DNA of 64,000 nt from Spirochaetia bacterium (GTDB lineage Bacteria; Spirochaetota; Spirochaetia; SZUA-6; Bin103). Numbering within the stretch: position 1 is the first letter of the stretch; each line of letters opens with the position of its first letter. A program made the position numbers and the translations under genes. The DNA is taken from positions 672,001 to 736,000 of the forward strand of contig OZ241863.1 of assembly GCA_965203055.1 (NCBI GenBank), given 5' to 3'. Of the stretch, positions 1 to 64,000 are shown in pieces. The notes beneath the pieces are model-generated. The model had not been told where the DNA came from, searched no databases, and worked only from the letters and a program-made list of their open reading frames with translations.

Positions 1-245
1 AGGTCCTGGCCCTTGCCGCGCGGCTGGCGCCGGTCGCCAACCGCCATGCGGTTTCGGACGTAGGCGCCGCGGCGCACCTGGCCGCGGCCGCCGCGGGGGC
101 GGCGCTGTTGACCGCGGAGATCAACCTTCGTTCAGCCCCGAAGGAAGAGTTTTTCGACGAGTCCCGCAGACAAGCCGCGGAATTGCGTGCCAGAACGGAG
201 AAAATGGCGCGGTCCATCCTGGAGATCGTAGAAACACGCATCTGA
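1..245 (+). CDS. Cyclodeaminase/cyclohydrolase family protein (FTCD C-terminal/FchA-like), 3' part only
   Basis: Not in the ORF track. Frame from base 3 reads ...[32 protein letters not shown]...ETRI*, matching the 'N..SD.G.A..LA.AA..GA..N..INL' pattern of this family; stop TGA 243-245. Confidence 0.7.
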   Translation, partial: VLALAARLAPVANRHAVSDVGAAAHLAAAAAGAALLTAEINLRSAPKEEFFDESRRQAAELRARTEKMARSILEIVETRI

Positions 246-338
246 ACTGACGGAAATAGACTCCGTTCTTGTCTCGATGGGAAATTCCGGTCTGAAATTG
301 CCTTCATTTACCAGTTCCAGATTTCTTCGTCGGGGTAC

Positions 339-367
339 TTGCCTGGTACGGCAACATGCGGCATACT
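339..367 (+). promoter_or_regulatory. Putative sigma70 promoter for ilvBN
   Basis: TTGCCT (339-344), 17 bp, CATACT (362-367); AGGAGG RBS ahead of ATG 403. Confidence 0.5.
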
Positions 368-402
368 TCACACTTCCAAATCTCTCCTAGGAGGCGCGGC
401 TG

Positions 403-2133
403 ATGGCATCTTTCGACCAGAACGGCTATGACGGCGGCCAGGCATTGGTAAAGGCGCTGGAAAACGAGGGAATCGAGTATCTGTTCGGCCTGTCCGGAGG
501 GGCCGCCTTACCGATCTTCGACGCGTTGGTATCGACCCGGAACAAGATGAAGTTCGTGCTGGTGCGCCACGAGCAGGGCGGCAGTCACATGGCCGACGGC
601 TACGCGCGCGTTACCGGCAAGCCGGCGGTGGTGCTGGTCACCAGTGGTCCCGGCGCCACCAACACCTTGACCGGGATCATGACCGCGCACATGGACTCGG
701 TGCCGATGCTGGTGGTTACCGGGCAGCAGGTGACCGGGATGCTCGGCAAGGACGCGTTTCAGGAGGCGGACATCTTCGGCATCACCATGCCGATCGTCAA
801 ACACAGCTACCTGGTCAAGGACACCGACAGCATCCCGCGCATCGTGCGCGAGGCGTATCACATCGCCACCACCGGGCGCCCCGGACCGGTACTGATCGAC
901 GTGCCCAAGGACGTGAGCCAGGCGCCGGTCGGCAACGGGTTGCATCAGAAAATGGACATTCCCGGCTACCAGGTCCCCGAAGATGGCGACCGCGAGGTGA
1001 TCGTGCAGGCGGCCGCGGCCCTCAACGCGGCGCGCCGGCCGGTGATCCTGGCCGGCCACGGCGCGCTCATCGCCAAGGCTGCCGACTCGGTACGGCGCCT
1101 GGCGGAGCGCCTGCAGGCGCCGGTCACCACCACCCTGCTCGGCAAGGGGGCGTTTCCGGAGACCCATCCGCTGGCGCTGGGGATGCTCGGCATGCATGGC
1201 ACCGCCTACGCCAACAAGGCGATGGTCGAGTGCGACCTGGTAATCTCCATCGGTTCGCGCTTCGACGACCGCATCATCGGGCAGCCGCACCGCTTCTGCC
1301 GCAACGCGGTGGTGATCCACGTGGACATCGATCCCGGCGAGAACGGCAAGATGATCAAGCCCGACCACTTCATTCAGGGCGACGCCCGGCTGGTGACGGA
1401 GGAGCTGATCAAGCACGTCACCCGGCTCGACACCGACCCCTGGCTGGCGCAGTTGAAGCGCTACAAGGCCAAGTACCCCTTGAAGTACCGCAAGCAGGGG
1501 GGGCTCAAGATGCAGCACGTCATCGACGAGCTGTACCGGCTGACCGAGGGCAAGGCGATCGTCTCCACCGACGTGGGGCAGCACCAGATGTGGGCGGCGC
1601 AGTTCTACAAGACCGACCATCCCGAGAACTGGCTCAGCTCCGGCGGGGCGGGAACCATGGGCTACGGGTTTCCGGCCGCCATCGGCGCCCAGTTCGGGCG
1701 GCCCGACGATCCGGTCCTGGCCATCGTCGGCGACGGCGGATTTCAGATGACGCTGTGCGAGTTGGCGACGGCGTGCGTCCACAAGCTGCCGATCAAGGTG
1801 ATCGTGCTCAACAATCACTACCTGGGCATGGTGCGGCAGTGGCAGGAGCTGTTCTACGACGAGCGCGAGAGCGGGGTCGATCTGGAGGGCAACCCCGACT
1901 TCGCCAAGCTGGCGCAGGCCTACGGGGCCAAGGGCTTCACCCTGCGCCGGCCCGGCGACGTGCGCCGCATCCTCACCGCGGCGCTCGAATACAACGACGG
2001 CCCGTGCGTGGTGAACGCCGAGGTGGAGAAGACCGACAACGTGTTTCCGATGATCCCGGCCGGCAGCGCCCTGGAGGACATGATCGTGGAGCCGCCCACG
2101 GTCAAGCTGGCCAAGCCGACCGGATCGACCTAG
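403..2133 (+). CDS. ilvB: Acetolactate synthase large (catalytic) subunit
   Basis: [30 protein letters not shown]-binding motif, GMVRQWQ. Confidence 0.96.
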
Positions 2134-2140
2134 GCCCGCC

Positions 2141-2641
2141 ATGGAGAAGAACGGATCGATTCATACCCTGAGCGCCCTGGTGGCCAACAAGCCGGGGGTG
2201 CTGGCGCGCATCGCGCAGGTGTTTGCGCGCCGCGGCTTCAACATCGAATCGCTGGTGGTGTCGCCGTCCAAGGACGGCGGCTATTCGCGCATGACCATCG
2301 GCGCCCGCGGCTCGGAGCAGGGCCTGTCTCAAATCATCGCCCAGGTCAACAAGCTGGTGGACGTACTGCACTGCCACGACCACACCTTCGACAACGCGGT
2401 GGTGCGGGAGTTGGCGTTGGTCAAGGTGGCGGTGGGTCCCGAGCAGCGCACCGAAGCGCTGCAGATCGCCCAGCACTTCGGCTGCAAGACCGAGGATCTG
2501 ACCCAGGAGTCGATGATCGTGATGGCCACCGGCGCCACCGAGAAGATCGACGCCCTGATCAGGATGCTGCGCAAGTTCACCGTGGTGGAGATGGTCCGCA
2601 CCGGCAAGGTAGTAATGGTCCGCGGCGAAGCCTCCACCTGA
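2141..2641 (+). CDS. ilvN: Acetolactate synthase small regulatory subunit
   Basis: ACT domain NKPGVLARIAQVFARRGFNIESL; RELALVKV; EMVRTG; follows ilvB. Confidence 0.95.
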   Translation: MEKNGSIHTLSALVANKPGVLARIAQVFARRGFNIESLVVSPSKDGGYSRMTIGARGSEQGLSQIIAQVNKLVDVLHCHDHTFDNAVVRELALVKVAVGPEQRTEALQIAQHFGCKTEDLTQESMIVMATGATEKIDALIRMLRKFTVVEMVRTGKVVMVRGEAST

Positions 2642-2734
2642 CCCCGCCGGATGACACGATGCACGATGGCGCGGCCAGCGATCTGATCTGCCGTTATCTG
2701 CGAAGTATGATTATGATAGGGTAAGGGGACATCC

Positions 2735-5248
<2,514 letters not shown>

Positions 5249-5264
5249 GGGCCGGGACCGAACG

Positions 5265-8060
5265 ATGGCGGCACGGGCCGGCCGCGACCGGCGGCTCTAC
5301 CTGATCGACGGTATGCCCCTGGTGTACCGCGCCTACTTCGTGTTCCTGAACCGTCCGCTGATCACCGCCAACGGCTTCAATTCGTCGGCGGTGTACGGCT
5401 ACACCACCTCCCTGCTGCAGATCCTCAATGACGAGCAACCTACCCACCTGGCGGTGGTGTTCGACACGCCGGGACCCACGTGGCGCGACCGCGAGTACCC
5501 CGATTACAAGGGCACCCGGCAGAAGGCGCCGGAGGACATCAGCGGCTCGCTGCCCCACGTGCGCCGCATTACCGAGGCGATGGGCCTCACCGTGATCGCG
5601 CACGACGGCGTGGAGGCGGATGACGTAATCGGCTCGCTCGCGGCGCGCGCCGAGGCGGCCGGTTTCGACACCTACATGGTGACGCTGGACAAGGACTTCG
5701 CGCAGCTCGTCAGCGACCACGTCTTCCTCTATCGCGTGCCGCGCATGGGGGGCGACCCGCCGCAGATCTTCGACGCCGCCGCGGTGCGCGAGCGCTTCGG
5801 GGTGGAGCGCCCGGAGCAGGTGATCGACCTGATCGGGCTGGCCGGCGACAGCGTGGACAACATCCCGGGCATCCCGGGGGTAGGGGAGAAGACCGCGCAG
5901 AAGCTGATCACCCGCTTCGGATCGGTGGAGGGATTGGTGGCCGCCACCGATCAGCTCAAGGGCAAGCAGCGGGAGAAGATCGAGACCTATGCGGAGCAGG
6001 CGCTGCTGTCGAAGCGGCTCGCCACCATCGACCGCGGCCTGGACCTCGCGGTCGACCTGGAAGGCCTGGCGGTGCCCGCGCTGGACCCGCAGCGCGTTGT
6101 TCCGCTGTTTCAGGAATTCGAGTTCACCAGCCTCATCGAGCGGGTGTTTGGCGACCGCGAGGCCGCCGCGCCGGCGGGCGCCGCAGACGGCGCGGGCGAG
6201 GCGGGCGGCGCCGCGGCCGCCCGCCTGCGCACCCTGGCCGACGCCCCCCACGACTACCGTCTGGCGGAGGGTCCGGCGGCGCGCGCCCGGCTCCTGCAGG
6301 CCCTGCTGCAGCAGGCGGAGGTCAGCCTGTTCGTGGTGTGCGGTACCGGCGACCCCAAGCAGGTTCCGCTGGCGGGCGTGGCGTTCCGCTGGCAGGCGGG
6401 GGCCGCGTGGTACCTGCCGCTGCCGGAGGAGCGCGCCGCGGCCGCCGCCCGGCTGGGCGAGTTGCGGCGCTTCTGGGAGCATCCGGGGATCAGCAAGATC
6501 GGTCACGACCTGAAGCGCTGGGTCACGGCGTTGCGCTGGCACGGCATCGCCGTGGCCGGCACGCTGCTGGACACCCGCCTGGCGCACCAACTGGTAGAGT
6601 CGGACGGCGCCCATGACCTGGCGCTGCTGGCCGAACACTACCTCGGCTACGTGCCGCTGGCGCCCGCCGAAGCGGCCGCGGCGCTGCTGAAGAGCGCGGC
6701 GTTGCAGGCCGGTGAACTGGCCGCCGTGGGCCTTCCTCCGGCGCAGCTCGCGATCTTTGCCGGCGAGCGGGCCGACGTCACCGCGCACCTGCTGCAAGCC
6801 CTGCTGCAGGAGATCGACCGCTACGAGGAGCGCGCGCTGTGGGACCGGATCGAGGTGCCGCTCATGCCGCTGCTGGTGGAAATGGAGCACACCGGGGTGG
6901 CGGTGCGCGTCGCCGCACTGCGGGAGTACTCGCTGGAGTTGGAAAAGGAGATCGCCGCCCACGAGGCGGACCTGTACCGCCTGGCCGGCGGCCCCTTCAA
7001 CCTCAACTCGCCGAAGCAGCTTGGCGAGCTGCTGTTCGACCGGCTCAGGATAGCCGATAAACCGAAGCGCACCCGTACCGGCCAGTACGTAACCACCGAG
7101 CAGGAGCTGACCCGGCTCGCCGACCGCCACCCGATCATCCCCGCGATGCTGGAATACCGGGTAGTGCAGAAGCTGAAGTCCACCTACGTGGACGTGCTGC
7201 CCGACTCGGTGGTGGCCGAGACCGGCCGCATCCATACCACCTTCAACCAGCTCGTGGCCGCCACCGGCCGGCTCAACTCGGAGAACCCCAACCTGCAGAA
7301 CATCCCCATCCGCACCGACAAGGGGCGTGAAATCCGCCGCGCCTTCGTCGCTCCGGGGGCCGATCAGGTGCTGCTGGCGGCCGACTACTCGCAGATCGAG
7401 CTGCGCATCATGGCGCACATGACGGGGGACCCCGGGCTGGTCGAGGCGTTCGCCGGCGGCGTGGACGTCCATGCCGCCACCTCCGCCAAGGTATTCGGCG
7501 TCCCGCTGGCGGAGGTCACCGCCGAGATGCGGCGGCGGGCCAAGATGATCAACTTCGGCCTGATGTACGGCATGTCCGCCTTCGGTCTGGCCCAGCGGCT
7601 CAACATCGCCCGCGCCGAGGCGCGCGCCATCATCGAGCGCTACTTCGGGCAGTTCCCGAAGATTCAGCAGTACATGGGCGATACGGTGCAGTTGGCGCGC
7701 GACCGCGGCTACGTGCAGACGCTGCGCGGCCGGCGCCGCTACCTGCGCGACATCCGCTCCCGCAACCACGCCGCGCGCACCGCCGCCGAACGGGTCGCGA
7801 TCAACGCGCCGATCCAGGGCAGCGCCGCCGACATGATCAAGATCGCGATGCTGAACATCGACCGCGAGCTGCGGCAGCGCGGGCTGGGCGCCCGCATGAT
7901 CCTGCAGGTGCATGACGAACTGGTGTTCGAGGTGCCGCGCGCGGAACTGGAATCGGTGACGGAGCTGGTCACCGGCTCCATGCGCGACGCCCTCGACCTG
8001 GGCCGGGTGCCGGTGGTGGTCGACGTCGGGGTGGGCGCCGACTGGCTGGAGGCGCACTGA
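5265..8060 (+). CDS. polA: DNA polymerase I
   Basis: 5'-3' exonuclease (EADDVIGS, GDSVDNIPG), polymerase motifs DYSQIELR, KMINFGLMYG, LQVHDEL. Confidence 0.97.
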   Translation: MAARAGRDRRLYLIDGMPLVYRAYFVFLNRPLITANGFNSSAVYGYTTSLLQILNDEQPTHLAVVFDTPGPTWRDREYPDYKGTRQKAPEDISGSLPHVRRITEAMGLTVIAHDGVEADDVIGSLAARAEAAGFDTYMVTLDKDFAQLVSDHVFLYRVPRMGGDPPQIFDAAAVRERFGVERPEQVIDLIGLAGDSVDNIPGIPGVGEKTAQKLITRFGSVEGLVAATDQLKGKQREKIETYAEQALLSKRLATIDRGLDLAVDLEGLAVPALDPQRVVPLFQEFEFTSLIERVFGDREAAAPAGAADGAGEAGGAAAARLRTLADAPHDYRLAEGPAARARLLQALLQQAEVSLFVVCGTGDPKQVPLAGVAFRWQAGAAWYLPLPEERAAAAARLGELRRFWEHPGISKIGHDLKRWVTALRWHGIAVAGTLLDTRLAHQLVESDGAHDLALLAEHYLGYVPLAPAEAAAALLKSAALQAGELAAVGLPPAQLAIFAGERADVTAHLLQALLQEIDRYEERALWDRIEVPLMPLLVEMEHTGVAVRVAALREYSLELEKEIAAHEADLYRLAGGPFNLNSPKQLGELLFDRLRIADKPKRTRTGQYVTTEQELTRLADRHPIIPAMLEYRVVQKLKSTYVDVLPDSVVAETGRIHTTFNQLVAATGRLNSENPNLQNIPIRTDKGREIRRAFVAPGADQVLLAADYSQIELRIMAHMTGDPGLVEAFAGGVDVHAATSAKVFGVPLAEVTAEMRRRAKMINFGLMYGMSAFGLAQRLNIARAEARAIIERYFGQFPKIQQYMGDTVQLARDRGYVQTLRGRRRYLRDIRSRNHAARTAAERVAINAPIQGSAADMIKIAMLNIDRELRQRGLGARMILQVHDELVFEVPRAELESVTELVTGSMRDALDLGRVPVVVDVGVGADWLEAH

Positions 8061-8137
8061 CCCGGCGGGCGCGGCACCGGCAATGTCACTGCGGGAACAG
8101 ATCGAGGCCTGGCGGAGCCGCCGGTAGGTTTTTCGCG

Positions 8138-8791
8138 CTAGTCCAACTTGGGGAGGTCGAGCCGCAGCGACACGTTCATCAGGTGGGAGAAGCGCGGTTC
8201 CACGGCGCTCTCATCGCCGAAGGCGAAGCGCGCGGTGCCGCGGTAGCGGGTGCTCAGGCGTACCGCGGCGCGGGTGTAGGTGACCCCGACGGAAGCGGTG
8301 TAGAGCTGGCGGTTGCGTTCCGGCTGGTCGGCATAGGCGTCGAACAGCGGCTTCACCCAGCCGTCCAGGGCGACGTCGCCGGCGCGCAGGCGCGATTGCA
8401 GGCGCCCGCCGACGGTGAGCAGCAACGGATCGGTGCCGCGGCGCAGGATCAGCTCGGTCCCCAGGTCGAGGCGGTCGCTCAGGTCGAGGTCGAGGCGCGG
8501 CTGCACGCTCACCGAGCGCGCGTCCGCGGCCGCCGGGTCCTGCGGGTCGGGGCGGCTCGTCAGCCGCAGCGGGAGCGTCAGCCTGGCGCCTTCGCCCAGC
8601 TCCTGGCGGATCCTCGCGCCGACGGTGTGGCGCACGTAGGTGGGCTGCAGCTCCTCTTCGTCGTCTTCCTCGATGCCCTGCGCGGTCTCATAGGTGAGCG
8701 TCACCACCGGCGGGTCGAGGGCGCCGGCGGCCGCCGCCGGGCCGAGCAGCAGAGCCGCAAGCGCCGGGCGCAAGGCGCAGGTGCGCAGCAT
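8138..8791 (-). CDS. Hypothetical exported protein, possibly outer-membrane beta-barrel-like
   Basis: N-terminal signal-peptide-like segment; many alternating amphipathic strands (RLDLDL, VGVTY, VSLRLDL); AAGGA-like RBS. Confidence 0.55.
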   Translation of the reverse strand: MLRTCALRPALAALLLGPAAAAGALDPPVVTLTYETAQGIEEDDEEELQPTYVRHTVGARIRQELGEGARLTLPLRLTSRPDPQDPAAADARSVSVQPRLDLDLSDRLDLGTELILRRGTDPLLLTVGGRLQSRLRAGDVALDGWVKPLFDAYADQPERNRQLYTASVGVTYTRAAVRLSTRYRGTARFAFGDESAVEPRFSHLMNVSLRLDLPKLD

Positions 8792-8826
8792 GCTTCCTTA
8801 TCGGCGGCCGGCGCGCCGCCGGTGAA

Positions 8827-9927
8827 TCAGCCGCGGCCGGTTTGCGCGCGCTGGCGCAGCAGGTGGTCCACCAGTACCAGGTTGAACATGGCGTCCACCA
8901 GCGGCACGGCGCGCGGCAGCACGCACGGGTCGTGGCGCCCGCGCGGCTGCAGGGTGACATCGTTGCCGGCCTCGTCCACGGTCTGCTGCGGGCGCAGGAT
9001 CGTGGCCGTGGGCTTGAACGCGGCGCGCACCACGATCGCCTCGCCGTTCGAGATGCCGCCCTGCACCCCGCCGGAGCGGTTGGTCCGGGTGCGCACGCGC
9101 CCGCCGCCGGTCGCGCCGCGGTCGAGGTAGAACAGGTCGTTGTGGGCGCTGCCGGTCAGCCGCGTGCCGGCGAAGCCGGAGCCGATCTCGAAGCCGCGGC
9201 AGGCGGGCAGCGACAGCAGGGCCTTGGCCAGGTCGGCGTCCAGCTTGTCGAACACCGGTTCGCCAAGGCCGGGCGGCACGCCGCGCGCCACCGCCTCCAC
9301 CACGCCGCCCAGGGAGTCGCCGGCCTTGCGCGCCCGTTCGATCCGCTCCTGCATGGCCGCGGCCGCAGCCGGATCGGGGCAGCGGGTGATGTGCGCCTCC
9401 ACCGCGGCGCGGGTCACCCTGCCCGGGTCCACGGCGGCGTCCACGTCGCTCACCTGCTTGACGTAGGAGACTACCTCCGCGCCGCAGCTCCGGCGCAGCA
9501 CCCGGGCGGCAATGGCGCCGCCCGCGACCCGGCCCACGGTCTCGCGGGCGCTGGCGCGGCCGCCGCCGCGCCAGTCGCGCCGGCCATACTTGGCGGCGTA
9601 GGTGTAGTCGGCGTGGGAGGGGCGGTAGGCGGTGCGCAGCTCGGCGTAGTCGCGCGAGCGGGCATCCTGATTGCGCACCAGGACGTGAATGGCAGTGCCG
9701 GTGGTGAAGCCTTCGAACACGCCCGAGAGGATCTCGGCGCGGTCCGCTTCCCGCCGTTGGGTGGTGATGCGGCTCTGGCCGGGGCGGCGGCGGTCGAGCT
9801 CGGCCTGCAGGTCGGCCTCCTCCAGCGGCACGCCGGGCGGGCAGCCGTCCACCACCACGCCCACCGCCGGACCGTGCGATTCACCCCAGGTGGTGATGCG
9901 AAACGAATGCCCGAAGGTGCTGGCCAT
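8827..9927 (-). CDS. aroC: Chorismate synthase
   Basis: [37 protein letters not shown]. Confidence 0.97.
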
Positions 9928-9934
9928 GGCCCTG

Positions 9935-11116
9935 CTAGCCCCCCGCCGCCGCGGCCGCGGGAAACGGGCGCCGCGGCGTGGCGGCCGCAGCGCCGGCCGC
10001 GGCCGGCAGCGCCGGCAGGGAAACCGCCGGCGGCGGGCCGTCGAGCGGATTCGGCTCGCGCCACAGGCGCCCGTCCCAGGTGCGCACCACCACCTCGCCG
10101 CCGGCGCGTCCGAGGAGGTACTGCGGCGCCAGGGGCACTTTGCCGTAGGGTGTGTCCAGTACGTAGCTGGGCACCCCGAAGCCGGTGGTGTGGCCGCGCA
10201 GCCCCTGCATGATCTCCAGGCCGCGCTCGATGCTGGTGCGCAGGTGCGCGGTGCCGGCCAGCAACTGGCACTGGAAGATGTAGTAGGGCCGCACGCGCAG
10301 GCGCAGCAGCCCGTGGATCAGCTCCCGCATCACTTCCACCGAGTCGTTCACGCCCTTGAGCAGGACCGTCTGATTGCCGAGCGGAACGCCGGCCCGCAGC
10401 AGCCGGTCGCAGGCCTGCGCCGCCTCCGGCGTGAGCTCGCGCGGGTGGTTGAAGTGGGTATTGAGCCACACCGGGTGGCAGCGGGCGAGAATGCGGCACA
10501 GTTCCGGCGTGATGCGCTGCGGCAGGGTGCACGGCGTGCGGGTGCCGCAGCGGATGATCTCCACGTGGTCGATGGCGCGCAGCCGGCCGAGCAGGTCGTC
10601 GAGCCGCTCGTCGGAGAACAGGAACGGGTCCCCGCCGGTGACCAGCACGTCGCGAATCGCCGGCGTGCTGGCGATGTAGTCGATTCCCTCCTGCAGCTTG
10701 CTCCGCGTGTGATGCTCTTCACGGTTGCCGACGAAGTACTCGCGGAAGCAGTAGCGGCAGTAGGTCGGGCAGACGTTGGTGATCTTCAGGGCAACCCGGT
10801 CCGGGTACACGTGCACCACCGCGTCCACCGGCGAGTTGTCCCGCTCGGCCAGCGGATCGGGCAAGCCCAGGTCGTCGCGCAACTCCTGCGCGGACGGTAC
10901 CTGCTGCCGCCGCAGCGGGCAGGCGGGGTCGTCGGGATCCATCAGGCTGGCGTAGTAGGGGGTAATGCTCCAGCGGTAGTGCGCCCCGGCGGCGCGGATC
11001 TGCGCCCGTTCCGCCGCGCTCAGGCGCAGGTAGCGGCCCAACTCCTCCACCGTGGAGATGCGCCGGCGCATCTGCCAGCGCCAGTCGTCCCACTCCTCCG
11101 CCCGCACTCGCTGCAT
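9935..11116 (-). CDS. KamA-family radical SAM/PLP aminomutase (lysine 2,3-aminomutase-like)
   Basis: True start likely [15 protein letters not shown] (ATG 11116, GAGGAGG RBS); CPTYCRYC radical SAM motif, [27 protein letters not shown]. Confidence 0.9.
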
Positions 11117-11194
11117 CGCCCCTCCTCGGCGGATTATAGCATGACGCCGCGCGGCCCGTGGCGTTCCCGCGGCGCGCCGGCTACAGTATGGGCG

Positions 11195-11809
11195 ATGGAC
11201 CAAAGTGCCGGCCCGGAACTTGCCGGAAGACTCGGGCAGCAGATGCGCTTCCTGCTGGAAGCTGACAAGCTGAAGCAGGTGCTGCGGCGCAACATGACCC
11301 ATGGCCGGCAGCGCCGGGAGAACTCCGCCGAGCATTCCTGGCACCTGACGTTGATGGCGCTGGTGCTCGCCGACCACGCCGCGGCCCGCGACCTGGACTT
11401 GCTGCGCGTGCTCAAGATGCTGGTGGTGCACGACCTGGTGGAGATCGACGCCGGCGACACCTTCGCCTACGACGAGGCGGCGAAGCGGGATCAGCAGGAA
11501 CGTGAGGAGCGCGCCGCGCAGCGCATCTTCGCCCTGCTGCCGGTAGAGCAGGCCGCCGAGCTGCGCGCCCTGTGGGACGAGTTCGAAGCGCGGCAGAGCG
11601 CCGAGGCGCAGTTCGCCCTGGCGCTGGACCGGTTGCAGCCGATGCTGCTCAACTACGTCAACGGCGGGCCGAGTTGGCAGGAGCACCGGGTGACCGCGCG
11701 GCAGGTGCGCGCCTTCAACGCCTGCATGGAAGCGGGCTCCCCGGAGCTGTGGGACTATGCCCGGGGCCTGGTCGCCGAAGCCGTCCGACGCGGGTTTCTC
11801 GCCCCCTGA
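11195..11809 (+). CDS. HD-domain hydrolase (HD_3 / 5'-deoxynucleotidase-like)
   Basis: C-terminal part of the 9689 ORF, ATG 11195; DKLKQVLR, RENSAEHSWH, VHDLVEIDAGD, DRLQP. Confidence 0.88.
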   Translation: MDQSAGPELAGRLGQQMRFLLEADKLKQVLRRNMTHGRQRRENSAEHSWHLTLMALVLADHAAARDLDLLRVLKMLVVHDLVEIDAGDTFAYDEAAKRDQQEREERAAQRIFALLPVEQAAELRALWDEFEARQSAEAQFALALDRLQPMLLNYVNGGPSWQEHRVTARQVRAFNACMEAGSPELWDYARGLVAEAVRRGFLAP

Positions 11810-11840
11810 AGGACTGGCCCCCGTAGCCGAACATTGAATC

Positions 11841-12572
11841 ATGGAACGACGCCGCGACATCGCCCCGGGCCTGCTGGCCGCGGCCGCGCTGCTGCTGGCG
11901 GCGGGCGCGGCGCAGGCGCAGAGCGGGGAACCACCGGAGTACAGCTACGGGGGGATACCGTTCGGGGAGAACGCGCAGAACGTGTTGCGCGACCTCAGCG
12001 GCGCCGCCATCGCCGCCCACGGTGCCGAGGCGCACTTCATCGGGCAGTACGAAGTGCTGCCCGACTTCTTCACCGCCGGCCTGGAGAAGAATCTGTTGGG
12101 AATGTCCCAACTCAACCCGGAGATCACGCGCATGTTTCGCGTTTCCTACGCGGACTGGGACAACGTCGTCGCCTTGGAGCTGTACTTCTTCCGCCCCCCT
12201 GACGCCCCCAACGAGCTCGCCTCCCACCGCCTGTTCCTGATGCGCAAGACGCTGAAGACCGGCGGCACCGGCAACCATACCGAAGTATCGGCGATCCTCG
12301 AGCAGGCGATCACCTCCAGCCTGGGCGGCGCTCCGGCGATCTACGATGTCAAGTTCCTGGCCGGACTGCCGGCGCGGCTCGCCGTGTGGGAGGCCGCGGA
12401 GAGCGATATCTTCCTGCTGGTGTACCAGAACATCTTCACCGCCGGCGACGCCGACATCCTGTACCGGCACCGCGGCTTGTGGCGCAGCTACGTTGCTGCC
12501 TCGCAACGCTACCGGGAGGCGCAGGAAAACCCCGGCACGGAACGGACGCGCGCCGCCGGCAGCAGCTTTTGA
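11841..12572 (+). CDS. Hypothetical secreted protein
   Basis: Signal peptide ending AQA|Q; coding-like codon usage; no recognised motif. Confidence 0.65.
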   Translation: MERRRDIAPGLLAAAALLLAAGAAQAQSGEPPEYSYGGIPFGENAQNVLRDLSGAAIAAHGAEAHFIGQYEVLPDFFTAGLEKNLLGMSQLNPEITRMFRVSYADWDNVVALELYFFRPPDAPNELASHRLFLMRKTLKTGGTGNHTEVSAILEQAITSSLGGAPAIYDVKFLAGLPARLAVWEAAESDIFLLVYQNIFTAGDADILYRHRGLWRSYVAASQRYREAQENPGTERTRAAGSSF

Positions 12573-12596
12573 GATGAGTCGGAGGATGATTGCGTC

Positions 12597-13538
12597 ATGG
12601 TGGAACTGAAGGTCGGAATCGTCGGCTGCGGCGGGCGCGGGCGCGGGCATGCGCGGCACGTCGCGGGGCTGGAAGGGGTGCGGCTGGAGGCGGTGTGCGA
12701 TCCGGCGGCGGAGCTGCGCGGCGCGGCCGCGGCGGAGTTCGGGATTTCTCGCCAGTACGACTACCCCGACCAGATGCTGGCGGCCGGGCCGCTCGACGCG
12801 GTGGTCGTGAGCGTGCCGCCGGAGCTCAACTGCGCCGCGGCGCTGGCGTGCGTGGAAGCGGGGGGCGCTACCCTGGTGGAGAAGCCGCCGGGGTTGCGCG
12901 CAGCGGAGACGCGGCAACTGCTGGCCGCAGCCGAACGCAGCGGCGCGCGCTGCATGGTGGGGTTCAACCGCCGGTTCAACCCGCTCATCATCGAAGCGCG
13001 CCGGCGCATTGCCGAACGCGGACCGCTGGTTACCGTGGTAGGCGAGTTCCACAAGAACCTGGCGCAGATCGAGGCCCAGGGCAAGTTCGCGGAACCGGTG
13101 CTGGAGCGGTTCTTCTATGAGACGCCGATTCACGCGCTCGACTGCGTGCGCGCGCTGGCCGGGTCGCCGGCGAGCGAGGTGTACGCCTTGTCCCGCAGCG
13201 CCGTGTCGCGCCACCGCGATGCCTACGGCGCCCTCATCCGGTTCGAGAACGGCTGCATCGCCCATCTGATCGCCAACGTCACCAGCGGCGCGCGGCTGGA
13301 GCGCTACGAGCTGCACGGCGCCGGCATCTCCGCCTACCTGGAAGGGGTCAGCCAAGGGCGCGTGGTGGAGGACGGCGCGGTGACCGCACTCACCGGTCAG
13401 GGCGACCGCAGTACCCTGGAACAGGATCGCTACTTCCTGGACTGCGTCCGCCATGGCCGCCCCATCGCCGCGCCCGCCTGCGATCTGACCGAGGCGGTGG
13501 CGACCATGGAGCTGGCGGCGCGCATCTTCGGCGATTGA
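12597..13538 (+). CDS. Gfo/Idh/MocA family oxidoreductase
   Basis: GIVGCGGRG Rossmann motif, EKP, GFNRRF, IHALD. Confidence 0.9.
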   Translation: MVELKVGIVGCGGRGRGHARHVAGLEGVRLEAVCDPAAELRGAAAAEFGISRQYDYPDQMLAAGPLDAVVVSVPPELNCAAALACVEAGGATLVEKPPGLRAAETRQLLAAAERSGARCMVGFNRRFNPLIIEARRRIAERGPLVTVVGEFHKNLAQIEAQGKFAEPVLERFFYETPIHALDCVRALAGSPASEVYALSRSAVSRHRDAYGALIRFENGCIAHLIANVTSGARLERYELHGAGISAYLEGVSQGRVVEDGAVTALTGQGDRSTLEQDRYFLDCVRHGRPIAAPACDLTEAVATMELAARIFGD

Positions 13539-13548
13539 CGGCGGCTGC

Positions 13549-13578
13549 GCCGCCGCGGTCGCCGATCACCGCGGCGGC
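13549..13578. terminator. GC-rich hairpin between convergent genes (possible terminator)
   Basis: GCCGCCGCGGT-8 nt-ACCGCGGCGGC perfect 11-bp stem; no U-tract. Confidence 0.4.
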
Positions 13579-13592
13579 CGGTGGCCCCGCCG

Positions 13593-15317
13593 TCAGCGGG
13601 CCGCGGCCAGGGCGGGGGCGGCAGCGGGCTGCCGCCGGGAAGAAGCCGCCAGGCTGCGGTTCAGGGCCGAGATCAGCGCCAGCGCGGACGCCTTGGCAAT
13701 GTTGGGGTTGGTCCCCGCCCCGAACCGCTGGGTGCCGTCGCCGCGGGCTATCTGGATGTAGGCGATGGCGGTGGAATCGGTGCCCTGGCCGAGGGCGTGC
13801 TCGGAGTAGTGGGTGAGCCGGAAGTCGTTCAGCCCCGCCTGCCCCAGGGCGTCCTTGAGCGCGTCGATCGGCCCGTTGCCGGTTCCGCGCAGCTCCCTCT
13901 CGGCGCCGTCCACGACGACGGTCAAGGTGCCGTGCATGCGTGAACTGTCCTCGGTATCGCTGGCGATGGCGTAGTCGAGGAAGCGCAGCGGGGCGTCGAC
14001 CTCCAGGTACTCACGCTGGAAGGCGCGCCAGATCTCATGCGCCTCCACTTCGCGGCCGCTGCGGTCGCTCAGCTCCTGCACCACCTGTCCGAACTCCGGC
14101 TGCATGGTCTTGGGTAGCTGGCAGCCGAACTCGCTCTCCATCACGTAGGCGACGCCGCCTTTGCCGGACTGGGAGTTGATGCGGATGATCGCCTGATAGG
14201 AGCGGCCGACGTCGGTGGGATCGATCGGCAGGTAGGGGACCTCCCACCGATCGCCGGGCGTTTCGCTTTGCGCGGTCATGCCCTTGTTGATCGCGTCCTG
14301 GTGCGAGCCGGAGAAGGCGGTGAACACCAGTTCGCCGGCGTAGGGATGGCGCGCGCCGACCGGCAGCTCGGTGCAGTAGTCGGAAACTTCGATCAGGCGG
14401 CTCAGGTCGTGCAAGTCGAGGCCGGGGTCCACGCCCTGGGTGTACAGGTTGAGGGCCACGGTGACGATGTCCACGTTGCCGGTGCGTTCGCCGTTGCCGA
14501 ACAGGGTGCCTTCCACCCGCTCGCCGCCGGCCAGCAGGCCCAACTCGGTGGCCGCCACCCCGGTGCCGCGGTCGTTGTGGGTGTGCAGGCTGAGGATGAT
14601 GCTGTCGCGGCGCTGCACGCGGCGCAGGAACCACTCGATCTGGTCGGCGTACACGTTGGGGGTGGCCAGCTCGACCGTTGCCGGCAGGTTGATGATCATG
14701 CGCCGGTCCGGGCTGGGATCCCAGGCCTCGATCACCGCGTCGCAAATTTCCACCGCGAAGTCCAGCTCGGTGCCGGTGAAGCTCTCCGGCGAGTATTCGT
14801 AGAGAATCTCGGTGGCGGTCTGCTCGGCCAGCTCCCGCACCAGCCGGGTGCCGTCCACCGCGATGCCGCGGATGGCGGCGCGGTCCATGCGAAACACGAC
14901 GCGGCGCTGCAGCTCGGAGGTGGAGTTGTAGAGATGGACGATGGCGCGCGGCGTGCCGGCGATCGCCTCGAACGTGCGCCGGATCAGGTGCTCGCGGGAC
15001 TGGGTGAGCACCTGCGGATATACGCCGGCGGGAATCAGGCCGCGCTCGATCAGGGTGCGCGTGAAGTCGAACTCCACGGCGGAGGCGGAGGGGAACCCCA
15101 CCTCGATCTCCTTGAAGCCGATGTCCGCCAGCAGTGAGAACATGCGCAGCTTCTGGTTCAGGTTCATGGGGTTGATGAGGGCCTGGTTGCCGTCGCGCAG
15201 ATCGACGCTGCACCACCGCGGCGCGCGCTGCAGCGTGCGGTTCGGCCACTGCCGGTCGGGCAGATCGATGGTCGGGAAGGGGCGGTACTTGGTGATGGTG
15301 CCTCGCTGCACGTTCAT
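13593..15317 (-). CDS. leuA: 2-isopropylmalate synthase (yeast/actinobacterial-type LeuA)
   Basis: ATG 15317 with GAGGAGG RBS; WCSVDLRDGNQAL, YSPESFTGTE, SLHTHNDRG, GNGERTGN, RINSQSGKGG, GNGPID. Confidence 0.95.
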   Translation of the reverse strand: MNVQRGTITKYRPFPTIDLPDRQWPNRTLQRAPRWCSVDLRDGNQALINPMNLNQKLRMFSLLADIGFKEIEVGFPSASAVEFDFTRTLIERGLIPAGVYPQVLTQSREHLIRRTFEAIAGTPRAIVHLYNSTSELQRRVVFRMDRAAIRGIAVDGTRLVRELAEQTATEILYEYSPESFTGTELDFAVEICDAVIEAWDPSPDRRMIINLPATVELATPNVYADQIEWFLRRVQRRDSIILSLHTHNDRGTGVAATELGLLAGGERVEGTLFGNGERTGNVDIVTVALNLYTQGVDPGLDLHDLSRLIEVSDYCTELPVGARHPYAGELVFTAFSGSHQDAINKGMTAQSETPGDRWEVPYLPIDPTDVGRSYQAIIRINSQSGKGGVAYVMESEFGCQLPKTMQPEFGQVVQELSDRSGREVEAHEIWRAFQREYLEVDAPLRFLDYAIASDTEDSSRMHGTLTVVVDGAERELRGTGNGPIDALKDALGQAGLNDFRLTHYSEHALGQGTDSTAIAYIQIARGDGTQRFGAGTNPNIAKASALALISALNRSLAASSRRQPAAAPALAAAR

Positions 15318-15338
15318 CCTCCTCGATGGCGCTGCCAT

Positions 15339-15390
15339 AAAAAAAGCCCAGGTCAGCAGTCGATCACCTGATCGACTGTGAGCCTGGGCT
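15339..15390 (-). terminator. Intrinsic terminator of the leuA attenuator
   Basis: Minus strand AGCCCAGG..CAGTCGATC-AGGT-GATCGACTG..CCTGGGC followed by a run of 7 T, about 20 nt upstream of the leuA start. Confidence 0.85.
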
Positions 15391-15411
15391 GCTGCCTTGC
15401 TGCGCCGTTCG

Positions 15412-15504
15412 CTACATGCGGTCTCCGGCGGAGCACGCGGCAACCCAGGCCGGTAGGCCCAACAGGGTGAGGAGCAGTTGCTGTAGTGACGGAAGCTGTC
15501 GCAT
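15412..15504 (-). CDS. Leucine-rich leader peptide of leuA (30 aa, MRQLPSLQQLLLTLLGLPAWVAACSAGDRM)
   Basis: 8 Leu in the first 17 codons, including two CTA, one CTT and one TTG; lies between a promoter and the terminator; contains the antiterminator arm. Confidence 0.8.
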   Translation of the reverse strand: MRQLPSLQQLLLTLLGLPAWVAACSAGDRM

Positions 15505-15526
15505 GTCCTGACCGAAGTCCGCACGT

Positions 15527-15556
15527 AAGCTACCCCGGACCGGCACCGCGTGGCAA
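15527..15556 (-). promoter_or_regulatory. Putative promoter of the leu leader/leuA
   Basis: TTGCCA, 18 bp, TAGCTT on the minus strand, 22 nt upstream of the leader ATG. Confidence 0.55.
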
Positions 15557-15792
15557 GTGCCTCCGAAGTGAAGCATACCGCCGAGGAGCAGCCGCCCGGC
15601 GCCGGCGCGGCTGCAGAGGGGAGGTGCCGCTGATTCGGAGACAGGCGCCGCGCGGGCCGGTTGGCGGCCAACGCTGCCGGCAGCGGGCCGTCTACCGCCG
15701 GCAACACCGGAAGGCCAGCTCCAGCACCTGTCAACCATGCGCCGGCGCGGTGCTATCGGCACTCAGCCACTCGGTGGGCAACCGGGACCACC

Positions 15793-16008
15793 TCAGTTCA
15801 CGGTGACGGCCAACCCGACCACGAGCACGGCCATGACACCGACACGGATTGCAGCGGCCCGTACTGCCAAGCCCTTGGTGATCAGCAGCTTCTCGTTGAA
15901 GGCGACCGACTCGGCAAGCCCGTCACCGATCCATTCCGTCAGCCCGGCCTCCTCGTACTCCGGCGAATGGAGGTGGATGGGCTCCCTAGTGTTCGGCGTC
16001 ATCATCAC
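15793..16008 (-). pseudogene. Small ORF, probably a C-terminal fragment of a membrane protein
   Basis: 71 aa ending in one hydrophobic helix (N..L..K...AAAIRVGVMAVLVVGLAV); no clear RBS; island edge. Confidence 0.3.
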
Positions 16009-16046
16009 GGCCGTCGTGACTACGGCGTCGTCGATCGGCCGGGTCG

Positions 16047-16075
16047 TTGACGTATGTGTTCCGAAGGGGTACTAT
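16047..16075 (+). promoter_or_regulatory. Near-consensus sigma70 promoter for the protease operon
   Basis: TTGACG (16047-16052), 17 bp, TACTAT (16070-16075). Confidence 0.6.
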
Positions 16076-16245
16076 ATGAGCAAAGGGCGGACACGTTGCA
16101 AGCGCTGGATGAGCTGACGGGCAGGACGTCGGCGCCGAGAGGGAGTTGATGCCCCTTGGCGAGATGTTGCGTCGAGAAGCCCGGCGGCACCTGAGATCAA
16201 ATAATTGTGCCATCCTTTGAATTGTTTGGGGAAAGGAGTAACCGA

Positions 16246-17160
16246 ATGGCGAAACCGCAGTTGTCAGAAGAAAGAACAATCGCTGCTGTCGAGAAGGAGA
16301 TTGACGATGCGTGCAACGAACTCGCCAAGATTCGGAACTCGAAATGCTTCCCGCTGCTGCTCAGTGACACCAGTATACGAAACACCACTGTCGATAGGGT
16401 CTACGATCGGTTGCGTGACGGGAAGTACGACGGTGGCTCCTTGGATGTCGTCATAGATTCCAGCGGAGGCGATATTGATGCGGCGTATAATCTTTCCCTA
16501 CTTTTTCGTCGGTATGGGAGCGGCAGTCTGACCTTTTTCATCCCGAGATGGGCAAAGAGTGCGGCGACACTTTTGATCTGTGCCGGTGATGAGATCCACA
16601 TGACTCCCGTCGCAGAACTGGGACCATTGGATCCTCAGATCACTGCAACTAACCCGTTCGAGCGTCGTGTAGAATCGTTTTCTCCTCTCCACATAGAATC
16701 GACTCTTCAGCTTATCCGGGACGAGTTTGACAATGGTAGCTCGAGACTGGCCGAAGGACTCATAAATAGGCTGCAGTTTCCTCTTACGCTCGGAAGCATC
16801 AAGAAATCTCTTGATGTAGGACGCGAATATGTCGAAAGGCTTCTCCTATCCAGAATGTTGAAAGAGAACAAGGAAGCTGTCGAGAAGATCGGCAAGCGGC
16901 TGACGACTGGATATGCGGATCATAGTTGGTGCATTACCGTTGATGAGGCACAGGAGATGGGACTGAAGGTGAGCGAAATCAAGGATGAATCCTTGGATAT
17001 AGTTTGGAAGATACATAAACTAAATAGCGAGAAGTCAGATCTCATTAGTCAAGAAAGAGAAGATAAGTTAAAGGCAAAATTGAAGGATTTGCCTCCCGAA
17101 CTGTTGAATGCATTATTGTCCTCTGGGATTGATGGGCAGAAAGATAAAGATCGGAGTTAG
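16246..17160 (+). CDS. ClpP/crotonase-fold serine protease (SDH_sah / DUF114-like)
   Basis: AAGGAG RBS then ATG 16246; DSSGGDIDAA, IPRWAKSAATLL (catalytic Ser), MTPVAELGPLDPQ, DHSWCITVDEAQEMGL (His); low GC. Confidence 0.85.
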   Translation: MAKPQLSEERTIAAVEKEIDDACNELAKIRNSKCFPLLLSDTSIRNTTVDRVYDRLRDGKYDGGSLDVVIDSSGGDIDAAYNLSLLFRRYGSGSLTFFIPRWAKSAATLLICAGDEIHMTPVAELGPLDPQITATNPFERRVESFSPLHIESTLQLIRDEFDNGSSRLAEGLINRLQFPLTLGSIKKSLDVGREYVERLLLSRMLKENKEAVEKIGKRLTTGYADHSWCITVDEAQEMGLKVSEIKDESLDIVWKIHKLNSEKSDLISQEREDKLKAKLKDLPPELLNALLSSGIDGQKDKDRS

Positions 17161-17169
17161 GAGGAGAAT

Positions 17170-17412
17170 ATGGTCGACTATTCAGCGATACCGACACGGC
17201 TTGCGGCCGCTTTGCTGCTTGCCAGAGGTGAAATATCTTTCGGTGAGATCAGGGCTCTTCCTTTGGTCGAAGATGAGAAATTCGCACTTGCCATAGCGGA
17301 CATACTGGCGCAAAGCTTCAGGGTTGAGCGGTCCGAACGGCGGGTGGATCAGTCGGCCTCGCAGTTTGAAGATGTGATTCGACTTTTAGCGTCGCCCGCT
17401 GCAGGAAGATAG
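17170..17412 (+). CDS. Small hypothetical protein, predicted winged-helix-like
   Basis: Strong GGAGGAG RBS 9 nt after the protease stop; helix-strand-helix-helix-hairpin pattern; same low GC as the protease. Confidence 0.7.
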   Translation: MVDYSAIPTRLAAALLLARGEISFGEIRALPLVEDEKFALAIADILAQSFRVERSERRVDQSASQFEDVIRLLASPAAGR

Positions 17413-17689
17413 CGCTTAGCTTTAGCTTCTGTTCTCGAAATGCACCGGTGTGCGGATAGGAGGTCGGCTCAGCGTGGACAGGCCGTAAACAGAGCGCTTC
17501 CGGGTTTCGTGCGTGGGTAGGGCGTCTTGACGGCAGCGCCTGCGTCAGCAAGTCTACGCTGGCGCCATTGCATGACAGGAACGGGACGGCAGGATGTTGT
17601 CTCATGCCTACGGCGGGATCGGGAAGCGGCAGGTGGTCAGCCCAACGCCGGACGATCGCTTTCCCACGCGCGTGGTTCTTGTCCACTAG

Positions 17690-18455
17690 CGGCTCATCGA
17701 AGCCTTGCAGCAGGTCCAGGCCGGCGGCGTGCAGCGCATTCGCCGCGCGCTATGAACAGCACGGCCAACGCTTCAGCATCGCCACCATCGACCAGGACGC
17801 TACCATCGTCGAGTCCCACAAGAAGGCCACCTTCCCTCATTACCAGGGTGGCCGCGGCTATCAGCCGATGCTCGCCCTGTGGGCGGAAGCCGACCTGATC
17901 GTCGCCGACCAGTTCCGCGACGGCAACGTGCCTGCCCACCAGGAACCGCTGACCTGTTGCCAACTGGCGTTCGCCGCACTGCCCGACACCATCACCACGC
18001 GCTACTTCCGCGGTGACAGCGGTTGCTATGAGAGCAACCTGTTGGACTGGCTCAGCGACCCGCAACGCCAGCAGGAGCCCGGCGGCGGCATCGGCTTCGC
18101 CATCAGCGCCAGGATGAGTCCCGAACTGCGCCGCGCCGCCACCCTCCCGGAAGTGAAGCCGACGGCACCATGCGGCAGTGGGCGGAGAGCTGTTCTACGT
18201 CCCTAGCAAGAAGACCGAGCACAAGGACAGCCAGCCGCTGCGCTACCTCGGACTGCGGCTGCGCAAGGCGCAGGGCGAGTTGTTCGCCGACGGCAGCGAC
18301 CGCCACTACCACGCGGTGGTGACCAACCTGCCGTCGGACGCGCCGCGGCTATTGCAGTGGCACCGGGAGAAGGCCGGCACCATCGAGCACGCCCATGACG
18401 AACTGAAGAATGGCTTGGCGGCCGGCCACATGCCGAGTCAACGGTTCGCGGCGTG
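17690..18455 (+). mobile_element. Degenerate IS1380-family transposase remnant
   Basis: TIDQDATIVES, YQPM, FRDGNVPA, RGDSGCY, VVTN, REKAGTIEHAHDELKN motifs split by frameshifts (~17740, ~18140-18190); both termini missing. Confidence 0.8.
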
Positions 18456-18582
18456 CACGCCAAGCTCAGCGCCGCCTCGGTGGGATATGACCGGCGGCAC
18501 CGTTGACACGCGCCGCTATTTGCGTCAAGTATGCGCCCAACCACCGCTACCCGCGGTAGTCGCGCCTCCAGGAGAGAGACAC

Positions 18583-19758
18583 ATGGACCAGAATGGCCTG
18601 CCGGACTGGTATGACGACTATGCCGAAGACCAGGACGAACTGCAGATCGAAGAATACGACATCACCGCTTCTCCGAACGACTTCAACGTGATGACCCTCC
18701 ACAGCTTCGTGGATACCGGATCGGTACGAATTCCGGGATTCCAGCGTAACTTCGTGTGGGATATCGGACGGTCCTCGAGGTTGATCGAGTCACTTATCCT
18801 TGGCCTACCGGTCCCGCAACTCTTTCTCTACGAACAGGAGCGAAACAAGTTTCTCGTGATCGACGGCCAGCAACGTCTGATGTCGATCTACTATTTCATC
18901 AAGAAACGCTTTCCTCGAAAAGAGCGGCGGGCCGATATTCGCCGCATTTTCGATCAGGAGGGAACTATCCCTGATAAAGTACTATATGACGACAAGTATT
19001 TCCAGACATTCAACCTGAGACTGGCGAGCTCGCTTCCGAATCGAGAGAATAAATTCAGAGGCTTGAACTATGCTACGCTCGGCGACTACAAAACTCAACT
19101 CGACCTTCGTCCGATACGAAATATTGTGGTAAAGCAGAACGCTCCATCGGGAGACGATTCGTCGATGTTCGAGGTGTTCAATCGACTCAACACGGGTGGC
19201 GTAAACCTGAGACCACAGGAGATCCGAACGAGTATGTATCACTCCGACTTCTATCTTATGCTCTATCGGATCAATACGGAGAATAAGAAATGGAGAACGC
19301 TGCTGAAATCAGACGCTCCCGACTTACACATGAAGGATATAGAGATTCTACTCCGAGGTTTTGCCATGCTCTTGGATGGTCACAAATACGCTCCATCAAT
19401 GGTCAGATTCCTCAATCTATTCTCCAAGAAATGCATGAATCACAGCGCCGAAATAAATGAATATCTCGAGAGATTGTTTGGGTCCTTTCTCCATGCCTGC
19501 TCAGCATTGCCCGACAACGTTTTTTTCAACGAGGGTAACAACCGATTCAACATAGCACTTTACGAGGCAGTATTTGCCGTATCAGGAAAGGGAGCCATAG
19601 CGGAGAAGAGACCGATAGATGGTTTGCTCGATACCCGCAAGATTCGTGAACTGGAACAGGACAAGGAATTTTCCCAAGCATCGTCGGTGAGTACCACTAG
19701 CACGGCTAACGTGAAAAAACGTCTGGATAGGGCGGCTGCCATCGTCGGATCCCTGTAG
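18583..19758 (+). CDS. DUF262 (GmrSD N-terminal / ParB-like) domain protein
   Basis: GGAGAG RBS and ATG 18583; IPGFQRNFVW, LIESLILGLPVP, VIDGQQRL, FNRLNTGGVNL; low GC. Confidence 0.9.
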   Translation: MDQNGLPDWYDDYAEDQDELQIEEYDITASPNDFNVMTLHSFVDTGSVRIPGFQRNFVWDIGRSSRLIESLILGLPVPQLFLYEQERNKFLVIDGQQRLMSIYYFIKKRFPRKERRADIRRIFDQEGTIPDKVLYDDKYFQTFNLRLASSLPNRENKFRGLNYATLGDYKTQLDLRPIRNIVVKQNAPSGDDSSMFEVFNRLNTGGVNLRPQEIRTSMYHSDFYLMLYRINTENKKWRTLLKSDAPDLHMKDIEILLRGFAMLLDGHKYAPSMVRFLNLFSKKCMNHSAEINEYLERLFGSFLHACSALPDNVFFNEGNNRFNIALYEAVFAVSGKGAIAEKRPIDGLLDTRKIRELEQDKEFSQASSVSTTSTANVKKRLDRAAAIVGSL

Positions 19759-19768
19759 CGGTCGAGTA

Positions 19769-20338
19769 GTGGCTACTAAGCCGGTCGATGCACTGCATAA
19801 GAATTTTGCTGATCTTCTTGCATTTCTGGACCAGGCCGACCAGATTTCATTCCGAATTACGGCGGATGACAACTTCAGGAAGGTGTTACTGTTGGCTGCC
19901 GCGAGTTACTTCGAAAGGCAACTGACGGAGGTAGTGGTATCTTTCGTGAGGGCCGTGACGGCACCGGATCACGTCGTTACGTGGTTGATCAAGAAACGGG
20001 TAGTGGGACGACAGTACCATACCTGGTTCGATTGGGAGGCTCGTAACGCGAACAAATTCTTCAGTATGTTCGGCAATTCGTTCAAGAACCACATGAGTAA
20101 GCTGGTCAACAGGGACGACACACTGTCTTTCGCAATTCAGGCGTTCATGGAGATTGGGCGAGAGCGAAACCTGATGGTGCATCAGGATTTTGGAAGCTAC
20201 ACCCTCCAAAAGACATTGGAAGAGATATACGAAATGTATCGTTCTGCGGCCAAGTTTGTCGAATGGTTTTCTCAGGAACTCAGGAGATACTCGGTGACTG
20301 GAACGGACACGTCGCAGGGAGCGCAGCTCCGTACCTGA
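19769..20338 (+). CDS. HEPN-domain protein (RiboL-PSP/MAE_28990-like)
   Basis: LLLAAASYFE helix and RNLMVH (Rx4H) HEPN motif; directly downstream of DUF262. Confidence 0.8.
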   Translation: MATKPVDALHKNFADLLAFLDQADQISFRITADDNFRKVLLLAAASYFERQLTEVVVSFVRAVTAPDHVVTWLIKKRVVGRQYHTWFDWEARNANKFFSMFGNSFKNHMSKLVNRDDTLSFAIQAFMEIGRERNLMVHQDFGSYTLQKTLEEIYEMYRSAAKFVEWFSQELRRYSVTGTDTSQGAQLRT

Positions 20339-20391
20339 CCCTTGAGAGCGCCGGCGGTAATGGGGTTTCGCGCACCATCGCACGGACCGGG

Positions 20392-23349
20392 TCATACGCG
20401 GAACACCTTCATCACTTCGTCGCCGAGGTGGTTGATCACCTTGACGGCGATGCGGCCTGACTCCGGGCGGTCGAAGGGGCGGGAGGTGTCGCTGTGGAGG
20501 GTCTCCCAGGCGTCGCGGTCGATCTCGGCCTTGAGGGTGGTCTTCAGCGCCTTGTAGGGGTCGCTGGCGCCCAGGAAGTAGGCGTGGCGGACGAAGAAGC
20601 TCTCCTCGTCGTAGTCGGTGTCGATGAACCAGCAGGCGATGCCGTCAGGGCCGTCGCTGCGGACTTCGCCGGTGTTGGGATGGAACACGTCCACGCCGTT
20701 GACCTTGACCCGGAGGCGGTCGGCGGCGCCGCTGTCGTCGGCGACCGGCAGGAGGTCGATGTCGGGCTCGCCGAAGATCACGAACAGGTTGCCGGCGCCG
20801 GTGTTCTTGAGGTCGCCGGCCATGTGCAGGTCGGCGTTCATGCGCGCCTTGAGGATCGGGACGCGGCCGAGGCGGCCGAGTTCGCCGGCGTGGGCGTCGT
20901 AGCTGAAGGCGCAGGCGATCAGCACGTCGTAGTCGGCGTCGGCGGCTTCGCGGGCGGCGGCGGCGAGATCGGGGCGGGCGACGGTGCCGAACTCGGGGCC
21001 GATGAAGACGCCGGCGCGCCGTTCGGCGCCGGTGTCGGAGGCGCCCTCGAGGTAGCGCCCTTCGGCGCAGATCAGCTTGCCCGGCCAGGGGGTGAGGGCG
21101 GTGAAGGAGATGCGGTCTTCCTTGTGCGCCTGCTGGACGCCGGCGGTGCGCAGGTTTTCGAGGATCATGGCGGCGAAGTCGTGCTGGCCGCCGTCGTCGT
21201 AGCCGGTCTTGCGCTCGGCGAGGTGGTCGATCAGGCCGTCGTTCTCGTCGACGCCCAAGGTGCGGTGCGGCGCCAGGCTTTCCACCGTAAACGGGCCGGC
21301 TACGCGCACGATGCCCCGATCTTCGTAGGGCTTGTCGTAGAGGTACTCGTAGTCCGCCTTGGCGGCGATGGAGGCGTCGATCTCCCGCTGGCGGGCGATG
21401 CGCGCTTGCCACCAGCGGCGGTGCAGGTCGGCGGGGCCGGCGTCCCACGGGTCGAGCGGCCGCTCCGGGACCGTCGCCGGCGAGTAGGCGCGGCCCAGCG
21501 CGCGGTTCAACGCCCGCAGCGCGGTCGCCTTCGCGGCGTCGGTCGGCGCGTCCTGAGTCCGCTGCCACGCCGCGGCGGCCGCGGCCGGCCACGGATCGCC
21601 CGGTTCGCGCGGAATCTCCCACTCCTCCCAGGTGCGGGCGAGGGCGGCGTTGAGTGCCGCGCGCAACGGCTCCAGGGTCTCCTGCCAGCGCTCATGGATC
21701 ACGTCGATCTCGGTGTTGTTGGCGATCGACTTGAGGGTGACGTGCGGCACGCGCTCATACACGAACCCCTGCCGAATGTCGCCGCTGGTCGCGCTCTCGG
21801 ACGGAACCGTCTGCGACAGTTCGGCTTCCTTGCGCCGTCCGTCCACGCTGTCCGCCAGCAGGTAGTACGGGTAGCGCGCGCCCATCACGCGGGAGCGTGC
21901 CAAGGCCAGGGCGACGCGCGAGGTGTCGATGGTGATCCAGCGCCGCCCCCACTGCTCGGCCACGTAGGCGGTGGTACCGGAACCGCAGGTAGGGTCAAGC
22001 ACCAAGTCGCCGGGATCGGTGGTCATGAGGATACATCGTTCAACCACCGACGCGCTTGTCTGTACCACGTAGATCAAACCCGTACCAATCTGCAGGGACT
22101 CCCATCGGTCGGTAATCGGTAGCACACTAAAGTCGCCAATATACCGCTTGTAGCGGATCGTCTTGGAGCCGGCCGCTATCCTTCCGCACTTTGCCAGATT
22201 CTCAAGCCCTTTTACGGTGGTCTTCCAGTGACTACCTCCGGAAGGGTTATACATCCTTCCTTGAAAAGAAAATGGCTGTGCAATCGATGATTGACCGGAA
22301 CTGATGAGACTCGTATGTCGAAATATCCGACCGTCAGGTAAGTCTACAAGCCGCTCGATCTCCGCCTTCGAAAGCCGTCTTTCCGTACCATCTTCCAACT
22401 CGATCTGATCATATCTGTCTGACGATACATGACCGGTGATTCGTGAGTTGTATAGCTGCCGGTATTTCGAATATTCCTTTGGATTATTTGATTTCGCGTA
22501 CCAGAGAATGAAATCTACTGTGTTCGCAAGAAGAGTTCCTGATTGACTTCCTGTTTTCTGAAATTGGATAATCGATACAAAGCTGTCTTCGCCGAATATC
22601 TCATCCATCAAGTCTCGCACGCGATGGACGTTCTCGTCGCCGATCTGTACGAAGATGCTGCCGCTCTCGGTGAGCAGGTCGCGCGCCACGGTCAGGCGGT
22701 CGCGCAGGTAGGTCAGGTACGAATGAATCCCGTCGCGCCACGTGTCGCGGAACGCCTTGACCTGTTCGGGCTCGCGGGTGATGTGTTCGGCCTTGCCGTC
22801 CTTCACGTCGCGGCTGGTGGTGGACCACTGGAAGTTGGAGTTGAACTTGATGCCGTAGGGCGGGTCGAGGTAGATGCACTGCACCGCGCCGCGCAGCCCC
22901 TCGCGCTCGGCCAGCGACGCCATCACCTGCAGGCTGTCGCCCAGGATCATGCGATTCGACCAGTTGGCGTCGTGGCGGTAGAACTCGGTGCGGGCGTCGC
23001 CGTCGGGCAGGCCGTTGAAGTCGGCGAACAGGTCGATCTGGTCGTCCGCGGCGCGTTCGTTCGCCTTGCTGCGCCGCAGCAGGTCGTCGATCAGGGCCTT
23101 GGGGTGGACCTTCTCCTGGATGAACAGCGGGGGCGCCTGGACCACGAGGTCGGACCAGTCCTGCTCGTCCTTGCCGCGCCACACGAGCTGCGGATCGAGA
23201 TCCTGGTTGCGCCGCCGATACGCCACCCGGACCGGGTGCTGATCGGCCTTCTCCATCAGCGACCGGTACTCCGCGGTGGGAATGTTCTTGCGCGACGCAT
23301 CGTCGTGCGTAATGGTCTCGACGGCCTTGGCCGCCCTGCGCTTCGCCAT
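20392..23349 (-). CDS. Site-specific adenine DNA methyltransferase (type III Mod-like, beta class)
   Basis: MILGDSL, YLDPPYG catalytic motif before DPTCGSGTT SAM-binding motif; C-terminal IAVKVINHLGDEVMKV. Confidence 0.92.
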   Translation of the reverse strand: MAKRRAAKAVETITHDDASRKNIPTAEYRSLMEKADQHPVRVAYRRRNQDLDPQLVWRGKDEQDWSDLVVQAPPLFIQEKVHPKALIDDLLRRSKANERAADDQIDLFADFNGLPDGDARTEFYRHDANWSNRMILGDSLQVMASLAEREGLRGAVQCIYLDPPYGIKFNSNFQWSTTSRDVKDGKAEHITREPEQVKAFRDTWRDGIHSYLTYLRDRLTVARDLLTESGSIFVQIGDENVHRVRDLMDEIFGEDSFVSIIQFQKTGSQSGTLLANTVDFILWYAKSNNPKEYSKYRQLYNSRITGHVSSDRYDQIELEDGTERRLSKAEIERLVDLPDGRIFRHTSLISSGQSSIAQPFSFQGRMYNPSGGSHWKTTVKGLENLAKCGRIAAGSKTIRYKRYIGDFSVLPITDRWESLQIGTGLIYVVQTSASVVERCILMTTDPGDLVLDPTCGSGTTAYVAEQWGRRWITIDTSRVALALARSRVMGARYPYYLLADSVDGRRKEAELSQTVPSESATSGDIRQGFVYERVPHVTLKSIANNTEIDVIHERWQETLEPLRAALNAALARTWEEWEIPREPGDPWPAAAAAAWQRTQDAPTDAAKATALRALNRALGRAYSPATVPERPLDPWDAGPADLHRRWWQARIARQREIDASIAAKADYEYLYDKPYEDRGIVRVAGPFTVESLAPHRTLGVDENDGLIDHLAERKTGYDDGGQHDFAAMILENLRTAGVQQAHKEDRISFTALTPWPGKLICAEGRYLEGASDTGAERRAGVFIGPEFGTVARPDLAAAAREAADADYDVLIACAFSYDAHAGELGRLGRVPILKARMNADLHMAGDLKNTGAGNLFVIFGEPDIDLLPVADDSGAADRLRVKVNGVDVFHPNTGEVRSDGPDGIACWFIDTDYDEESFFVRHAYFLGASDPYKALKTTLKAEIDRDAWETLHSDTSRPFDRPESGRIAVKVINHLGDEVMKVFRV

Positions 23350-23425
23350 CTACGGGTAGTCCTTCTCGGTCTCGGCCGGCAGGCAGCGCACCGCCGGCAC
23401 CGGCGCGCGCGGTTCGATCGCGGTG

Positions 23426-23502
23426 TTACACATCGATCGCGTCTCCCTGTTGGTGTCGATGGCCAAGTCTACCGGTCTTCCCCACAATTCTTCCAGATAC
23501 TC
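23426..23502 (-). pseudogene. Relic of a minimal nucleotidyltransferase (MNT antitoxin-like) C-terminus
   Basis: EYLEELWGRPVDLAI, then in a shifted frame QQGDAIDV*, resembling the '.LE.L.GR.VDLV....EAI.V' end of MNT proteins. Confidence 0.4.
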
Positions 23503-23576
23503 CCGGGTGGGCGGCGGGGCGCCGCGCGCCCATGCAAAAGCGCCGCCGACGCCGCGCCGTTGTAGGGATCAGAGAA

Positions 23577-24566
23577 ATGGCACCACCCCTGCATCAGCCC
23601 CACGATCACCTGTTCCGCCTGGTGTTCGCCGACCCCGAGGAGACCGCCGCCTTCCTCCGCGCCCGGCTGCCGGACTCGTACCAGGGCGGCATCCTCTGGT
23701 CCTCCCTGCGCCGCGCCGCAGGCTCCTTCGTCGACCAGGAGCTGCGCGGCTCCGTCACCGACCTGCTGTTCGAAGTGCGCAGCGCCGCCGCGGCGCCGCG
23801 GCAGTGGCTCTACCTGCTGTTCGAACATCAGTCCCAGCCCGACCGCTGGATCACGCTACGCCTGCTGCGCTACTGCTGCCGCATCTGGGAGAACGACCGC
23901 CGCGACCACCCCGACGAGCAGTACCTGCGCCCGGTGCTGCCGCTGGTGTTCTACCAGGGCGAGCACCACTGGCACTACGCCATCGAACTGGCGGAGTCGT
24001 TCCCGCCGGCGCTGCGCGGCCAGCCGTGGGTACCCCGCTTCTGCCCGCTGCTGCTGGACCAGACCCGGATGGCGCCGGCGGCGGTGGCCGGGGAACTGCA
24101 CGGGCGGTTGCTGCAACTGGCGATGATGCACACCTTCGAGCAGGAGCTGGGGGAGGCGCGGAAGCGAATCGCGCCGCTGATAGGGGAGTTGAAGTGGAAG
24201 CCGACGCACGGCGGGGTGGACTACTACCAAGCGTTCCTGAGGTATATTGTGAAGACCGGGCCGGCGGACACGCTGCAAGCGCTGGGTGAGCTGCTGCGGC
24301 GCCTGGCGCCGGAACTGAGAGGTGATCTGATGACCTGTGGCGAGATACTGCGCCGGGAAGGCGAATTGAAGGGCCGCCAGGAAGGCCGGCGGGAGGGCCG
24401 CCGGGAAGGCGAACTGAAAGGCCGGCTGGAGACCATCGACGGGTTCCTGCAGGCCGGGATCAAGTGGCCGGTGATCCACTCCGCCACCGGCATCGACGAG
24501 CCCACCTACCGCACCCTCAAACGCGGCGCCGCCAACGGCACGGAGCAGGCCGCGCCCCGCCAATAA
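23577..24566 (+). CDS. Rpn family recombination-promoting nuclease (PD-(D/E)XK, transposase_31)
   Basis: PHDHLFR, SFVDQELR, TDLLF, YLLFEHQS, VLPLVFYQG, C-terminal EG repeats. Confidence 0.92.
   Translation: MAPPLHQPHDHLFRLVFADPEETAAFLRARLPDSYQGGILWSSLRRAAGSFVDQELRGSVTDLLFEVRSAAAAPRQWLYLLFEHQSQPDRWITLRLLRYCCRIWENDRRDHPDEQYLRPVLPLVFYQGEHHWHYAIELAESFPPALRGQPWVPRFCPLLLDQTRMAPAAVAGELHGRLLQLAMMHTFEQELGEARKRIAPLIGELKWKPTHGGVDYYQAFLRYIVKTGPADTLQALGELLRRLAPELRGDLMTCGEILRREGELKGRQEGRREGRREGELKGRLETIDGFLQAGIKWPVIHSATGIDEPTYRTLKRGAANGTEQAAPRQ
24330..24566 (+). CDS. Putative intragenic small Rpn C-terminal protein (RpnS-like antitoxin), 78 aa
   Basis: In-frame ATG 24330 preceded by GAGGTGAT (24319-24326), at the start of the variable MT..E.LR.EG tail. 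Confidence 0.55.
   Translation: MTCGEILRREGELKGRQEGRREGRREGELKGRLETIDGFLQAGIKWPVIHSATGIDEPTYRTLKRGAANGTEQAAPRQ
24351..24422 (+). repeat. Six 12-bp degenerate tandem repeats in the Rpn tail (RREG/ELKG/RQEG)
   Basis: cgccgggaaggc gaattgaagggc cgccaggaaggc cggcgggagggc cgccgggaaggc gaactgaaaggc. Confidence 0.85.
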
Positions 24567-24645
24567 TCCGCGCCTTGGAAGTGCGGCCCGCCGGCGCCGG
24601 CGGTTGCCAAGGGCGGGCGCGGCTGATAGCGTTGAATGGCCCCGC

Positions 24646-25737
24646 ATGCCTGCTCACCTCAGCCATCTGCTGTTTGCCGAGGATGCCCTGCGCGCAGCCA
24701 CCCCCGAGGCCGACTGCCTGCTGGAGCGCGCCGGCAATCTGTTCCGCTTCGGCGCTCAAGGCCCCGACATATTCTATCATAGCCAGCGTACCCGGCCCGT
24801 TGCGCTGCGCTACGGCACGCTGATCCACCGGCACGGGTTCGGCAGCATGGTGGCCCACATGACGCAGACGGTGCTCACCGCGGCGCGGCGTACCGGCGCC
24901 CCGGACCCGCAGCAGGTCGCCTTTCTGCTGGGCTTCGCCACCCACGCCGAGCTGGATCGCTTCACCCACCCGTACATCATCTGCCGCGCCGGGTGGGTGC
25001 GGCGGCAGGAGCCAGCCAGCCAGCGGTACCGGCGCTGCCACGCGTTTCTGGAACGGCTGTTGGACGTGGCGGCGTTGCGCGCGCTGCGCTCCCAGGAGCT
25101 CCATCAGTTCGACTTCTTTTCGCAAGTCTACTGCGGTGAGAGCCTGCCGTACTCGACGCTCAAGATGCTGGTCAAGGCGGTGGACGGCGTCTACCCGACG
25201 GCCAGCTACAAGTCGCGCAACCGGCGCCGGGTAGAGAATGCCTACGGCGACGCGTTGCGCTTCTACACCTTGACCGACCACCGCAACCCGCGGCTGCGGC
25301 GGCGCGCCCTGGAGCTCGACCGGCGCGACGGCGACCACCACCGGCGGGGCGCAGTGTTTCACTTCCCCGACGCCGGCCGGGAGCTGGACCCGGCGAATCT
25401 CCAACGCCGGCCATGGCCGCATCCCTGCTGCCCCGAGGTTCGCAGCGAGGCGAGTTTCCTCGACCTGATGGCCGCCGCGCACCGGGCGCTGGTACCGCGC
25501 CTGCGGCGCCTGGCCGCGCTCCTGCGGCTGCCGGCCAGCGGCGCCGGCGCCCCGGAAGCGGCCGCCCGCCGCGTTCCCGACGAGGCCGTTGCCGGCCTCG
25601 CGGAGGAGTTCGGGAATCAGGGCCTCGGGGCGACCTGCGCCGGCCGCACCTGCACGCCGGTCCACGCGGAACCGTTGCCGCTGGCCGAGTTGTTGGAGCG
25701 GCTGCACCGCGAGCCGGCGGCCGCGGCCGCCCGTTGA
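24646..25737 (+). CDS. Zinc-dependent phospholipase C family protein
   Basis: MPAHLSH N-terminus, GAQGPDIFY, GFATHAELDRFTHPYI, HAFLERLLD. Confidence 0.8.
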   Translation: MPAHLSHLLFAEDALRAATPEADCLLERAGNLFRFGAQGPDIFYHSQRTRPVALRYGTLIHRHGFGSMVAHMTQTVLTAARRTGAPDPQQVAFLLGFATHAELDRFTHPYIICRAGWVRRQEPASQRYRRCHAFLERLLDVAALRALRSQELHQFDFFSQVYCGESLPYSTLKMLVKAVDGVYPTASYKSRNRRRVENAYGDALRFYTLTDHRNPRLRRRALELDRRDGDHHRRGAVFHFPDAGRELDPANLQRRPWPHPCCPEVRSEASFLDLMAAAHRALVPRLRRLAALLRLPASGAGAPEAAARRVPDEAVAGLAEEFGNQGLGATCAGRTCTPVHAEPLPLAELLERLHREPAAAAAR

Positions 25738-25752
25738 CCGGTACCCGAACCG

Positions 25753-26403
25753 TTGCCGAGCGATGCGGCTACCCGCGGCTTCGAGCGCGGTACGGAGCGC
25801 GACCGCGGCTTCGAGCACGTTGCCAAGTTCCTGTTGTTGCTGGGCGGGACCGCCGCGGCGCAGGTGCTGTCACGGCTCACCGCCGGCGAGGTGACGGGCA
25901 TCATCCGGGAAGTCGCCCGCACCGGCCACGTCGAGCAGCGTGAAGCGCGGCGCATCCTGGAGGAGTTCGGCTACGTGACGGACACCCGTGAGTTGTACGC
26001 CCGCGGCGGCGCCGCCGCGGCCGCCGCCATGCTGCGGGCCGGCGTCGGCGAGGAGCGGGCGGCGGCGCTGTTGGCGCGCTTGCCGGCGCCCATGCCGGCG
26101 CCGGCCGGCGAATCCGAATCCGGGGAGCAGCCGGGCGCGTCGTTGCTGGCGGCCGCGGACGCGGCCCTGCGGCAGGCAGCGGCGGAGCGCAGCGACCGCC
26201 AGCTCGCCTGCGCGCTGGCCGCCGCGCCGGCGCCGGTGGCGCGCCGCCTGCGCGCCTGCCTGCCGCCGCCGCGCCGGGCCGCGGTCGAAGCCCAGGCCGC
26301 CGGCGCCGCCGCTACCCTGGCCGCCGTCCGGGCCGGCGCCCTGCGCGCGCTGGAACGGGAGGTCGAGCCGCTGCAGCAACCCGCTGAGGAGCCTCCGCAG
26401 TGA
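25753..26403 (+). CDS. Shortened FliG-like protein (spirochaete FliG1-type N-terminus)
   Basis: VAKFLLLLG...AAQVLSRL...IIREVA...RRILEEF...GGAAAAAAMLRAGVGEERAAALL matches the FliG N-domain; only 216 aa. Confidence 0.6.
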   Translation: MPSDAATRGFERGTERDRGFEHVAKFLLLLGGTAAAQVLSRLTAGEVTGIIREVARTGHVEQREARRILEEFGYVTDTRELYARGGAAAAAAMLRAGVGEERAAALLARLPAPMPAPAGESESGEQPGASLLAAADAALRQAAAERSDRQLACALAAAPAPVARRLRACLPPPRRAAVEAQAAGAAATLAAVRAGALRALEREVEPLQQPAEEPPQ

Positions 26404-27749
26404 ACACGGTAAGAAGATCGTCGAGCACGAGTACGCCGCCGCCCGCGCGCCCGCCGCGGGTGTCGATCGCCGACCTGCCCCGTCACCTGGGCGAGCGGGT
26501 CGAGATCGCCGGCTGGCTCTACAACATCCGTTCCAAGGGCAAAATCCACTTTCTGCAGCTCCGCGACGGCAGCGGGCGCGTCCAGGGAGTGGCGGTCGGA
26601 GGCGAGTGCGACCCGCAATCCTTCAACGCGCTGGGCGCGCTCAAGCTGGAAGCCAGCCTGGTGGTGCGCGGGGAGGTGCGCGCCGACGCCCGCGCGCCGG
26701 GGGGCGTCGAATTGGGCGTGCGCAGCGCCGCCGTGTGCCACAACCCGACCGCCGACTACCCCATTGCCAAGAAGGCGCACGGCATCGACTTCCTGCTGGA
26801 GCACCGCCATCTCTGGCTGCGCTCGGCCCGCCAGGAAGCGATGCTGCGCGTCCGCAGCCGCGCGGGCGCCAGTCTGCGCCGCTTCTTCGAGCAGCGCGGC
26901 TTCATCCACGTCGACACGCCGATTCTCACCGGAGCGATCGGCGAAAGCGCCGGCGCGCTGTTCAGTCTGGCCTATTTCGACCTCGGCGATGCCTATCTGG
27001 CCCAGACCGGCCAGCTCTACCTGGAAGCGGCCTGCGCGGCCCTGGGCCGGGTGTACAACTTCGGTCCCACGTTCCGCGCCGAGAAGTCCAAGACGCGCCG
27101 CCACCTCACCGAGTTCTGGATGCTGGAAGCGGAGGTGGCATTCATGGACCAGCGCGGCAACCTGGAGCTGCAGGAGCAGCTCGTCAGCACCGTGGCAGCC
27201 GACGTGGTGGCCGAATGCGCCGCCGAACTGGAAACGCTGGGCCGCGACCTGGCGCCGTTGCGCGCCGTGCAGGCGCCGTTCCCGCGGCTCGACTACGGCG
27301 CCGCGGTGGAGTTGCTGCGCGCCGCCGGCAGCGCCATCACCTGGGGGCAGGACCTGGGAGCCGACGACGAAACCATCCTGTCACGCCGATACGAGCGCCC
27401 GGTGTTCATCGTGAACTACCCGCGCGCGGTAAAGGCGTTCTACATGAAGCGCAATCCCGAAGCGCCGGACACCGTGCTCTGCGCCGACCTGCTGGCGTCC
27501 GAGGGGTACGGCGAGATCATCGGCGGCTCGCAGCGGGAGGACGATCATGATCTCCTGCAGGAACGCATCCGCGAGGCGGGCCTGCCGCTGGAGGCGTACC
27601 GCTGGTACCTCGACCTGCGGCGGTTCGGCAGCGTGGTGCACTCCGGCTTCGGCCTCGGTCTGGAGCGCACCGTCGCCTGGCTCACCGGCAGCGCCCACGT
27701 GCGCGAATGCGCGCCGTTTCCGCGCACCCTGTCCCGCATCTATCCCTGA
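26400..27749 (+). CDS. asnS: Asparagine--tRNA ligase
   Basis: OB fold FLQLRDGSG, RHLWLR, LAQTGQLYLE, FRAEKSKTRRHLTEFWMLE, HSGFGLGLER. Confidence 0.95.
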   Translation: MNTVRRSSSTSTPPPARPPRVSIADLPRHLGERVEIAGWLYNIRSKGKIHFLQLRDGSGRVQGVAVGGECDPQSFNALGALKLEASLVVRGEVRADARAPGGVELGVRSAAVCHNPTADYPIAKKAHGIDFLLEHRHLWLRSARQEAMLRVRSRAGASLRRFFEQRGFIHVDTPILTGAIGESAGALFSLAYFDLGDAYLAQTGQLYLEAACAALGRVYNFGPTFRAEKSKTRRHLTEFWMLEAEVAFMDQRGNLELQEQLVSTVAADVVAECAAELETLGRDLAPLRAVQAPFPRLDYGAAVELLRAAGSAITWGQDLGADDETILSRRYERPVFIVNYPRAVKAFYMKRNPEAPDTVLCADLLASEGYGEIIGGSQREDDHDLLQERIREAGLPLEAYRWYLDLRRFGSVVHSGFGLGLERTVAWLTGSAHVRECAPFPRTLSRIYP

Positions 27750-27800
27750 CGCCGGGCGCCAACCGCGGCGCCCCGGGGGTATACTAAGGGCAGCGCAAAG

Positions 27801-28271
27801 ATGTTCTCTCTCGGAATCGCATACCTGCTGTGGGCCGTTGGCGGCTTCGGCACGCTCGGACTGCACCGCTTCTATCTGCGCAAGCCGGGGACCGGCATTC
27901 TGTGGCTGCTCAGCGCGGGGGTCTTCTGGATCGGCGCCCTGGTGGACCTGTTCCTCATCCCGCGCCTGGTGAACGAAGCCAATCTGATCGCCCGCGGGCG
28001 CGAAGACCTCCCCGCGCCCGCGCCGCCGACCCCGGAGTCTCTGGAACAAGCGATCCTGCGCGCCGCCCAGGCGAACGGCGGCCTGGCTTCTCCCGGCGCG
28101 GTTGCCGCCGGCGGCAACTGGACCCTCGACGAGGCCAAGTCCTGCCTGGACGGCATGGTGGACAAGGGCTACGCCGAGCTGCGGCCCACCAGGAGCGGCG
28201 CGCCCAGCCTGGTCTACGTGATCCCCGACTTCCTTACCGACGCCACCCGCGCGCAGCTCGAGGACCTGTAA
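27801..28271 (+). CDS. TM2/NINE-domain membrane protein with C-terminal winged-helix-like domain
   Basis: AYLLW..GFG.LGLHRFYL...TGILWL...DLFLIP; TATACT -10 box just upstream. Confidence 0.8.
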   Translation: MFSLGIAYLLWAVGGFGTLGLHRFYLRKPGTGILWLLSAGVFWIGALVDLFLIPRLVNEANLIARGREDLPAPAPPTPESLEQAILRAAQANGGLASPGAVAAGGNWTLDEAKSCLDGMVDKGYAELRPTRSGAPSLVYVIPDFLTDATRAQLEDL

Positions 28272-28302
28272 GCGGTTCGGGCCGGGTTCGGGCGGTTGGG
28301 GC

Positions 28303-28923
28303 CTAGTCGACGCGGCCCTTGGTCGACATGGCGGCGGTGGACGGCGCGCAGGCCGCGGCCAGGGCGCGCCCCAGCGCCTTGAACAGGGCCTCGACCATGT
28401 GGTGCGCGTTGACCCCGCGGCGGACGGTGGCGTGAACGTTGATCCGCGCGCGGGTCGTCACCGCCAGCAGGAACTCGCGCACCAGCGCCACGTCGAAGGT
28501 GCCCACCAGCGGCTGCGGGTAGCCGGCCTCGTAGTGCAGATAGGGCCGGCCGCCGGCGTCTATCACCACCTCGGCCAGTGCGTCATCCATCGGCACCAGG
28601 GCGCTGCCGAAGCGCATCACCGGGGCGTGGGCGCGCGCCTCCCGCAGACAGTCGCCCAGCACCAGCCCCACGTCCTCCACCAGATGATGGGGATCGACCT
28701 CCACGTCGCCGCGCGCCCGCACCTGCAGCTCGAAGCGGCCGTGGAACGCCAGCGCCTTGAGCACGTGGCTGAAGAACGGCACCGGCGTGTCGATACGCAC
28801 CGGGCCGCCCTGATCCAGACCCAGCACGATCGCGATCCGGGTCTCCTCGGTGTGGCGTTCGACGCTTGCGCTGCGCTGCGCGCCGGTTGCCGGCGGCGGT
28901 CGCGGCTCCTCGGGACCGGGCAT
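28303..28923 (-). CDS. hisB: Imidazoleglycerol-phosphate dehydratase
   Basis: RHTEET, DPHHLVED, PMDDAL, NAHHMVEALFKA. Confidence 0.95.
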   Translation of the reverse strand: MPGPEEPRPPPATGAQRSASVERHTEETRIAIVLGLDQGGPVRIDTPVPFFSHVLKALAFHGRFELQVRARGDVEVDPHHLVEDVGLVLGDCLREARAHAPVMRFGSALVPMDDALAEVVIDAGGRPYLHYEAGYPQPLVGTFDVALVREFLLAVTTRARINVHATVRRGVNAHHMVEALFKALGRALAAACAPSTAAMSTKGRVD

Positions 28924-28932
28924 CGGGCGCCG

Positions 28933-29442
28933 CTACCAGTGCTCGTAGGCGACGATGTCCGCCAGCGCCTTGCGGCTCCGTTCCGGCGGCGGCTGGTCGG
29001 TGTAGCCGAACGCCAGCATCATCACCACGCGCATCGCGTGGGGGACGCTGAGCAGATCCTGCACCTCCTGCTCATCGAAGGTGGTCATGGCGCACGAACC
29101 GATTCCCTCGTAGGTGGCCTGCAACATCATGAACGCGGAGGCAATGCTCAGATCGACCGGATAGGAGAGCTGACCATTGGGCATCCGGTAATCGATATTC
29201 GTCGTGCAAACCGCTATGATGACGGGCGCCGTAACGATCTGTTCCGCGCCGAACGCCGCGTCGGCGAGCCGGTCACGGAGGTCCGATCTGCTCACCACGA
29301 TGAAGCGCCATTCCTGCCGATTCTTGGCCGACGGCGCCAACCGCGCAGCCTGCACGATGCGCTCGACGTGGCTGTTGCCGAGCGGTTGCGGGAGGAAGCG
29401 CTTGGCACTCCAACGCGCCGTAATTGCTGGAAGGATACTCAT
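28933..29442 (-). CDS. Nitroreductase family protein
   Basis: C-terminal part of the long track ORF; ATG 29442 MSILPAITARWSAKRF, ARLAPSAKNRQEWRF, GIGSC. Confidence 0.88.
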   Translation of the reverse strand: MSILPAITARWSAKRFLPQPLGNSHVERIVQAARLAPSAKNRQEWRFIVVSRSDLRDRLADAAFGAEQIVTAPVIIAVCTTNIDYRMPNGQLSYPVDLSIASAFMMLQATYEGIGSCAMTTFDEQEVQDLLSVPHAMRVVMMLAFGYTDQPPPERSRKALADIVAYEHW

Positions 29443-29487
29443 AGTGCGTGCGGCAGGAAGCGGACCCCGACAGCATAGACGATACGA

Positions 29488-31779
29488 ATGCGCGATGCAA
29501 TAACGGCCGCCGGCGCGGTTGCGCTCGTGGTCTGCGCCCTGCTGGCGCCGGCCCCGGAGCTCGCCGCGCAGCAGCCGGACTCCGGCTGGCGCGCGGCGGT
29601 GGAGGAGGACGTGGCATACTTGTCCTCGCTGAAGCCGCCGGCGCACGGCTCCTCGGCCGAGCTGCACGCCGCCGATTACGTGCAGCGCCGCCTTACGGCG
29701 ATGGGGCTCGCTCCGCAGCTCAGCTATCTGGGCGGCGCCGGCGCCGCCCAGCCCCTCTCGGCCATCGTCGAGGCGGTCGTCCCCGGTACCCGGGAGGACG
29801 TGCTGGTGGTGGCCGTGCCCCTCGCGCCGCCGGCGCCCGCTCCCGGCGACCCGATTGGCGCCTGGCGGCGGCGGGTGGAGCCGACCGCCTCCGGGGTGGC
29901 CCCGGCGCTGGCGCTCGGCTTCGCCCGCAGCCTGGCGGGCTCGACGCAGCCGCCGCCGGTCACCGTGCGCTTCCTGTTCCTGGGCGCGGAACACGGCGCC
30001 GGCGAACCGGGCACGGCGGCCGGCAGCCGCGTGTTTCTGCAGGAGTTCCAGGCCGGCGTGCCGGTAGCGGTGCTGTATCTGGACCTGCGCGCCATTCCCA
30101 GCCACCTGGTGCCCTACGCCGGCGGCGCCGGAATCGAGTCGCCGCCGTGGCTGTTCCGGCGCGTGGTGACGGCCCTGCGCCGCGCCGGCCAGCCGCTGCG
30201 GCTGGCCGGCGCCAACACGGTTCACCTGGTGCGTCTCGGTCTGGCGCAGCAGTCGCGGCTGGCCCCGTTTCATCGAGCCGGCCACCCGGCGCTGTATCTG
30301 GCCGGCCGCTACCGGCCCGTGGACGACTCCCAACGAGACCTGTGGCTGAACCGGATGCAGGGGTTCTTCGGGCTGCTCCTGGCGTCCTTCGCCGGCGGGG
30401 TGCCCGCTGACTGGGACCGTCACTATCTGCTGTTTCATCAGCCGCGATGGACGCAGATAATCGCCGAATACGAGTACGTGATCGCGCTGCTGGCGCTGCT
30501 CGCCATGGCGGTCACCTACTGCTTCGCGGTGGCCGCGCGGCTGCGCTACTTCCTGGCTCCGCTGTGGCGCGACCTGTGGCGCGTTCCGTTGCTGGCGGCG
30601 GCCGCGTACGCGGCCATCGGCGCCGGCAGCGCGGCGGTCGGGCTGCTGTCCGAGCTGCGCGGGGTGCCTGCGCTGTGGCACGAGGCGCCTGCCTTGTTCG
30701 CGGCCCTGAAAGTGGCGGCCGCGCTCCTGGTGGCCGCCGCGCTGCGTTACCTGCGCAGTGCGCGCTGGCTGCCGCCGCCGCGGCCCGCGGTTGCCAGATT
30801 CGACTGGGCGGCCGCGGTGGTCCTGCTGGCGGCGCTCATCGGCGCCGCGGCGGCGGTCAACGTGGCGCTGACCTTTCCGCTGGTGTGGGCGCTGCTCTGC
30901 GCCTTCCTGGCGACCACTTCCCGCGACCGCTGGGTCAGATTCATCTGCATCCTGCCGGCGCCGTTCTGGATCGTTGCCGCGGCCGGCGGTCTGCTGGCCT
31001 TGCCGGCGCTGCCGTTCGTGGAGTCGGTGCTGTTCGCCTCCCCGGCCGGCGACCTGCTGACGGCCGCGGTGGCGCTGCCGTTCATCCTGCTCTGGCGCGG
31101 CGGAACGGCCGGCTTGCGGGGGCAGGATCGAAGGCGCCCGCTCTCCCGCCGGCGGACCGCGCTGCACGCCTGGACCGGGGCGCTGGCCGTGCTGTTCTGC
31201 GCCGGCTCCCTGTACGCCCTCACCATGAATCCGTACGGCGCGGGCGCCAGTCAGCCGCTTGCCGCGCGCGCCGTCGTCGATCTCGATACCGGCCGCAGCA
31301 ACCTGCACCTGTCGAGTCCGGGACCGATCGGCGCGGTAGCGATAGACATCGCCGGCGAGGAACGGTCGGTGACCACCCGGCAGCGGCAGTTCACCGTGCC
31401 GGCGCCGACGCTGACCGGACTGATGACCGTCACCGAGTCGGCGGAGACCTACCGCGACCGCCATACCGTAGCGCTCGGCCTGGCCCCGGCCGGTCAGCCC
31501 CGCGAGCTGCGCCTCACCCTGGAGTCGGATGACGAGTTCACGCTGCTCGGCGCCAGCCACCGGTTCCACAAGCTGGACCAGGGCAGCTACCGCCTCCTGA
31601 TCGGCCCCGCGCCACCCAATCCGCTGGCCCTGAACCTGACCGTGCCCCGCAACCTGAAGTTGGTGCTTCGCTACGAGTTGGAGTACGACCGGGCGCCCGT
31701 GCCGGTCACCGTCGCGGCGGGTGACATGACCGTGCTCACCTCCACCCAGGTGCGCGGCTCGATCCCCATCTCGAGCTGA
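29488..31779 (+). CDS. Membrane protein with N-terminal M28-peptidase-like domain
   Basis: Signal peptide; VRFLFLGAEHG and LYLDL M28-like strands; multiple TM helices; soluble C-terminal domain. Confidence 0.6.
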   Translation: MRDAITAAGAVALVVCALLAPAPELAAQQPDSGWRAAVEEDVAYLSSLKPPAHGSSAELHAADYVQRRLTAMGLAPQLSYLGGAGAAQPLSAIVEAVVPGTREDVLVVAVPLAPPAPAPGDPIGAWRRRVEPTASGVAPALALGFARSLAGSTQPPPVTVRFLFLGAEHGAGEPGTAAGSRVFLQEFQAGVPVAVLYLDLRAIPSHLVPYAGGAGIESPPWLFRRVVTALRRAGQPLRLAGANTVHLVRLGLAQQSRLAPFHRAGHPALYLAGRYRPVDDSQRDLWLNRMQGFFGLLLASFAGGVPADWDRHYLLFHQPRWTQIIAEYEYVIALLALLAMAVTYCFAVAARLRYFLAPLWRDLWRVPLLAAAAYAAIGAGSAAVGLLSELRGVPALWHEAPALFAALKVAAALLVAAALRYLRSARWLPPPRPAVARFDWAAAVVLLAALIGAAAAVNVALTFPLVWALLCAFLATTSRDRWVRFICILPAPFWIVAAAGGLLALPALPFVESVLFASPAGDLLTAAVALPFILLWRGGTAGLRGQDRRRPLSRRRTALHAWTGALAVLFCAGSLYALTMNPYGAGASQPLAARAVVDLDTGRSNLHLSSPGPIGAVAIDIAGEERSVTTRQRQFTVPAPTLTGLMTVTESAETYRDRHTVALGLAPAGQPRELRLTLESDDEFTLLGASHRFHKLDQGSYRLLIGPAPPNPLALNLTVPRNLKLVLRYELEYDRAPVPVTVAAGDMTVLTSTQVRGSIPISS

Positions 31780-31850
31780 CGCCGTTGACCCTGCCATCCA
31801 AGCGGCTCGGTTTGGCGCTACACTGACGGCGTACCCATGAGCGGCGCACC

Positions 31851-33908
31851 ATGAGCACTGCCCGGCAGGCGCGCTACGCCGAGCTGACCACCCTGCTGCA
31901 TCGCTGCGATCACGAGTACTACGTCCTGGCGCGGCCGACGGTGGAGGACGCGGAATACGATCGCCTGTTCGACGAGCTGCTGCGGCTGGAGCGCGACCAC
32001 CCGGAGTTGCGCCGGCCCGACTCGCCAAGCGCCAGGATCGGCTCCGACCTCAGCGCGGAGTTGCCGGAGGCAGCCCATACGGTGCCGGTGCTGAGCCTCG
32101 ACAAAGCCTACACCGCGGCGGAGGTGAGTTCGTGGATGGCGAAGACCGACGCCGCGGCCGGGCGCCCGCTGAGCTATGTCGTGGAGGAGAAGATCGACGG
32201 CTCCGCCATTGTCCTGTACTACGAGGAGGGCCGGCTGGCGCGCGCCGTGACCCGCGGCAACGGCGCGGTGGGCAACGACGTCACGGCCAACGTACGCACC
32301 ATCCGCAGCGTGCCGCGGCGCCTGCCGGAGCCGGTCGAGGTTGCCGTGCGCGGCGAGATCTTTCTGCCGCGGGCCGACTTCGCGCGCCTCAACGCCGCCG
32401 CCGAGGCGCCCTACGCCAACCCGCGCAACTTCGCCGCCGGCGCGGTGCGGCGCGTAAAGAGCCGCGACGTGGCGGCCATTCCGCTGCGGCTGGTGGCCTA
32501 CGAGGGCACGTTTGCCAGCGACCCGCCCGCCGACCACGCCGCGGCGATGGACCGGTTGCGGGCGTTGGGCTTTCCGGTCAACGGCAGCAACCGGCTGCTG
32601 GCGCCGGCGGAGCTGCTGGAACAGGCGCAGGCGCGCCATCCGGCGTGGAACGCGGCGCCGGCGGCGGAGCTGCCGGCGGTACTGCAGGCCGCCGGCGAGC
32701 GGCGTGCGGCGCTCGACTACGAGATCGACGGCCTGGTGATCAAGGTCAACGAGCTGGCGGCGCGGGACTCGCTGGGGGTTACCGGACATCACCCGCGCTG
32801 GGCGCTGGCGTTCAAGTTCGACGCGCCGCAGGGGGAGACCGAGGTACGGGAGATCAACGTCCAGGTGGGGCGCACCGGGCGCATCACGCCGGTCGCGCGC
32901 GTCGCGCCGGTGGCGATCGCCGGCACCACCGTGGCCAACGTCACGCTGCACAACCAGGACTACGTGGACACCCTGGAGCTCGCGGTCGGCGATCGGGTGG
33001 CGGTGTCGAAGCGGGGCGACGTGATTCCGGCGGTGGAGCGGGTGCTGGACAAGAACGAGCAGGGCAACACCACCTGGCGCCTGCCGGAGCGCTGTCCGGA
33101 ATGCGGCGCCGCGCTGGAGTTGAGCGGGGCGCATCACTTCTGCCGCAACCAGCGCTGCCGCGCGCAGGTGCGCGGGCGCATCCGCTTCTTCGCCGCGCGC
33201 GGGCAGATGGACATCGACCATCTCGGAACGGAAACCCTCGACCAACTGATCGACGCCGAAGTGCTGGCGGACGTGGACGACATATTCACCTTCGACGTGG
33301 ACGCCCTGCTGGAATGGGACGGGTTCGGCCCCCGCAAGGTGGCCCTGCTGAAGGAGGGGATCGAACGCAGCCGCGGGCGGCCCTTTCGCACGGTGCTGCC
33401 GGCGCTGGGCATGCCGGAAATCGGCCCCAAGGCAACCGAGTTGCTGATCGACGCCGGCTATTACGACATCGACCGCTTGCTGCAGGCCGCCGAGCAGGGC
33501 GACCCCGAACCGCTCACCGCCATCGAGGGGATCGGCGAGAAGACCGCCGCGGCGATCATCGCGCAGCTCACCGACGCCGCCAACCGGCGCCGCATCGACG
33601 CCCTGCGCGCCGCCGGGCTGCGCTTTGCGGCCGACCCGCCGCGCGCGCCGGCCGCGGCCGAGGAGGGCGGAGCGTTCGCCGGCCAAGTGTGGTGCGTGAC
33701 CGGCAGCTTCACCAGTTTCCGGCCGCGCGAGCAGGCCGCGCAGGCGATCAGCGAGCGCGGCGGCCGGGTGGCCGCGGGGGTTACCTCCCGCACCAGCCAT
33801 CTGCTGGCCGGACGCTCGCCCGGCAGCAAGCTCGGCAAGGCGCAACGCCTCGGCGTCACGGTGGTGTCGGAAGAGGAGTTTCTGCGCCTGCTGGAGGAAG
33901 CGGAGTAG
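31851..33908 (+). CDS. ligA: NAD-dependent DNA ligase
   Basis: EEKIDG adenylation motif, TRGNG, NPRN, QVGRTG, Cys4 zinc finger, BRCT. Confidence 0.97.
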   Translation: MSTARQARYAELTTLLHRCDHEYYVLARPTVEDAEYDRLFDELLRLERDHPELRRPDSPSARIGSDLSAELPEAAHTVPVLSLDKAYTAAEVSSWMAKTDAAAGRPLSYVVEEKIDGSAIVLYYEEGRLARAVTRGNGAVGNDVTANVRTIRSVPRRLPEPVEVAVRGEIFLPRADFARLNAAAEAPYANPRNFAAGAVRRVKSRDVAAIPLRLVAYEGTFASDPPADHAAAMDRLRALGFPVNGSNRLLAPAELLEQAQARHPAWNAAPAAELPAVLQAAGERRAALDYEIDGLVIKVNELAARDSLGVTGHHPRWALAFKFDAPQGETEVREINVQVGRTGRITPVARVAPVAIAGTTVANVTLHNQDYVDTLELAVGDRVAVSKRGDVIPAVERVLDKNEQGNTTWRLPERCPECGAALELSGAHHFCRNQRCRAQVRGRIRFFAARGQMDIDHLGTETLDQLIDAEVLADVDDIFTFDVDALLEWDGFGPRKVALLKEGIERSRGRPFRTVLPALGMPEIGPKATELLIDAGYYDIDRLLQAAEQGDPEPLTAIEGIGEKTAAAIIAQLTDAANRRRIDALRAAGLRFAADPPRAPAAAEEGGAFAGQVWCVTGSFTSFRPREQAAQAISERGGRVAAGVTSRTSHLLAGRSPGSKLGKAQRLGVTVVSEEEFLRLLEEAE

Positions 33909-33947
33909 CGCGCCGCGCGTCCTCGCGCACGCCGCCTTGCGCCGTGC

Positions 33948-35135
33948 TCATGGCACGAGCTGGATGATGCCGCGACGGCCGTTGATCAGCCATTCCGGAT
34001 CCTGCCGCGCCAGCGCCGCGGCCTGGCCGGGCGCCAGCCCGGTCACCAGCTCGCTCTTGAGGGTGCGCAGGATCAACGCCGGCGCCGGCAGGTAGGCCGC
34101 GATGGCGCCGGTGTCGGCGTGGTGCGGCCAGCGCCGGTCGGAGAGCAGCCGGCGGTAGTTGACGTCGCCCTTGAACAGCACCAGATCCGCCTGCGCCAGC
34201 TCCCCCGCCAAGTCGGGCGGCAGCTCCGGGTAGTGGTGCGGACCGTTCCAGAACCAGTGCGCCTGCAGGCGCAGGCGCCCCTCGGCCAGCGCCCGGTCGA
34301 GGCGCCGGCCGAGCGCCGCCGCCGGCTCCTCCTGGGCGCGCAGCAGGTTCACGGTGGCATGCGCGTCGCCGGCGGTGGCGTCGGAAACGAAGAACGGGGC
34401 GTCCTTGAGGTGCAGCCGAACCTGCCGCGCGCCCCCGGCAAGCAGGTGATCCACCAGCAGCAGGTCGCACGTCAGTTCCGCGCCGGCGTTGTCGGTGACC
34501 ACGTCCAGCCGCCGCGCCGCGGCCAGGCGATGCGCGGCCGCGGCGGCGTGGTCGATTACCAGCTCCCCGGCGGCGGGGGCGGCTGCGGCGACCACCGCGG
34601 CGGCGCCGCCGCGCTCGATTTCATAGTTGGAGAGGTCAACCCGATTGCCCCACAACGAGGAGCGCAGCAGCGCCGGCAGCGGCGCGCCCGCCAGCGCCGC
34701 CGCCAACTGCGGGCCGCTGCGGCGCAGCTCCGCGGCCTTGAGGGCGGCGAACGGATCACGCCCGTAGCCGGCCGCGGCCGGGTCGTAGTATCCCGCGGCG
34801 CTGAGCACCCGCAGGTAGAAGCAGGCTTCGGCCTGGTACCAGGGCAGGTCGAGCCACGCCGCCCCCAGCAGCGGCCGCAGCGCCTGCCGCCAAGCGCGCC
34901 GCTCGCCGGGCAGCAGCCGCGGGCCGCGTCCGCCGGCCCACGGATCGCTGAGCCGCCCGCGGCGAATCTCCTCCGCCAGGCGGCGCAGCTCCGATTCGCT
35001 GCCGGGCGCCAACCCGGCGCCGGCGAGCAGGTCGCCGATGATGGCGTGCTTGCGTTGCACGATGGTGCGCCGCGCGAAGGAACCGGGCGTTCCGGTCCAC
35101 AACGGCGGCGGCGGAGCCGCGGCGTCCGGTTTCAT
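33948..35135 (-). CDS. Damage-control phosphatase, ARMT1/DUF89 family
   Basis: DPFAALK, LWGNRVDLS, DNAGAEL..D, FFVSDA, KGDVNYRRL, RTLKS. Confidence 0.88.
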   Translation of the reverse strand: MKPDAAAPPPPLWTGTPGSFARRTIVQRKHAIIGDLLAGAGLAPGSESELRRLAEEIRRGRLSDPWAGGRGPRLLPGERRAWRQALRPLLGAAWLDLPWYQAEACFYLRVLSAAGYYDPAAAGYGRDPFAALKAAELRRSGPQLAAALAGAPLPALLRSSLWGNRVDLSNYEIERGGAAAVVAAAAPAAGELVIDHAAAAAHRLAAARRLDVVTDNAGAELTCDLLLVDHLLAGGARQVRLHLKDAPFFVSDATAGDAHATVNLLRAQEEPAAALGRRLDRALAEGRLRLQAHWFWNGPHHYPELPPDLAGELAQADLVLFKGDVNYRRLLSDRRWPHHADTGAIAAYLPAPALILRTLKSELVTGLAPGQAAALARQDPEWLINGRRGIIQLVP

Positions 35136-35167
35136 CGCCGCCGGCAATCCGGTAGGGTAACGCCGCC

Positions 35168-36565
35168 ATGGCAACCTGGGAGGCCCCGGTGCTGGCCATC
35201 GACGTCGGCACGTCGGCCGTCAAGTGCGCTCTGGTGCGGGCGGACGGCGCTACCACGCTCGCCGCGCAGCCGATCACCGCCGCGGCCGCCGCCGGCGGGG
35301 TGCATGAGGTCGATGCCGAAGCGTGGCTGCGCGCCATCGCGCGCAACGTGGCGGCGCTCGGAGCGCCGCGCGCCCTGGCCGCCGTGGTGGTAACGGGCAA
35401 CGGCCCGACGGTGGTGCCGGCCGGCGCCGACGCCCGCCCCCTGCATCCGGCCATCACCTGGCTGGACCGGCGCAGCGGCCCCGAAGCACGCCTCATTGCC
35501 GAGCGCACCGGGCGCCGGCGCGAGGCCGGCTTCTTCTTGTCCAAGATATTCTGGGTATATCGGCACGCGCCGCTAGTGTATCGCCAGACCCGCGGCTTCG
35601 TCTCCGGCCCCGAGTACGTGGAACTGCGCCTCACCGGCCACTGGCACACCAATCTGCCGGCGCCGGGGTTTCAGCGCTTCTACTGGACTTCCGAACTGGC
35701 CGCGGACCTGGGCATAGACCCGGCCAAGCTGCCGCCGTTCGTGGCCACCGGAACTCCGGTGGGCGCCACCTCGCCGCGCGCCGCCGGCGAACTGGGCATT
35801 CCCGCGGCGGTGCCGGTCTTCGCCGGCGCTCCCGATTACGTCATGGCGCTGCTCGGAACCGCGGCCGTGACCGAGGGCGACACCTGCTATCGGTCGGGCA
35901 GCTCGGACGGCGTCAATCATTGCTCTGCGCGCCCGGTCGGCGACCCGCGGCTGTTGTGTCTGCCGCACGTGGTCGACGGCCTGTTCACGGTGTCGGGCGT
36001 GATCTCCACCACCGGAACGGCGCTGGAGTGGTTTGCGCGGCTGGCGGCTGACGACGGCTCGCTGTTCCGGCGGGCGGCGCGCGCCCCGGCGGGCGCCGGC
36101 GGCGTCTTGTTCCTGCCCTATCTGGCCGGCGAGCGCACCCCGCTGTGGCGAGACGACGTGCGCGGCGTGTTCAGCGGCCTGGGCCTGGAGCATGGGCGTC
36201 TGGAGCTGGCGCGCGCGGTCCTGGAGGGAGTGGGGTACGCGCTCCGCGACAGCGTCAGCCTGATCGAAGCGCACGGCGGCGCGGTGGACGAGATCCGGCT
36301 GTCGGGGGCGCGCGGCGGGGCGCGCTGGCTCAACCAGATCAAGGCCGACATCGTCGGCCGCCGGCTGCTCGTGCCCGCGTCACTGGATGCGGAACTCACC
36401 GGCTGCGCCTGCGTCGCCGCCCGCGCCCTGGGGAGGGACCCCAGCTTCGGCGCCGCGGCCAACCGTCTGGTGCGGATGGTCGATACCATCGAGCCGCGCG
36501 CCGACCACGCGGCGCGCTACGCCGAGGGGTTCGCGCGTTACAAACGGGAGCAGGCGCGGCTGTAG
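35168..36565 (+). CDS. FGGY-family carbohydrate kinase (xylulokinase-like)
   Basis: AIDVGTSAVK, ITWLDRR, FLPYLAGERTP, RAVLEGV, QIKADI. Confidence 0.9.
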   Translation: MATWEAPVLAIDVGTSAVKCALVRADGATTLAAQPITAAAAAGGVHEVDAEAWLRAIARNVAALGAPRALAAVVVTGNGPTVVPAGADARPLHPAITWLDRRSGPEARLIAERTGRRREAGFFLSKIFWVYRHAPLVYRQTRGFVSGPEYVELRLTGHWHTNLPAPGFQRFYWTSELAADLGIDPAKLPPFVATGTPVGATSPRAAGELGIPAAVPVFAGAPDYVMALLGTAAVTEGDTCYRSGSSDGVNHCSARPVGDPRLLCLPHVVDGLFTVSGVISTTGTALEWFARLAADDGSLFRRAARAPAGAGGVLFLPYLAGERTPLWRDDVRGVFSGLGLEHGRLELARAVLEGVGYALRDSVSLIEAHGGAVDEIRLSGARGGARWLNQIKADIVGRRLLVPASLDAELTGCACVAARALGRDPSFGAAANRLVRMVDTIEPRADHAARYAEGFARYKREQARL

Positions 36566-36588
36566 GGGCCGCGGACGGGCGTCGGGCG

Positions 36589-37182
36589 CTACCTCTTGCC
36601 GGGTCCGAACATGCTGCTCAGTTCCTGCTTGACCTGCTGCAGCACGTTGCCGTAGCGATCTTCCAGCAGGGCCATCTGCTGGCGCAGGAGCTGAACGTAT
36701 TCCGGGTCGGTGGCCGGATCGAGCCGCACCCGCGTGCCGGTGCGGCGCGCCAACTCCTCCTCCTTCTGCTGCAGGCGCGGGCCGTACTGGCGATCGACGT
36801 TCTGCTTGAGCTGCTGGCGCTCCTGGAAGTATTCGGCGAAGAACTGCTCGATCTGCTGGCCCATGATCCGCAACCGGCGCTGGTCGCGGAGGATGGCGGA
36901 GAAGCCCTCCATCGCGCGGCGGTTGCGCTTGATTCCATACTCGTCGCTGGGTAGCGCCAGGTTGGAACTCAAGGCATCGAACACGCCCTGACTCAGCCAT
37001 TGGCGTTCCTTGCCGTCATGTTTGCGGATGTTGCGCGCCAGCGAAAACTCGGGATCGTTCAGAAATTGCGACACCAGCTTCTTGCCGGCGGTGACGAAGC
37101 CGCTGGCTTGCAGATTCTCCGGATCGGCCGGCACGTCCTTGGTGCGTTCCAGCGCGATCTCCAACGACGACTTGATGCTCAT
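36589..37182 (-). CDS. Conserved hypothetical protein (DUF6657-like)
   Basis: GGGAGGAG RBS, ATG 37182; IKSSLEIALERT N-terminus; DPEY near C-terminus. Confidence 0.7.
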   Translation of the reverse strand: MSIKSSLEIALERTKDVPADPENLQASGFVTAGKKLVSQFLNDPEFSLARNIRKHDGKERQWLSQGVFDALSSNLALPSDEYGIKRNRRAMEGFSAILRDQRRLRIMGQQIEQFFAEYFQERQQLKQNVDRQYGPRLQQKEEELARRTGTRVRLDPATDPEYVQLLRQQMALLEDRYGNVLQQVKQELSSMFGPGKR

Positions 37183-37255
37183 GGCGACTCCTCCCGTTAC
37201 CACGGTGCGGGTCCCGGCGGCCATGGCCGCCCCGGCGCCCGCCGCCGCGTGCTTC

Positions 37256-37810
37256 TCAGGCCGTGGCGCTGCCGGCCAGGACCAGATCGACGGCCACGTC
37301 GTGGGGCGCGCGCGGCACCTGCGACACCAGTTGCTCCGGCATGCATACCCCCACCAGCAGCGCCGCCGGACACCCGCGGCGCACCTGCGCCAACAGCCGG
37401 TCGTAATGCCCGCCGCCCCAGCCGAGGCGGCCGCCGGCGTCGTCGAACGCCGCGCCCGGCACCAGCACCAGCGTCGCCGCCGGCAGCTCGTCCACCTCCA
37501 GCCGCGGCGCCGAGGCCGGCGGTTCCGCCACCCCGCGGTAGCCGGGGCGCAAGCCGGCGAGGTCATCTGTCCGGTGGAAGCGAAGCTGCGTACCGACTAC
37601 CCGCGGCAGCCCGACCGTCATCCCGGCGCCCAGGGCCGCGGCCAGCGCCGGCGCCGTGGCGGGCTCCCGGCCGGTCGCGGCGAATCCCAACAGGCAGCGC
37701 AACCCGCGCCACTCACGGCGCGCCGCCAGCTCGGCGGCCAGGGCCCGGCCGGCGGCGGCGAACCGCTCCGCCGGCAGGCCTTGCAACCGGAGCCGCACCG
37801 CCGCGCGCAC
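37256..37810 (-). CDS. 5-formyltetrahydrofolate cyclo-ligase (start uncertain)
   Basis: GLPRV, GVAEP, LVPGAAFD..GGRLGWGGGHYDRLL, PHDVAVD. Confidence 0.88.
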   Translation of the reverse strand: MRAAVRLRLQGLPAERFAAAGRALAAELAARREWRGLRCLLGFAATGREPATAPALAAALGAGMTVGLPRVVGTQLRFHRTDDLAGLRPGYRGVAEPPASAPRLEVDELPAATLVLVPGAAFDDAGGRLGWGGGHYDRLLAQVRRGCPAALLVGVCMPEQLVSQVPRAPHDVAVDLVLAGSATA

Positions 37811-37848
37811 CGCCTGCTTGCCGGCGGCGGCGCGGCTACCGATGTGTT

Positions 37849-37921
37849 TCGGGCTGGGCGGACTTGAACCGCCGACCCCACGCCCCCCAGACGTGTACGC
37901 TACCAACTGCGCCACAGCCCG
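37849..37921 (-). tRNA. tRNA-Pro (GGG)
   Basis: CGGGCTG acceptor stem, D-loop GCAGTTGGTAGC, anticodon arm CACGT-CTGGGGG-GCGTG, T-loop GGTTCAAGTCC; CCA not encoded. Confidence 0.95.
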
Positions 37922-37933
37922 CTAACCGGCGCG

Positions 37934-37962
37934 AATGTAGCACCGGGCGCGGCGCGGGTCAA
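37934..37962 (-). promoter_or_regulatory. Promoter of tRNA-Pro
   Basis: TTGACC, 17 bp, TACATT, then a GC-rich discriminator. Confidence 0.65.
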
Positions 37963-37993
37963 CGCCGCCTGCTCCCGCTTCTTCCGCTTCCGG

Positions 37994-38446
37994 TCACCGG
38001 GCGGCGGCGGGCGGCAGAAACTCGCGGAACTCATATTCCACGCGCCCGTCGTCGGCGACCGACATCGCCGCGTGGCCGTCGCGGACCAGCCGGTCGAGCG
38101 CGCCTTCCGCCTCCGCCACCGACAGGGCGGTGTCGATGGCGATCAGCGCCGGCGTCACCCGGCCATGGTGGCGGCGCGCGATGCGCAGTATCTCGGTTTG
38201 CGGATCCGGCGGCGCCGGCGCCTGCCGGCGCCGCGAGACACCGACCCGGCGCAGCGACAGGATCCCCTTGACCGCCGGCAGCACGCCCAGGAAGACCAGC
38301 GGAAACCCCCAGAACCAGCCGCCCTGGAACAACAGCAGGGCGCCGAACAGCGCACTGAAGATCAATCCGCTGGCCAGCGCGCCTTCCGCCTGCTTGCGCT
38401 CCTTGCGCAGGCGCTTGCCCTCGCCCTGCTCGCGTTCGCCGCTCAT
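37994..38446 (-). CDS. Two-TM membrane protein with C-terminal winged-helix-like domain
   Basis: Two hydrophobic helices; ILRIARRHHGRVTP..LSVAEAEGALDRLV..G..YEF. Confidence 0.7.
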   Translation of the reverse strand: MSGEREQGEGKRLRKERKQAEGALASGLIFSALFGALLLFQGGWFWGFPLVFLGVLPAVKGILSLRRVGVSRRRQAPAPPDPQTEILRIARRHHGRVTPALIAIDTALSVAEAEGALDRLVRDGHAAMSVADDGRVEYEFREFLPPAAAR

Positions 38447-38455
38447 GGCGCCAGC

Positions 38456-39670
38456 TCAGCCTGCGCCCGGCTGCCGGGTGAGCGCGCGCACCTGCTCCGG
38501 CAGCCCGTACAGGTTTATGAAGCCGGTGGCGTCGGCGTGGTCGTAGCTGCCGGCGCCGAACGAAGCCAGGTCGCGGCGGTACAGACCGTGCGCCGACTCG
38601 CGCCCGGTTACCGTGAGGTTGCCCTTGTACAGGGCCAGGCTCACCGAGCCGCTCACCGCCCCGGCCAGGCGCTCCATGAACGCCTCCAGGGCCGCCCGCA
38701 ACGGGGTGAACCACTTGCCGTTGTACACCAGCTCGGCGTAGCGCAGCGCCAGCTCCTGCTTGGCGCGCAGGGCATCGGCGTCCAGGGTCATCGCCTCCAG
38801 CTCGCGCAACGCGGTCCACAGAATGGTACCCCCCGGAGTCTCGTACACGCCGCGGCTCTTCATCCCGACGAGGCGCGACTCCACCAGGTCGGTACGCCCG
38901 ATAGCATTGGCGCCGCCGAGCCGGTTCAAGTGCGCCAGCAGGGCGACCGGCTCCAGGCGCTCGCCGTCGACCGCTACCGGAATGCCGGCCTCGAATCCCA
39001 GCGTGACCTCGGTTTCGCGGTCGGGCGCCGCGCGCGGCGCCAGCGAGCGTTGGAACAGGGCCTCGCCCGGGCGCCGCGCCGGGTCTTCCAGATCGCCGCC
39101 CTCGTGGCTCAGGTGCCACAGGTTGGCGTCGCGGGAATAGATGTTGCGCCGCGAGATGCCGGCCAGATCGATGCCCTGCGCCGCGGCGTAATCGATCGCC
39201 TGCTCGCGGGAACGGATCTCCCACAGCCGCCACGGCGCGATTACCGTGAGGTGCGGCGCCAGGGCGCGGTAGGTCATCTCGAAGCGCACCTGATCGTTGC
39301 CCTTGCCGGTGCAGCCGTGGGCCACGGCGTCGGCGTCTTCGGCCAGCGCCACCGCCACCTGATGCTTGGCCTGCAGGGGACGGGCGATGGAGGTGCCGAG
39401 CAGGTACTTGCCCTCGTACACGGCCCCGGAGCGCAGCAGCGGAAACAGATATTCGGTCACGAACTCGCGGCGCAGGTCGCGCAGGTGGAGCTTGCTGGCG
39501 CCGGCCGCCAGGGCGCGCCGCTCCAGGCCGCTCAGGTCCTCACCCTGCCCGACGTCGGCGCAGTAGGCCACCACCTCGGCCCCGGGGTAGCGCTGCTTGA
39601 GCCACGGAATGATGATCGAGGTGTCCAGGCCGCCCGAATAGGCCAGCACGATCTTGCGCAGCGCGGCCAC
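38456..39670 (-). CDS. argG: Argininosuccinate synthase
   Basis: KIVLAYSGGLDTS, HGCTGKGNDQVRFE, GMKSRGVYETPG; start probably GTG 39670. Confidence 0.96.
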   Translation of the reverse strand: MAALRKIVLAYSGGLDTSIIIPWLKQRYPGAEVVAYCADVGQGEDLSGLERRALAAGASKLHLRDLRREFVTEYLFPLLRSGAVYEGKYLLGTSIARPLQAKHQVAVALAEDADAVAHGCTGKGNDQVRFEMTYRALAPHLTVIAPWRLWEIRSREQAIDYAAAQGIDLAGISRRNIYSRDANLWHLSHEGGDLEDPARRPGEALFQRSLAPRAAPDRETEVTLGFEAGIPVAVDGERLEPVALLAHLNRLGGANAIGRTDLVESRLVGMKSRGVYETPGGTILWTALRELEAMTLDADALRAKQELALRYAELVYNGKWFTPLRAALEAFMERLAGAVSGSVSLALYKGNLTVTGRESAHGLYRRDLASFGAGSYDHADATGFINLYGLPEQVRALTRQPGAG

Positions 39671-39672
39671 GT

Positions 39673-40902
39673 CTACCCGCCCGCGAGCGCGCCGCTCACG
39701 CGCTCGATGATCGCCAGCCCCTCGTCCAGCTCGGCCGGTTCGATGATCAGCGGCGGGGCCAGCCGCAGCACGTCGTCGCCGGAGCGGAGCGCCAGCAGGC
39801 CCGCGGCGCGCAGCTCCGGCACCATCTTGGCGATTGCCGGCTCGCCGTCCACCTCGCCGGTCACGGTGACGCCGGCCAGCAGCCCGGCGCCCTTGACCGC
39901 GCCGAGCAGCGGGCTGGCGGCGGCGAGCCGTTCCAGTCCGGCGCGCAGCCGGCGCCCGCGCGCCGCGACCGCGGCGGTAAACTCCGGCGCCGCCACGATG
40001 TCCCACACCAGATTGCCGACCGCGCAGGTCACCGGCCCGCCGCCGAAGGTGGTGCCGTGATCGCCGACGTGCAGCTCGGCGTTGATCGCGGCCGGGATCA
40101 AGGTCGCCGCCAGCGGCAGGCCGCCGCCGAGCGGCTTGGCCAGGGTGATCAGGTCCGGCTCCAGTCCCACCAGGTCACTGGCGTACAGTTCCCCGGTGCG
40201 GCTCAATCCGGTCTGCACCTCGTCGGTGATCAGCATGATCCGGTGCCGGCGGCACAGCTCGTTCAAGGTGTCGGCGAAGTCCCGGCTCATCACCTCGAGA
40301 CCGCCCTCGCCCTGCACCACCTCGACGATGACGGCGCAGAAGCTGTCGTCGAGCGCGGCGCGCGCGGCGGCCGCGTCGTCATAGGGCAACGCCGTCACGC
40401 CGGGCACGAGCGGGGCGAACGGCTGCTGGTACTTCTCGCTGGGAGTGCAGCTCAGCGCGCCCATGGTGCGGCCGTGAAAGCCGCCGCTGAAGCAGGCGAT
40501 GCGCTGCTTGTCCGCGCGCCCGTTGCGCCGGGCCAGCAGGCGGGCGTACTTGAGCGCGGTCTCGTTCGCCTCGGAGCCGCTGTTGGTGAACTGCACGTTG
40601 GTGATGCCGGCGCGCCGCGGGGCGGAAGCGATCAGCTTCTCGGCAAGCGCCAGGGCCGGCTCGGTAGCGTACAGATTCGATACGTGCACCAGCTTGCGCA
40701 TCTGGTCGGCCGCGGCCGCAGCCAGGTCCGCGCGCCCGTAGCCGAGCGCGTTCACCGCAATGCCGGCGCCGAAGTCGAGGTAGGAGCGGCCGGCCGCATC
40801 CTGCACGCGGCAACCCTGCCCGCGCTCCAGGACCAGCAGCTCTGGGGTAAAGACGCCCGGCATGGGATGTTCGGTGACCAGCGCGCCGTTGCGTTGCATC
40901 AA
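39673..40902 (-). CDS. argD: Acetylornithine aminotransferase
   Basis: NSGSEANE, FHGRT, QGEGG, DEVQTG, LAKPLGGG, HGTTFGG; in arg cluster. Confidence 0.92.
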   Translation of the reverse strand: MMQRNGALVTEHPMPGVFTPELLVLERGQGCRVQDAAGRSYLDFGAGIAVNALGYGRADLAAAAADQMRKLVHVSNLYATEPALALAEKLIASAPRRAGITNVQFTNSGSEANETALKYARLLARRNGRADKQRIACFSGGFHGRTMGALSCTPSEKYQQPFAPLVPGVTALPYDDAAAARAALDDSFCAVIVEVVQGEGGLEVMSRDFADTLNELCRRHRIMLITDEVQTGLSRTGELYASDLVGLEPDLITLAKPLGGGLPLAATLIPAAINAELHVGDHGTTFGGGPVTCAVGNLVWDIVAAPEFTAAVAARGRRLRAGLERLAAASPLLGAVKGAGLLAGVTVTGEVDGEPAIAKMVPELRAAGLLALRSGDDVLRLAPPLIIEPAELDEGLAIIERVSGALAGG

Positions 40903-40915
40903 TCGGTGTTCCTCC

Positions 40916-41719
40916 TCATTCGGGGAGCATGGTGGTACCGGCGGCGCCGGTCAACAGCGCGGTCAATTCGCCGCCGGCGCCAAACCGCCCGATCACGACG
41001 CGCCCCACGCCCTGCTCCACGGCGTGCAGCGCGGCTTCCAGCTTGGGAATCATGCCGCCGCGAATGACTCCGGCGGCGATCTCGGCGGCCGCCTGCGGCG
41101 GCGTCAGGGCAGCCAGCACCGCGCCCTCCTTGAGCACCCCCGGCACGTCGGAGAGGAACAGCAGGCGGTCGGCCCGCAGCGCCGGAGCGATTCGCAACGC
41201 GACGCTGTCGGCGTTGATGTTCACCGCCCCGCCGCCCGGCTCCAGGCTGGTGGTCGCCAGTACCGGCAGGTAGCCGTGGCCGAGCAGCAGCCACAGCAGC
41301 CGATTGTCCACCTCGGCAACGGTCGCCGTGCGGCTGGCCGCGGCCGCGGCGCAGCCGGGCAGCCGGGCGCCGGTGAAGATCGGCCCATCGGAGCCGCTCA
41401 ACCCCACGGCCGCCAGCCCGGCGGCGTGCAACGCCCGCACCAGCCGCTTGTTTACCGCCCCGCACAGCGCCATGTCCACGTAGGGCATCTCGGCCGGCGA
41501 GGTGATCCGCACGCCGTCGCTGAACTGCGGTTCCAGGCCGACCCGGCGGGTGAGCGCGCTCACCTCGCTGCCGCCGCCGTGCACCAGCACCACCCGCGCG
41601 CCGGCCCGCGCCAACTGCGCCAGCTCCGCGGCGAACGCGGCCAACGCGGCGCCGGCTTCCGCCGCCGCCCCGCCCAACTTGATCACCAGCAGCTCGCCGG
41701 AGGCGATGGCGGAACCCAC
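40916..41719 (-). CDS. argB: Acetylglutamate kinase
   Basis: VIKLGG, VHGGG, NINAD, LSDVPG, GGMIPKL. Confidence 0.94.
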   Translation of the reverse strand: MGSAIASGELLVIKLGGAAAEAGAALAAFAAELAQLARAGARVVLVHGGGSEVSALTRRVGLEPQFSDGVRITSPAEMPYVDMALCGAVNKRLVRALHAAGLAAVGLSGSDGPIFTGARLPGCAAAAASRTATVAEVDNRLLWLLLGHGYLPVLATTSLEPGGGAVNINADSVALRIAPALRADRLLFLSDVPGVLKEGAVLAALTPPQAAAEIAAGVIRGGMIPKLEAALHAVEQGVGRVVIGRFGAGGELTALLTGAAGTTMLPE

Positions 41720-42747
<1,028 letters not shown>

Positions 42748-42751
<4 letters not shown>

Positions 42752-43260
42752 ACGGCGCCTCCGAGCTCCGGGATGCAGCGCCGCAGGGCGCGCCGGGCGG
42801 CCGCCGGAGTGGTGCCCTCGGCGAGCACCGCGAGGATCGTATCGTCCCCGGCAACGGTGCCGATGATGCCCTCGACCTGCAGCTTGTCCAGCGCGAAGGC
42901 CACGCTCGCGGCGTGGCCGGGCAGCGTATGCACCACCGCCAGGTTGCCCGAAAAGGCGAGCGACCGAAAGCCATGCAGGAATACCGACTGCAGGCTGGCG
43001 GCGGAGCCGGCCTGGTCCTGATCGCGGAAGGCATAACTGTACCCGCCGCGGCCGTCGGGCAACTTGCCCACCTTCAGAACCTTCAGATCGCGCGACAGCG
43101 TGGCCTGCGTGGTGCTCAGCCCGCTGGCCGCCAGGCTCCGCAGGAGCTGCTCCTGGCTGCCGATGGCGCCGCCGGCGATCAACTCGCGCACCGCCCGGCG
43201 GCGCGCGGCAACGTCCCGGCGCGGCGTCCGGTCCTCTCTCGACAAGGAATCGTTATGCAT
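42748..43260 (-). CDS. argR: Arginine repressor
   Basis: SQEQL, TQATLSRDL, TLPGHA, GTVAGDDTI. Confidence 0.95.
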
Positions 43261-43300
43261 TATCTTGCACATTTATACTCACATCAGGGAGACCGGTCAA
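43246..43300 (-). promoter_or_regulatory. arg operon promoter with overlapping ARG-box-like operators
   Basis: TTGACC (43295-43300), 17 bp, TATAAA (43272-43277); 14-bp cores AGTATAAATGTGCA, TGCAAGATAATGCA, TGCATAACGATTCC at 10-bp offsets. Confidence 0.75.
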
Positions 43301-43426
43301 GTCCTCGCCGCCACCACAGTCCAAAGAGAACCAGCGAGAGAGCCGGCGCCGAATCGTCGTTCAGTTGCCCGGCGCCGGGCAACAGTGGTAGCGTCCGCCC
43401 ATCCACCATGCCTGTCGCGCCTGCCG

Positions 43427-44725
43427 ATGTCCGCGGCTGACAACTCGCGGCCCGCGTCCGCTCACGACGACTCCATCTCGCTGCTCGATCTGCTCGGCGT
43501 ACTGGTCCGGCGCTGGCGGCTGATCGCCGGCGTTACCGCGGTCGGCGCGCCGCTGGTGTTCGGCTACGTGCTGTTGACGATGCAGGCGCCGGCGTCCGCC
43601 CCCTGGAACCTGCTGCCCGACGTCTATCGGCCGGAGGCGAAGGTCCTGCTCCTGGAACAGGAGTCGTCGGGCCTGCCCTCGCTCAACCTCGGCGGCGACG
43701 GGACCGGGGCGCTGGGGGCGCTGCTGCAGGGCGTCGGCAGCAGCCAGAGCAGCGCGGCCCTGGCCCAGGAGTTGCTGGCCGGGCGCACCATCCACGACCG
43801 GATCATCGACGAGTTCGACTTCGTGAACCGCTACGGACTCACCGAAAACCCGCGCACCCGCGCCCGCGCCCTGGTCGAAGGAGCGCTGAAGTACGAATTC
43901 GACGCCGCCTCCGGCGTGTTGTCGATCTCCTACGAGGAGCCGGAGGCGGAGTTCGCGGCCGCGGTGCTGGCGCGCACCCTGGAGCTTCTGGAGCAGCGCT
44001 TCCGCGCGCTGACCATGGAAACCGTCGAGCTGCGGAAGCGGCACCTGGAGGAGCGGCTGGCGGTGGTCGAGGCCGGCCGCCAGGCGGCCCAGGACCGGCT
44101 GGTGAGGTTTCATCGGTCGTACGGGTTCGTCGACATCCAGAACCAGTCGCAGGAGTTGACCCAGCTCCTCGCCCAATACCGGCGGGAGCTGCTCTCCAAG
44201 GAGGTGGAGATGCAATCCCTGCGCGAACTGCTGCCCGCCGGCGACCCGGCGGTCGTGCAGCTCCAGAACCAGATCGACATCGTGCGCCAGGTGCTCGACG
44301 AGCTGCAGACCGGATTCCGCTCCTTCTCCGCCCAGACCATTCCGCAGGATCAGTTGCCCGGCGTCGCCGCCGAATATCTCAACCTGCGCCGCGATCTGGA
44401 GATCCAGGAGCAGGTCTACGCCTTGCTGCGCAACCAGTACGAACTGGCGCGGATCGAGGAAACCGACCCCACGCGCACCTTCCAGGTGCTGGAAGCGGTC
44501 GAAGTGCCCGAAGTCAAGCACTGGCCGAGCCGTACCTGGAGCTGCGTCATCGGGACGCTGGTCGTGTTCCTGCTGGCGGTGCTGCTGGCGTTCTTTCTCG
44601 AGTACCTCGTCCGGGTACGCGCCCACCCGGTGGAGGCGGGCAAGCTGGACGCGATTCTCGAGCAGCTCCGCCGGCGCCCGCGCGACCGCCCGGTCACTGG
44701 ACGCACGGGACCTGACGGATTATAA
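43427..44725 (+). CDS. Polysaccharide chain-length determinant (Wzz/GumC family, GNVR domain)
   Basis: ISLLDLLGVLVRRWRLI plus TM, coiled-coil middle, AVEVPEVKHWPSR plus C-terminal TM. Confidence 0.85.
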   Translation: MSAADNSRPASAHDDSISLLDLLGVLVRRWRLIAGVTAVGAPLVFGYVLLTMQAPASAPWNLLPDVYRPEAKVLLLEQESSGLPSLNLGGDGTGALGALLQGVGSSQSSAALAQELLAGRTIHDRIIDEFDFVNRYGLTENPRTRARALVEGALKYEFDAASGVLSISYEEPEAEFAAAVLARTLELLEQRFRALTMETVELRKRHLEERLAVVEAGRQAAQDRLVRFHRSYGFVDIQNQSQELTQLLAQYRRELLSKEVEMQSLRELLPAGDPAVVQLQNQIDIVRQVLDELQTGFRSFSAQTIPQDQLPGVAAEYLNLRRDLEIQEQVYALLRNQYELARIEETDPTRTFQVLEAVEVPEVKHWPSRTWSCVIGTLVVFLLAVLLAFFLEYLVRVRAHPVEAGKLDAILEQLRRRPRDRPVTGRTGPDGL

Positions 44726-47700
44726 GTGCGCGAGCGCATGTCCGGCTTCGTCCATCTGCACGTCCACTCCGACTACTCGCTGCTCGACGGCGCAGCCTCC
44801 GTCGATACCCTGGTGGACAAGGCGGCGGCGTGCGGCATGAGCCACCTGGCGCTGACCGACCACGGCTCCATGTTCGGGGCGGTTTCGTTCTACGAGGCCT
44901 GCCGGGCGCGCGGCGTGACGCCGTTGATCGGCTCGGAGTGCTACGTGAGCCGCGGTTCGCGCCTGGAGCGCGGTTCCGGCAACGGCGTGCGCGGCGGCGG
45001 CCAGCGCAACTACTACCACATGGGGCTGCTGGCGCGCGACGAGACCGGCTACCGCAACCTGATGCAGCTCTCCACCATCGGCTACACCGAGGGGTTCTAC
45101 TACCGCCCGCGTATCGATGACGAAGTGCTGGCGCGCCACGCGGAGGGCCTGATCGGGTTCTCCGGCTGCCTGTCGGCGCAGATCCCGGCCCTCATACGGG
45201 AGCAGCGCGTCGCCGAGGCCACCGATCTCGCCGTCCGCTACCGCGACATGTTCGGCGCCGGCCACTACTACCTGGAGCTGCAGGACCACGGGCTGCAGGA
45301 GCAGGAGACGCTCAACCGTACCTTGATCGAGATGGCGCGGCGTACCGGCATCCCGCTGGTGGCCACCAACGACGTCCACTACGCCGAGCGCGACGACGCG
45401 CACGCCCAGGACGTCCTGATCTGCGTGGGCACCGGCAAGCGGCTCAGCGAAACCGACCGCCTCCGGTTCGACTCCCAGGAGTTCTACTTCAAGGACGAGG
45501 CGGAGATGCGGCGCCTGTTCGACGGCGTGCCCGAGGCGTTGCGCAACACCCGCGAGGTGGCCGAGCGCTGCCAGCTCGAGATTCCGCAGCCCGGGCCCCT
45601 GTTGCCGGATTACGAGGTGCCGTCCGGGCACACCCAGGAGAGCTATCTGCGCCAGGTCGCCGGCGCCGGGCTGGAGCGGCGCTACGCCACCGTTACGCCG
45701 GAGCTGCGCGCCCGCCTCGACTACGAGTTGGGCGTGATCGAACGCATGGGCTACGCCGGGTACTTCCTCATCGTGTGGGACTTCATTTCCTTCGCCCGGG
45801 ACCGCAATCTGCCGGTGGGGCCGGGGCGCGGGTCCGGCGCCGGTTCGCTGGTCGCCTACGCGCTGCGCATTACCGACATCGAGCCGTTCGCCTACGGCCT
45901 GGTGTTCGAGCGGTTCCTCAACCCGGAGCGTATTTCGATGCCCGACTTCGACATCGACTTCTGCTACGAACGCCGCGGCGAGGTGATCTCCTACGTCTCC
46001 CAAAAGTACGGCGCCGACCGGGTGGCCCAGATCATCACCTTCGGGACCTTGAAGGCGCGCGCCGTGATCCGCGACGTGGCGCGGGTGCTGGAGATTCCCT
46101 ACGCCGAGGCGGACGCCATCGCCAAGCTGGTGCCGGCCGGCCCCAAGAGCAGCCTGCAGGCCGCGCTCAAGCAGGAGGGCGGCCTGCGCGAGGTGCGCGA
46201 CCGCGGCGGCGCCTTCGCCGACCTGATCGATACCGGCCTGAAGCTGGAGGGCCTGGCGCGCCACGCCTCCACCCATGCCGCCGGCATCGTGATCGGGCGC
46301 GAGGCGCTGACCAACTACGTGCCCCTCTACCGCGACACCCGCAGCGGGGCGATTTCCACCCAGTACACCGGCGAGGACGTGCTGCAGGGCTGCGGCCTGG
46401 TGAAGATGGACTTCCTGGGCCTCAAGACCCTTACCGTGATCGAAAATACGGTGCGCCTGATCCGCGCCCGGCAGGAGGCGCAGGAGGCCGGCGAGCGGTT
46501 CGATCTGGCCGCGGCGCCGGAGGATGATCCGGCCACCTACGAAATGCTCGGCGCCGGCAAGGCGACCTGCGTGTTCCAGTTCGAGAGTTCCGGCATGCGC
46601 AGCTTGTTGACCCGCGCGCAGCCGCGCCGAATTCAGGATCTGATGGCCCTCACCTCGTTGTACCGGCCCGGCCCGATGCAGTTCATGGACCAGTTCATCG
46701 ACGCCAAGGCGGAACGGGCGCGCGTCACCTACCCGCTGCCGGAACTGGAGCCGATACTGGAGGAAACCTACGGCGTCATCATCTATCAGGAGCAGGTGAT
46801 GAAGATCGCCCAGGTGGTAGCCGGCTACTCCCTGGGCCAGGCCGACATCCTGCGCCGCGCCATGGGCAAGAAGAAGCCCAAGGAGATGGAGGAGCAGCGC
46901 GAGCGCTTCATCAGCGGCGCGCGCGCCAACGGCCACTCCCGGAAGGCGGCGGTCAACCTGTTCGAGATGTTGGCGCCGTTCGCGGAGTATGGGTTTCCGA
47001 AGGCGCATGCCGCGGCCTACTCGGTGCTCTCGTTCCAGACCGCGTACCTGAAGGCGCACTTCCCGGCCGAGTTCATGGCCGCCAACCTGACCAACGAGAT
47101 GGCCGACTCCGACAAGCTGGCGGAATACATCGCCGAAGCGCGCGACATGGGGTTGGAGGTGCTCCCGCCCGACGTCAACCTGTCGGTGGGCGACTTCTCG
47201 GTGGCGGAGGACAAGATCGTCTACGGCCTGCAGGGCATCAAGAACGTCGGCGCCGGCGCGGTAGCCGAAATCATCGCCCGCCGCGCCGAGGGAGGCGCCT
47301 ACCGCGATCTGGTCGACTTTCTGGAGCGCGTGGACCTGGGGCAGGTGAACCGCAAGGTGGTGGAGACCATGATCCAGGTGGGCGCCTTCGACCGGCTGCG
47401 CGGGAGCCACAACCGGGCCACGCTGCTGGCCAACGTGGAGCGGTTGCTGGACGAGGTGGCGACGGAGAAGGAGAGCCGCCGCTACGGCCAGCAGTCGCTG
47501 TTCGACGACGCCGCGGAGTTGCCGCGCCGCTACACCATGGAGCCGCAGGAGGAGTGGCCGCAGCACGAGAAGCTGCAGTTGGAGAAGATGGCGCTCGGCA
47601 TGTTCTTTTCCGGTCATCCGTTGGACCAGTACCGCGAACTGATGGAGCGCAAGGCCGCGGTGCGGCTGGCGGACCTGACCGACTACGCCCGCGACGGCGT

Positions 47701-48202
47701 CAAGGGCGACGCCCGGGTGAACGCGATCGGCGTGGTGGGGGAGATCCGCGAGATCCAGACCCGCAACGGCCGCCCGATGGCGTTCGCCAGCCTGGAGGAC
47801 ACCTCCGGCAGCGCCGAGATGGTGATATTCTCCGACCCGTTCAGCGCCGGCCGGACGTTGCTGGAGAGCGGCGCGGTGGTGGCCGTGGCCGCTACCGTGG
47901 ACCGCAGCCGGGGCGCTCCCAAGCTGCTGGTGGAATCGCTCAGCGAGCCGCAGCAGATGCCGGACCGCGCGGCGCGGTCGCTGCACCTGCGGGTGGACGC
48001 GGCGGCTACCGAGGAGCAGCTCCTCGACCTGCGCGAGCGCTGCATTGCCGTGCGCGGCGAGCTGGAACTGTTCATCCACTACGCGGGGCGCGGCCGCGAG
48101 GTGGTGATCAAGGCGTCCCACTACCTGCGGGTGGACGGCGGCAACGCGGCGCTGGACGACCTGCGCCGCGTGCCGCAGGTAAGCGAGGCGTGGACCGAAT
48201 GA
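44726..48202 (+). CDS. dnaE: DNA polymerase III alpha subunit
   Basis: HLHVHSDYSLLDG PHP domain, GPGRGSGAGS, PDFDID, KMDFLGL, YQEQVM. Confidence 0.97.
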   Translation: MRERMSGFVHLHVHSDYSLLDGAASVDTLVDKAAACGMSHLALTDHGSMFGAVSFYEACRARGVTPLIGSECYVSRGSRLERGSGNGVRGGGQRNYYHMGLLARDETGYRNLMQLSTIGYTEGFYYRPRIDDEVLARHAEGLIGFSGCLSAQIPALIREQRVAEATDLAVRYRDMFGAGHYYLELQDHGLQEQETLNRTLIEMARRTGIPLVATNDVHYAERDDAHAQDVLICVGTGKRLSETDRLRFDSQEFYFKDEAEMRRLFDGVPEALRNTREVAERCQLEIPQPGPLLPDYEVPSGHTQESYLRQVAGAGLERRYATVTPELRARLDYELGVIERMGYAGYFLIVWDFISFARDRNLPVGPGRGSGAGSLVAYALRITDIEPFAYGLVFERFLNPERISMPDFDIDFCYERRGEVISYVSQKYGADRVAQIITFGTLKARAVIRDVARVLEIPYAEADAIAKLVPAGPKSSLQAALKQEGGLREVRDRGGAFADLIDTGLKLEGLARHASTHAAGIVIGREALTNYVPLYRDTRSGAISTQYTGEDVLQGCGLVKMDFLGLKTLTVIENTVRLIRARQEAQEAGERFDLAAAPEDDPATYEMLGAGKATCVFQFESSGMRSLLTRAQPRRIQDLMALTSLYRPGPMQFMDQFIDAKAERARVTYPLPELEPILEETYGVIIYQEQVMKIAQVVAGYSLGQADILRRAMGKKKPKEMEEQRERFISGARANGHSRKAAVNLFEMLAPFAEYGFPKAHAAAYSVLSFQTAYLKAHFPAEFMAANLTNEMADSDKLAEYIAEARDMGLEVLPPDVNLSVGDFSVAEDKIVYGLQGIKNVGAGAVAEIIARRAEGGAYRDLVDFLERVDLGQVNRKVVETMIQVGAFDRLRGSHNRATLLANVERLLDEVATEKESRRYGQQSLFDDAAELPRRYTMEPQEEWPQHEKLQLEKMALGMFFSGHPLDQYRELMERKAAVRLADLTDYARDGVKGDARVNAIGVVGEIREIQTRNGRPMAFASLEDTSGSAEMVIFSDPFSAGRTLLESGAVVAVAATVDRSRGAPKLLVESLSEPQQMPDRAARSLHLRVDAAATEEQLLDLRERCIAVRGELELFIHYAGRGREVVIKASHYLRVDGGNAALDDLRRVPQVSEAWTE

Positions 48203-49473
48203 GCCGCATCGGCATCGGCCTGGTGGGAATGGGTACCGCCGGCAGCGCGTTCGTGCGTCTCCTGGCCAGCAATGGCGCCGCCTTGACGCAGCGTTTCGGC
48301 GTCGAGGTGGAGCTGGTGCGGATCGGAGTGGCCGATCTCGACAAGCCGCGCGCGGTCGTTCCGGCGCCGTTGGCGCAGGGCTACCGCGAGGTGTTGGCCG
48401 ATCCGGCGGTGGACGTGGTGGTCGAGTTGATGGGCGGCGTGGAGCAGCCGCGCGAACTGCTCACCGCCGCCATCCGCGCCGGCAAGCACGTGATCACCGC
48501 CAACAAGGCGTTGATCGCGGAGCATGGCGACCAACTGCTGGCGCTGGCCCGGCGGCACGGCGTGCAGCTTCGCTTCGAGGCCTCGGTCTGCGGCGGCATC
48601 CCGGTCATCAAGGTGATCCGCGAGAGTCTGAGCGCCAACCGCATCCGCAGTCTCACCGGCATCGTGAACGGCACCACCAACTACATTCTGACCCGCATGA
48701 CGCAGGCGGGAGCGTCATTCGCGGAAGCTCTGGCCGAGGCGCAGGAACGCGGTTACGCCGAAGCCGATCCGACCCTGGACGTGGACGGCACCGACGCGGT
48801 GCAGAAGATGGCGATTCTCAGCAGTCTAGCGTTTGGCGGCTGGTGCCGCTATCGGGATGCGCTGTGGGAAGGGATCGAGAGCGTAACCGCGAAGGACGTT
48901 GCGTTTGCGCGCATGTCGGGGTTCGTCTTCAAGTTGGTGGCCAGCGGTCGAATCATCGATGGGTTGACCTCGGTGGCGGTGTTCCCGGCGCTGGTGGCCG
49001 ACGACCATCCCCTGGCGGGAGTGGGCAATGAGTTCAACGCGGTGCTCATCGATTCCGACTTCCAGGGCCCGTCGGTGCTGATCGGGCGCGGCGCCGGCGG
49101 CGAGCCGACCGCGTCGTCGGTGGCCGCCGACCTGAGCGACCTGCTGGCCGGGAGCGCGCCCGCGGGGCCGGCGGCCGCGCCCGGCAAGTTGTTTCCGCCG
49201 GAGCGGCTCACCTTCCGCTACTACTTTCACTTCGTCACCGAGAACCGGCCCGGCATCTGGGCGCAGGTCACCGGGTTGTTGGCCGAGCATGGCATCAACA
49301 TCGAGTCGGTGCACCAGAAGTGGGAGGACCCCGAACAGCCGTCGGACCTCTACGTCCTGGTGGACCCGGTGGCGGAGCGGCGCGCGCGGGCGGCGTTGAG
49401 CGCCATCAGGGCCGCGCCCGGCATCTTTCCGGAATCACGTTTCTATCGCATACTTCCCGATGAGCCAGAGTAA
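48199..49473 (+). CDS. hom: Homoserine dehydrogenase
   Basis: ATGA overlap with dnaE; GMGTAG, TANKAL, EASVCGGIPVI, NGTTNYIL, GYAEADPT, C-terminal ACT domain. Confidence 0.95.
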   Translation: MSRIGIGLVGMGTAGSAFVRLLASNGAALTQRFGVEVELVRIGVADLDKPRAVVPAPLAQGYREVLADPAVDVVVELMGGVEQPRELLTAAIRAGKHVITANKALIAEHGDQLLALARRHGVQLRFEASVCGGIPVIKVIRESLSANRIRSLTGIVNGTTNYILTRMTQAGASFAEALAEAQERGYAEADPTLDVDGTDAVQKMAILSSLAFGGWCRYRDALWEGIESVTAKDVAFARMSGFVFKLVASGRIIDGLTSVAVFPALVADDHPLAGVGNEFNAVLIDSDFQGPSVLIGRGAGGEPTASSVAADLSDLLAGSAPAGPAAAPGKLFPPERLTFRYYFHFVTENRPGIWAQVTGLLAEHGINIESVHQKWEDPEQPSDLYVLVDPVAERRARAALSAIRAAPGIFPESRFYRILPDEPE

Positions 49474-49506
49474 CGCGCCCGGCCGCCGAGCAGCCGGACG
49501 CGGGCC

Positions 49507-50133
49507 GTGGCTCCGGTAGCCGCCATGCAGGATTTCTTTCGTGTCATCAACATTGCCCTGATCGCCTATCTGCTGCTCATCGTGCTGCGCAGCATGACCT
49601 CCTGGATGCGCGGGATGACGCCGGGCGCAGCCGCCAACACCATCGCCCGCTACCTGCGCCAGGCCACCGACCCCTATCTGCAGCTCTTCCACCGCTTCTC
49701 GTTCCTGCGCTCCGGGGGCATGGACTTTACGCCGCTGGCCGGCATCTTCGTGCTGGTGGTGGCCTCCGAGATGACGCGCCAGTTGGCCAACCAGCAGCAG
49801 GTCACCGCCGGCTACTTCCTCGGCGTGGCGGTGTTCGCGGCGTGGCGCATGCTGTCGGTCGTGGTACTGGTGTTCCTGGTGGCCTGCGTCGCGCGGTTCG
49901 TCATTCTGCGCTTCCTCGGGCGCACCGATACGCCGCTGGCGCGGATGGTGCAGGCCCTGACGCAGGCCCCGGTGCGCGCCGCGGCGCGCTACGTCCCGCT
50001 GGGAGAGCATGGCAGCGAGACCAATTACCTGTTGCTTGCCAGCGTCATTCTGTTCGGGATCTGGATCGTCGGGCGGGTGGTGGCAGAGACGCTGGTGAGG
50101 TATCTGATCACTCTCAACCAGCCGCTCGGCTAG
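49507..50133 (+). CDS. YggT family membrane protein
   Basis: LRQATDPYL..F...GMDFTPL motif; four TM helices. Confidence 0.85.
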   Translation: MAPVAAMQDFFRVINIALIAYLLLIVLRSMTSWMRGMTPGAAANTIARYLRQATDPYLQLFHRFSFLRSGGMDFTPLAGIFVLVVASEMTRQLANQQQVTAGYFLGVAVFAAWRMLSVVVLVFLVACVARFVILRFLGRTDTPLARMVQALTQAPVRAAARYVPLGEHGSETNYLLLASVILFGIWIVGRVVAETLVRYLITLNQPLG

Positions 50134-50167
50134 CGCCCCGCGGCGCCGGCCCCCGGCAGGCAGCGGC

Positions 50168-52225
50168 GTGCTGCTGGCAGCGCTGACCGAGCCGCTGATC
50201 GGCCTGCGCGGCGTGGGCCCGGCGGCGGTGCGCGCCATGGCGCGGCTGGGGGTGACGACCGTGGGCGAGCTGCTCGAGCACTTCCCGCGCGACCACGAAG
50301 ACCGCAGCCGCGTGACCCCGCTGGAGCTGGCCGCTCCCGGCCGCCCGCTAGTGGTGCAGGCGACGGTCGCGGCCCACCGCTGGTTCGGCCCGGGCGGGCG
50401 CCATCTGCGGGTGGAGCTGGCGGCCGAGCGCTCCGGGGAGCCGCCCCGCGCCGCGCTGCTCTGCTTCGGGCGCCGCTTTCTCGCCCGCTCCCTCCCCGTC
50501 GGCGCCCGCGTCACGGTGGCGGCGTCGTTCGAGCGGCGCGGCGGGCGGCTGGAGGCGGCGTCGTTCGAACTCCGGCGCGGCGCCGACGCCGCCGGCTTCG
50601 GGCGCATCATTCCGATCTATCCCCTTACCGAAGGAGTGCGCCCGGCGATGTTGCGCCGGATGATGCTCGCCGCGTGCGGCCGCCTGGGCGGGCTGGATAC
50701 CCCCTGGGATGCCGGTTGCCGGCGCCGCTGCCTGTTGCCGGTGGCCGCCGCGGTGCGGGCGCTGCACTTCCCCGACGATGCCGCCGCGCTGCGCCGCGCG
50801 CGCACCTCGCTCGCCTACGCCGAACTGCTGCGGCTGCAGACGGCGCTGTACCGGCGGCGCCCGCCGCGGCGCGTGCCGCGGCGCGCGGCCGGCGCGTTGC
50901 CCGGCCGGGTCGCCGGCGGACTGCGGTTTGCCCTTACCGGCGACCAGGAGGCGGCCCTGCGGGAGATCGTCGCCGGACTGCGCGCGCCGCGGCCCAGCGC
51001 CCGCCTGTTGCAGGGGGAGGTGGGCTGCGGCAAGACCCTGGTGGCGCTGCTGGCCGCCGCCTGGGTAATCGAGGCGCAGGAGCAGGTGGCGCTGATCGTG
51101 CCGACGGAACTGCTCGCGCGCCAGCACGCCCGCACCGCGGCGGCCATTCTCGGCCCCTGCGGGATCAAGGTGACGCTGTTGACCGGCGGGGCGTTGCCCG
51201 GCGCCGGCCGGCAGGCGCTGTTGGCGGCGCTGCGGCGGCGCGAGGTCGACCTGGTCGTGGGCACCCAGGCGCTGCTGCAGGAGGACGTGGCGTTCGCCGC
51301 CCTGGGGCTGGTGATCGTGGACGAGCAGCACCGCTTCGGGGTGGCCCAGCGGCGCCGCCTGCGGGAGCGCAATCCGGCGGCCGACCTGTTGCTCATGACG
51401 GCGACGCCGATCCCGCGCTCCCTCGCATTGACCGTGTACGGCGATCTGGAGCTGTCGGTGATTCGGCAGTTGCCGCCGGGGCGTTGCGCGGTTCGCACCT
51501 ACCTGGCGCGCAGCGACCGGTTGGGCGAGGTGTTCGCCCGGGTGCGCGGCGAGTTGGCCGGCGGCGGCCAGGCGTACTTCGTGGCTCCCCGGATCGGCGC
51601 GCCCGCGGCGGGCGCCGCCGGCGCGGACGGGGCGCCGGAGCACCCGGAGCCGGCGCCCGCCGCGCTTGGCGCAGTTCCCGACGCGCTGTCGCTGCACGCC
51701 TCCCTGAGCGCGGAGGTGTACCCGGAGTTCCGCGTCGGGTTGATCCACGGCGCCCTGCCGGAGCAGCGGAAGCACGCCGCCATGGAGGCCTTCCGCAACG
51801 GCGAGCTGGCGGTACTGGTGGCGACCACGGTGGTCGAGGTCGGCGTCGACGTCGCCGCCGCCACCGGCATGGTGGTGCTGGGCGCCGAACGGTTCGGACT
51901 GGCCACCCTGCACCAACTGCGCGGCCGCGTCGGGCGCGGCGCGCGCCCCGGCTACGCGTTTCTGGTCTACACGCCGCCGCTCGCCGCCGCCGGGGTAGAG
52001 CGGCTGCGGGCGTTGAAGGAGACCGGCGACGGATTCGAGCTGGCCGAGCGCGACCTGGCGCAGCGCGGACCGGGCGAGCTGCTCGGGCTGCGGCAGGCGG
52101 GCCTGCCCGAGTTGCGGATCGCGGAGTTGGGGCGCGATCTGGAGCTGGCCCGGCAGGCGCGGCGCGATGCCCGCGGCGCCCTTGCCGGGGAAGGCGCGGC
52201 GCCGGCCGCGGACTGCCCGGGGTAG
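50168..52225 (+). CDS. recG: ATP-dependent DNA helicase RecG
   Basis: LLQGEVGCGKT, DEQHRFG, MTATPIPRS, LHQLRGRVGR, RGPGE. Confidence 0.95.
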   Translation: MLLAALTEPLIGLRGVGPAAVRAMARLGVTTVGELLEHFPRDHEDRSRVTPLELAAPGRPLVVQATVAAHRWFGPGGRHLRVELAAERSGEPPRAALLCFGRRFLARSLPVGARVTVAASFERRGGRLEAASFELRRGADAAGFGRIIPIYPLTEGVRPAMLRRMMLAACGRLGGLDTPWDAGCRRRCLLPVAAAVRALHFPDDAAALRRARTSLAYAELLRLQTALYRRRPPRRVPRRAAGALPGRVAGGLRFALTGDQEAALREIVAGLRAPRPSARLLQGEVGCGKTLVALLAAAWVIEAQEQVALIVPTELLARQHARTAAAILGPCGIKVTLLTGGALPGAGRQALLAALRRREVDLVVGTQALLQEDVAFAALGLVIVDEQHRFGVAQRRRLRERNPAADLLLMTATPIPRSLALTVYGDLELSVIRQLPPGRCAVRTYLARSDRLGEVFARVRGELAGGGQAYFVAPRIGAPAAGAAGADGAPEHPEPAPAALGAVPDALSLHASLSAEVYPEFRVGLIHGALPEQRKHAAMEAFRNGELAVLVATTVVEVGVDVAAATGMVVLGAERFGLATLHQLRGRVGRGARPGYAFLVYTPPLAAAGVERLRALKETGDGFELAERDLAQRGPGELLGLRQAGLPELRIAELGRDLELARQARRDARGALAGEGAAPAADCPG

Positions 52226-52230
52226 CGGGT

Positions 52231-52791
52231 TTGCGAGTCACCGGAGGCCGCTATCGCGGGCGCCGCCTCGAGGTTCCGCCGCGCCCGGTGCGCCCGCCCA
52301 CCGACCGGCTGCGCGCGGCGCTGTTCGACGTGCTGGCGGCGCGCGGCGTGGAGTTGGAGGGCGCTAGCTTCCTCGACCTGTTCAGCGGCTCCGGGAGCAT
52401 GGCGGTCGAGGCCGCGTCGCGCGGCGCCGCCGCCGTCACCCTGGTGGAGCGAGACCCGCGCAAGCGCGCCTGCCTGCAGCGCAATACCAGCTTCGTGAGC
52501 GCCGCGGTGCGCATCCTCATCACCCCGTGCGAGCGCTTCCTGGGCCGCGCGCGGCCGCCGGCCGGTCAAGGGTGGGATCTGGCGTTCGTCGATCCTCCCT
52601 TCGCCTATCGCCGCAAGCCGGAGCTGCTGGCCGCGCTTGGCCGCGGCCGGTTGCTGCGCGCCGGCGCCCTGGTGTTGCTGCACCTGCCGGCGCGGGAGGC
52701 GCTGCCGGAGGTTGCCGGTCTCACCTGCCGCGAACGGCGCCGCTACGGCGGCTCGGCGGTATGCCTCTTCGACCGCGCGGCTGGTCGTTGA
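52231..52791 (+). CDS. rsmD: 16S rRNA m2G966 methyltransferase
   Basis: TTG start LRVTGGRYRGRRL, RPPTDRLR, DLFSGSG, EAASRGA, DPPF, RRYG. Confidence 0.9.
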   Translation: MRVTGGRYRGRRLEVPPRPVRPPTDRLRAALFDVLAARGVELEGASFLDLFSGSGSMAVEAASRGAAAVTLVERDPRKRACLQRNTSFVSAAVRILITPCERFLGRARPPAGQGWDLAFVDPPFAYRRKPELLAALGRGRLLRAGALVLLHLPAREALPEVAGLTCRERRRYGGSAVCLFDRAAGR

Positions 52792-52817
52792 CACGACCGC
52801 GGCTGCCGCGGTAGCTT
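52788..52817 (+). promoter_or_regulatory. Promoter upstream of tRNA-Thr
   Basis: TTGACA, 18 bp, TAGCTT. Confidence 0.55.
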
Positions 52818-52869
52818 GCCTGCCCGGAGGGAGTCTCGCGGCGCCCTTAGCCGGGAACGCCGTTGTCCG

Positions 52870-52942
52870 GCCTCTGTAGCTCAGTTGGTAGAGCACCACC
52901 ATGGTAAGGTGGGGGTCACCGGTTCAAGTCCGGTCGGGGGCT
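52870..52942 (+). tRNA. tRNA-Thr (GGT)
   Basis: GCCTCTG/CGGGGGC acceptor stem, GCTCAGTTGGTAGAGC D-arm, CCACC-ATGGTAA-GGTGG anticodon arm, GGTTCAAGTCC. Confidence 0.95.
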
Positions 52943-52970
52943 TGTCTTTTCCTCGGCAACGGTCTATATT
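52942..52970 (+). promoter_or_regulatory. Putative internal promoter for rpmG
   Basis: TTGTCT, 17 bp, TATATT; ATG 12 nt after the -10 box. Confidence 0.5.
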
Positions 52971-52982
52971 CTCGCTTCCGGG

Positions 52983-53174
52983 ATGGCGAAGGCAAAGACA
53001 GTCGAGTTGGTGTCGCTGGAGTGCGTGCCGTGTTCCGAGGGGGACGCGGGAGTCCGCGCGCGCAATTACACGACCCCCAAGAACCGCCGCACGGTGCAGG
53101 GGAAGCTGGAACTGAAGAAGTACTGCCCGCGGTGCCGCGCCCATACGCGGCATCGGGAGGGCCGGGTCAAGTAA
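52983..53174 (+). CDS. rpmG: 50S ribosomal protein L33 (Zn-binding type)
   Basis: LECVPC...[10 protein letters not shown]...[16 protein letters not shown]. Confidence 0.93.
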
Positions 53175-53257
53175 GGTCCGCCCGGAGCCGCGCAATCGCC
53201 GCCGGGGGGCATCGGTCGGCCGGTGGCTGTCCGGGCGGGGGCGGCCGGCGCATCCAA

Positions 53258-53331
53258 AGGCCAGTAGCTCCAATCGGCAGAGCGCCGGTCTCCAAAACCG
53301 GATGTTGCAGGTTCGAATCCTGCCTGGCCTG
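53258..53331 (+). tRNA. tRNA-Trp (CCA)
   Basis: AGGCCAG/CTGGCCT acceptor stem, CCGGT-CTCCAAA-ACCGG anticodon arm, GGTTCGAATCC; canonical position before secE. Confidence 0.96.
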
Positions 53332-53393
53332 AAAGCGGTTATCGGCAGATGGGGCCGCGCCGCCGATAGCGTCATGCGAGCGTGTGAGGGGCT

Positions 53394-53573
53394 GTGAAGC
53401 GTATCGTTCAGTTTTTTCGCGAAAGCTACGCCGAGCTGCGCAAGGTTTCGTGGCCGAGCCGTGAGGAGGTTGGCAACTCAACCAGGATCGTACTGATATC
53501 GGTCGCGCTGATCGCGTTGGCTTTGGGGATCGTCGACTTCGTCTTCTTCCAGGCCATCGACTTCATCTTCTAG
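53394..53573 (+). CDS. secE: Preprotein translocase subunit SecE (59 aa; absent from the ORF track)
   Basis: GTG start; MKRIVQFFRESYAELRKVSWPSREEV plus one TM; between tRNA-Trp and nusG. Confidence 0.95.
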   Translation: MKRIVQFFRESYAELRKVSWPSREEVGNSTRIVLISVALIALALGIVDFVFFQAIDFIF

Positions 53574-53608
53574 GCGCGCGCCCGAAGTTTGCGGCCCAAC
53601 GAGCACAC

Positions 53609-54163
53609 ATGGCGAAAGGCTGGTACGTAGTTCACACTTATTCAGGTTACGAGAACAAGGTTCAGAGGCACCTGTCTCGCCTCATGGAGAGTCAGGTGTT
53701 CAAGGAGCAACTGTTCGACGTGAAGGTGCCGCAGGAAGAGGTGGTCGAAGTCCGGGACGGCAAGAAGCGGGTCACGTCGAAGAAGTTTCTGCCCGGCTAC
53801 ATCCTCCTGGAGATGGACCTCGGTGACGCGCGTTGGAAGGAGCTTACCTCCTCGATCCGCCGCATCCAGGGCGTGACGGCATTCGTCGGCGCGCAGACCG
53901 GCCGCAAGCCGCAACCGATCTCCGGTGACGAGGTGCGTTCGATACTGCAGAAGTCGGGCGCCATCAAGAACAATCGCGATATGCGCCCGCGGCAGACGTT
54001 CTCGCTCGGCGAGTCCGTGCGGATCGTGGACGGGCCGTTCGATTCCTTCACCGGCACGGTAGAGGAAGTCAACCTGGAAAAGGCCAAGCTGCGCGTCTCG
54101 GTCGGGATCTTCGGCCGCTCGACGCCGGTAGAGCTGGACTTTCTCCAGGTGGAGAAGGTGTAG
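53609..54163 (+). CDS. nusG: Transcription termination/antitermination factor NusG
   Basis: [20 protein letters not shown] domain, [10 protein letters not shown]. Confidence 0.97.
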
Positions 54164-54177
54164 GATCAGGAGTAAGC

Positions 54178-54609
54178 ATGGCCAAGAAACGGGTCAACGC
54201 GGTCGTCAAGCTGCAGGTGCCGGCGGGGCAGGCCACTCCGGCGCCGCCGGTGGGACCGGCCCTGGGGCCGCACGGCGTGAGCGCGCCGTTGTTCGTGCAA
54301 CAGTTCAACGACCGTACCAGGAATGAAGAGCCCGGCCTTACCATTCCGGTGGTGATAACGGTCTTCGCCGACCGCACCTTCAGCTTCGAGACCAGGACTC
54401 CGCCGGCGGCGGTGCTCATCAAGAAGGCGATCGGCCTCGACAAGGGGTCTGCCGAATCGAACCGCACCAAGGTCGGCGCCATCAGCCGCGCCATGCTCGA
54501 GGAGATTGCGGCCCGCAAGATGCCGGACCTCAATGCCAATGACGTGCAGGCCGCGGCCAGGGTGATCGCCGGTACGGCGCGCAGCATGGGCGTCACGGTG
54601 GAGGAGTAA
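54178..54609 (+). CDS. rplK: 50S ribosomal protein L11
   Basis: [19 protein letters not shown]. Confidence 0.97.
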
Positions 54610-54614
54610 CGCGG

Positions 54615-55310
54615 ATGGCACGCAGCAAGCGCTACCGGGCGGCCGCGGAGCGGCGCGAAGGCGCCCGCAGCTACCCGCTCGCCCAAGCCCTCGCGCTGGT
54701 CAAGAGCAATGCCACGGCGAAGTTCGACGAGACCGTGGAATGCCACGTCAAGCTCAACCTCAAAGGCAACCAGACGGTGCGCGACACGACCGTGCTCCCG
54801 CACGGCTTTCGCGCCGAGCAGCGCATCCTGGTGTTTGCCCGCGGCGAGAAGGCCGACGAGGCGCAGGCCGCCGGGGCCGCGCACGTCGGGGCCGAGGAGC
54901 TGGTCGAGAAGATCCGCGGCGGTTGGCTGGACTTCGACGTAGCGGTGGCCACCCCCGACATGATGCGCCACGTAGGCCGGTTGGGGCCGGTGCTGGGCCG
55001 CCGCGGGTTGATGCCCAACCCCAAGACGCGCACCGTAACCAACGATCTGAGCGCCGCCATCGCGGAACTCAGACGCGGGCGGGTAGAGTTTCGCGCCGAC
55101 CGAACCGGCGTGGTGCACATGGCCGTCGGCAAGGTGTCGATGGATCCGCAGCCGGTCGGGGAGAACGTGTCCGCGCTGCTCGACGAGATCGGCAAGCGCC
55201 GTCCTTCCGACCTCAAGGGCGAATTCGTCGTCTCGGTGGCGGTGAGTTCGACCATGGGCCCCGGCATCAGGGTCGCGCCGGAGTCGGCGTCCGGCGCGGC
55301 GGCGCGGTGA
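54615..55310 (+). CDS. rplA: 50S ribosomal protein L1
   Basis: AKFDETVE, ATPDMM, RGLMPNPK, SSTMGPG. Confidence 0.97.
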   Translation: MARSKRYRAAAERREGARSYPLAQALALVKSNATAKFDETVECHVKLNLKGNQTVRDTTVLPHGFRAEQRILVFARGEKADEAQAAGAAHVGAEELVEKIRGGWLDFDVAVATPDMMRHVGRLGPVLGRRGLMPNPKTRTVTNDLSAAIAELRRGRVEFRADRTGVVHMAVGKVSMDPQPVGENVSALLDEIGKRRPSDLKGEFVVSVAVSSTMGPGIRVAPESASGAAAR

Positions 55311-55316
55311 GGCGCC

Positions 55317-55871
55317 ATGGCTAAGGGCGTGCAGCAGTACAAGATCGACCAGGTAGCGGCGCTGAAGGAGACGCTCGAGGAGCACCCCAACGTCTACTTC
55401 TCCGATTTTCGCGGCCTGACAGTCAGTCAGATTACCGAGCTGCGCCGGCTGCTCGGCGAGACCAACGCGCGCTATTCCGTGGTCAAGAATCGCTATACCA
55501 GAATCGCCTTGCGCGAGCTGGGGCGGGACGGCGTCGACGCCTACCTGACGGGGCCGACCGCGCTGGCGCTGGTGCGCGACGACGCGGCGGCGGTCTCCAA
55601 GGCGCTGCTCGACTTCGGCCGCACCGCGCCGGTCAAGGTGAAGGGCGGCTACGTCGACGGCAAGGCGATCGGTCCGCAGGAGGTGGCGGCGCTGTCGCGG
55701 CTGCCGAGCCGCGATCAGCTCATGGCCATGCTGCTGGCGGCCATGCAGGGTCCGGTGCGCAACCTCGCCTACCTGCTGCGCGGGTCGGTAGAACGGGTCG
55801 CGCGGGTAATGCAGGCGGTGGCCGAGCAGAAGGCCGAGCAGACGAAGAACGACCCCGGCGCAACCGGATAA
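55317..55871 (+). CDS. rplJ: 50S ribosomal protein L10
   Basis: DFRGLTV, VVKN, GPTAL, LPSRDQL. Confidence 0.96.
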   Translation: MAKGVQQYKIDQVAALKETLEEHPNVYFSDFRGLTVSQITELRRLLGETNARYSVVKNRYTRIALRELGRDGVDAYLTGPTALALVRDDAAAVSKALLDFGRTAPVKVKGGYVDGKAIGPQEVAALSRLPSRDQLMAMLLAAMQGPVRNLAYLLRGSVERVARVMQAVAEQKAEQTKNDPGATG

Positions 55872-55898
55872 ACATCAAGTCACTTAGGAGAGAATCAG

Positions 55899-56288
55899 AT
55901 GGCTGCAACCTCCATCGAGCAGATAATCGACACGATTTCGGGCATGACCGTGCTTGAGGTCTCGGAGCTGGTAAAGGCGTTCGAAGACAAGTTCGGGGTA
56001 AGCGCCGCGGCTCCCGCCGCGGTCGTGGCTGCCCCGGCGGCGGGCGCGGAACCGGCTGAGGAAGCGTTTGAGCAAACCGAGTTCACGGTGCTGCTGAAAG
56101 GCTTCGATACCGGCAAGAAGATCCCCATCATCAAAGAGGTGCGGGCGATTACCGGTCTCGGTCTCAAGGAGGCCAAGCAACTCGTGGAGACCCAGGACCG
56201 GCCGATAAAGGAAGCTGTCTCCAAGGAGGAAGCGCAAAAGCTGAAGGATCAGTTGGAGACCGCCGGCGGTACCGTCGAGGTCCAGTAA
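55899..56288 (+). CDS. rplL: 50S ribosomal protein L7/L12
   Basis: [26 protein letters not shown]. Confidence 0.97.
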
Positions 56289-56316
56289 CGGCTGCCAACC
56301 GACAGCTTCCCCCTGT

Positions 56317-56339
56317 GCCGGCGGCAGGCCGCCGCCGGC
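56317..56339 (+). terminator. Hairpin in the rplL-rpoB spacer (possible attenuator/pause)
   Basis: GCCGGCGGC-AGGCC-GCCGCCGGC 9-bp stem; weak downstream U content. Confidence 0.35.
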
Positions 56340-56385
56340 TCCGTAGTTCAGTTGCTCACCTATCTCCAGGAGTGACACAAGCACG

Positions 56386-59934
<3,549 letters not shown>

Positions 59935-59945
59935 AGGAAGGCAGC

Positions 59946-64000
<4,055 letters not shown>

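Follow-up and report, generated by a model that had tools for sequence, protein, structure and literature searches.

A mobile gene pair encoding a predicted ClpP-fold serine protease with its small acidic partner is a candidate biological-conflict module

What is the role of a 1.2-kb cassette of low G+C content in a GC-rich Spirochaetia genome, if one of its two genes encodes a protease and the other a protein of 80 amino acids? The window, i.e., the whole 64,000-nucleotide stretch of DNA that was analysed, contains such a cassette, and an earlier note made from the sequence had proposed it as an undescribed protease-based anti-phage or toxin-antitoxin module. Here, we report that the two genes form an operon that is transferred horizontally as one unit, and that the pair, judged from its sequence and context, appears to be a good candidate for a defence or addiction module of a new, protease-based kind. 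Our best explanation, held tentatively and with slightly less than even confidence, is an uncatalogued biological-conflict module (anti-phage or addiction-type), in which the protease would act as effector, with the partner as its protein-binding regulator. The features of the locus are as follows.

16047..16075, + strand: promoter-like site TTGACG-17-TACTAT, 9 of 12 positions match
16076..16245, + strand: putative 5' leader
16233-16238, + strand: AAGGAG ribosome-binding site, 7 nt 5' of the protease ATG
16246..17160, + strand: protease gene, 304 aa, predicted ClpP-fold serine protease, distinct subfamily of Pfam SDH_protease
17160..17166, + strand: GGAGGAG ribosome-binding site of the partner gene, overlapping the protease stop TAG (17158-17160)
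17170..17412, + strand: partner gene, 80 aa, acidic protein of predicted winged-helix fold, no family model
17397..17414, + strand: weak terminator-like hairpin spanning the partner-gene stop codon, at chance level

The earlier note had read both open reading frames correctly, as well as the strong ribosome-binding site just upstream of the partner ATG, and its neighbours were borne out by profile matches to GmrSD_N/DUF262 with HEPN RiboL-PSP, an N6/N4 methyltransferase and Rpn/Transposase_31. It had also described a self-contained low-GC unit with its own near-consensus promoter and a leader of roughly 165 nt; the low GC stands, the promoter is at chance level. The G+C content of the pair is 49% vs ~70% for the window, and GC3 is 0.52 in both genes vs 0.85-0.89 in neighbouring host-like genes. 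The low-GC tract begins at ~16215, and the promoter-like site lies 5' of it in GC-rich, host-like DNA; its nine matching positions are no better than chance, since one such site was found in a 2.8-kb stretch where shuffles give 0.9 ± 1.0. It is possibly in use as a promoter, outside the low-GC cassette. The 165-nt leader is putative only, because its start depends on this chance-level site in host-like DNA; it has no Rfam match at E ≤ 1, and the same search over 15000-19000 returned one chance miRNA match, outside the gene pair. A scan for terminator-like hairpins found 3 where 2.5 ± 1.7 are expected, and the search for direct or inverted flanking repeats (15900-17750) gave short chance-like matches, with no terminal repeats and no target duplication.

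The product of the first gene is, on its conserved residues and predicted fold, a real ClpP-fold serine protease. It passes the gathering cut-off of Pfam PF01972 (SDH_protease) with 51.4 bits against 31.3, the best part of the match being limited to residues 65-134 in two stretches, and PF01972 is present in all 120 protease homologues among the matches listed. The NCBIfam equivalog NF047768 (Clp_like_SDH, "SDH family Clp fold serine proteinase") reaches 66.8 bits against a cut-off of 250; going by profile scores, the window protease is a separate subfamily and not the canonical SDH equivalog. The SDH_protease family has its catalytic residues in the order Ser, Asp, His, and the window protease has them in this order at the sequence level. 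The putative catalytic motifs that had been picked out by eye are indeed intact: Ser105, Asp129 and His226 are invariant across 35 aligned homologues and are kept in 78/78 loci that cover all three (of 80), down to 27% identity. An AlphaFold2 model (pLDDT 80.9) has a ClpP-like core followed by long C-terminal helices (247-295), and Foldseek gave 100 matches in the PDB with E ≤ 1e-3; among those listed, 1510-N, ClpP and SppA are the best. At the sequence level, the protease profile found nothing significant in the PDB. The match to NfeD1b_N is 21.1 bits (cut-off 40). Please note that the protease is probably cytosolic, as neither a signal peptide nor a membrane segment is apparent on reading its sequence.

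The two genes are inherited together. Among 55 related loci (protease identity of at least 36%, with L054 the only one below 45%), the partner lies directly 3' of the protease on the same strand in 46 (47/52 assessable); in three of the others, the contig stops at the protease, and at L048 a divergent partner copy follows the protease, beyond the 46. The 80-aa frame thus has the co-located homologues whose absence would have spoken against the module. The gap from protease stop to partner start is short in 30 related loci (median ~15 nt, with hand-chosen starts), so that the genes are adjacent, co-oriented, tightly spaced and co-inherited, which is the layout of a type II toxin-antitoxin pair. 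Pairwise identities of protease and partner are correlated (Mantel r = 0.61 over 28 pairs, reached by 0/2000 permutations), and the partner, with a mean pairwise identity of 29% vs 52% for the protease, changes at about twice its rate. The pair also has a conserved tail that contains LPPELL. Two divergent full-length protease-partner fusions (P0264 and P0266; 48% and 51% identical to the window protease) and two partial fused ORFs were found, with the partner at the protease C-terminus; these come from ORF calls on metagenomes, and loss of a stop codon could account for them. Longer, fused partner relatives were not seen by the word-index search and were found by an exhaustive profile search. 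In a sister protease clade, a different conserved gene of ~70 aa lies downstream. Co-folding the two proteins with alignments gave a score of 0.04 against a mark of 0.32, which has no bearing either way. Separately, an apparent "triple fusion" at L007 (P0096) has a protease part with two in-frame stops and may be decayed or mis-assembled.

The partner itself has no significant match in Pfam, NCBIfam, PHROG or PADLOC. It has 50 homologues, and 241 representatives at 50% identity in a profile search. The earlier reading of a helix-strand-helix-helix-beta-hairpin pattern agrees with the AlphaFold2 model (pLDDT 82.8), in which H6-19, E21-23, H24-28, H36-49, E52-58 and E66-72 follow the winged-helix topology H1-S1-H2-H3-S2-S3. 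Foldseek against viral models gave generic winged-helix matches at E ~1e-2, and ESM Atlas offered no lead (scores of at most 0.76).

A winged-helix partner brings to mind a protease-repressor switch like ImmA/ImmR or IrrE/DdrO, in which the partner would be a transcription factor that is cleaved on a signal, turning other genes on. The top Foldseek matches of the partner, winged-helix regulators of the ArsR/MarR/TFE type, go in this direction, as does the pairing of a protease gene with that of a small regulator. In addition, Arenicellales MAGs have a VapB-like RHH segment that is fused to the partner or follows it, 5' of a PIN gene. However, the Foldseek matches reach only E ~1e-2, and a role as DNA-binding repressor is disfavoured because the partner is acidic: its core has a negative net charge in 46/58 sequences with a median pI of 5.55, and Ala, Leu, Ile and Asp predominate in the third ("recognition") helix. 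By this composition, the partner is unlikely to bind DNA. No third recurring gene was found among 391 neighbouring ORFs and the flanking genes are not conserved, therefore no regulated target travels with the pair. Inspection of 38 upstream regions by eye, which is a weak test, found no shared motif or operator except among closely related Caldilineaceae loci. We consider such a switch improbable and prefer the conflict module, in which the partner would bind protein.

If the pair were a pure addiction (toxin-antitoxin) cassette, with the protease as toxin and the partner as antitoxin, it would stabilise mobile DNA and have no anti-phage role. The operon is compact and tightly spaced, AT-rich and mobile, with other toxin-antitoxin genes and transposases nearby, and the fused forms are in line with this, as known toxin-antitoxin pairs can also be fused. 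Against it, five loci (L035, L038, L044, L050 and L054) carry an intact protease with all catalytic residues and no partner, and in eight loci the partner lies beside a broken protease; neither gene therefore looks strictly lethal alone, and a simple toxin-antitoxin reading is weakened. The partner is encoded downstream and does not look like a DNA-binding autoregulator. Sequenced plasmids hold no close copies: in 50,697 phage and 72,556 plasmid records there is no relative at 30% identity or above with meaningful coverage, i.e., relatives there reach at most 38% identity over partial matches and at most 29% where at least half of the query is covered. An addiction cassette and nothing more is, in our opinion, quite unlikely; a conflict module of wider scope remains our preference.

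The distribution of the pair is that of a mobile element. The 46 rows of one well-supported clade come from 14 named phyla, with Methanosarcina and Hadarchaeota among them, and the protease clade is patchily spread over at least 14 phyla, Archaea included, with mixed-phylum subclades. The G+C content of the pair is below that of its flanks in 45/46 loci, GC3 is below in 43/43 (by at least 0.1 in 38), and some genomes have two copies. Metagenomic collections also contain copies that are 99% identical.

The surroundings of the pair, taken up in the earlier note as defence genes clustering together, give a divided picture. Defence genes are enriched next to it: PADLOC matches occur within ±3 ORFs in 12/43 loci vs 3/38 when distal ORFs of these loci serve as control (p = 0.024), or 20/238 near vs 3/138 distal per ORF (p = 0.014), a modest enrichment that uses our own ORF calls and excludes promiscuous PADLOC models post hoc (27/238 vs 7/138, p = 0.042, with these kept in). 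The pair is inside or beside Hma/DUF499 systems in four loci (L003, L011, L023 and L043), and type II, IIG or III restriction-modification genes adjoin it in five others (L002, L021, L029, L037 and L042). Of all neighbour families, N6/N4 DNA methyltransferases recur most often (6 loci), and in further loci PIN or HigB toxins, transposases or integrases are close by. On the other hand, about half of the 43 loci have only housekeeping or unannotated neighbours by Pfam, e.g., GyrA, Dtd, HolA and aconitase. As for known systems, the earlier note had not recognised the pair as a named one, and this agrees with PADLOC-DB v2.0.0 (5027 models, E ≤ 0.01), where neither protein matches any family. No description of the pair was found in the literature on SDH-type or ClpP-like proteases and defence; the DUF114 matches examined there are prefix matches or a bare list entry, and the ClpP-like mention in PMC12419801 concerns a secreted PDZ-fused protease.

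With such flanks, one may also ask if the protease simply serves regulated proteolysis or quality control, with the partner as its adaptor or substrate, and if the pair is just transfer-prone, with no conflict role. The housekeeping flanks would suit this, and so would the occurrence of both solo proteases and solo partners and the closest solved folds (1510-N, ClpP, SppA), 1510-N being likewise encoded beside its partner. Less easily accommodated are the patchy spread with mixed-phylum clades, the foreign GC3 of all 43 loci, the location inside Hma and restriction-modification loci, the fast evolution of the partner, and the two copies in some genomes. We assign this explanation a small probability. 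The last possibility, a prophage head-module remnant made of a ClpP-like prohead maturation protease and a small scaffold or decoration gene, has weak profile matches on its side (NCBIfam Clp_rel_HeadMat, 32.4 bits vs a cut-off of 120; PHROG 53 and 94, E ~1e-5), but it is rejected on gene context and is close to refuted, as no portal, terminase or capsid model of Pfam matches any of the 238 neighbouring ORFs (±3 ORFs, 43 loci), the better PHROG match is phrog_11747 (2e-31), a family of unknown function, and SDH_protease scores above every head-protease model.

We come back to the biological-conflict module. The original proposal of a protease-based anti-phage or toxin-antitoxin module is thus partly sustained: co-location, defence context and the lack of a catalogue match agree with it, while the housekeeping flanks of about half of the loci, the solo proteases and solo partners, and the lack of close relatives in the phage and plasmid records speak against it. 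Briefly, the small partner would directly bind the ClpP-fold protease, which would be the effector, and would hold it in check or supply its specificity. A trigger, e.g., phage infection, may alter the contact between the two, and the protease would then cleave phage or host proteins, so that phage production is stopped or cassette-free cells are killed. A more specific version, which we regard as rather unlikely though worth stating, is an anti-phage system that is complete in itself and shared between bacteria and archaea. In that case, the effector would be kin to phage prohead proteases and silenced by the partner, until a phage protein displaces or destroys this fast-evolving acidic protein; the freed protease would cut phage assembly proteins or essential host proteins, and the "SDH proteinase" moron of an E. 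coli prophage may be a solo cousin with the same job.

More and more cases of protease-triggered immunity are known from bacteria, and to our knowledge, no catalogued defence system uses a ClpP-fold protease. The cassette is tiny, strongly conserved, common to many uncultured phyla and archaea, and found repeatedly in restriction-like systems, therefore it is a cheap and well-defined candidate. If the anti-phage system were true, it would be the first defence family on this protease fold. A positive result would give the SDH_protease family a function, define a new small-protein family, and indicate that defence catalogues built from cultured bacteria overlook modules which MAG lineages of the sponge, sediment and groundwater type often carry; with a negative one, the pair would still deserve a name, as a selfish or regulatory cassette of wide distribution.

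Among known systems, the Hma/DUF499-centred BREX-related systems host the pair in the four loci given above, and the pair is not described as their component; no such protease is named in the parts of PMC8565338 and bioRxiv 10.1101/2025.10.09.681413 covered here. Most copies of the pair, unlike these, have no Hma genes nearby. SDH-type proteinases (PF01972; NF047768; the E. coli prophage protein WP_044064371) share with the window protease its fold and its set of Ser, Asp and His in that order. The E. coli protein is encoded by a prophage moron between Q and holin in 47/5426 genomes and is thus an accessory gene, like the window protease, but it is only ~26% identical to it and has no annotated small partner downstream; no biological role was found in the literature for the SDH_protease family, including the window and E. 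coli members. SppA and the phage prohead maturation proteases (ClpP/S49-like) belong to the same fold class, with the weak head-maturation matches described above, whereas the window protease has no apparent membrane anchor, lies away from phage structural genes, and scores far below the cut-offs.

The best structural match is 1510-N (NfeD/STOPP) of Pyrococcus horikoshii (6m4b and 3viv; E ~1e-5, TM 0.55-0.61 on target), although the identity is only 14-15%. 1510-N is also a ClpP-fold protease, and its gene adjoins that of a specific partner, as in the window pair; it uses a Ser-Lys dyad. Its PDB entry titles name S97A and K138A mutants. 1510-N is membrane-bound with stomatin as its partner; the window partner has a predicted winged-helix fold and no Pfam match, and neither the SPFH/stomatin partner nor the membrane-anchored protease of NfeD/STOPP is seen in the window pair. 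Lit, IetAS, CalpL-CalpT-CalpS, gasdermin with its protease, and ImmA/ImmR all combine a protease that is silent until triggered with a small regulator or substrate, in each case with a protease of another fold (metallo, subtilisin, Lon, caspase or trypsin-like). Although no sequence match and no PADLOC family connects the pair with these protease-bearing systems, the logic that we propose for it is the same.

The two genes of the pair are co-oriented and close together in the window:

16246–17160, plus strand, ORF of the ClpP-fold protease P0001 (304 aa)
17170–17412, plus strand, ORF of its small partner P0002 (80 aa)

AAGGAG is found 7 nt upstream of the P0001 ATG, and GGAGGAG lies immediately 5' of the P0002 ATG, overlapping the P0001 stop codon, which is the strong ribosome-binding site that the earlier note had pointed out. 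That note also described a self-contained low-GC unit, and the base composition agrees: G+C of the pair's stretch is 49–55% versus ~70% for the window, the low-GC tract extends from ~16215 to ~17422 only, and GC3 is 0.52 in both P0001 and P0002 versus 0.85–0.89 in the adjacent host-like genes; the pair is therefore foreign, little-ameliorated DNA. The promoter proposed for the unit fared less well. TTGACG-17-TACTAT is indeed present at 16047–16075, but it is a 9/12 match, of which 0.9 ± 1.0 are expected by chance in the surrounding 2.8-kb stretch, and it sits in GC-rich DNA beyond the foreign tract. The 5' leader upstream of P0001 is thus best called putative, and an Rfam search gave no match in it.

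P0001 scores above the gathering score of Pfam SDH_protease PF01972 (51.4 versus 31.3 bits), falls far short of the NCBIfam SDH equivalog (66.8 bits, cut-off 250), and has phrog_11747, a function-unknown family, as its top PHROG match (2e-31). The AlphaFold2 model, built from a 35-sequence alignment (pLDDT 80.9), combines a ClpP-like core with a helical insert and a pair of long helices at the C-terminus, and its Foldseek matches are the 1510-N stomatin-specific protease, ClpP and SppA (E ~1e-5 to 1e-4). Ser105, Asp129 and His226 are the same in every aligned sequence and are kept in all 78 covering loci of the 80 described below, at identities down to 27%. The fold, the intact putative catalytic residues and the charged helical tail read earlier from the DNA are all borne out, and a P0001-type protease is conserved and probably active. 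Within the variable charged C-terminal tail there is a conserved LKDLPPELL-type motif at P0001 residues ~278–290 (window ~17077–17115), with K280 nearly invariant; in the fusions described below the partner domain begins ~20–50 residues past this motif, which could serve for docking or self-processing.

Pfam, NCBIfam, PHROGs and PADLOC all gave no significant match for P0002. The elements of its model (pLDDT 82.8) follow the winged-helix order H-S-H-H-S-S, as the earlier reading had it, and Foldseek returns weak (E ~1e-2), generic matches to ArsR/MarR/TFE-type domains and phage HTH proteins. This is an acidic family: 46 of 58 sequences carry a negative net charge in the core, and the median pI is 5.55. 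Ala, Leu, Ile and Asp abound in the would-be DNA-contacting helix; for these reasons we read the partner as a module for binding proteins, not as a repressor.

Protease homologues numbered 616 at E<=1e-3 (5021 candidates scored); for the partner, a word-index search gave 50 and an exhaustive profile search 241 representatives at 50% identity. Scanning one genome per species yielded 80 loci with protease homologues, and the partner HMM matches the same-strand ORF directly downstream in 46 of them. If only proteases at least 36% identical to P0001 are considered, this becomes 46 of 55 loci, among which only L054 has a protease identity below 45%. Three of the nine misses are contigs that stop at the protease (L017, L031, L052), L048 carries a divergent partner copy recognised by eye, and the partner is truly absent in L035, L038, L044, L050 and L054; co-located homologues of the 80-aa ORF are thus the rule. 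The gap between the genes is short (median ~15 nt in 30 loci, with start codons chosen by us). Across 28 pairs, protease and partner pairwise identities correlate (Mantel r = 0.61, 0/2000 permutations as high), and the partner diverges faster (mean pairwise identity 29% versus 52% for the protease). Among the partner relatives listed, the ten that exceed 160 aa were retrieved: two are full-length protease–partner fusions (P0264 and P0266, with 48% and 51% identity to P0001 along almost the entire length), two are partial ORFs with such a fusion, one is a partner fused to a VapB-like RHH segment, and five have low-complexity extensions resembling read-through. The two genes are co-inherited and occasionally fused.

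In Arenicellales MAGs (L007, L008, L051) the partner gene runs into or directly precedes a VapB-like RHH segment, with a PIN (VapC-like) gene coming next; P0183 is a partner–RHH fusion, P0096 is likewise from this set, and the protease part of L007 has two in-frame stops. Either the partner was truly recruited as an antitoxin domain, or these copies are decayed or mis-assembled.

A sister protease clade (L058, L059, L062, L068; 33–35% identity), from Minisyncoccia, Bacteroidales, a gammaproteobacterium and Bacteroidia, has downstream genes of 69–81 aa that are mutually similar and unrelated in sequence to the window's partner. Because this clade has a different small gene downstream, a variable small partner looks like a general trait.

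The cassette moves between genomes and is foreign to its hosts. Flanking genes vary between loci, and no recurrent third gene was found among 391 ORFs within 4 kb of the pair. G+C of the pair is lower than that of its flanks in 45 of 46 loci, and, against long flanking ORFs, its GC3 is the lower one in all 43 loci compared, with a difference of 0.1 or more in 38; pair GC3 nevertheless follows the host (r = 0.77). A quick maximum-likelihood tree was made from 56 proteases, leaving out frameshifted Heimdallarchaeota and Woesearchaeota copies. In it, the partner-bearing subfamily is one supported clade (97*) of 46 rows spanning 14 named phyla, Methanosarcina and Hadarchaeota among them, with supported mixed-phylum subclades of Chloroflexota with Thermodesulfobacteriota, and of the window with Binatia, Gammaproteobacteria and Spirochaetia. 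Some genomes hold two copies of the pair. No close relatives were found in phage or plasmid collections, which come mostly from cultured hosts, whereas the loci here are nearly all MAGs.

The cassette is also enriched beside defence genes. ORFs were called in-house (longest non-overlapping, >=70 aa), and the three nearest ORFs of >=80 aa per side were taken from 43 loci (238 ORFs; near-duplicates L036, L039 and L051 removed). By Pfam, the neighbours include housekeeping genes (GyrA, Dtd, HolA, aconitase, POR and others) and restriction-modification, helicase, toxin-antitoxin, reverse-transcriptase, transposase and integrase genes. PADLOC matches were counted at E<=1e-10, and generic-enzyme models were excluded (mad2, mad3, mad6/PD-T4-6 kinases, SduA on a response regulator, ThsC/HIT), leaving 20 ORFs in 12 loci:

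PADLOC neighbours of the pair after exclusions
L002: type II restriction-modification
L003: HmaA, RmrA
L006: PDC-S01
L011: HmaA
L016: PDC-M45B
L021: type IIG, partial PsyrT match
L023: HmaC
L024: reverse transcriptase, HD protein
L029: type III restriction-modification, HEC-07
L037: type III restriction-modification
L042: methyltransferase
L043: HmaC

Two of these settings are Hma loci, which are DUF499-centred and related to BREX, that enclose the pair. In L003 (6430–18328), HmaA is on one side of the pair and HmaB on the other, and an IrrE-HTH gene and a PDC-S20-like ATPase are there as well; in L023 (10001–19661) the pair directly precedes HmaC, with a Uma2-like gene and HmaA farther away. 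For the distal control, the two outermost ORFs per side were taken, all 6.5 kb or more away from the pair (138 ORFs, 38 loci); they gave seven matches, three once identical exclusions were applied. Counted by locus, which is fairer since ORFs of one system are non-independent, the near set exceeds the distal set with exclusions (12/43 versus 3/38, Fisher p = 0.024) and without (18/43 versus 6/38, p = 0.014); counted by ORF, the values are 20/238 versus 3/138 (p = 0.014) and 27/238 versus 7/138 (p = 0.042). The commonest recurring neighbour family in all-against-all BLAST is an N6/N4 DNA methyltransferase (6 loci).

The window's own neighbourhood fits this pattern, and the DUF262-HEPN, methyltransferase and Rpn genes named earlier are all found downstream of the pair:

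17568–18450, decayed IS1380-family transposase fragments in two frames (ORF 17568–18206 and the first ~90 residues of ORF 18178–19758)
~18640–19758, DUF262/GmrSD_N gene (PADLOC NsnA 2e-54, PD-T4-2_A 1e-35)
19769–20338, RiboL-PSP HEPN gene, second member of the DUF262 cassette
20392–23349, minus strand, type III-like N6/N4 DNA methyltransferase, 985 aa (PADLOC MTase_III, 1369 bits)
23532–24566, Rpn/YhgA-like (Transposase_31) gene, GC3 0.88, host-like

The IS1380 fragments separate the protease pair from the next foreign cassette, and the decayed element may have helped assemble the island. That cassette, DUF262-HEPN, has low GC3 (0.59 and 0.63) and is probably a Menshen/PD-T4-2-like defence pair; its HEPN protein has no PADLOC match. 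In the methyltransferase, codons ~200–400 have a GC3 of 0.50–0.63 and the remainder 0.77–0.96, as if a target-recognition region had been swapped in at its centre; no Res-like neighbour was seen.

Taken as a whole, we tentatively read the pair as a conflict module, at a little less than an even chance. The protease would be the effector, under the control of the partner, which would bind it directly and either inhibit it until released by a trigger or confer its specificity; once activated, the protease would cut phage or host proteins. Room is left for a regulatory or housekeeping role, with which the occurrence of both solo states agrees: five intact proteases stand without partner and eight broken proteases retain it, and many of these breaks may be long-read frameshift errors. 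The same solo proteases and solo partners speak against a simple lethal-toxin/antitoxin relation between the two.

As for known systems, the earlier note did not recognise the pair as a named one, and neither P0001 nor P0002 matches any of 5027 PADLOC-DB models. Literature searches turned up neither a description of the pair nor a biological role for PF01972; no such protease is mentioned in the Hma passages of PMC8565338, or in passages and section 26 of a BREX-related preprint (bioRxiv 10.1101/2025.10.09.681413). A 4.1-kb ColE1-type Klebsiella plasmid has a distant relative of the protease as its main cargo, and a Chlorohelix plasmid carries another, which is followed by a 74-aa ORF. The canonical E. 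coli 'SDH family Clp fold serine proteinase' is ~26% identical to the window's protease and stands alone and in opposite orientation, between the Q antiterminator and holin of lambdoid prophages, a classic moron site (L084 6001–6996, E. coli EC11 chromosome; also L082). Of 5426 complete genomes, 47 carry it, and this moron offers a handy laboratory model for the family.
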